A stretch of 64,000 bases of DNA from Iphione sp. A-MEVVRFRX5 (GCA_976226885.1 OZ320322.1:34224001-34288000); one strand, 5' to 3'; shown: positions 1 to 64,000, counted from the first letter of the stretch. Notes: generated by a model not told the origin, from the sequence alone. Made by a program: numbers and translations.

Positions 1-2206
1 ACAAATTCTGCGTCTGCTTGATAGTTTAATTTGATGTGTCCTTTTTGCACGCTATGAAGTTGGGTACATGTGCATACGTGAGCTTATACCAAGTGAATGG
101 AATGTTGAAGTAACGGGTACCGCGAACGTCATTTCTATAATTGTGACATGGTATTGAGAATGGACCAATCAGAGGGCTCAAAATTGCGACATTTTCGTGA
201 CAAGTAAAAATGACGTCCACAGTACCAGTTACTTCAACCGCTGGCGATCGGTCCATTGGCTACGAAGCATATCGTCATCGCGTGAGTCATCCAAGATCCA
301 ATATTACTTTATAGTTTTTTTTTTTTCGACAAAACAGAAGGTTCCTCTTTCTTTTGCCAAATAAGGGAGCCATTTCGGATGTGTACCCGATTAGTTTTAG
401 TGGGAAATCCCGAGTCCCAAAGTATTGAGAGCGACCTCTAAGTGCTCTCTGGATTTTAACACTTCCCCGCCAGGGGGCCGCCTTCCGCCAAGTGCGAGGT
501 GCCAGGTGGAAACAAAATGGAGGCGGTACCAGTCAATCACCGTTCCCTGGACGTCTTCACATTGCTGACTCCTGTCCTGGTGCTAGTGGGTATAGGTGAA
601 GTGACAGAGGGAGGAGAGGGCGGATAAGGTGGAGGGCTACAGTCCCAGGGGCGGACCGAGATCTGCCATGGTAATGAGGTAGGAGGCGCCACCTACTTAC
701 GGACGGCGGAACTAGTAGCGGAAGGGTTGAGAAGCCAGACGACAGAGATCTGGGTGGACGGTGAGGGAATTGGATGAAGACAATGATATGAGGGAGCCGT
801 AGAAAAAGGATAGTGGAGAGAACAAAAAGGGAGGAGGAAAGTACAAGGGAGCAGGACAAGGGGGTGGGGAATGTGGTTCGAGACACTGATAAGGAGAGGT
901 AGTGGACCAGAGAAGCAGAGGGCGTGAAGGAAGAGGGACGCAAGGAAGCATGAGGGGTATAATGCGACTATGGTATAGGGTGAGCTAAGGGCAGCAGTAC
1001 GTGGAGAGTTTATCAATGAGGAAAGAGTACCACATAACGAGAAAGGAAAGTAGAGAAGCAGATGAGCCCATGGTAGTATTAGAGGGCGCGCTAGTAGGCG
1101 AAGAGGAGGGTTTATGGGAGGAGGGTATTGTGGACGGAAGACAATAAAGCCAGACAATACAACAGCAAGGTGGCAATAGAAGAAAACATTCGGGGCTAGC
1201 AAAAGAAATAAAGTATACAGAGTGAAAAAATACTTAGGGAATGACACAGAGCAGGTAAAGAGAGGCACATCATGATGAGTATTGGTTTAAGCAGAGTGGC
1301 GGGCGAGAAAGAGTAAGGCTCAGGAAGGAAAGGTTTGATTATGCACGGGGCAGACAGGAAGCGATAGTGGGAAGAAAAGGGAGAATGAAGTGGGGAGGGG
1401 AGGTAATGAAAAATAACAACGCGTAAAAAAGAGAAATATGACATGAAGGAAAGGTAACATGGAGGGAATGGGTACGTTAGGATAGGACAGAGGATACGTC
1501 ACGGTAAAAATTGGAGGCAAATGACATTAAAAACGGGACATAGGAGATAGACGAAGGCGGGAGTAAGGTATTAGGGGATGGCAACGTAATAGAAAGGAAT
1601 GGAAGATTGACAAGAACGGCAAGAAGGACATGGGACAGAAGAAAGGCCCAGAGAAGGAGTTCAAGTGAAGGACGGGGCGGAGAGGCTGAAGTGAAAGAGG
1701 GAAAAGCGGGCGGTAAGATATTATAATGTGGGGCATGGCTTATATGGACGACGGGACCCATTCGTACTCGCTCATATTCCCACCTGCGCAGCCCCCTCGC
1801 GGGACGCCCCGTAATGATCTGCCTAAACAACAAATCGAGCGACTGGTTTGGTTACTTCCTCCGACGTTCGCGATCTCCCGATTACCCGTGTTACCCATGT
1901 GACAGGAGACTAATGATATCATCGATGAGACACAGGTAGCATTGTTTGTAATTATACATAACTGAAAGTGTGTGCGCGCGTTCGCCCGTCTGTGTGTGTA
2001 TGTGTACAAATTATAATACTGTTTCTCAATATTTTATTAGACACATACTGTGGTTTCAAACCATATGTGCCTACTTCAGATATCTCTTCCGGGCCTTTTA
2101 TAGTCTGATACTATAAATATTCGTCATTGTCAATAGCCCCCAACCACTCAGGGGCTTCACTTTAGTCTGCATATATGACTATTCTACTATATTTCCTCTT
2201 TGTATT

Positions 2207-2214
<8 letters not shown>

Positions 2215-2254
<40 letters not shown>
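2215..2254. repeat. (CT)n microsatellite
   Basis: Uninterrupted ctctct run preceded by a short poly-C. Confidence 0.95.
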
Positions 2255-2258
<4 letters not shown>

Positions 2259-5200
2259 GAGTATGAAGCAACCTGAAATTGTTACTTGACTTTAAAGGTG
2301 ACTGTCGCAATCAGAGGGCATGAAACAAGCCGAAATCTCTACCTGACCAAGTGACTCCACCAGTCAGAGGGTGTAAACAGAATATTCTATGATGGAGTTC
2401 CCCTCATTCGTAGCAGCCTGTTGGCGAGCAAAATGTGAATAATTGAGCATCTTTCTGATTCGGTCCCGCTTTGGTGAGCAGTATTTTGGTCGACAAAATT
2501 ATTTGGAATAGAAGGGTCAAACCAGGGCAGGAGCAGGTTAAGCAAGGGCACAGAATATGTCACTCAGCTGCAAAAGTTGAAGGAAAGCAGTTTTGAGAAT
2601 ACATGTTTATCAGTAGAGAAGGTAAAGATAGGATGAGGTGGAGGAGCAGGAGGAGCAGGAGCAGGAGCAATCTTCGGTTGATAGACTGTTATTAGATGGA
2701 AGGTCCTGTACAAATGAGTAGATATTACCATATACAATGTATAGAAAAGCCTGAAATACATCTGTAAAAGAGGGGAATTTGTGAGCAGAAGGAGAAGAAT
2801 ATAGGAGTAAACGTTAGGCGAAAGGCAGGGAGGAGTGTTGTAGGTTGGCGAATGGTAGAGAAAGGCTCAGGAGTGTTTTATTGAGAATGGGTTAAAAGGT
2901 GACGTTTAGATGGATAATATGAGCAGATGGTTCAGGGAGAGTAGAGCACGTAAATGAGAATAGATCGTGCAAGAGGATAGCAAGATAGAGGTTGATGTGG
3001 ACCTGTTCGACCTGCTCAGGGAGAGCAGCTCTGTGCGAGCTGCTCGGGGGAGGAAGCCCACCAATTGGCACTCACAGCTAATTTGTGGTTGGAATTTGGT
3101 GATGACAGCCTCCACTGGAGGAAGCAACTCTCCACTGAGTGGGCACCAGTGTGCCCGGGCACCAGTCAATCTGGCAGCAGGCCCTTAGCGTTTATCAACC
3201 AGTTGTTATTATTTGTCGTACTACTACCTTCCTGGTCCCCCGACTGCCGCGTCCCACAGTCACAGCCAATATGGTCCGGTGCTACCGGAGGATGGGTGGG
3301 TAGGTGTATTGATGGGGCTTGACGGAGGTATGGTGGTGATGCATGGTAGGGGGTTGTTGCCAGGGAAACAACTAATATGGAATGGCTTTCCTCTATCAGT
3401 GCAGAATATCCCTGGATTATATATAAAGTGTCATGAATTTGTAAAAAAAAAAAAAAATGTTATGCTTCTGTCCTTTTGTTCACAAGTGAGGAAGTATAGA
3501 TACTAATGAAAGACCCGGAGTAGAAAAACTGTAAGAAGATGTTAGAATTAATGACAAATGAATACAAAAAAAAGTAACAGGGAAGAGTGACAAAGAGAGA
3601 AAATAAAGATACAAATATATATACAAGGAAAGATTGATGTACAGAACGGAAAGTGAACGGTGTGTGAATTGAAAGAATAAGACTGAAATGAAGATAATAG
3701 GGGATGGCGGAGTTATGAAAAGACATGAAATAAACGACAGGAACTAGGTGATAAAATGGAAAAGGATGGCATTCAAAACATACACTAAGACTAAGGAACA
3801 CGTAAAACAGAATGGATTTTAAAAAGGCTCAGTTAGGGAGAAGGTGGACGAGTAATAGATGAAGGTACAACTACAGACAGACACGTATAAGAGGATATAC
3901 TGAATTAGGGAAACTGTGAAGAAAAAAATGTAAAAGTATAGTGCGACGGAGAAGCAAATGGGGGCAAGAGAGGAGTATATTTAGGGAACGAAAAATCTAA
4001 GATTATAGCATTAAGTACAACTCGCCGCCACCTCCCATCACCTACTTCGCCTTACTAACCTCCCCTCCTGTGCATATTCGAAATCTCCAGGAATAAGAGA
4101 GCGGGATGTAAGGGGTAGGTTTACCTGTAGGTCGTAGTAATACATTTACCTTCTTCCTTCTGCCACTGCCGCCGGTCTTATGCGCAGAGGGAAGGGGCGA
4201 GTAAAATGCGGGACGGGCAGTAACAGGTGTCATTGTGTTTGGGGACGGGAAAAAGCGGCGTCTGTCTGTAACCAAATGACATGGCTCCTCACCACGTGAC
4301 CTAATGTCCTTTTTATGACGGTCTGACCCGAGCCATTTCGCCGAATTCGTGAAATGCCAGCCTCCGTCCATGGACTTCGCCATCATCAATTTACCTATCA
4401 TGCCTCTCCCTCCCTCTACCTCCAACCATCGCCCACCCTCTTACAGTCCCCCACCCCCACCCCTCCATCCCTCTCTCATAAGAGTGACCCTTGACCACGA
4501 CCCTGGCACCCCCTCTCGGCAGAGGTTGCTAAATAAAAGAAGAGGGAGGCGCTGCTGATAGCCTGACTTCCTCTTTTATCGCCCACCTCGTCCACGTCAA
4601 TCAAGGGCCACCCCTGCCAGCACTGCTACTCCTACTGGTACCATGGCACGCTAGATGGAAATGGGGGGGAGGGAGTGAAAGGGGCAGAAAGAGATTCACA
4701 TGGGATAAATTGGGCATAAATCATGGTTGGCAGTCTCACAGTTCCCCTGTCATCTGGGGCAGACCCCTATGGTTTGGCTTTGAGAGGGGGACAGAGTTTC
4801 CCTACATGTTAACCCCGATGCCCCCCCCCTATCTGCTTTCTCCTCTTCTCTATCTTCCTGATATGATCATAGTTCAATTTTGGGCATACCTGCATAAAGA
4901 TCAACATCCATTTTCCCTTCCATCTTACTCTTCTCCAACCCCTCGTCCCGTTTCTTGGTATTATAGTTCAGGGTGGAACGTTTCTACATGACCCCCATAT
5001 TCTACCTCCTTCCTTTCTACCTTCCTTAGAATAAAAGAGAACAAAGTGGCCAAGTATTCCCTCCATGTGCATCATGTCTCCTTTCGTCCTTCTTACTTCT
5101 CTCCTTCTAGAACATAAGGTAAGCCTCAACTTCATTACACCACCTCTATTTCCTTCCTTCTTTCTACTCTTCTATACTAGTGTCATATTATTTTAGTCTA

Positions 5201-7134
5201 TGAATTTTGAATATTCGTTTTAGTTCAAAATCCAGACCCGTCTTTCCTGCTTTCCTCGTCCCTACTCCCTCATTCTTTCTTGCTTATTCTTCCTGTACCT
5301 TTTCATTGTTTTTTCTCCCTTTGTCGTCCCGCTGTCCTTCCTTAGCTTTTGCTCTATACCTTCGTGTCCCTCCTCTCCTCTTCATTTCTCCTTCCCTCTT
5401 CCTATATCTCCTACATCTTCCTTTTCCTGTATCTCCCATGTTTCTGATATATTCCTCTTCTCCTATATCGCCAATATCGTCCTCATCCTGTGGTTTCTGT
5501 ATCTTCCTATTCGTGTATCTTATTTATCTCCCATATATTCCTCTTCCCCTATCTCCTAAATACTACATCTTCTCTTCTGTTCTCTGCACTCCTTCATTTC
5601 TTCCCATTGGTGTCCCTCTTCCTTTAATCCTCTAGAGGCATCCTTCTTGCGACTCCTGTTTATAAAAACATGGATGTTTTGTTATCTTTCACCAGTCACG
5701 CGACCAGAGTCTTAGGCTAATCTGAGGGAGGACTAGTTTTAATATTTATCACACGAGAGGAAACGGGGTTTTACAAATTGAATGCGGTGTGTTAATAGGA
5801 GAGGAATGTGTTGAGGAATCGTGCAATGGCTAAGGGATAAACTAACACCCTTCTATCTGATCTATCTTCAAGTTGGTTGACCCTTCAAGGGGATATAACT
5901 GTGAGAAAGCTGAGTTTACTTACTTTCTATTCTAGAGGTAGAGCTCTGGTAAAAGCAACACCTCAGTAGGTCTTATTCCCTCCTGCCTCCACACAGGTCC
6001 ACCTTCACATATAATTCTGTTTCGTGGTTATTCACACGCCATAATATTGAAAAACGTTTAATGTATTCCCTTGGGAAGGTATGATGCATACAGTATAAAT
6101 ATCAAAGTTAGTACATTTTGGTAGGAGCCCCCCTCTTACCCTACTCAATGCATCTTGTCAACATCTCTGATAGACATCTTCATGTAGTATCTAACCCCGC
6201 CCGCCCCCCATATACGAAGTAAACCACTACCGTATTCATTGAATTCACTTCTTGGTGTGCTCGACCTCTGAATGTGTCTCTACGTAACCTATGTTATCAT
6301 ATGTCTTGCGTGAATCGTGCCTGCCTCGGTGAAGATATCATTTACCCTGCACGATACTCTTCATAGGTCCCCCGATATGTTCATGTATGCAACCCGTGTT
6401 CCCGCCTGATTTACGTTATTCCTACTTTCCCGCAGTCCCTGAGTGGAGCATTGTTGACTTAGTCGTCCTTTCCTAACTGACACTTCTAACCACAAGGGGG
6501 CAGTGTCTGTCCAGCCGACAGTGCCACCGCCACATGGTCATGTCTGAGATGAGAACCATATTAGGTTGTGTCAACATGGATTGGCCTGACAGCCCCATCC
6601 TTACCCCACTTCCCATCCTCTACAATCATGTTCTACCTTCTCCTGTCCCTGTAGACCCCTCTCTTTTCTCGTGCCTCTCTCCCCCTACGGCTTCCTTTTC
6701 CACCCTCCTCCCTTCCTTCACCCCGACTTTCATACGGATATTTCTTTCACAAGCTAGTTTAGATTTAGTGGGTATAGACACCCTCTGTACCTCTGCTACA
6801 TCTCCTCCTTTACATACCCTCTTGACCTGGTATATTTACTTCATCCCTTCCCATACATCTTCCCTTTCTTATTTCTGTATGTCTGTATGTCTGTTTCTAT
6901 GCCTCGCACATATGTCGCACTCCATGCACCACGTCCTAATCGCCCTCACATCATGTTTTTATTCTTGCGACTTTCTCTGTCGCTTCGTCCTCTTGCTCAT
7001 CCTCCCCATTCTTCTCCTTTTCATTCTCTTCCCATTTAAAACGACCTTAGCTATACTCACTTCTCCTTTCCTTTCCGGCCCTTTTTCCTTTCTCTCATCT
7101 GTTTTCCACCTGCATGTACGTTTTGTTTCTTCTT

Positions 7135-7317
7135 GCTATACAACCTCTTTACTCGGTCCTTCTTGTTCCCTTCACCCAGATATTTTACCTGTCCCTCTTC
7201 CTTGTATCTTGATCATATCGGTCTGATTTCCTCTTCCTCACTTTCTCAATCTCTTAGGTCGAACTCGACATGTTCTGTTTCTTCTCTTCCTCACTCAACC
7301 CTTTTAAACCCCTCCCC

Positions 7318-7350
<33 letters not shown>

Positions 7351-7705
7351 CCTCCCTCTGTCACTTCCCATCCCTCATTCCTATGACAATCATCATTCCC
7401 CTCCACCGGCACTGTTTACCTCGTTAGCTGCCATCAGGCGGGGGAGCACTTGGCTCAATGGTTCAATTACAGTTGTCCTCTAAAAGAGTGTGGAAATTGT
7501 GTCTTTTTTGGAGAGGGGAGGGGCTATACAACCTCTTTACTCGGTCCTTCTTGTTCCCTTCACCCAGATATTTTACCTGTCCCTCTTCCTTGTATCTTGA
7601 TCATATCGGTCTGATTTCCTCTTCCTCACTTTCTCAATCTCTTAGGTCGAACTCGACATGTTCTGTTTCTTCTCTTCCTCACTCAACCCTTTTAAACCCC
7701 TCCCC

Positions 7706-7738
<33 letters not shown>

Positions 7739-7913
7739 CCTCCCTCTGTCACTTCCCATCCCTCATTCCTATGACAATCATCATTCCCCTCCACCGGCAC
7801 TGTTTACCTCGTTAGCTGCCATCAGGCGGGGGAGCACTTGGCTCAATGGTTCAATTACAGTTGTCCTCTAAAAGAGTGTGGAAATTGTGTCTTTTTTGGA
7901 GAGGGGAGGGGCT
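7135..7913. repeat. 388-bp tandem duplication (2 near-identical copies)
   Basis: The sequence starting gctatacaacctctttactcgg occurs at 7135 and 7523. The copies look identical by eye, including the internal (CT)n run, and a GCT microhomology marks the junction. The ORF track shows the same peptide twice (7133..7483 and 7458..7871). Confidence 0.95.
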
Positions 7914-10754
7914 GAAGGAACTGAGCCACATCTGCAGTAACTGTGGGGGTTTTTTTCGAAAGGTGTATTGAAATGAGCCATAACTGTGAAAATTGTATAT
8001 TATCATGTAAATCATATGGAAACTGAGTAGATTGTTTTACATATTTCTCTTGCCTATGCCTGGGTCTGGACCTGACCCTAAGGTTCACTTCCATCTTGTT
8101 CTAAAGCATGTGCCCACAGCATTGTGTCTGAAATGATGGACAATGCTTGTTTTTGGACATGACAAAACGCATGCACCAAAAGTGCACACATATGCCTCAC
8201 AGCTATAAAACTGTGTATATCTAGCAGTCTCATTTTTTTCACGGACAAACGTTCTATGGAATACTGCACGGGTTGTGAGGGTTTATGATCAATACCTTCC
8301 TAAGCGCCACCCCTTTACACAAACCAAATAGCCCGACTTACTGAAGATAGGGGAACAATTGACATATTTGATGTGTGATAGGATGCCAGGAGAACAGCGA
8401 GTATGATTGATACTTGTCAGGGTATCGTCCGTTTTTCTAAAGGCCATAGCTTTGTTGTGCTTGTTGTTAGGAGAACTGTCATGGGTCTGTTGTGAGTATC
8501 TTAGTGGACCGGATTTCGGTTGCCGTTGCATGAGACCATTGGTCCTTTTGGCGGGATTCAGTTGTTTTGTGTGCACAATGTGAAGAGATGTGTGGCTGGA
8601 TCACTCAGGCATCAATGTCACTAGTGTGCAGAATCTGTTTTATGTTCGGAAGTTTGGTCTCAGCGGATTTGACACTACCTATGAGAAATACGTCTGGAAG
8701 TAGATCTGGATTCCTAATTGCCCCAGCACTCTTAGATGAACTATTTTTAGTAGGACTGTTTTGAGAATGTTATGCCTTTTAGGTTTATAGAACATTCCAC
8801 ACGTTTTGTGTAACAGTGTATTGAAAAGGAGCAAATAACTTAGCTACTTTTTAATAGGTAAAGGAACATATAATATGACCTTGACCTTGAAGCCAGAACC
8901 AACATGGCACATGGAAACAAAGCAGTGTGAATGTCTTTGCGTAGAGGATAGAGGAGCAAAGTGGTCTTTTCTTTCCTCTGCTTGATGTGGTCATGTTTTT
9001 CTAGTAAGACGCGGACTTTTCAGGCGCGTGTTAGCTGTCGTAAGCGACACCGTTGTTGTCGGGCCCGTCTTTCGGAAGGTGCCAGACACATCGTCACATG
9101 TCAAACAGTTACGTCCTGTCTTGTTCTGTGTAGACAATGGACGTAAGAGAGCGCCACTAATTAGCCACCATAGTTTACTACTCCCTTGGGACTCGTTACC
9201 AGCTTCCACCTGGGGCAACCATCATGTACACCACGTACCAGCAGTTTACCCCAGCGCCCTAAGGCGGAGACTTTGTCAGAGACGCAGCTGGACCACACAG
9301 GACATGCCGGGAATGCATTCACATCTTCCCCATTGGAACAGACCAACACCTGTTAGTAGAACGAGGGTGGGGCAGGCGTTGGGCATGGGACTATAGGGCT
9401 AACGGGACACGCCAATGCCCGTACACAAATAGCTGCAAGTAAAAAGGTGGAAGGAGTGATAGGTATACCTGAGTACTACTCAGAACATACTACAACATCA
9501 TCTAGAACTAAATATAATATAGGTGAGCGTTATGATGGATTGCAGGACAGAAACACGTAGAAGATATGAATTTGTCACTACCATTACCACACTTAGTACC
9601 AGACCGTCACTTCCACAAGTTCGTCAGTGTGGGGGCAATCATGAAAGTCACGGTCTGTTCCACGTATTTCTGTTATAATGTCATTCACCCCGCGCTGATA
9701 TACAAGTAAATATTTTTTGCTGTAGATGATGAAAGGAATGAGAGTTGATGGTGGTATGCACCATAAGGAGCACGGAAATGGAGAACAACAAGTCTCACGT
9801 CTACACCACTACATTATGTGAATGTGGGTGTAGAAGGATAAAACAGGGGTACAAGGAGAAATCAGGCTACCACCACGCTAGCCAACCACTACACCATCGC
9901 CTTCACTCTCAACCAATGTGAGGGTGCAAAGGAGGAATGTTGGCACAGGAACCGCGGGGGAATATGGCTATCATCACTCATTACACCAGCCATCACCTAC
10001 CCCTACACACCTATGAGTTTAAGGTCGAAGGATGAAAGGGTAAAGAGGAGACGAGGGATGTTACCGTCACCAAACTGACTACAACACTATCAATTACACC
10101 CACACACCTGTGAATATGAGGATGGAGGCGGTCGTGAGAGCGAAGGAGTACGACTACAGCCACACTAACTACGACGTCAGCACCTATACTCCCACGCATG
10201 AGAGGCGATGGAGGACGGTAATGGTAGGGAGGTTAACAAGTTGAGATCCTTCACACCAACACTTCTTGCTCCGGGGTCCAAGAGTCATGCAAGTTTAAAC
10301 ACTTGGAGGGGCATGTTTACACAGCCTCCCTAGACAAATTAGACATAGGTTAATTAGGAATGTGGTCAATACCCGTATGGTTAAGTAAAGGCAAGGCAAT
10401 GAGAGGAAGGAGGAAGGGTCGGGTGGCAGGAAGAGAGTAATGAAGAGAAGAGGGGAAGATGGAGAGGACCGTGTCACTACTGAATATGTAAACGAATATG
10501 TATCATCAAACAAACTACATTGATTTAAACGATATGAATCATTGGTTGTCCTTTAGTCCCGTGTCATTCGGGAACAAATTCCTTCCACAGCTGTTTGAAG
10601 GGTTTTTCACCCTTGACATAAAATAGGTAATTCTTAACTTAGTGGGGATGTACCTTTTCTTCATAATTTTGGTCATACTACGTTTTCAGTATGTTAATTT
10701 TGCAAGGGCTCTGTAGCCTTGAATTACAAGTTACATTCTCTAAAGAGGATGGGT

Positions 10755-11095
10755 GGGGAGTTGGCTAAGTGGTAGAGCACTGGTCCACTGATTGAGAGGT
10801 CACAGGTTCAGTCCCAGGCTTGGGACCCTTGATCACGACCAGACAGATTTACCCAGAGTGGTCCACAACTTGTAAAAAGGCCATGGGTGTATAGGATACT
10901 ATCCCCTATGCAGAAAAAGACCTCAGAAACCTATTCAAAACAAGAGTAGGAGGCAACTCCAGGTATTCTGGTCTCTTAATTCTCAATAATAGATGGTAGT
11001 ATGCTACCCAAGGAGGATATGGAAGAGCCCTGTCCTGATGATAGATGAATATATTCCTGGTTAAAGATACAATGAAATGAAAATGAAAAATAATG
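10755..11095 (+). mobile_element. tRNA-derived SINE, probably with a Nin/Deu-type central domain
   Basis: tRNA-like head GGGGAGTTGGCTAAGTGGTAGAGCAC with an A box (TGGCTAAGTGG) and a degenerate B box (GGTTCAGTCCC, ~10805). The body AAAGGCCATGG...ATGCAGAAAAAGACC...AAGAGTAG resembles, from memory, the conserved Nin/Deu SINE domain. It ends in an (AATGA)-like tail. There is no complete tRNA acceptor stem. Confidence 0.75.
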
Positions 11096-14000
11096 CCTGC
11101 CCTCTACCCATAATAGAAATATAAAGTACTGAGTAGCCCTTCAAGCTATGCCCTTGTAAACAGTTTGTAATATTGTGTCAACTCGGTACCCTTGCTTACC
11201 CAGCCCCTTACTCAATGTAAATTTTACCTTGTATGAACATGCATATAAATGAGTATCCTCTGTTTGTAACATTGTAAGCCGCTGGCAAACATAATCTATA
11301 CAGTAATATACACTTTCTAATTATATGTAAAGTCTGTACGGAGTTTGAATATTGGGATAGCAACGAAACAATGTTTGTTCTCTCTTCCTGTCCATGATGA
11401 CGCAGATGACTTAGCATGGTAACACTGAGTGTAATTTCAGAATGAAAGGGTGACAACCGTCATTCAGATAGAAATTTGGATATGCATTATATATAAATAG
11501 GTGCACTACTATAAATTCTATTGATACTCATTTAGTAAAAGTGTCCTTTCATGTGAATCATGTCCCCCGTATGAATTGCGACATTTTGTCGCTGCGATTA
11601 CACACGCCATGATTGTTGGCCCTATGAATCCTTCTTTTTCGCTGGACAGAGAAGAATTCTAATGACAAGGTACATTTTCCCCACCAATACGCGTCCATCT
11701 TCCTCGTCTTTTTTCTTTCAACATTCGAGTGGCGGCCTTCTTCCCCAGGAAACGCAACGCGCTCACACGGTTACACCCAGATGCCTTCATTTCTCAATAC
11801 TTTCCGACTGCCATTGTAGATTTCCGGCACGGCTGTTGCCCCCCTAGGGGCGCCCCGTCCCGTTAGTGGTAAGAGGCTCCTACTAAAGATGTAGATGCTG
11901 ACAGTAGTCTCTGGACTGCAGGATTAGCGTCTGAGAGACCCGAAACTTGCCTTTAATGCCAGACCTGACCTCTTCGCTACACCCCTCGCCATCGCAGCCC
12001 TCTCCACCTCATATTTCCCATATTCATTATCTAACATATTCTTCCTTATTACGTACTTCTCTATGACGTACTTCCGTGCTACCTCCTTCCGTAGTAAACC
12101 TGCCTAAGTTTAGAGTGTTTTGGTCCTTTAGAACAGCGTTTTTAGTTTGTGATTCAGATGTACATGAATAATATTGAAACTGAAAGTTCCTTGTATCCTT
12201 GAAAGTATCTCCTTGTCTCTACCTCTTTCTTGGTCTCTGTCTCTTTCTGGAGTCTCTGGACTACATGTACATGGATTGGAGTAGCTGGTTGCAAAGCTAT
12301 TTGTATAAGCCAATTCCCTTCTCCTACTAGCTGCTTCATTCACGTCTCCCTCACATGTATATGGTATTCTATGACGGACTACATGCACTTTCGCATGCCA
12401 TACTGATGACGATAGAATAATGGATTTCACACGCATGTCCTCCCTGCCCTTTCCTTCACTGTTCCATACCTTGTCATAACCTTCACTTTTGTAATCTTTC
12501 TTGTCATCTATTCCTATCACACATCTGACTGTTACAATCGCACTTTATCATAACATTGATACTCCGCAACATCACACCCTCTCTGTCACATTCCATCTTC
12601 TCCTTGTTGCATGCCAGAGTTCCCTTCCTCTTCCCTTGGCTACTACACTAATTCATTTTCATTCACCTGACTCTCAGACCCCATCCATACCACACCTCAT
12701 TGCTACGCGCTAGCTATTACATCTACCCTTACCACACTCCCTTCCTTTTCCGTGTCTTTTCTTCTACACCTCTACATATGATACGGAAATTGCTTGCATG
12801 CCCTCTAACTCACCTAATTTTCCTCTCATACAAATACATGTACTTCCTAACGCCCTTTGGTCCGGCATATTGTTTCAGTTGCGTCCCTTTCCTTATCAAC
12901 TCTCCTAGAAACACAGCTAAGCTAAGGTGGTAAATCACAATTCTTACGGCCAGCCACTGGAATGCATGCCGTTTTGTATAGCAAGTAGTTCGTACAAAAA
13001 GAGGAGAAAGTAGCAGCGAAATGAGCGGAGCTAACGAAATGTCAACTGGAGATAGGGGCTAAGAAGGGCAAAGGGAAGCAGAAAAACTTAATCAGTAAAA
13101 ACTTGCCTATACTAATACACGGTTTTCAAATCATTCTGGCACCCCTAAATCGTACGGAGTGATATGAGGATACAATGCAGACATGCCCTGTCTACTCTTC
13201 CGTTTTTCACTTGTCGCAAAATGAAGGAGAGTCGAAAGCTTTTCTTAAATCCCATTCCCTCTTCTTTGCCATCTTACCATTTCAAAAGTAGGGTCTATCG
13301 ATCTTTGTCTGGCGTTTCTCACGATAACAGCAGGAAGAGATGGCATTTATTCTTACATTTTGTGTTTTTGTGTATTTACATTTCTCTGTGTCCGAACCCC
13401 CATATTGGTCACGTGAGCGATTGTCGGCGCTTGATTTCCGCTGTGAAAATGGCGCAAGTGGCGGGCCCGCACCAGCGCCAGGACCTGTTACCTCTTGGTT
13501 GGTGAATTCACTTCCAGGTGCTGCCTACGGGCTCGGATCACGTGACAAGTCAGCGGGAGCCACTTACCCTCGGTGTTCCTGATAGGCTGGGGAGAGTCGA
13601 AGGGAGAGTGTGAGATAACAAAGTGCCGAGAAAGAGGAAGAAGGAGGAAGAGAAAGAGACAGAAAGGATTTGAAATGAAAGACAACAGAGAACGAGGGAG
13701 ACAGGCAAGAAAAATTATTAAAAGGGAGACAGACATGCAAAAAGTGGCAAATGCCAAGGCGGAAACAAAGTCATGGGCTTCGGAGGAATGAGAACAGAAG
13801 CTGGGAAAAGGTGGGAAGGAGAAACAGAAAATTTGGCAGACCCTGGGGACGGAGCACAGAACGAGGGAGAGAACGATAAAAAAAGGAGGGGGAAGGGAAG
13901 ACAAGAGGGTCCTTAGAAAGTGGGGAGGGAAGCGGGGGAAAGGAGCCATTGCAAATAGCGGATACAAATACGCTTGGACAATGGAACTAAAGGACGTCGG

Positions 14001-26700: not shown

Positions 26701-29700
26701 TATAATTAACATGTACTGGACATGTACAACGCAGAAAAACGTTCTCAGCCTATATCGCTTTGGGTAGACAGCTATTGCCGTGTGCTGTTGTTGGTGGGGA
26801 GGGGGGAGAACTTGAAAGGTGGGCTATAAATCTCCCATTAAAGGCTTACTCTTCCAGACCCCATTGTCCCTAAGCTCAGTCTCCCAGGCCTCACACTTCT
26901 AGCTCTCTGTCTTTCAACTTCAATTTGCCAGGTTTTTATCTTGCATGCCTGTCTCCCAGACGCCAGTCCTCCAAAATTTTGTCTCCCAGGCAATCTCAAA
27001 AGACATAAAGACATATTGGCCCCGTTGCGGTAGAGAAAAATATCAAATAGACCAGAGAGTTTGATGCCAATAAGTACATGTACAGTAAACCTTATTTATG
27101 GAGACATCCTTTGTTCCCAATGAAAGAGTCCAGACCTAGCAAATGTCCCCATTTCTGGGAGATAAATATACTATAAATAAAAGGCTTGGTTCCAGCAAAA
27201 GATGTCCCAGTTAAAGAAGTAGCCCTTTTTCTGGAGCGACCCAATACTGAGGTTTTACTGAACATAACATCTTTTCTCTTTCCCAGGCTAAGTTGATGCT
27301 GCTGCAATATTACCTGACACAAGGACCTCACATTGTAATCGGTAAATTAGCCTAAAAGCTGTCTGTTAATGAAGTCTGTTGTTATCTTTGTAGTTATAGT
27401 CTACATTGCGCCAATTGTTGGGGGGGGGGGGTTTCCACGTGAAAATCGATGTGTATTACTGCTAACTCTCCATAAGCTGGCACAAATGGACTTTGCTCTA
27501 ATATGTATATTGGTATGTTCGTGGAGAGGAATTGTGGTTACGGACTGAAAATATGTACAAATACATCGTTAAGCTTATAGGTACCTGATGATGATCCCTC
27601 CTTTCATGTGATCAAAGGGGCTGTTCACAAACTGAGCCGTTAATGGCAACATTATTAACCGTTAATGGCAATATTAATAACCAAGGTGTAATATGTTAGC
27701 TTGTTGTGGCGGGGGACTCGCCGACTCGAGCTGCCTGCTTTCATACTTAGGTGGATGAATCATAATAACAATGACTTTACAAATTGGAAGTACGTTATCG
27801 TGTCAGTCATTACTTATGGATGTTTCAGCCATAAATAGAAGTCATTCGTCTGGCAAACTATTGATAAGAGATTACTTATAATAAAGTATATGGAAGAGGC
27901 TCTTCAGATATTTCAAATGTTTTTAGGGGTCGCGTAAATTAAATAACTTGCTGATTGCCTACCTGTAGCCCCTTAACTCGTGGATACGAGGTATAGTGAG
28001 GATTATTACTGGACACCTCAAAAAGAATATTGATCTCAAATAGGAAGGATTCTTTCCATCACAGAAACCCATTTAGTCATTGATTTTGTCCTCTTTTGCT
28101 TCTGTTTTTGGTTTTAGTACATGTATTAAGTGTGCTCTAACGCTGAGAAGTGAGAAACCATTTCAATAGTCAGTTGGATAATGATGAACCAGAGGATGGG
28201 AGTTTTATTATCTACTATTAGTATTAGCTGATTAAATGATGGATAGGATCAGTGTATAAAGCTACCAGAAAAGTACTGTATGATGGAGAATGTTAAATAT
28301 ACCTGTTACAAATAGTTAGCATTAGTAAACTATAGCTGGGAAAATATAATCTTGACCAAGTTCTGCTGCTTACTTAAGGCTGTTTCATTACCAAATTCTG
28401 GTCATATTTGTGACCCATTCTGGTGAAATGAGCCAAAAGTTGCAGGGCATAAAACTGAGATATTGGCCTCTGAAGGCAGAAGTCAGTCAAATTAAGCAAA
28501 GTGGGTTTTTGATTGTTTTCATATCTTCTATGTCTGAAATTTACTCTGTATAAGTATTAGACTCCCACAATGACCATAAGCACTTGCAATATTGCTCTCC
28601 AGTTGGAGGATGCTTGAGTGCACAAACACAAAAGGACCCTCATCCGGGGCTAATTTCCCAAACTTTAGTGGCTTGCATTGAAGTCCTCCCATCATCTCAG
28701 TCCCACCTCCTGAGTACCTACTGAAAGACAAGTAGACTCACTGCAAAAACTTCAGGTGAGTTTTTTTAATTGACCATAATGGCGACTTCCACAGCTTCCA
28801 TTAATCTAAGAAAAAAACCTATCCTACACATTGTCTCTGTAGTTGTAAATCCCCTTGGAGATTCTGAAGTATCTTGTGAAAATGTTATAAAAGCTTTTTA
28901 CCATATTTCATTATATTTAGGGCCATTTTAGAATTTTTTTAACCATTGAAACTAACCATTGAAACTGGAATATTTCCTGTCAGCGATCTTGCGAACACTA
29001 CAATGGTGATGACTGCAGCAAACTGGTCATGGCAACCGAGTTGGCACAGAGAGGCACAGGCACAGGCAAAGGCAAGGGCAGAGGTAAGGGCACTCATGGC
29101 TGTGGACATGCCCAGACCCCAGACACTTCAGATGAGGAGGAGGAGATATTCAGAGCCCCAGCTCAGACCAGGAATCTGACTCTGGGTCAGAGCCACAACC
29201 ACAAGCTAAGCATTCAAAAGGAGGTCATGGTCGACCAAAAACGACCAGATGAACTTGTTCCACTGATTATATTTAAATATCTCCTAGACTAGAATGTTTA
29301 CTTTACTATACTTGAAAACCACACAATTTGTCCTAAGTTGAAATTGTGCTGTGATAGCTCTGGACGTGTATTCGGAGAAGCTCAATAAACATACTCATAC
29401 TCATACTCATACACACGTGGTTGCTCAACAATGGCTACAAAGATTTTGTTTAAGGCAGTTCTTATTATTATTTTATCATAACCTCAAAGACTATGCTTTT
29501 AATCAATCCAAAACAATCATGAACACTTACACAGACTATTTTCAAGACCATGGTCAACCTACAGAACGTTTTCAGCATCTAGATTGAGGTTGATAGGATG
29601 GGGGAAAAGGGAATTGTGAGCGATGTATAGAGAAACATCTATCAGTTGTTGTCTTGACAATAAAATGACAATCAGGAAGGATGAGAGTACATGATCAGTT

Positions 29701-30312
29701 TATGCAGGGTTATACTGCAAATTAACTTGACTTGCAACTCGCAGGCAAGAGCTTTGTTTGGGGAAAATGGACAGGGTCAATGAGGGTGATCACACAGGTC
29801 TGACAGAAGATGAGAATTAAAAGTGATCAAGTATACATAGGTAACTGAGGAAATAAACACTACATAGTGTGAGCTACACAGTCGACTGGATAAATGTAGC
29901 AATTATCTATGTTAATAAATGTCGGTCCCCGTATGACAAACAGAACAAACTGCAGTACACCTTCGATTAGAGCCGGTCACTCATTGAGGTGATATTGTTC
30001 AGAGTGGGAATGGTGTAAAACATCCATGAGACCAAGAGGCAATCCTTGCCTCTAGAATGAAACCTAGATCTACTGAATCTGGCAAGGAACATCAACCCAC
30101 TACTCACCCCAGATCATGATCGGCGATGGCAAGATGGATGGGGCACTAAGGATGAATTTTACTCGGTAGGGAAAACCTACAAGTGGGTTTCCACAAGAAC
30201 TAAAGTCAGATGAAACATGGGTATGACACACAGTGACAAGTTCACAGAGGCGAATGAAGAAATAGTCACTTACAGAACAGCTGACCCACATGGTTCACTC
30301 ACGTGACCAGTG

Positions 30313-30541
30313 GGAGCCCAGATAACACCAGTCTTATAGCTTCGGTCCTACAGAACTATCTGACCATAAGTAACAACTGGCCTAGGGAAGCCCAGATAAC
30401 ACAAGTCTCATAGCCTCGGTCCTACAGAACTATCTGACCATAAGTAACAACTGGCCTAGAGAAGCCCAGATAACACAAGTCTCATAGCCTCGGCCATACA
30501 CAGCTATCTAGCCATACAGAAAAACTGGCCCGGGGAAGTCC
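30313..30541. repeat. 74-bp minisatellite, ~3 copies
   Basis: agcccagataacac starts at 30315, 30389 and 30463. The third copy is more diverged. Confidence 0.9.
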
Positions 30542-33500
30542 ATTACTGAATTCATCAGTGGCTGCCCCCAATATGGGCATTTATTTATCATATAATCATC
30601 AAACAAGCATTGTGAAACATAATATAGGTAGTATAAAATGGACCACACAGGCATCGTACAGATAATGTAACCCTGAGAATATGTCTTCGTGTTGTATCAG
30701 TTCACTTACATGCAAACTAGTCTTGACCACTGTAGTCCTAAGCACATTCCCTCATTCAATCTAAACACTTGATTTTCAGAACTTTAGTCCCGGGCATACT
30801 GTCTCAATCCTTACACCTTATCCTATCCTATGTCCTTTCTCTGATTTTCTATCTTTACTATCTCTTTTTAAATAATACTTTTCCATTGCCTCACCGTTCT
30901 GACTTTCTTTCTACTCCGTACCTCTGCCACTTAACGGATCATCCCCTACACTTGGCAGTGTTGGGATTATCCCAGAGTCATGGGGATTACAGTGGTACAT
31001 CAGGTCCCCTGTGCCCACTAACACACCTCCCTCATTATTCACATACGGGTGACTCTATCCCCTGCCTGCCTGCCTGCCCTCCATTTTACTTAAATTCCTT
31101 AATATAAATCTCCCTGTCGGACCATTCGTCTCCGGTCCCTTACATCAAAACACTTCACTCGATGCGTCCCGAACTGCCCCTGTCTTAATTCCCTTCACAC
31201 GTATCTCATTCCTTGTTCCTCCACACTCTGTGCCTCCTCTTCTATTGGTTCGCTACTGCTTCACACAGTTAAATGTCATTTAATTTTGCATCTATTCCAG
31301 TAGTTAAAGCAAAATATAATATTTTCGTTGAATTCAGTAGTACGTTCTTAGGACGTCAATAATCAGTGAGCCTCTATGATGTGGACTTAATACATATAAG
31401 TATATGTTGATGTGTGGAAAAAGGGATGACTTAGCCATTTTGATTTATGCGCTTAAAATAAAGAAAACTTGCAAAGGCTTAAAATCAAGAATACAAAATA
31501 TAGGTAAGGCTTAAGTTGTTTTCCCTGGAGATGCGTACATTTTTTCCCTAAGTCAGTATCTAATATAGTAATTTTTAGTCACGTCATGAGACGTATAAAT
31601 GACCTTATTTACATAGATAATAGACTAAATTACCACTTCTCCTTTCCTCTCCTTCGTTCTCCTCTTTCTTCTCATTACTCTGAGGGTTGCCCTTGACTTT
31701 CCCTCCCTCATTATCTATCATCTCCCCTGTCGGCCTCTCTTTGCCCTTTAACTGGTGCCTTCCCTTTTTCTTTCCCCAGCCGTTGCCTTCTCCTTTCCCT
31801 CCCTGCCTGCTTCTCTTCCCTCTCCTTCACGTTCTAACCGACCCTCTCGCTGCCATCCTGCTAGTCCTCCCCCCCATCCTCCTCCTTCTTTCCCAGTGCC
31901 CCATCCCCTGCCCCCTCCCTCCCTCCCTCTCTACCTCCGTTACCATGAAGTGGTCAATAGAAGCCGAGCAGCGGGCTTTAATGCACCCTGATCACGTGAC
32001 CGCCTGTACTTTGTCAATGATGGAGTTTTCTCGCCGACCGCCGCCATTGCCGGTCCCCGCCGCCTCCATCGCTCCACTAACACACGCGCACACACACATA
32101 CTCACTCGCACACACACAAACACGAACATGTTCATCTAGCACGTTTTGTTCCCATGACAATGTTCTCCCGCCATTGTCGTTGTGTTAGAGATGGATTATA
32201 CATACTAACCCCGCCTAACCCCAGCTATCGGCCTAACCGTACCTTCGGCCTTTTGGTCTAACTCCTCATTGTCCGAGGGGGCTGTGAGGGCGCACACATT
32301 CACTCAATGACTACACATACATATTTTGTCTCACTCCATCAAATCTTTTAAGTAAATCTACCTCCGGCCTTTTGGTCTAACCCTTCATGGTATCGGGGCG
32401 CACTATAATACTACAATACATACCTAACCCTTGTCATCGCATACGTATAGCCCTATTTCCCATCGGCTCTCTAAAACCTGTATGATAGGTGTGGCAACTC
32501 TATTACAGAACACTCAAACAAACATTAGCACCAAATAACGTTTAAATACAAGGCTGACAATACCAAAAAATTGTTACCAAGTAACAACATCAGAAGTATT
32601 TTTACAACCAGCTAGCCACACCCACCTCTGCCGTAGAGACAACAGCACCCTCCACTCTTAGGGGCATGCTTGGAGTCCTTGGATGTCCAGTCAACCTTCC
32701 CATCTGAAATAATCTACATCCTACCTTGACGTAGGGGTATTGTACATTTTTCCTATGTATCATACACATGGAACATTGACCTGGAGGCTTCCGTGCATTC
32801 GTAAAAAGACGCAAACTTCTCATGACTCTTTCTCTTATTAAAGTAAAGTGATTTTTTTCCCTTTGCAATACGAATACCTATACGCCCATCTGAAAGTAGT
32901 GCCTTGTGTTAGAAGGTGTGAGACATTGCCGCTGTGAAACGTTCCACTCCCGCCACCCAGGACAGACCACTCCCTTCGGGGTTACAGATTAAAGGGGATA
33001 ATTATCAGGTCATCAGAAACGTAGTTGTGGTCGATTATCTAGTAATTATAACTTCATTAAGGAGGTAGTTAAGACCCAATTAGGGTTTAAAAATAACGTG
33101 GGAGTTGGGATAAATAGATACCAAGATTGAGCATTAGGTCTTGACCCCTTCTGATTACTACTGAATTTAGTTGAGACAAGCACTAATCCTTGGCATCTGA
33201 CTGAAAAGCTCCTAAAACGAAAAAAGACAACCTTTTTACAGCCAGTGACTTTTTATTTCTTCAGGTATTGAATCTTACATAGAACACATCTGAGAAAGGA
33301 TACATGTACATATATATGTGCGACAAACTCATGTTTGATGTTAGAACGGAGGTTAAGTTCATCATTTGTGATGGAAACATTTTGTGTAATTAAAGCATTT
33401 TGTGTGATTGATACTTAACTATTTTCCTCCCATAACTGGACGACCTTTTAAGCGTATGGGGTACTTTATTTGGACCATTATTGTAACAGTGGCTTTAATC

Positions 33501-34762
33501 GTAATGTCAACTGCAACTGTGTCTGAAGAGAGCATGATACATACCACCAACTGGCAGTATACCTATACAGGCCTCAGCGTGAGTCACCAAGTACCATGAC
33601 CATACATCAGAAACACTTCCTACAAATAATAATCAACAATCATGGGGATTACAGTGGTAATTTAATTTAATTTACATGTGATGTTTATCACTTTAACCCC
33701 TTCCTGACCACCAGAAATAGAGTAATTTGAAAAGGTAAATGAAGGCCAGTAGAGCTTATTCACCTGTAGTTTTTAGTACAACAGACAATTTGTAATGTTA
33801 TATACCATATGAAAGCACATGATTTGTACTTTATATCCAGGAGTTTTTTGTTTGATTTATTTGGTTACCATGGCAACAGAAGAGCATTGAATGCAAATTA
33901 TGATCATCTAAATTTACACTAAATTTACACTAATTTACATCACCAGTAGAAAAACACCAGAAAATATTGTTCCTAGAGCAAAATGTTCAATTAAGAAAGT
34001 GTTCAGCATGTTATTTGGAGTCTTTTGATGTATAATTTGTTATTATACATGGACCCAATCAGTTTCTATGACAATCAGAGATGATGTAGGTTTGCATCAA
34101 AAACGATGTAAATGATGCCTCATTGGCATGTAATTTCAAAATTCCATGGTTCCCATGGAAACAGTATTGACAACAGATTATTAGTTTTAGTATAGAAAAA
34201 CTTAAAATTGATATAACTTTCATTTTTAAGTAAAATGTTTCTGAAATGAAACAATTAAAGATACATATTTCTGATATGAACATCATTTATACTATTACGT
34301 ACTATACCGTCATACCAGTGTCTATGCAAAAGTAGGATTGTAACAGAAAATCTCCTTCGATTTTCATTGTATTTTACATTTTCAAAGTAATAACTTCAAA
34401 AATTCTTTTAAAAATGATTAAAACAAACCCAATTAGAGGATTATTCAACAAAACTACCTTGTTTTGATAGAAATTTACATAAAATATGTGTGCTATAGAT
34501 AATTACTAATGGTTTGAATAGGGGATAATTTGCAAAAATGGTAATAACATAATTTACGGCATAGTCATGTGACCATTTTGGTGATTCCAGAAATTATAAA
34601 ACAATAGTTTTAGGGTTAGTAATATAGCATACACCCTTTAGCACATGATCCATCCACTTTTTGGAGAAACAATGCCCAGATTTCATGTAGATTTCTGTTT
34701 ATGTATCTGTAGGCTTATCCTCCCAATTGGGCAGATAAGCCTATGGGCGGTCAGGAAGGTTT

Positions 34763-34845
34763 CATCCATTTTTTTTTCATCCATTTTTCATCCATTTTTT
34801 TTTCATCCATTTTTTTTTCAAACATTTCATCCCATCCCATCCCAT
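34763..34845. repeat. (TnCATCCA)n / (CATCC)n simple repeat
   Basis: Repeated ttcatccattttt followed by catcccatcccatc. Confidence 0.85.
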
Positions 34846-37800
34846 CTCCTTCTGAAGAGACCTTGATACAGACCAGCAACAACCACCATCATACATCTAT
34901 AGACCTTTGAGGCAATCGTCACTAACCACCATCTGCCGCTATCAACGTAAAAAAGTATCTACCTTTGTGTACAACATCCACCATTAGAGGATCTCAATGC
35001 AAGTATGAAATCAGGAGCCCTATGGCTGCCGCAGCAAGACTTCAATTTCAACCTGTTTAGCTCTGTAAAAAAATAAAGTAACACATATCATTGTTACATG
35101 CTGAAATAAGTTTAATTGCCACAACAGCCCCCCCCCCCCAAAAAAAAAAGAAACATTTAAAAATACGAACAGGGAGGCAACATGATTTCGAGCTAATTTC
35201 TAAAGTGACCGTTGATTGTGACATGACATGGATTGAGCGGACTGTGACATTTTGTCGAGGTGCTGAAAGGACTGGGTTATTCATACATAACGACTGGAAC
35301 GTTGTACAAAGGTGGGCTATTCAGAGGCGTACCTGACGCAGAAAGGCCGAGCTAGCGGTGGTGAATGGTGAACAACAATAAACGCGACTAAAAGTTTGAT
35401 GCTCTGCCTATTGAATGAGCAACCGTGGCTACCGAGCGAAATGTTGCGGTCCGGCAAAGCTTGACTGAAGCAGTAAATCATTGCCTAACCAGAGGAGAGG
35501 GAATAAGGGGGATATGCTCCATCAGTTTCAAATAGGGGAGCGGGGCAGCAAAAGAATATCTCTTTAGGAGATACAGGCTGTGCTGCAGAGTGTACAGCCC
35601 GGCGAGGCGTTGTAGCGGGCTCTTTCACCTGGTCACCTGTGGCAAGATGTACGAAATGGTCGGGCAATATGGCTGGGTGTATCACTTGATCGAGGTTTAT
35701 GGTTTGACCTACCAGCTTGTTGGATTTGGTGGGTTCTCTTGGCCTGGCTTTGTTGCCCAATCCATCATCGGGTCAGGATCAGTGAGTAGATATCAACGGC
35801 TGAGTTGAAGCCCTAAAGTCATGTTTGGGTGAAGGGTCACCTAGTCGTTTCGTGATGGCAAAGTTTAGGGTTATATGCGACACGTCACCCCCAAATCGCT
35901 TCTTACATGTTTATGTGCCAAATTTGATTGAAAACTATGTTCAAATAGTACCTTTTATGAAAGGGTTTTAGTTTTTCTTCACCAATACGCTATCTGTCAT
36001 TTCGAATTATGATGTGACAATGTTTACTTTTGCAAGTTCCGGTTCAGTGACTACGAGCAGTGTGTACTAATCGAATGAGAACAGTGGAGTTGGGTCACAT
36101 TAATTACTCAAACCTCTTAGATATACCACCCTTCAGCTACAGGTCTATTGCATGGTCGGGCTAGGTCTACCGGTCTGCTGGGTTTATCACCTGGACAGGC
36201 CATGAGGCTGGGAGTACCCAGCTGCGAGTCGATGGGAATGGACTTATTGCTAGGCCAGGTTGTATAGGTTGGGTTTGTCACGCTAGGTGCACCTTCTGCT
36301 CAGGTTTTGGGCATGGGTCTATGAGTATGTGAGGTAATATAGGTAGGTGCATATCACTAGGCAGGCCACGTGCTTGCAGTGATTGCCTAGGTTAGAGGCA
36401 CCTGATCTGACTGCATGGCTGGGTCTAGCACTTGGCAGACAGTATGGTTTTGTCTTGCACCTCTGGTGAGACTGATTGGATGGTACTAGCACCATGTTAA
36501 ACTGTGTGGCTGGGGCTGGAACCTCTGGTCAGGCTATGCGGTTTAGTCTTACATCTGAATCAGGTTGTGTGGTTGTCGAACACCTGGTCAGGACATGTCG
36601 CTGGGCTATTGTCTGTTAAAACTGTAGGTCCATCCACTCCATAGCCGAGCGTTGTGCTGTCTGTACTGCTCGTGGTGAGCGGACACCCTTAGCGCCAGAG
36701 GGCAGAAGCGGGGAAGCCTTCTTAAATAGCCTGATTATCGCCCAGTCTCCCTAAGTGGGTAATAGATACTTCAAACCGGTGGTTGGAGCCACTTATGGAG
36801 CGGAGACACTGACAGCCCTGAGGCCTGAATTAGGAGAAGGGCCTGGAGAATGAGAAGTGGCGGGTAAATCAGGGGAGGAGTAAGGTTACGGCTCTGGATT
36901 TTGGAGAGAAGTATGGAGGGTAAGGTCTGTGAAGGACTACGTGAACAAGCTTGCTGGGGTAGGAGAGACACATTTGAGGCAAGAGTTATGGAGGCGACCA
37001 AGGAAGACCATTAAACTAGGAGTGCTTAAGGCCTCACACAGAAAACGTTAGTTCAAGTAAATGAAAGGGATCTGAATTCTATAAAACAATTTACTTTTCC
37101 TGCTTTACATAGTATAAGGCCCCGTTAAATCTAGGGCTGGTTTCCATTCAAGCATGTACTGTGTTGCTTCACCAAATCTGTGGAAATTGTATGGTTTTGT
37201 TAGGAAATAGAGTCAAATGAGCTAAATGTGTGAAATTTTATGTTTTATGCTAAGGATATGCTAATCAATTTTAATTTTATACATGGATCTCATATCTTAA
37301 GCCCAGCCTTAAGCCCGACTGTCATACCGTACTTGTGTATTTGGATAAATCTAATGACCAGTGTCTCAAAAAATTATCATCGCAAATGTGATGCAAACAT
37401 GCAATGCATGAATAAGTACCTTCATTCATTTGAGAGTGTGTGGGTAAAACAATGCAATGCACACAAAACATACACGCAATAAAAACATAATGCAGACACA
37501 CATGTATGCATGGAAACCTGTCCCGTAAATAGAATTATGGTTCGATATTAACGACAGTGCATGTGAAACAATGCATTATATATAATTTGATTACTGAGAA
37601 GTTCTACTTGGACCATGAAGGAATCTCGTTAATCGGAGGCCCGGTTTCGGGGCTACTGCATTGTGGATGTGTTAAATGAGTCTGAATGAACATAGAACTA
37701 GCAAGGAAAGTTGGCGTAGGTCTGGGAGGCTCATGAGTAATTAATCGGAAGGATCAGACGTGAAACGAGTACCAAAGGTAAGTCTTGACGATAAAAGCTG

Positions 37801-39280
37801 AAGAAAGTTCAAGAGATGAGTCTTCGTAACAGAAAGGTATCGGGGTTAACGGTTAGGATGATTCTCGGAAGCAGTATGGATTCGGGAAGATAGGACTCGG
37901 GAGCAAGGATAATAATGAACTGAGTTGGCAAAGATTATAAGAGCATATACGGAGAAATCAGGAAAGAATTAGAACATTAAAGTGAGAGCAAAAGGATGGA
38001 CAAGGGCCCCTGGAAAGAATTAAGTGTTGGCACAGGGGAGAACTATAGAAAACAAGTCAAAGGGAGTGAGAGATTTGGACTCTCAAGTCATAGTTAGAAA
38101 CTTACGTCTGGGGACAAGCCACGTGTAAAGTATAGGGAGGTTATAGGGAGATAAGCCCGCCTCAACGGCATGGAATGTCATGTCTATTGTTTTCTGTCTG
38201 GGGTTATAATTCTTGAACATAAGCCAGAGATCAGAAGTTTTAAAGAAGACTAAAGGTGATGAGTGACGTAAACGTTACAAAACGAAGCCAGTCTTGATAC
38301 CTAGTCTCGTTAATTCATCCTAAATGCTACGTCTGAAGCTGATACATGTACGAATTGGTTGAAAATGTTCAGTGTTACCACTAATTGCCTACATACAGGT
38401 ATGTATGATTCGAAACTAAATGTTACTTGAGGGCGGCTATACATCAAAAGGCAGTCCTACACGTTGTACTTCTGTAGCTTTACACGCGATCACGTATATA
38501 TCAAGTCGAAAGTAGACTCCCTGCTGGTAAATAAATCAACTGTGCCAAATGTATGGGAAATGTTATATGTAGTGTGACTTCTTATATTATCGTCTCAGTG
38601 ATCATGTCCCGATGATGTCTAGAGGTAAAATTGCGTTGCATATGATACTAGTGGCCATACAAATTAGACACGAAATGTATTGCTTGCGATGTGTCAAGAA
38701 TGGTCATACGTTCATATCATCTAAACACTGACTTGTGTGACATGTGTCAAGCATATATCATTTGGACACTATTTTTTATGTCTAGAGTGGCTATCTGTTC
38801 AGATCATCCAGGCACTAACCTATGTGTTATGTGTTAAGAGTCGCGATGGGATCACATTATCTAAAGACTACAACTCTGTCAGTGTGTGACACGAGTAGTC
38901 ATGTGTCTATACTGTATAGAACAAGTATGTTTGTGGTAATAGCTTTCCGTAGAGGGATTGATATTGAGTTGTAAATGACAGGCGGCATAAGAGCAACGAC
39001 AGCCTATCAATGACAGAATGCTGAGTGTCTGCTGGGTAATGGATCGAACCGGCAAATAATGGTTGGCTAGTAAGTACGCCAGACGCTTTTCCAGGGAAGA
39101 AATCGCGAACTGAAGCTCTCGTGTAATGAGTTGCCACGTTGACAGTCTGTCAGACAACCCAGATATTGTATTCTGATTAGCTATATAATGTTCTAAACAA
39201 TATCCTATAAGGAATCTACTCTACCGAAGGCTCGTTCTTGGGAATGATTATACCCGTGCGTGTTCCTTGATCCTCATGGA

Positions 39281-39356
39281 GGAATCACCGCGTGATTGAA
39301 AGAATCACTGCACGTTTGATGGAATCCGCGCGCGTTTGATAGAATCACTGCACGTC
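39281..39356. repeat. 20-bp tandem repeat, ~4 copies
   Basis: gaatc(a)c..c(a)cgtttgat units start at 39282, 39302, 39322 and 39342. Confidence 0.8.
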
Positions 39357-40647
39357 TTCTAGACAATGATGGACACACCTATGATGGAAGAGTATCAGGA
39401 GACCTGTGTTCTAAACCAATCAACTTCGTCCTTTTCCTTCACCATGCTGACGTAATGAAATGCAGATGGTTCAGAGACGGGACGCCGTGATTTCATTAGT
39501 CCCCTTCTGTCAGCTTCTTTTGTACTCAGGTAACTCACTAGTGACGGGGCGGATCTTGATGAATGTCGTCTGTCTCCGTATTTCTATGTGATTCCCATAT
39601 GCAGACATGAGTGGGAGAGGACAGGAAGAACGGGGGATATTAAGGAAACAGTTATGATTAAATTTATTTTAAAATACTCAAATAGCAATCGTCATCCTAC
39701 AGGGGCAAGTGATGCCTCCAGGCACTCCGAAGGCAAAAGACTGATCATGTTTAAAGTCAATGCCATCGAAGAGGATAGGTATTGGCAAGGTTTCAATAAT
39801 TTTGCATCTATAAAATGTCTATATGGCGTATATTTGAAGGGGTTTAATAGTTAAAGACTTTCACTCTTCAGCAGGATATATACGCGTAGCCTCGCCCTAT
39901 GGTGACTTGATATGATATCTGCCCCGACACTCGATCACTGGGTTATTGTCAAATGTACATTCGATACAACCAAGGCATCAGTATTTAATAACTCATTTAC
40001 ACGTCCTCAGCCATACAAATAAAACATATTTGAGTGGGGCACAAATATATGAACCTTAAAAAGGAAAGCTTTCTGTGATAATAATTTAATGTCGAATTTC
40101 GTGGTTCATGCCCTCAAAACAATTTTAAAAAGTATTCACATATCATTTGAATGCATCATGTAGTACTTGTTATAGCTTCAGAGCTATCGGGGACCAAATG
40201 ACCTCATTAGAGAAGAGCTGGGAAAGGTTAAATCATTGCGCCAATAACAAAGTTGCTTACATCACCTCCTCTGACAATGCTGGCCAGCCCGACACCTTCT
40301 TGCTTCACCGCCAGCTCTCCAAGATTATCCAATCATATCACTCCGTGCAATGGGGCCGCCCGACCTCTGATTGGTTGTTTGTTCAACAGCCAGGTGGATG
40401 TGGCAAGGCTGGTATCCTTGGTGGTAGGTTCATTAAGTACACCAGCTTGTTGTCCGCTCTGGCGGACATAGTCACATTCGTTTTTGTCGGGTTTGAAAAT
40501 GTAAAACATGCGTCCACACGAACCGACTGACATTTAAGCCGCACTGTGTACCTTCATATACATGGTCGCGGCTCACCACAACCCTTTTCTGATAGTAGTC
40601 CCTCAACTTACCAATCTTTGTGCTTCACAGGTCCATTTACCCTCCCC

Positions 40648-40648
40648 C

Positions 40649-40687
<39 letters not shown>

Positions 40688-40700
40688 TCTCTCTCTCTGT
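40648..40700. repeat. (CT)n microsatellite
   Basis: Direct reading. Confidence 0.9.
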
Positions 40701-43700
40701 TCGCTTCTCTTTCCCTTTCTGTCTCTCCTATTACCTGTCTCTCCCCCCCCCGCCTTTCCTTCTTTTTGTCTCTTCGTCCCACAGCGGTCATGGATTTCCA
40801 AATAACGTTTCACCAAGAATTTAGGACGCCAAACAACGATTGACGCTGAACCTCCAGTGTTAGATAACAATTGGCGATGAACTGCCGAGGCAAATAACAT
40901 TTGGCGTGGAATTCAAATGTCTATTGGCGCTCATCAAGACAGTTGCCCTCCCCCGTCCCCAGTCTCTCCGCGTCTCTACCCTCTAGCACCTCCCTTTCCG
41001 TTCTCCCTCTCCTCTGTACTGTGCATCTATATATTCTCTTCCTTTCTGTCGTTCTCTCTCACCTCCCATCTGTTTCCTTCCCAGATATTTTCTGTTTCTT
41101 CCCTTCTGCTTCTCAATCTGTACCTCCCATAATTAACTTCCGTTCCTTTCCTCCTCTCTACCTGCCTTCTACCGCCTACTCATCGGTTCACCATTTACTC
41201 CCTGCCTTCTGCTCTCTCATGTACGTTCGATCTCCCATTCCCTGGATTCATCAAAATATTCTTGCATCTTTGTTTATTATCATTTTTCCTTCTATCCATT
41301 CTTAGACTACCCTGTGCTCCTCATTCCTCTGTATTTCCACCCTTGTGCCCGCTGTCTCTCTCGTTGTTTCTCTCTCTCTCCTTTTCTATCCACCATATTC
41401 TCTTCCCTGTACCCTTCGCCTTTGACCGTTGCTATGTACACACTCATGCCACTATCCCCGACTCTATCGTCCCTCCGTTCCCCTCCCTTTCCGTCTATCC
41501 TCCTCTACCGCCTTACCCCACACTGCACCACCCCCACAGCACTAACCTTGGACCATGTCTTCGGGCGTTTCTTTATTGATTTGTTCCTGTCTCCCTGTTA
41601 GCGTCTACCAGGCTGTTTCACAGCTCTCATGGACACCTTCTTACAGCCTCAGGCGGACCGCACCTAACACCTCCAACATCCAAAGACAAACATGTAAACA
41701 CACAAATAAATGCACATATTCTTATATTTGCCTCAACGTAACCCCTTGACTACATACACATGCGTACAATCACACACACACTAACTGTGGCCGGCACCTA
41801 TACAAAGGTTGATGATACTTAAAGGGGGCGTGTTCCAAGTTTAGGTTTTCAGTTGATGATGCAGAAGTCTGTTAGATTACCATTACTCATGCAGAATAGG
41901 AATAAAAACTGCACAGGTACGGCAATGCAATGTAGCCCTCAGATAAACACAGAACACACATGTGAACACACTACAATCCTATGTATGTGTACATGTACAG
42001 TGGCTACTCTGTAACTGGTTACTACATGACCGACTTGTACTCCTTAACCAACTGGTCTTTGAGAAACAAGATGATTGGAGCCTCTGAAATGATCTATTCC
42101 CTTAAGTTCTAATATAAGCGACGAAATTGCCTGGAACAGCATTATTGTCGGTTATGAAAGGACCACTGTATACAAAGGCCTGATAGTTCAGGACATTAAC
42201 TTGTCGTACGTCTTGTGTGACGGTCGTTACTAGTACGCCCCAACATCCGGTACATGGTGCTTTTATGGGGTAATCATATCGACTTGGATAAAAACATAGT
42301 GATTTTCTTTCTCCTCTCATTAATTTTGTATTATTGCTTACGTAGCAATACTCTTTTTAGTGCTTGTATCCGTAAGGAGTCGGGCTCGGGTACGTTCGTC
42401 TGTGGGGAAGGAGGGGTTGACTATGTCCGCCTCAGGTAAATTACCCATTATCTCATCAACTTCATGCTGGGTATATATGTATAATACATCCAACAGACAC
42501 ACCTTTATGTCGCGCCAGCGATCAGATCTCTGCTTGCCTTTCCATGTCGCAGTCTCTCCTCTGTCTCTCCCATCCTCTCCGTCCTGACTTCCCGTGGCTA
42601 GACCGCTAACTTTCTGCTCTGTTTCTCATGTTCATAAGCCATCCATGGCAGTGAATAACAACCGTAAATGAATTAAAGACATATTGTGTCTGTACTATAA
42701 ATCTGTTCTTCTCCTTCTCTTTGTTTCTTTATCCGTCTCCCTCGCTCTCTATCTCGACTAAATTCTTCTGTTTCAATCTCCCTTTTCCCTTCCCCTCGTT
42801 CTAATCTCTTAGCCTCCTTCCACCCTATTCTCACCTTCTCCACCCTTTTTCCTCCTTCCCTCTTTTCTCTGCCACATTTTCTATCTCTGTCCCTCCCCAT
42901 GCTTCCCTCTCTCTTTTCCTCCCTACCAAGCTACCAGTCTACTCTGACCTCCTCTAGTTTCTACTCTCTCTGACTCTCCTCGACAGGACCCATTACTTGT
43001 CCCTAACTTTCTCCCCTCGATCATCGTCCCTCTTTATGCAGCCCTCCCCTTTGCCTGTCGTTGCTTGCTGTCACCCTTCGTGTGTTCTCTTTCTCTCATT
43101 CCCTCTCTGGGATTCTTTTTCCCCCTATGCTTATATATTTCTCTCCCTCTCTTGCAGCTTCCTCCCGCTTAAATCTCTCTCGTATATTTCCTTGCATCTC
43201 CCCAGTCTCTCCGTTTCTCTCTTACATTTTCCGCAATACAGCAGAAACTAATAAAATATGTAATCTGCCCTTCCATTTCGCTATTAAGATTCCTAAGTCA
43301 AGGATCTCTTCACAAATTACAAGCTGCTCTTCCACGATGAGAAGTGATGATAATAGTATATTCAGATGCTTTATTTGGTTCTCATCCAACAAATAGGACT
43401 TGATTCCGACACCTCGGATAAAAATGTCACAACAGAAGTTCAACCGAAAAATCCCGCCCAAATATGGGAGGCGGTCATCCAAACACAGGTACTGCCAAAA
43501 TGCCGCGCATCTTTGTGTTCTGACATCTCAGAAACTAGTAACAACGGAAACAGCTTTGATCTTCATTGCAAAAAGAACCACACCCAAACATCCCCGAACT
43601 AAAAAACACCTGAGAACTACTTCTCACAATACCTTTGGTATGGAACAGAAACACAAGACAAGTTTGCATACATCATACTAACGGCACGTAACTACCATCC

Positions 43701-46700
43701 CCATCGACCTCTCCAAGCTACAGCAGTGCAATACCGGTATACCGACAGTCCGATCTGCAAAATGCGGCCCCAGGACCCTCCTGTGCTCCTCTCCACTGTA
43801 ACTATTCAGCTCATCTCGTGTCTTCCCTAAATGTGGATGTACTAATCATGCTCTAGTGCAAACCGCTCTTAATCAGGATCCATCTTAGTGTACAGCTGTT
43901 TACTACTAGATTTTCGTAGGAGTGCTTGACTTTGCATGGTCACCGACCATAGTATATACCATATTGCTTCGTTTTCTCTACTTTAATCTCAGACCAGTAA
44001 CTTTTTGCATAAAGCATCAGCATATCTTTATATCTTACTGCAGGCCATGTGTCTACCACTTGTTTGCCAGTCTGATTTATCAATAGAACAAAATATAGCT
44101 TCTCCTGATGTCCATATTGTGACTTTTATGAAAAACCGATTTCACTGTCTAGCCCTGTGTTTGTGATTTGCATTGCATCGTGACTGTACCGTCAATTTCA
44201 GAAATACTCTCCTAAAACATCTTGTGCCTTTTCATGTTGTACCCATATGTTCACAAAATTAATATGTTTATACATTGTACCGAACATTTACGGATACGCC
44301 TATATTGTAATCATAAGCTCACTCATATATTCAAATTACCGTTAAATACTTATAAGCAAAATTGTAATATATACATATATCATATATATGCCTTGTGATA
44401 TGGCCGCGATCTAGGCGTCCTACAGGAGCAATTTTCTGGTTTATTTCGTAGACTGACGTTAATTCCAGTTGAGAAAGTCAAGAGCTCTGCCTTTGTGTCC
44501 TTCTTCCTTTATATCTGCTCATTCTCTCTCACTAATCTTAGACGCATTGTTGTGGTGAGGAATGGAGCTGATTCTTCCTACATAGAAATGTCTGTCTCTT
44601 GTGCCCTCTCTCCACACTTACCCGCTGTTTGGCTTCCTAACTCTCCACGCCCTCTTCCTGTTACCTTTATACTAAACTCACAATTATTTCTGTTATCTTC
44701 TCGTCGCAGCTAACTATTTATGGTCTTCTGTCTCACTGTCTCATTTGTTCCTGCTTTTTCCTCCACCCAACCATGTCTCTCCTGAGCTATATATTTTTCC
44801 ATCTCTCTCTCCGTTTCCCTTTCTACCAACACCCGTACAGATCTGTAAAGCACCTCTATTTCCACACACATTTTTGAACCTCTGCCTTTCCTTTCGTCTC
44901 TTTCAGTCTATCTATCCCTTTCTCCTTCTCTTATTACACACGTTAAGATTTTATCTGTTTGTATTGTAAAATGTTTTTGCTATTAATATAGTTTGTGTTG
45001 CATTCTGATACAACTCTTCAATGGAAGGATCGCCAGCAGTAGAAAGAACCCCTTACATTAATTATGTTTGCCATTTTTTTCAGACAGTGTCTGAAAATAG
45101 AGCAAGCTGATTGGTGGAAATACTAATGTGACTACACAAATAGTAAAAAAAATTATTGTAGCAACGATGTCTAACGATTTATCCATTGTTAATACTTTCT
45201 CCCAATCGATAGAGCTTCTCTCTCTTCTCTTCAGTGTCATCCATCTTGTCCTCTTCAAACCCTTTTCTTTGAGACACGAACCACTACCTCGACTGCTGTC
45301 CCTCCGTCTGTCCTACACGCAGAACGGGCCAAAAGCATATAAACCGTTTTTGCTCGTCCCTCACCGACCCTGCCTACCCCAACTCTCTCTTCCTCGCCTA
45401 CTTGCATTCTTTGTGCACCTTCGTGGCATCCAGGAAGACCTAATAAGACACGTAGTCTCTCACATTGAAATGCTCTCCCTCCATTCATTAACCAGTAGTT
45501 AATCCCTCCTTTAACACATACACACACACATACAGCCCCATCTTCCACCATACTTGACCCTCACACTTATAAAATCTGTATAAATGTCAAGGTTATCAGG
45601 TCGTGAGGGGGAAGGGGTTATGGGTGTTGTTTCACACATCGATCATTCTACGATACCCGCTACAGAAGACCATAACAGAAGATTAGTGTGGTATCCAAAT
45701 TCTTTTGAGATTCTGTCACATACTGCAAGGCGGGTTGCATGACAATTCATGGAATACTTTACTCCGCACGTAAAGCTGGACACATCAAGAGAAGAAACAC
45801 CTTGTTCCCCATTTCAAAGCATTAGGTATGACATCACCTGAGGATATCCTTGCCTTAACTCCAGAGGGTATGGCAAACGACAGAATGTCCAGTTGCTCAA
45901 TCCAAGGCAGAAAGTAGGACATTAAATGCAAAAAGATATAGGGCAGTAAATGCATTCATTACAACATCTGACTTTTTGTGTACTCAAAAAGGGCTTTATA
46001 CATGCTGAAGTATTTTTCCCGTGTACTAAGTGTATGCATAACAACCTTGTTGGCAAATCTCCTGGCCACTTGTTAACCATATAACATATGTGTTCTATCT
46101 GACCCATGACTAATGTATGATAAACATGTCATCTCCTTTTATTTCACCCTGCACTGACTTATCATAAGCCTACCATTGTCTTCTTGCTAACCTATGACTG
46201 TTGTGTAATAGCTTAATTGTACCTGTCTCACCCACTTCTGATTTACGTTTTAGATAAGGGTAAGTTGGACATTTGCTTCTTGCCAACCTATTCTGGTCAT
46301 CTCTGTCTATTTCGTCTAACATGTTGTTTATGTCTTTACCTTATTCACCTTATGGCCCACCCATTACCCCATGCGCATACACATGTCAGTTCCAGACTAT
46401 CTCTCCAAATAGATACATCCTGATCTGACTTACTCGTGGTGTCTATCCACTTACACCTTTCCCATTTTACATAGACAGTATTACTGGGTGAGAGCGGCAT
46501 CCGTTTTATTCATATTCCTCCCTTATTCTTATTTCACTGCATCATTCCACTAATTTGTTATTTCATTACCTCAACCTCATATGTACACATGTGTTTTCGC
46601 TAAAATCAAATTTCATTTCATTTCATGCCACCTCATTGCCGCAAGGCTCGATCTATAGTGAAACTTAAGTAGATGTAAAATACTGGAATAATGTGAAAAT

Positions 46701-49100
46701 TGTACTCTGTCATCCATTGGAAATAAAAAGTCAATAATATTATCTATGTAATCCTAGTATCCAACCACCATTTGTCTTCCATTATCTGAGCATTTATCAT
46801 CACTCGGGCATTGTGCCAATTGCTTACATGTATTTTGATATTCAAACTAGTTACCTTACTTGTCCTATTATTTTTTCGAATTCCACATCATTTATCGTAA
46901 TTTGTCCACTCTTTTGCAGTTTGTTTTCACTGATAACTTCATGTTTACTTAATAGCATATTCATTGACCTGTCGCGATTCAAATGTATGCTCTTATCCAA
47001 TCAACCTTGCATTTTCTCCGACCCACTATTCATCCACTTACATAGTGCTTTTATCCTTCTGATATCTGTCCCATAAACCACTTGTACTTTGTAACTTAAA
47101 AGCTCATTAACAAGACAGTGCCTCTAATGACCCTTCCGTGTGGTCGATTCACACTGTCACTACAACTCACATATGGCCACCTATAATGTACTGATTAAGA
47201 GACAAGAAAAAGTACCAATCTTTGCATAATGAATATTTTACGTCAGTCAGTAAAACCAGACCTACCTATATATATATATATATAAACTTACCCCATTCTA
47301 TTCCCATCCTAACTTAATAAGATGCAAATCAATGGACATTGCCATTACATTTCTGCATTTCATTATCGCAAATTGTCCTAAACTTCTCATGTCCTTTTCA
47401 CCCAGTCAACTCTATAGGTTGTGATAGGAATATTTTTGCTTGTCTTTACTTCGGTGCTAATAATGCCCAGGTTAAATATCATGATAAAGTGTTCAATCCT
47501 AACATTCTCCATCCCAATGCCACTATCAACCCATTTACCTGGATATTCTACATTGTTCCGTCAGCCAAACGTATCATACACGTGTTTCTTTACCACCACA
47601 TCATCACCTGTTTCCTCACTCTCGATTTTGACAGCTCACGTCGTCAAAAGTATTTCATTTGCAAATGCTATACCTCCATTATGTTTCCAAATATTATTAT
47701 GCCAATTACTACTTTGTGCCACACGAATATTTTACCTGCGAGTTCAAAATCCCAATATTATCAGCGAAAGTTAACTTACAATTTCTTACCCATGTCTGCA
47801 TCTAAAGACACACTTTCGTGCCATATCAAAGTTATTTGACCCCTCTCTACTATTGCTAAGTATTATTCCACAGCTTGTCGTCACCACGCGTTTGAAATCG
47901 CCAAGGAGTTTAAGCTCTACAGTCAATAAGTAACGTTTCCTACCTATAGTGGTCGGTACGGCTGGCGGCGGGCAGGCACAAGTCTGAAGTAGCTGTTCTG
48001 GTTGTGGACTAGTTCTCTCTGTCTTTACGTGTCTGTGGGTGACTTGTTCTTTGCTCTCTTTCTCTCCGCGCTCTCCGCCCGTCGTCTCACCACTGACTCT
48101 GAGCCCCTCAGCTTCAGCCCGTCCTTGCCAGCTCCGCCCCCGCTCGCCCCCGCAGCCCCTCTCGTCCACCCCCTGCGACTCGCACTTTTCATTGGTGCTT
48201 CCTACCTCAGACCACGCCCAGTCTTACACCCTCCCAACAACTACCCCCACCCTCCACAGTCCACGCCCACTGCATCTCTGCGGCGCAAAGGGGACGCCGT
48301 TTTTTTAGCATCATTACTTGATGTTTCCATGGCTGTCCTGATAACTGTCCTTTTCATAGTCGTGATCCGCCTGTCTATCTACCTTTTATCTAATACAGCT
48401 CCAACTCGATTTTTTTCATGTTTCTCCTTCCGCCACAACCTACTTTATGTGTAAAGATTTCTTTCTGTATGTCAGTACCTTCATATCTGTCCCAGTATCT
48501 TTACACCTTCCACCAGAGTCCATTCTTCGTCTCTCTATTGGTTCTCAGTCTTCAAATTTTCCATGCCTGTCCCTATATCTGTCTGATCTCAGCTCATACA
48601 TTTATACCATGTATGTTCCCATATTTGGGCTCCCAGTCTCTTCTGTCCCTACTTCTTTACATATCTTCCCATTGTCTTCATATCTGTCCCTTGCAGTACA
48701 TTATCTTTCTCTATTCATATATCTGATTCCCATCAGTACCAATATTCATCATCTTTATTCTCATGTTCATTCTTCTGTTATGCAGGGGTCCTCTTTCCTT
48801 TCCCTAATACTAGTTCCTCTAATTCCTATCCAAACTGCCGCAATTTATGTCCTATCCTATACTCATGCCTCTCCTTCCTCTGTCCTAAGATGCCTGTCTT
48901 CTCTATCCTCGTACATGTATCTGTCTCTCTCTATCCCCATATCTTTCCTCTTGCGGTCAATGTACATAAGTGTCCTCTCTCTGAATGTGCACCGTAGCAG
49001 TAATTGTTCTTAACTGTTCTCACTCTGCCCTCATATGGATCGACCCTCTTCTTTGTGCAAATGCCTGATTAATTTGTCCATTCCTCAACCTAAGTATATA

Positions 49101-49270
49101 TAGTAAAACCTCAGAACTGGTGACATCCAAGATAGGGAACCCCCTTCAATGGAGGACATTTTCAAAGAGAACAGCTTCTTTTGTGCGTTATGCATCGCGC
49201 AACTCAGGACTTGAGATGCCCCCTAAATGGGGACATTTTTATGGGCACCCCCAGTTCTGAGGTTCCACTC
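49101..49270. mobile_element. MITE, Tc1/mariner pogo/Tigger-like
   Basis: Terminal inverted repeats TAGTAAAACCTCAGAACTGG (49101-49120) and CCAGTTCTGAGGTTCCACTC (49251-49270). TA dinucleotides flank both ends, and the ends resemble the CAGT start typical of pogo/Tigger TIRs. Length is 170 bp with no ORF. Confidence 0.75.
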
Positions 49271-49861
49271 TATCTGTATTCTCTGTATCTGCATACATGG
49301 TATATTTTGTCTTCCAATATTTTGTACACGTTCCATAATTACCTGTTTATTCGGTTAAAGTGTTTGTTTTCCCTGCTAACTCCAACACTATCTCAATTTA
49401 TTCATAATTTAGCACCTGTTGGTTATCCCATCTCCACTATAATATTTAGACAGGAAGAGAAATAAAGTAAGAGCAGACGAAGAAAGAAACCGCATGTAGA
49501 AGAGAGAGAGATGACCAGACTGCTTTCACATTTTTCTCCTGCTGACTCTCCTCATGCCCCGTAGTTGTATCCCCTTTCCGACGGTCTCCGATTCTTACCT
49601 TTGCGTCCCCTTTATGTTTATCTGCTTTCTGTATCTCCCGTTTCTATATCTTTGCGTAGCTTTAACTTTATTGTCCTCCTTTTTGTGAAACTGATCTAAT
49701 TGCCTATCTTCATTGTGACGCTGTCACGTTTTTAATTGACTTTGACCATATTCCCCTCTCTGATTCTCGCCTCTTCCTTATCTTCCTCCTACTCTTCCTC
49801 CTCCTCTCTCGTTTTCTCTTTATCTCTCTGTCCTTCTCTTTCCTTCTCTCTCTTGCTCTCC

Positions 49862-50003
49862 CTTACTACATGTGTCCAATATTTTCTGTCTCTTCTTTCC
49901 TGGCTCATTTTCACACTTTCCTTTCACCATCTCTTACTACATGTGTCTAATATTTTCTGTCTCTTCTTTCCTGGCTCATTTTCACACTTTCCTTTCACCA
50001 TCT
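49862..50003. repeat. 71-bp tandem duplication
   Basis: cttactacatgtgtc(c/t)aatattttctgtctcttctttcctggctcattttcacactttcctttcaccatct at 49862 and 49933. Confidence 0.9.
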
Positions 50004-52988
50004 TTCTTCTGGTCTTCTCTAGATGTCTACTCCACCCTACTGGCCCATTCCCGTTAAAGGGTAACAGATAGCCCTTCGTAGTGCGAACCCATCTCCGTCT
50101 CTGAGCCTCCCCCGCTTTCCCGTCTCCCCCGTCTCCTCCGTCTGCCCCCGCCGACCTCCCGGGTCAGGAGAGTGCCCTGCTGCCCATTTCTTGTTATTTG
50201 TGGGAGGACGCCGGGTATTTGTACGATTGGCTTTTCTGTGTCGATATAAGGCCGTTGGTAATGTCTCCCTCCGCCCCCGTAGGGGATGCAGAGGCAGGTG
50301 AGGGGTGGGTAATGTGGGTGAGACGTAGGGGACTTAAGGATGAGGGGGACTAAATGAAGAGAGGACAGGGTCGAGAAGGGACATGAGAGGACAGTGAATG
50401 GGTAAGGAGCGGGAAGAGAAGGGGAATACGAGTGATTAAGGCAGGAGATTTCGTGAGACGAATAGAAGCTAAAAGGAGGACACACGAGGAAGAAGGAAGA
50501 ATAGATGAGAGAATGGTAGTAAAAGAGATGCGGGAGTACAGGGGAGGAGAAGGAGAAGGGGAGGGAGAAAAGGGTTCGTGTGAAGTGTGACTTGGGGAGA
50601 AGAGGACATCGCCAACAGCCTTGTATTGACATTACAAAGCCGATCAGAAAAATAGCCCATCCGCCCACCAATAGAATGTTACGGATCCATCAAGATTATT
50701 AATCTTATGACGCCAGCCTCTAGGAGGCGCGAAGAATGGGATAGTCAGCACATTATGACAACTTTACCAATGGACTACAGATAATTATAGATGAAGGTAT
50801 TATGTGAATCGTGCGGCAAAGTTCCTGTGGAGAGAGGTCAAACTTGTGGGAAAAGAAGGAATTCTGAAGGGAAAACAATAGATCGGAAGGGAGAGGAAGA
50901 AAGGCAGGGTTATTGAGGTACAGCGTATGTTAAGAGAGCAAAGCGAAACAAATCACAAACAGTAACAGAGGCTAGCGGAGAAGAGAGAAAGAAACAACAA
51001 CGTAAGACCGGAGGAAAGAAGTGGAAGGTACTGAGATCAGTAGAGGGAAATGGGAACATTGACTATGGGAAAAATAGATGCAGCAATTTCCATTGTTTAT
51101 GGAAACCATTTTATTCCAAATGAGAATAGAAGGTCTTCCCTGAACTTTGAAATGGAGAACGGCAAGAAAGACAGATGGAGAAATGATGTCAAATTACCTT
51201 ATGTTGTAACAAAGCTATTCGACTTCACTTTTTGTTCTTTCTTTATAGCAAGAATACCTTTATGTGATACAATGATTTGGTCAATAAACAATGCAATACA
51301 AATGACAAGTATGTTGTCGTAGGGAAAGACAGATAGACCAGAAAAGAGAAATTGAGAAGTTACACAACAAAATGGATACAGCCGCTGCAAAGAGGAGAGC
51401 AAGCTACCGGGAAAAGTGGTGCCACATGGGACCACAGAAGGGGAAATCAAAGCGTAGGGATATCATTTGACCGTATAATTGCAGTAAGTATTGTATTAAG
51501 GATGTATTATGAAAAGTGACAGCACAGCTTTAAGACAGATCAGGAGAGAGTGAAGTAAAATATGTATATATGATGTTATCGTGTGAGTTTGACCAGTCAT
51601 TGACTTAGACAACGGAAGCAACATTTTAAAGAATGTTTACATAAAAGATGAAGCAAAGAGGCTTATATTGACAGTAATTATACGGATGCTATAAAGTTCC
51701 TAAAGGGTGAACTTTTAAGGTCTTATATAATGATAAAATGACTCATCGCATCAGGCAACCTTTGTAGGAAAATGCCTGAAGGCATCACCCACTGTGTACA
51801 CAGGAATACCACCAGTATCGCTTACCACTATGGGGTTAATGCACTTGTATAACAGGCTGTCAGGACTCAAACACCAACCCCTTACATAAGAGACATATGG
51901 CTACTACTGGTCTAACAGCATAGCTCTACCATTCCGATATATGAAGGCCTGAATATTCAACCTCTGACACAGGACTTGGCCAGGCAGGCATTTTACCCCA
52001 CACGCAAGAGCTAAGCTGTCATGTTCAAAGATACTTTATCCAACCCCTGCTCCATGTCATGAATTATATCCCTGAATGCGGTAGTTTTAGTCCACAGGCC
52101 ACCTAACCGAAAATAATGACATTGCATGTTGGTATGGCACGACCGGCCAAACCACTTGGCTGTTGGGCGTTTTGGGAGAGTGAGTAAAGAAGGAAACCTG
52201 TCACCATCCTCTCCATACCACCACACTTTTGTCGCTGACTTGCCTTGGTTTGTGATACCCAATGCTGGAGGAGGTCTTAGTTTTAGGACTCAAGTCCCAC
52301 TCTGCTAGAGGAAAGACTTACATTTAGCCCACTTACCAACAAACAAGGTTCAGATACACGCTACAACTAAAAGCGCTCTTCCTGCCATCACCGGGAGTAT
52401 ACCATTAATTTTGGATATCTTCCATTTGTTTAAATTTAAACGAACCACGTGACATCAGCTCCTGGTTCATCACTGACTCCAGCAGCATCCACCTAACGAT
52501 AGCATCCATGGAAGTAATTCATCCATACAGAAAAACATTTTACTTGCATTTAATCTTACAAATGTGAATGCTAGCTGAAGGCCTTCCCAGGCAAAAGCTT
52601 AGTGATGCCTCGAGGTATTTCCCTGTAAAGCATGAATGGTGCCTTGAGGTTGTCAGACAATTCCTGTTTCATATAGAACAATTATTGAGGGAAACTTTCG
52701 ACAGCAATTTCATCAGCCCTTCTGGGAGAGCTTACAAGAGGAATTTATACAGGTTTTTTAATGTTGAAAAATGTGTATTAAAAGAACAATATCCTTAATA
52801 GCCCTTCGCCCTTTGGAAGTACATGTACATATCTAGTATATATATAAGCAGATAACCTTGCGGTGTACTGACTCTATATGGTGTACTCCTGTCAGCCCTT
52901 ATAGGGTTCAAATCTGTATTCAGGGTGACACCTACTTTGAACGTCTTCGACAAATGATAATTCAAGTTTATTTCTGGTGAATTAAAAT

Positions 52989-53316
52989 AAATTCTACAAT
53001 CTTTGGTAATGTTTCGTCAGAGCAGCTGCAACTTGCTGACTCATGATTCCTCTTGCTTAATTCTTGGCGTGTAGTTCATATCCCTGATATCCTGAAGAGT
53101 TGATACCTGCCTCTCTAAATTTTGCGTGTCTTGTAACTTGATCAGTGTCCTTTTAGAAGACTTATTAAGAGCTACAATCAATGCTAAAGTTACGTAATTG
53201 TGAATTATTTCACTAATAGGCAAACAAGCGTATATCTCACTACTTAATTGATGTGAGACCCCAAGCTTAATGTTTATGCTGAAGTCAGCTCTCCTGGTGA
53301 ACTTCCCCGTTTGCAT
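52989..53316 (-). mobile_element. Probable Penelope-like element 3' remnant with a degenerate hammerhead ribozyme
   Basis: The minus strand reads ATCATGA-GTCAG...CTGAC-GAAAC-ATT...ATTGTA-GAATTT, which has hammerhead topology with a mutated core. An upstream frame gives RHAKFREAGI, resembling the R-K-x-R-E-A end of the PLE GIY-YIG domain. Confidence 0.4.
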
Positions 53317-54417
53317 TCTGGCGACTTATGATTAGAAACACTCCAATCGTGGATATTATTTTCTCCAAAGAGAGCGACCCCAGCCCTTATCTACCCTTCC
53401 ATAAACAGAATGTTCCTCTCCCTCCTAAAACAATAGGCATCTGAATAAAGAACGAGAGGAATGTGAAAAAGATGTGTCAATGATACTACTTCTTACCAGG
53501 TTCGATTCTTGTGTAACACGGTTTAGTTAGTGGCTACCAGAACTACACATTTCATTGTTATTTACCAATATAGAAGTTTTTTTTTCAAATTCAAATTCAA
53601 AACAAATTTATCATCCAACGAGGAAACAAGTGTTTATATATAGTATTCCGCATTAAACCACTGTAGTAGTAAAAAGATTGTAAGTTATGATGTTTATGAT
53701 AATGTAGTGGGGGCATGCCTGTCCTTGCTAAGAATAGACATCTATTCTGTGCCTTAGTGCTGTCATAGTTTCAATATAGTGTGGCTCTGTTATTTGGGTT
53801 ACCTGGGTCAGTGGTGGTTGACCTACAGGTTCACCTAAACAGATGCTCTCAAGTCTGTGGCAGGGACTACCTATCAGCAGCAACTATCTCGAGGAGATTT
53901 GGGATACCAAGAGTACAGGACCTCATGAGGAGAAGGGGGATCATTTCTATTCAAAAGCAGGTGAAGCTTGACATGATACCTCTAGAACAGACTACAGTAA
54001 TAAGGCATGGAGGGGAGGAGTGTGGTACACTTAGTCATCCAAGAAGCATGTGGTATGCTAGTAGTTGGTGCTACAATGAACTAAAGTGCTGGAATTAACT
54101 GCTACTGGCCATCAGAAATCTCCCTTCGCTAAATCTAAGAGTCTTTTCTAGTCTGTCTAACTAGTACATAGTGGACTCGCGATGTGCAGCTTCTCTACTG
54201 TGGTTGCTACAGTTGCCAATTGGGGCAACAATGGTGTACAGTTGCTGGTAATTGATGATAGTGGGACACCGTTGAGGGTGGGTGTTCCTAATAAATACTC
54301 AGGTGACCCTTGGTTCGGTGGTGTGTTGATGGAAATGCTAGGTTGATGAAGCCTCTCAATCTAGTTAGTTGCTAAATTACTGGTCAAACTTTACTGCAAC
54401 TTTGGAATGGAATGAAC

Positions 54418-54698
54418 TGTAACACAACTCAAGACGACACAGGTTTTCCAAGTTAGTTGATCTTTATTCCAACAGGTAGACACTACAAGGTGGCGGATCG
54501 GAGCTCTCCGAAAAGCGATGAGGGGATCCGGTCATTATATACCGATAGTCCGCATCCCTATGTCAAAGGTTAACACCCTTCCGGTCATAGTTCGTAACCT
54601 AGGTACAAAGTGCGTGACATATCGTAACCTTAGGTCATAGGTCTCCGGACCTTTGACCTATTCACGTGTCCTCGGGTCAGGACAGGTCAAGAATCACA
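54418..54698 (-). mobile_element. Probable solo LTR
   Basis: 281 bp with TGT...ACA termini, flanked by TGAAC/TTAAC (5-bp TSD with one mismatch). The minus strand has TATATAA followed downstream by AATAAAG, in LTR order. Confidence 0.6.
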
Positions 54699-55189
54699 TT
54701 AACCCTCTGTCCCACCCTAACACCCTTCGATGATGGATGTGAAAGCTGTCATCACCCACCCTGGAAGTGCCTCGAAATCTCCCCTCCGACCCTATGTTTG
54801 TTTAGACTGACCCGTCACCTGGACATAGTTTATGAGTGTCTACTGGTGTGCGGGATCTCGATTCCCAGACTGTCGATGGCGCCATGTCAGAGACATGATA
54901 CACCTGTTGTCTGTGAATCGAGGATCCGCGTTAAAAGACTTATATCTATACACTGTACAATTAGAACTCTCTCTCTTACTACTGCGTTTCACGGTCATAT
55001 TCATTATAGCAGATACGCACAAACATCTCCTTAATGTATACACAGTCGTATGCACATAGTTACAGTATAATGTGCGCAATACAATGTCCAATGAAAGACC
55101 ATTAAAACAATGTCCGCATGTCTGCCAAACTTGTGATTCGTATCTATGTGAAACTCAATCATTCCGTCGCACCATATCCGCGACTTGGT

Positions 55190-55218
55190 TGTCCGAATGT
55201 CCGAATGTCCGAATGTCC
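55190..55218. repeat. (TGTCCGAA)n 8-mer repeat, ~3.6 copies
   Basis: Direct reading. Confidence 0.85.
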
Positions 55219-55399
55219 ACTACATAACACTACTGTGTTACAGAACCATATTTGATGATCGTTGTCATTATTTCTTGTTGCCTTCTTTGTTGGAGCCCAA
55301 GCTCACATTACAGTATCTTGCATCTAGCTGTTATTACTTGAGTGTCTATAATGCACTATTGCACCTTGTGCTATGAGCCTTTTGTATTCACCTATATTC

Positions 55400-56548
55400 A
55401 ACCACTCAGAGGATAGCCAACCATCTCAAAAACCAAATCAAGAAAAATGTTCCTGCACATAAAGCATTCTATTATAAAAGAAAACTTTATGAAAGTTGAA
55501 AGAACAGTGCGGAGCACTGGTCTATCCTTAGAGAGGTTTCTGGTTAGCAGATGAAACGTAAGAAAAATATTATACTGACTGTTAATGATAACGAGGTCAG
55601 TCACATTGATGTTCCCAATAGGTTTAAACATCACTTTGCGAACATAGCTAATGCTATCACCTCTCATCTGCCCTCTTCTAACGTATCTCGTGATAATGTC
55701 CCTGAGTATGACAATGGTAGTGAATTTTCAATCAGCAAAATTACAAAAAAGAATGTGTACACATTTGTCAAATCATTCGACAAGAATGAAAGTTGTAAGA
55801 TCCCTACAAGGTTGTTCTGGCATGGTATTACTGTATATTTAGACCAATTGACACATCTCTTCAACACAGCTGTTCACACAGCTACCTTTCGAATGGAAAA
55901 TTGCTACAGTAATCCCTCTTTTAAAGAAAGGTGACAGTACCTGTATGGATAAATATAGCCCAATTTCACTACTACCAGCGTCTACAAAAATATTTTTAAA
56001 AAATCATTTACCAACAACTGTATCATCACTTAGACGTCCAAAACAAATTAGCTGTACAACAATTCAGTTCCCGTCAGGCAAAGGATACTAGAGAAGCTAT
56101 TGTGTTTCCAATAAAATATATGCTAACACAAATGCAAATGCTAATACCAATGTGCTTTGTGTTGACCATCAGAAAGCATTTGACAGTCAATCATGAACTG
56201 CTATTAATGAAGCTAAGGAAAGATTTCAATTTCAGTGACAACACAACTAAGCTCTTCACTAGCTACCTAGAACAAAGAATGCAAGACTGTGATGGTCTAT
56301 TGTCTGATAAAAAAAAATGTCAGCATTGGTGTACCTCAAGGGTCCACTCTTGGCCCCCTTCTATTCTCTATGTTTATAAATAACCTGATATCGATTCAGA
56401 TATAACACTCTTTGTAGATAGCAATGTGATACTTGTTTCAGACGAAAAGACTGATATTTTATTTCAAAAATCAAGAATGTAGTAAACCAGTTAATGGAAT
56501 GGTGCAATCAAAACAAGCTTGTGATCTAAATCAGTAAGACCAAGATAT
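55400..56548 (+). pseudogene. Decayed CR1/L2-group LINE ORF2, part upstream of the LTR insertion (RT domain)
   Basis: Frameshifted fragments WKIATVIPLLKKGD, YSPISLLP, HLTVNHELLLMKL, GVPQGSTLGPLLFSMFINNL (from 56328), LFVDSNVI (degenerate YADD region) and NKLV..SKTKI at the insertion point. Confidence 0.9.
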
Positions 56549-56750
56549 TGTTACGGCCAGACCTTAACATACTGGAGGCATACTCCCAAGTAAGGTTTAG
56601 ATGTTTATTGCTGAGAGGTAAGAACGCAACTGAACAAAACTCCGCACGCACTTGCTTTTATACATACAGTCATAACGTGCGGAGCTAACGTGAGGAGTAA
56701 CTTACATGCTGAGTAACTCGGTGCAGAGTATATTACTGCTCCGCACAACA
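56549..56750 (-). repeat. 3' LTR (202 bp)
   Basis: TGTTAC...CACAACA on the plus strand. It matches 62724-62934 with about 13 substitutions and one 9-nt indel by manual alignment. The minus strand has TATAAAA followed by AATAAA. Confidence 0.95.
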
Positions 56751-56764
56751 CTATCCCGTCCCTT
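56751..56764 (-). promoter_or_regulatory. Polypurine tract (PPT)
   Basis: Minus-strand AAGGGACGGGATAG directly abuts the 3' LTR. Confidence 0.7.
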
Positions 56765-56931
56765 GAAAAGCTCGGTCCCCGAGCTCACGAGCTCAATAAA
56801 ATTTATCTAACCACTACTTTAGTGTACTTATACTCCAACCTCCTAGACTGGGATGGGAACTTATAAATTATGAAGAGAAAGAGCAAGCCAATACATACTT
56901 CTCTGCTTACTAACTAGGGAGGGAGAAGACA

Positions 56932-57118
56932 CCAGTACAGGTGTCTAACATTTGAAATACACAAGACCAGTACAGGTCCAGCAGACATTATTGAGCCAGT
57001 ACAGGCTCCAAAGTGAACCAGTAATAAAGGAAACCAAGACAGGTTCCCAACAAGAAAAAGGGGGGCCAGTACAGGCCTGAACTTGAACTGTAAAGGGTAA
57101 TGAGGAGGCCAGTACAGG
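56932..57118. repeat. Dispersed array of the near-palindromic 10-mer CCAGTACAGG in the element 3' region
   Basis: Exact copies at 56932, 56967, 56996, 57066 and 57109, with partial copies near 56887, 57018 and 57034. Spacers are unrelated to each other. Confidence 0.85.
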
Positions 57119-57210
57119 CTCCCAACTGCAACTTGAAGACTAATAGCAAGGTGGGGGGGAAGCCCCTAAGTCATACCCTCCCCTTCCCTATACTGGGGGG
57201 GGAGTCTTGC

Positions 57211-58434
57211 TTACTGCTCTTCCAGGATGAATGATTCCTCTGCTGACAAGGAGGAGCTGAGGCAGCCACGTGAAGCCAGGGTAGTCTCTTCATGGATTAG
57301 GTGCCCCCGAGGACATGGGTGCTCGTTCTGGTGGTCCAGGTACCAGTTCATGATGGCCTGAGGGCAGGTGCCCTCTGTCTCTGACTACAAGTCCATTTGA
57401 TGAGCGAAGATCACGTGATGGGGTGGCTCCTCCAATTCAAAGCTCACCCGGGAGTTGGCCGCAACCCACTCCCACCCCTCTGGTGGAAGTTCATGGGTGT
57501 CTAGCAGTCGCCGGTATGCCCAGCGGTGCACTGGCAAGCCCCTAGTTGTGGCGTGACCACCCCCAGCCAGCTGCTGAGGAAGTCCCCTCTCCGGAGGGAA
57601 GACACGGCCTCCCTCCTGTCTGTCATCGTGCCGCACTTGGTCCATCAGTGCCTCAACGGCCTGCGCGTCATCAGCCCGCACCTCCTCTTCTAGTGCCTCA
57701 TTGGCCTGCGTGTCGTCAGCTCTTGCCTGGTCCCCTAAGGTCTCCTCAGCCGGCGCATCTCCAGCCCTTGCTGGTCCCTCTGCCGGCTCGTCAGGTGGAA
57801 CCACAGCCTCACCTCTGTCTGGTGGTAGTTTGGCGTCACCGGTCTGCTGATGCCCATCTCCAGACTGTATGGGGAAACCCTCTTCTGCCTCGGTCTCCCC
57901 AGTAGTAGCCAAGTCAGGGAGCTCAGCAGAAGACTCTGGTGGTACTGTAGACACGGTGAGGCCCAAGGATGTCTGTGGCCGGCCCAGGGTAGATGCTCCC
58001 CCGGTGCTCCCCGTCTGACTGCTCGGATCCTCTTCCATCACCGTGGTCTCATCCCCCTCCTGGACAGGAGAGAGCGGCCGACTTCCTTGCTCAGCTGTTC
58101 CCGGCACCAGGTCCCTAGGTGGTGACTCTCCCAGTCGGAACCCAGGTGCAGCTTGGGCCCCAACAGGAGGGATGGGTGTGGAGGCCCGAGGGTCCTTCTG
58201 CCCCTCCTGGTCCTCCTTGACAGCGGTCGTGCTGTCCTCACCCTCTCCCTCCCCGGAAGAGATCACCATCACATCATCGTTCTCCAGTGCATAGGTAAAT
58301 CTGAGCAACGCCTCTACCACTTTGCCCTCACGACTCAAGTCCGTAGCATCCGACGCAGGGGTGCTAGCTGCCCGGTCACTCGTCCTCCATAGAAGTCGGT
58401 CCAGGACCACCCTCACCCTGGTGTCGGGGGACAA
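57211..58434 (-). CDS. Unknown accessory ORF (ORF4) of the LTR element: acidic low-complexity centre, 15-aa repeats and a His/Cys-rich C-terminus; one in-frame TAG at 57385-57387
   Basis: 349-codon open frame (57385..58434). Reading through the TAG gives 58 more codons (SETEGTCPQAIMNWYLDHQNEHPCPRGHLIHE...EEQ*, stop at 57211). The start codon is uncertain and the ORF may have been joined to ORF3 before a frameshift. Confidence 0.6.
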
Positions 58435-59528
58435 CTCCCAGCAGGCAAGGTTCCTGCACGGCGCTGCTTGTCCACTCCTTGGGTGCCCTCTGATCCTGGA
58501 TCACGGAAACGAGGTGAAGACCGCTTGCGCCTCCCACCTTGGCCCCGCTCACGGTATAATCCCTCGCTCTGCCGGGCCACCTCGATGAGCTGGGGAGTAA
58601 GCGATGGATCTTCTGTACCCGTAGACTGGTCCAGCCCCCACAGCTGAACCCTCGTGCCCGGAGTGCCTGATGCTCCCCAGTCAGGCGACATCCTCGTAGA
58701 GATGGTAGTGGATGTCACCGTTTGCTGGACCGGAGGTGGGCCAGGGGCAGGACTGGGGCCCCCAGCCGCGGCGGACCTCTCCCGGCCCTGGCCCCTCGAC
58801 GACTTCTTTCCTCTTCCACCTTGCGATGACTCAGACCGGTCACAGCCTGAAGGCATCTCGGACGTCGCCCTTCCGCGCACCCTCTTGTGAGGCTGCCGTT
58901 CGTCCTCCGGTGGTGCCCGTCCTTCTGCCGCAGAGGGTCTCACAGCCCACCTCCGGTTGGCCAGGCCAGGGGGCAGCAGCCCCCTCATGATCTCCAACTC
59001 CTTCTTCCTTTCCTGTGTCCCTTTCTTCTTCAACTGTTCGTACTCCTCCTGCTGGTCGGCAGGCACTGGAAGCACCACCCCAACCAGGGGAGCAGTGCGG
59101 GAGTACTCGAGGAACTGGATGTCCACGGTCTGCCCTAAGAGCAGGGGGTGTCCCCCCCTCACCCTTGTGGACACTCAGAAGGTGACGGCGGAAGTCATCT
59201 CATCATAGAAAGGCTCGTAAATGGCACTGGGGACCCAGGCAGAGTCGTCCGAACCCTCGCGGCTCGTGGGTGTCAACGTGCCGGTCCACGTTGCTCTGGC
59301 GGTTGCTGGAGTAATCACACTGGGGCTCTGGTGCTCCATCATGTGATGCGGACAAAGGCTGTGTCGAGTCGATGCGGAGTGCGACGAAACTGCATGCTCC
59401 ACCCATGCAGAGCGTAAGGAACCCTCGTGCTCCGCCCCTGCGGAGTGATGCTTGGTGCGTGTGGAGTCAGGCTCAGCACGCTCGGCAATGCTTCGGAGAC
59501 GATTCTCATACCCGTGCTGAGACGTCAC
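58413..59528 (-). CDS. Unknown accessory ORF (ORF3), split by one in-frame TGA at 59175-59177
   Basis: ORFs 59175..59528 and 58413..59174 are in the same frame and separated only by the stop codon. They lie just downstream of the internal TATA box. Confidence 0.55.
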
Positions 59529-59589
59529 AGAAGCCCCTTCTGCGTTCGTTCGATGCGAGGCAATGTGTTGGGGTTGGATGCATGGAGGC

Positions 59590-59665
59590 GACTGTTGTTT
59601 GAGCTCCGCAGCCCCTCCCCCTTATATAGGGGCCAGGTCTGCTCTGCACTTCGCTGATTGGTTGA
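59590..59665 (-). promoter_or_regulatory. Internal Pol II promoter-like segment (CCAAT + TATA)
   Basis: Minus-strand CCAATCAG (CCAAT at 59661-59657), then TATATAAG (59628-59621), then an ATG at 59583. It sits in the gap between the end of the pol-frame ORF (59726) and ORF3. Confidence 0.55.
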
Positions 59666-59725
59666 TTTTTCCCGCCTCCGTGGACTCCGCACCGGTCTAC
59701 TCTGCAGCCTGTCGTGCTCAGCACG

Positions 59726-60538
59726 CTAAGTTCCTCTGCTACTCCGCACGTCCTCCCAGGCCTTCTTCTGGTGATAATCGTGGATCTGTTGACTCACCCG
59801 CTTCCTCTCAAGCGCTCCCATCTCTGTGAACATGGTAGAGGCGAGGGTCTTGCCAAATCGCTTCACCAATGCCCTCCGCACTCCGAGCAATAGACGCACC
59901 AGCTCTCCGAAGGTCCGCCGCCTCTTTGTCGTGAGAACTCCTGAGAGACTCTTGATGCTCCTTTGAGGGTCCCGGTGCCGGGTCAGGTTGTACCCAGCCA
60001 TGAGCGCCTTCTTCATCAATTCCACTGTCATCTTCACCCAAGCACCGTCTTCAGCTGTACGAGGTTTCCATGGCATAGGCTTGACCACTTCAGGAGGATG
60101 TAGCAAGGCCTGTCTTGGCCGATACCAGCGGGGAGGCGGCGGTCGCGGTGCCGGGCTCTCAGCCTTCAAAGTGGGAGACCCCAGGGGTCCCCCCTCGGCC
60201 CGACTTCCCCTAGCGGAGTGCTCCTTGACCACTCTGGACCACGCGGTCCGCCCATCTCCTCCTCTCCCAAGTGGTGCTGTGCCAGAGCTTGCCTGCTCAA
60301 CTCCCTCACGCATCCACCGTCGAAGGGAGGGCGAAGTCCGAGGCCGCGGGCCTAGCCCTCCCCTCACCACTCGCACCCGTCCCTCGGCCACATACTTGAC
60401 TTCTGAGCCCTGCCCACTCCGGCTCGTCTTCTTCTGGGCACCCGTCCTCTGACTGAAGCCGACATCTGCCAGCGCTGATCCCTGGTGCTCCCGCTCTCCT
60501 GCTACACCCCATAGCTCGGTCACACCCCTGATCGCCAC
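59726..60538 (-). CDS. Unknown domain in frame with the protease, occupying the position where RT normally starts
   Basis: Same frame as 60542..61189 and separated only by TGA at 60542-60544. It has a Gly/Arg/Pro-rich linker, then a basic, probably helical ~100-aa segment (WVKMTVELMKKALMAGYNL...QIHDYHQKKAWE). No RT motifs. Confidence 0.65.
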   Translation of the reverse strand: MAIRGVTELWGVAGEREHQGSALADVGFSQRTGAQKKTSRSGQGSEVKYVAEGRVRVVRGGLGPRPRTSPSLRRWMREGVEQASSGTAPLGRGGDGRTAWSRVVKEHSARGSRAEGGPLGSPTLKAESPAPRPPPPRWYRPRQALLHPPEVVKPMPWKPRTAEDGAWVKMTVELMKKALMAGYNLTRHRDPQRSIKSLSGVLTTKRRRTFGELVRLLLGVRRALVKRFGKTLASTMFTEMGALERKRVSQQIHDYHQKKAWEDVRSSRGT

Positions 60539-60541
60539 TCC

Positions 60542-61189
60542 TCACCATCCGGGGAGCTCGGTCCCTCCAGGTCCAGACTTCCTCTCTGTAGCTCTCCCTG
60601 CCCTCGCCAGCTCTGACGCCACGTCCTCCGGAGGGTCTGCCCCATCACAGGCCCCCTCCTCTCCCTTCACTGGGATCCCTGCGCTCGTCTCGCCGGCCCT
60701 GCAGGCCACAGCTCCTAGGTCCTCTGCGCACCTGGCCTTGACCTCTTCAGCTTGCACCAGTTTACATCTTCCTCCATCCAGCCTCGAAGGTTCCTGTAGT
60801 TGAATCCTCAGGGATGGCTCCTGCATATTCACCGTAGTATGCCAGCGACGCAGCGTGTCAAGGCCCAAAATGGCCTCACAGTCAATGTCAGCCACAAACG
60901 ACTGAACTGGCAGGACTTCTTCTTCGAACTTCACTGCCAGCTCCACTCTCCCGATCACCTGCAGTGGGCTTCCATCTGCGCAGAGCACCCGCCCTTCCAC
61001 GGGGTCCAGCCGGTAGATCCCTGCGGCATGAGCGACTTCTTTCTTCACGAGGGTGAGGGAGGTGCCGGTATCCACCAACCAACTGAATACCCGGCCCCCT
61101 ACCTTCCCTGGAAGCACGATGCCCCATTTGGACTCACCTGGGTTTCTTTTGAGGGTCAGTTCCTTCCATCCTGCTTCGGGGGTCTCCAT
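60542..61189 (-). CDS. Retropepsin-type aspartic protease (pol-frame)
   Basis: Catalytic WLVDTGTSLTLV (DTG at 61072-61064) and a downstream AILGLDTL motif. Confidence 0.9.
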   Translation of the reverse strand: METPEAGWKELTLKRNPGESKWGIVLPGKVGGRVFSWLVDTGTSLTLVKKEVAHAAGIYRLDPVEGRVLCADGSPLQVIGRVELAVKFEEEVLPVQSFVADIDCEAILGLDTLRRWHTTVNMQEPSLRIQLQEPSRLDGGRCKLVQAEEVKARCAEDLGAVACRAGETSAGIPVKGEEGACDGADPPEDVASELARAGRATERKSGPGGTELPGW

Positions 61190-61251
61190 GCACTAGGACA
61201 GCCCATCCAGTCTGCCCGAGAGAGGATCCACATACGTCGTGGCCACCCGCC

Positions 61252-62646
61252 CTAGCTCTGGGGAGCGGCCGCCGGCCCGTTTCCCGGCTCGTTGGTCTTC
61301 GATGCTGCAAACTTCAGGCAGTCCCACTTGAAATGTGTCGGGTCATCACAGAAGTAACATCCCTTCTTCCGGGGAGGAGGGCGCGATGAGGTCCCTGATC
61401 CTTCCTACTTCTTTAACAGAGTCATGAGCAGCTCCTCAATCTGCTGCCAATGGGGGGTCTCCTCCTTCCTGGCCACAGGGCTGGGGCCTTCCACCTGCTC
61501 CACCTTGTGGACCTTCATCGGGATGCGTGCCCTCTTGCTGCTGTAGTAGGACTCCGCTAGCTGGGCCTCAGATATGGTCTTCCTGAAAGTCGACACTCTC
61601 GCCTGAGTAACCCACTTCCATTCTTTCTCATTCGAGAGAGAGCCCACGAAATACTCCCTGCACATTCTATCCTTCCATTGCCCGGTGGCCTCTGGATAGG
61701 CGAGGCGCACTAGCCGCTCGATATCGTTGGCCAATTCCCCCAGTCTTTCTTCCTTCCTCTGCTTCCGGTACTTAAGCTGTTGGATGTATGCATCAACTTG
61801 GTCCGCCGGCTGGAACCTATTGGGTAGGGCTTGTACAATCTTCTCGTATGTGTCGGGCTGTTCCATGTTCACCTGAGCATTCCGTAGAGTGGTCCTTGCA
61901 GCTTTCCTAAGGCTCACCCCTAGCTGCAGGGCCTTCTCTCTCTCCATCCAGCCATTGGCCTCTGAGACCAGCTCATAATGGTGCAGGAAATCCGAAAGTG
62001 GGGTCGATCCATCGTACGAGTCAGGCTTGACCGGGGTCCGTCGATGAGTCTCCCTCGGCTGCAGGGCTTGGCGTAACACTCCAACGAGTTCCTCTACCGG
62101 CCCTCGCTCCCCGTCCAAAGTTGGCTCCTGGTCCTCTTCATCCGTGGACAATTTGTCCTCTGACTGCTCCTCTGTGCTTCCGTCAGATGAATCGTCCTCT
62201 TCAAATTGCGCCCTTCCCCTTCTCCACTCCGGCCGTTGTGATGGGGGCCGAGGGGCCCCACGGGTAACTGGGGTACCCTCGGTCACCCCTCCTTCACCGG
62301 CCCCCAATGCCATGGGTGAGATGGCCCCTCCTTGCTTCCCGGTGCGGCCCCGGCCCCTAACAGGTTCTTCCATAGCTGCGACCCGCGCTGCGGCAATGGG
62401 CAGCCGTGCATCCGCGCCCGCTTTGCTGACATGCAGGAACCCGCCAAGGAGGCTGGGGGTGCCCAGCTTCGCCGTGGGCAACTGGATGTCCGTGTGCCCC
62501 GTCTGAACGGCGTGCTCCGCAGGCAACGACTTGGTGAGCTCAGCGCTGGGGTGCTCAGCGTCGGACTCAGCCGACTCCACACGCTGAGTCGACCTGTCTT
62601 CTTTCTCCTCACGCTGAGCTGCTCCACATGCTGAGCTACTCCGCAT
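61252..62646 (-). CDS. gag: Gag (Ty3/Gypsy-type capsid plus CCHC nucleocapsid), one in-frame TAG at 61405-61407
   Basis: Capsid-like segment PVKPDSYDGSTPLSDFLHHYELVSEANGW..EKALQL...LRKAA and YRKQRKEERLGELANDIERLVRLAYP. After the TAG the same frame encodes CYFCDDPTHFKWDC (CX2CX4HX4C, 61359-61318). Confidence 0.9.
61279..61285 (-). promoter_or_regulatory. -1 ribosomal frameshift slippery site G GGA AAC
   Basis: The X XXY YYZ heptamer is in the correct phase in the gag frame. A -1 shift enters the protease frame (61279-61189 = 90 nt), with one TAG at 61193-61195. A GC-rich sequence able to form a stem follows (e.g. GCTC-CCCA-GAGC). Confidence 0.75.
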
Positions 62647-62704
62647 GCCTCCGTATGCTCCGAGCTCCGCACCTCAGTGTTCTTCATCTGCGAGGGAGGA
62701 ATCC

Positions 62705-62722
62705 ATCCCACTGCTGCCACCA
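62705..62722 (-). promoter_or_regulatory. Primer-binding site, tRNA-Leu type
   Basis: Minus-strand TGGTGGCAGCAGTGGGAT lies 1 nt after the 5' LTR. It is complementary to the 3' end of metazoan tRNA-Leu (…AUCCCACCGCUGCCACCA) with one difference. Confidence 0.8.
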
Positions 62723-62723
62723 A

Positions 62724-62934
62724 TGTTACAGCCAGATGTTAACATACTGGAGGCAGACTCCCAAGTAAGGTTTAAATGTTTATTGCTGAGAGGTAAGAAT
62801 GCAAAAGAACTAAACTCCACACGCACTTGCTTTTATACATACAGTCATAACGTACGGAGCTAACGTGAGGAGTAACTTACATGCTGAGTGTGCTGAGTAA
62901 CTCAGTGCGGAGTATATTACTGCTCCGCACAACA
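62724..62934 (-). repeat. 5' LTR (211 bp)
   Basis: Paired with 56549-56750. It carries an extra 9-nt duplication (gtgctgagt). Confidence 0.95.
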
Positions 62935-63770
62935 ATATTACCTGTTTATGTAAACAATCAAAACATGCATGACGGTTGCTACTGTTGGTGAGTCCATTGA
63001 ATAATGTTAACACACACACATATCTTGATATTCAACTTGAGTCAGACATGAAATTCAAGAATGAAATTGTCAAAATAATAAGGAAAGTTTCGCAAGAAAT
63101 AACTATGCTGTATAAAATGATGTTGTTTATAAATTGCACAGACATGATAAGGTTATATTATCGATTCACATTACCACATGTTGATAACTCAATGGTAATG
63201 TTGAATTGCTGCAGCAAACATGACCTAAATATACTACAAAAATTGCAAAACGGGGCACATGCTGTCATATATACTTGTTACAAAGATTACACAAAGTCAG
63301 GAAATACGCAGTACAGGCTTGGACTTGTTTAACTTCATAACTGTGGCTCAAAGGAGAAAATCATTAAAGTGAACGTTGTACACAACCTTTACCTTCTGGG
63401 GCTTCTTCCAAGACAAAACCAAATAAACACTAGACAACATGATGCCCATCTGCTATATATCTCTAAACCGAGCACTGAATTGATAAGGAAATCTACATCA
63501 TCAAGCAAATTAGAGACTGGCATCAATTGGACCCCCTCCTGCGGGGTTCTGAATGAATGGAACAATTCAGAACCATGCCACGTTTTGTCAGATAAGCAGT
63601 AAGATCTGTATGCATTTTTCATGACTTACCATACCGAAGTTACTCAAGCATTCATCTAGTCTATTCATATGTACCACATCAACAATCCTTTTTTTCTGTA
63701 CATATTTGCCCAGGTGCATCTGGGTTTGAAAACTGGCTGACAAGGGCGAAATTTGGATGAAATAAATAAA
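62935..63770 (+). pseudogene. Continuation of the same decayed LINE ORF2 and its 3' end
   Basis: Fragments YLDIQLESDMKFKNEIVKIIRKVS and LNILQKLQNGAHAVI match post-RT LINE motifs (YLGI.LD..L.F..HI and LQKLQN.A.R.I). It ends near an AAATAAATAAA tail. Confidence 0.8.
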
Positions 63771-64000
63771 TTTTATCATATTAGCTCACACACTCAATGG
63801 GGGGGGGGGGCGGGGTTAATGCACAATGCACCACTGTGTTTGAAAAATATATAGGATACATGTGAAACCTGCCGTAATGTACATAGCACATACTTTGACC
63901 TTTTCACATTTAATAATAGTTTATTTGTTTGATACCAACCTACTACTCCATTCCAGTCATTTAAGCACTATCCAGGCAGTTATCGAAGCTTCCCCGGGAG

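Follow-up and report, generated by a model that had tools for sequence, protein, structure and literature searches.

The element on the minus strand of the window (the whole 64,000-nucleotide stretch of Iphione sp. DNA analysed here) is a decayed member of a 6.3-kb multi-copy family of old, non-autonomous Ty3/Gypsy retrotransposons that lack RT, RNase H and integrase. The reading that we favour, and consider probable, takes it for a decayed copy from an old Gypsy satellite lineage, which would take its enzymes from a helper and encode a zinc-finger protein binding and activating clusters of a short word in its own LTR and internal promoter.

The first-pass annotation had listed LTRs, PBS, PPT and target-site duplication, together with gag and its CCHC knuckle, a phased GGGAAAC heptamer and a protease, and all of these were located (Table 1). 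The LTRs (TG...CA) are identical at 189 of 202 positions, and the sequence complementary to the PBS is the 3' end of host tRNA-Leu (14 pattern matches, with all four examined being tRNA-Leu). The 5' part of gag overlaps a leader rich in the word GCGGAG. The hairpin starts 6-7 nt downstream of the in-phase heptamer, and heptamer and hairpin are common to the helper and three sister families described below. The catalytic Asp of the protease is kept in 34 of 34 copies. Perfect 4-bp target-site duplications flank 44 of 47 family and helper copies, ATAT being the sequence in 32 of the 47. As the annotation had also stated, RT, RNase H and integrase gave no Pfam match in seven window frames and two unbroken copies of the second frame, so that of the autonomous Ty3/Gypsy complement the element has the terminal and priming signals, gag and protease and lacks the RT-RNase H-integrase block. 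An env gave no Pfam match in the 3' part of the frame, where the sequence is hydrophilic.

Table 1 Features of the element in the window (positions counted from the first letter of the window)
Feature	Position	Strand	Remarks
5' LTR	62724..62934	-	TG...CA; TATA-like and AATAAA motifs, GCGGAG sites
PBS for tRNA-Leu	62705..62722	-	One mismatch in window copy
gag	61255..62706	-	Unbroken copies: frame of 526 codons; window copy: two stops
CCHC zinc knuckle	61318..61359	-	Inside gag
-1 frameshift signal	61236..61285	-	GGGAAAC at 61279-61285 and downstream hairpin
Aspartic protease	60788..61135	-	Pfam E 7e-8; dN/dS 0.14
Post-protease linker and junction zone; RT/RNase H/integrase missing here	60152..60787	-	Weak or no selection
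'Mid' module, ~140 aa, no known family	59732..60151	-	dN/dS 0.20
Likely internal promoter within open frame	59343..59880	-	GCGGAG cluster, CCAAT 59657-59661, TATATAA 59622-59628
Met, then two C2H2 fingers	59167..59342	-	Broken in window copy; dN/dS 0.16
Beta-hairpin and helix after fingers, then low-complexity basic-to-acidic tail	57544..59166	-	Short conserved motifs; dN/dS 0.16
C-terminal alpha/beta domain, ~110 aa	57214..57543	-	AlphaFold pLDDT 89.6; dN/dS 0.03
Polypurine tract	56751..56766	-	Adjoins 3' LTR
3' LTR	56549..56750	-	Paired with 5' LTR
Target-site duplication ATAT	56545..56548	.	Other copy 62935-62938

Unbroken copies carry gag and a single 1350-codon frame in the -1 phase (ORF2), which runs from the protease through the mid module and a pair of C2H2 fingers into a long acidic tail and then a folded C-terminal domain. 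Alignment of the window copy to a natural, unbroken one reveals in the former two stops in gag, seven in ORF2 and four frameshifts at about 59539, 59322, 59158 and 58374; the ORF2 stop at 58415 is probably an alignment effect beside a frameshift. The window frames of 271, 148, 253 and 371 aa are fragments of this one frame, rather than the two or three novel proteins first proposed, and frameshifts have broken it besides the isolated stops that had been held mainly responsible. Nor are the extra ORFs wholly unrecognisable: Pfam finds a C2H2 pair (zf-C2H2) in unbroken copies, hidden in the window copy because that part is frameshifted and carries two stops. Old copies in the Iphione genome show CpG-type decay.

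A family-specific 23-mer gave 191 matches (0 for the reversed control), indicating at least 191 copies, and of 39 copies fetched, 33 share the RT-less layout, with an LTR at each end and a length of 5.8-6.4 kb. The search for further copies thus bore out a non-autonomous lineage rather than a one-off deletion. By an eye count, about 46 of 150 scored finger matches sit in an unbroken 1350-codon frame. Satellites keeping capsid, protease and regulator occur as three separate lineages in the Iphione genome. In another satellite lineage 4 of 10 copies are without the finger ORF and still have LTRs 99.5-100% identical, which indicates that this ORF is not needed in cis.

The helper predicted by the annotation was found in the same genome as an 8.6-kb autonomous Gypsy partner with near-identical LTR and gag. 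It gave 62 integrase matches at 87% identity or more; of 16 young copies fetched, 15 combine an unbroken gag frame with a pol of 2100-2109 codons, and the domain order here and in related autonomous families is PR-RT-RH-IN. Satellite and helper are 98% identical in the LTR and 95% in gag, against 44–47% amino-acid identity in protease and tail. Along the satellite copy L034, identity to the helper is 93-99% over nt 1-1500, 46-69% over nt 1701-2400 and 92-98% from nt 5665. This mosaic points to an old lineage that has swapped ends with its helper. Satellites form one clade in the protease tree (support 100) and in the finger tree (support 98), and a grouping of the helper with subfamily B is rejected in both (p-AU 0.002 and 0.007, respectively). 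In the gag tree, young helpers nest in subfamily B and the older L110, L116 and L120 in subfamily A, with satellite monophyly staying within the test limits and not formally rejected (p-AU 0.073). The suggested gag/protease phylogeny gave a divided answer: gag places helpers inside the satellite subfamilies, while the protease sets the satellites apart. Borrowing of RT, RNase H and integrase from the 8.6-kb partner is likely, and we infer mobilisation in trans from the shared LTR ends, the same RTAT target and the matching ages.

Purifying selection was detected in six modules, in the coding frame only, at dN/dS 0.03-0.20 (gag core 0.04), and private variants differ significantly from this pattern (Fisher p below 0.01). 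The reading frame is preserved by 9 of 10 indels that copies share and by 28 of 93 private ones (p 1.5e-4). The dN/dS check proposed for the extra coding sequence thus gave values well away from the neutral value of 1. The zone upstream of the fingers has a dN/dS of 1.15 with a dS of 0.04. Here CCAAT and TATATAA, present in all 34 copies, lie ahead of a Met that immediately precedes the fingers, and related families have the same CCAAT/TATA pair and in-frame Met; this zone inside the open frame is likely to be an internal promoter.

The two fingers form a tandem Cys2His2 pair of the Zif268 type with base-contacting residues at -1, 2, 3 and 6, separated by an 8-residue linker, one more than the canonical length. 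The zf-C2H2 match (Pfam E 5e-5) lies just below the curated cut-off; profile matches of the pair included Aart, CTCF and Zif268, and structure searches with its model (pLDDT 86.7) matched generic C2H2 structures only. In unbroken copies the helices are RQSNVDR and RRDDFRR. Among engineered modules, RSDNLVR reads GAG and RSDDLVR reads GCG (PMC5260015). The R-1/N3/R6 and R-1/D3/R6 helices fit these two modules. C2H2 fingers read DNA antiparallel, and the predicted site is therefore 5'-GCGGAG-3'. Across 34 copies the median density of this word is 21.2 per kb in nt 1-520, 18.4 per kb in the promoter zone and 0.4 per kb in both coding stretches. Among about 500 hexamers in the first 700 nt, it takes one of the top two ranks in seven of nine near-clade elements, the window copy not counted; in the window copy itself it is only ninth. 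The motif had been spotted by eye at a time when the code prediction was still to be made. Since related families share ancestry, this enrichment counts as one event and not nine. Inside pol, too, the word is frequent in two elements, L086 with 28 and L054 with 26 occurrences over about 3.5 kb. No strong motif common to both zones emerged from 14 elements of distant families that have other fingers.

Our preference for activation over repression rests on the tail and on analogy. It seems unlikely that the finger protein represses the same clusters, whether as negative feedback or as a satellite damping helper copy number in the manner of a defective-interfering element. Such a repressor would share all the motif and code evidence, and it would suit the GCGGAG sites that flank each TATA on either side and extend over the PBS leader, a hydrophobic-plus-acidic tail motif that we take to resemble a SUMO-interacting motif, and the excess of satellites over helpers of about 3 to 1 (191 23-mer against 62 integrase matches). 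The tail, however, is strongly acidic (net -12 to -20 per 100 aa), and young helper and satellite copies both have LTR identities of 99-100%, so that the two have spread together. The Asp at position 3 of finger 2 also resembles the E446D change of Klf4, which in the relevant passages of PMC5137437 prefers unmethylated C, and so fits binding to active copies.

We give a similarly low probability to GCGGAG being the site of a host factor, with the fingers serving RNA binding, packaging or protein contact and the code match a coincidence or relic. GC-box-like words are common among promoter elements, and the code fit is imperfect: with Lys at -1 of finger 1, the motif of family S1 (L106) shifts to GCGGTT/GTC, whose middle base falls outside the code prediction, and yet L065, with the same Lys, retains GCGGAG. 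The open frame from the protease through the fingers also makes it probable that the protein is delivered into particles. On the other hand, the two-finger prediction exactly equals the top-ranked hexamer, the DNA-contact residues N3, R6, D3 and R6 are the ones conserved (invariant in 10 aligned proteins), and in the same host, of 16 distant elements whose fingers differ or are lacking, 15 have no copy of the word at the 5' end and the sixteenth has one.

It is highly improbable that the fingers are a chromodomain-like targeting domain of the helper integrase and a passenger in the satellite. Near-clade elements do carry the module fused in frame behind integrase (2101-2520-codon pols); distant families, however, encode it separately, in an ORF that lies over 1 kb beyond the pol stop, and the module is under selection in a family without integrase. 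The surroundings of 47 insertion sites showed no excess of GCGGAG: its density was 0.07-0.11 per kb up to 1 kb away and 0.11-0.26 per kb at greater distance, values that largely rule out integrase targeting to this word.

The mid, finger and C-terminal modules stand in the same order behind integrase in sister autonomous families, the mid module in three of them. By this homology, the extra sequence is the post-integrase extension of the autonomous clade, kept after RT-RH-IN was lost, and not a gained cassette that 'replaced' those domains as first supposed. Newly gained cargo of two or three separate proteins, the least probable reading, is ruled out by that homology and by the single frame, even though the present helper lacks the mid module, for which no match was found beyond the clade. 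HMMER with ORF2 aa 380-800 against 1.84 billion representatives gave 30 matches. In every one the best-matching stretch falls at or near the fingers and never in the mid module, for which an ESM Atlas search gave no usable match either. Word-index homologue searches with protease and gag core scored nothing, a metagenome scan gave eight loci, none with a finger pair, and viral contigs gave none. Two outside proteins, P0137 and P0141, have the same architecture with other finger helices. Of the structure searches proposed for the extra ORFs, those on the C2H2 pair gave generic C2H2 structures only, and the C-terminal domain found no clear structural match: ESM Atlas scores were 0.83 or less, Foldseek gave no PDB match at E 0.001 or better and a best viral row at E 1.0e-3, and the best Z of 7.9 (rmsd 3.4, 98 aligned), to phage tail-terminator-like folds, falls in the tool's 'common' range, and no function is drawn from it.

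In the satellite cycle that we propose, genomic RNA would yield Gag and, through the -1 frameshift, Gag-PR-mid-ZF, so that the element makes and matures capsids. Its RNA would be co-packaged with helper RNA, and template switching would keep LTR and gag matched while the middle diverges. The internal CCAAT/TATA promoter would drive a separate finger protein of about 690 aa. By binding both GCGGAG clusters, those of the helper as well as those of the satellite, this protein would activate them or protect them from silencing, in a positive feedback loop. The satellite would thereby repay its helper with Gag, protease and regulator.

The annotation had known of no description of this arrangement. 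Its gag-plus-protease layout is known from the non-autonomous subfamily TREP3198 of wheat Fatima, as described in passages of PMC3129301; an LTR retrotransposon with a self-targeting finger was not found in the literature searched, a scope outside which Repbase-type reports and most subscription papers lie. Like the Fatima class of those passages, the Iphione family has many dispersed RT-less copies and a partner with matching LTR and more diverged protease. Unlike it, the Iphione satellite also shares gag, and its extra part comes from the partner clade's post-integrase extension; the passages concern a plant, report no similarity for the rest of the interior, and mention no zinc finger, internal promoter or binding motif. 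Gag-plus-protease Gypsy satellites of the TREP3198 type are a functional class and not a clade. Du et al. (2010) reportedly described an autonomous/non-autonomous partnership by LTR swapping in soybean. As is reported for that pair, an old non-autonomous lineage stays helper-compatible through recombination of its ends; here, in an animal-type genome, the exchanged stretch extends from the 3' end across the LTR and the whole of gag as far as the frameshift site. TR-GAG elements are likewise non-autonomous and keep gag, and are described in the passages of PMC4350172 as under 4 kb with one ORF. At 6.3 kb and with a second, 1350-codon frame, the Iphione family falls outside that group. Gmr1-like Gypsy elements place integrase before RT (PR-IN-RT-RH), which differs from the order in the autonomous parents.

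The foamy virus regulator Tas binds DNA and acts on the LTR and the internal promoter; it is not known to be a C2H2 protein. Passages of PMC7828637 place Tas as a 3' accessory regulator with an internal promoter buried in upstream coding sequence. If our reading holds, the Iphione finger protein would be a similar 3' regulator, transcribed from an internal promoter that would be its target together with the LTR; foamy virus is a retrovirus with env, and the analogy is functional, not one of homology. The anti-silencing protein VANC, encoded by Arabidopsis VANDAL elements, is, in the passages of PMC5735166, sequence-specific; its short targets have built up in the regulatory regions of the element itself and differ from one related family to the next. 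GCGGAG has likewise accumulated in the regulatory regions of the Iphione element, with a motif varying between related families, although VANC is an unrelated protein of a plant DNA transposon for which those passages show demethylation. In Oikopleura Tor3b and Tor4b, an internal promoter inside or behind pol drives a 3' ORF (passages of PMC4402516). These too are LTR retrotransposons with internal promoter and 3' ORF, differing in that the ORF described there encodes a membrane Env and not a zinc-finger protein.

The usual view of LTR retrotransposons is that they depend on host transcription factors; complex retroviruses and some DNA transposons are known to encode DNA-binding regulators of their own. 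On a wider claim we are evenly balanced: that there is an animal Gypsy clade with a sequence-specific C2H2 transcription factor of its own, expressed from an internal promoter and binding arrays of its cognate word there and at the LTR, in a Tas- or VANC-like circuit of self-activation within a simple LTR retrotransposon; and that satellites of this clade time and again lose RT-RH-IN, keep the regulator and swap LTR and gag with the helper, so that the two behave as one partly cooperative genome in two components. The protein, its predicted site and the promoters are all readable from the sequence, and both finger residues and motif vary among sister families; such a readable circuit would make self-activation or silencing escape of a retroelement directly testable. 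The family would also provide an animal case of a long-lived helper-satellite pair, in which the functions kept by the satellites are capsid, protease and regulator.

The LTR element in the window was examined against related copies in the same genome. Of the 209 candidates for a 701-nt query, 40 were scored, and the 39 other places fetched, a sample skewed to copies resembling that of the window, were all colinear with the window copy over the aligned parts. None of the 39 contained a pol-sized insert, and 33 had two LTRs and a length of 5.8–6.4 kb; the element is one copy of a family. A family-specific 23-mer had 191 matches and an LTR 22-mer 708. Most copies, with LTR identities of 92–100%, are younger than the window copy. 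Pfam detected a clear protease and a weak gag in the window element but no RT, RNase H or integrase, in agreement with the annotation, and the GGGAAAC signal noted there is in phase and followed by a hairpin that is also found in the autonomous partner family (helper) and in sister families. The primer-binding site (PBS) pairs with tRNA-Leu genes found in the same genome (4/4 examined; 14 pattern matches).

Coordinates of the element and of its presumed insertion host in the window
Feature	Position	Strand	Remarks
LTR element, 6,386 nt	56549-62934	-	LTRs 189/202 identical; ATAT duplication
Presumed host of the insertion: decayed LINE-like RT fragment, apparently split by the element	55500-56548 and 62935-63330		three short frames without Pfam match

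The frame behind gag (ORF2) was unbroken over 1350–1354 codons in three of 34 copies (L034, used as reference, L036 and L041), and a 1350-codon frame surrounded ~46 of 150 scored matches of a finger query (counted by eye). It begins with protease and linker and continues through a mid module and a repetitive zone to two C2H2 fingers, which are followed by a tail that is first basic, then acidic, and by a C-terminal domain. The window copy is interrupted by four frameshifts and nine stops, one of the latter probably due to the alignment, which is why the fingers had been missed and pieces of this single frame taken for separate ORFs. The segment after the protease (ORF2 aa 186–290; helper pol aa 170–270, between protease and RT) looks beta-rich and recalls a degenerate dUTPase-like domain; it had no Pfam match and is decaying in the satellite.

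dN/dS was computed between 13 satellite copies of subfamily A and 18 of subfamily B. The values were 0.04 for the gag core, 0.14 for protease, 0.20 for mid, 0.16 for both fingers and tail, and 0.03 for the C-terminal domain, as against 1.15–4.7 in shifted frames of these six modules; all six differed from the baseline of private variants (0.34–0.86; p below 0.01). The extra coding sequence is thus not near neutrality. Since nine of ten shared indels are in frame, the fusion frame itself is maintained. Linker, junction and repetitive zone did not differ from the baseline, and the repetitive zone, with a dN/dS of 1.15 and the lowest dS (0.04), suggests constraint as DNA.

The extra sequence had been read as an unknown cassette replacing RT, RNase H and integrase. 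A PBS pattern built to exclude the window family found at least 2,918 further sites with the same tRNA-Leu PBS; 40 of the first 100 listed were fetched, picked to cover flanking variants. Several were autonomous, with PR-RT-RH-IN and the same frame running on into the same modules. ORF2 aa 313–1349 aligned at 28% with pol 1194–2387 of one such element (L108), beginning at the integrase end. Hence the satellite has lost RT, RNase H and integrase by deletion and has retained the extension behind them. In more distant families the finger ORF is a separate 3' ORF. Two unnamed database proteins (P0137, P0141) share the fused architecture, judged by eye, and the design is therefore not limited to this genome. 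The tRNA-Leu-PBS Gypsy families form a large, young radiation in which most sampled members carry a 3' C2H2 accessory ORF, fused or separate; L053, L070, L083, L111 and L116 of this group contain nested insertions of other sequence or LTR elements.

The helper family (8.6 kb; 62 integrase matches at ≥87%) lacks the mid module. Against L034, its LTR was 97–99% and nt 1–1712 were 94–96% identical (16/16 young copies fetched), whereas protein identity between helper and satellite was 47% for protease and 44% for tail; identity falls just past the frameshift site and rises again near the 3' end. Satellites formed one clade in the protease and finger trees, which rejected a grouping of helper with subfamily B. 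In the gag tree, where 4/36 rows had too little gag, young helpers fell inside B and three of the older helpers inside A; L120, an older helper, had 91% identity to A but 84% to B. When satellite monophyly in gag was put to an AU test, p was 0.073, alone not decisive. We infer repeated helper–satellite exchange by template switching.

Fingers usually read DNA antiparallel. Finger 1 carries R-1, N3 and R6 and finger 2 R-1, D2, D3 and R6, conserved in 29–33 of 34 copies. Among engineered modules, PMC5260015 gives RSDNLVR for GAG and RSDDLVR for GCG. Because the helices match these modules, the site predicted by such a reading is 5'-GCGGAG-3', although the GCGGAG repeats had been spotted by eye before the helices were read. 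L034 has 28 of its 29 sites in LTR/leader (12), promoter zone (12) and 3' LTR (4). Median densities over 34 copies were 21.2 per kb in LTR/leader, 18.4 in the promoter zone and 0.4 in coding stretches, compared with 0.35 in the remainder of the window. The helper has the same two clusters; in the first 700 nt of 16 distant elements the motif was absent from 15 and occurred once in the other. Several elements speak against this reading: the related family S1 (L106) has Lys at -1 and a GCGGTT/GTC motif only partly predicted by the code, L065 has Lys at -1 yet retains GCGGAG, and in L086 and L054 the motif is also frequent within pol. Since the families are related, the finger–motif match counts once. 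We consider it probable that the finger pair binds GCGGAG. Insertion sites follow an AT-rich RTAT pattern and are not enriched in GCGGAG, which argues against integrase targeting. The tail contains a hydrophobic stretch that leads into Ser and acidic residues and resembles a SUMO-interacting motif (L034 ORF2 aa 1023–1032, helper aa 1804–1811, L106 aa 2118–2126), together with other short conserved words (LWGLD, LTPQL, PPTPG).

In all 34 copies the repetitive zone has CCAAT and, 32 nt on, TATATAA; the pair lies 300–380 nt upstream of the finger pair, whose first Cys is preceded by a Met at a distance of four codons. A CCAAT–TATA pair 32–52 nt apart, with a downstream Met 6–12 codons before the fingers, also occurs in the helper, L108/L109, L054/L086, L065 and L125–L129; S1 has CCAAT and no clear TATA. 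The zone is likely an internal promoter, a candidate proposed from these motifs. The LTR/leader (first 700 nt) of a distant family (L060, L068, L080) has five to seven CCAATCA copies.

Two further lineages displayed the same satellite logic. Among L068 relatives (19 matches; 10 fetched), 8/10 had protease and accessory ORF without RT/IN and 2/10 had integrase; the latter, L159 and L160, combine the lineage's accessory variant with integrase, which suggests recombination back into the autonomous family. This second lineage (L068, L152–L161) has gag, protease and a separate finger ORF in 7–8 kb. All 10 fetched L076 relatives (40 scored of 723 candidates) had gag, protease remnants and only pol fragments, the finger ORF being kept in 6/10 and absent in 4/10. 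This third lineage (L076, L051, L142–L151) is abundant, with LTRs 99.5–100% identical and sizes of ~7.4 kb with the finger ORF and 6.2–6.4 kb without.

The window family belongs neither to TR-GAG nor to the Gmr1-like elements; its autonomous relatives are PR-RT-RH-IN. A literature search, which reached few subscription papers, found no LTR retrotransposon with such a self-targeting finger. In regulatory design, the element would resemble foamy-virus Tas or Arabidopsis VANC in its mode of action, without belonging to either group. The structural and evolutionary account of the satellite family is almost certainly correct, and the whole mechanism, including activation, is somewhat more likely than not. 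As a mobile element, the window family adds a new member to a functional class already described, the gag-plus-protease satellites with a shared LTR, to which wheat Fatima also belongs (PMC3129301).
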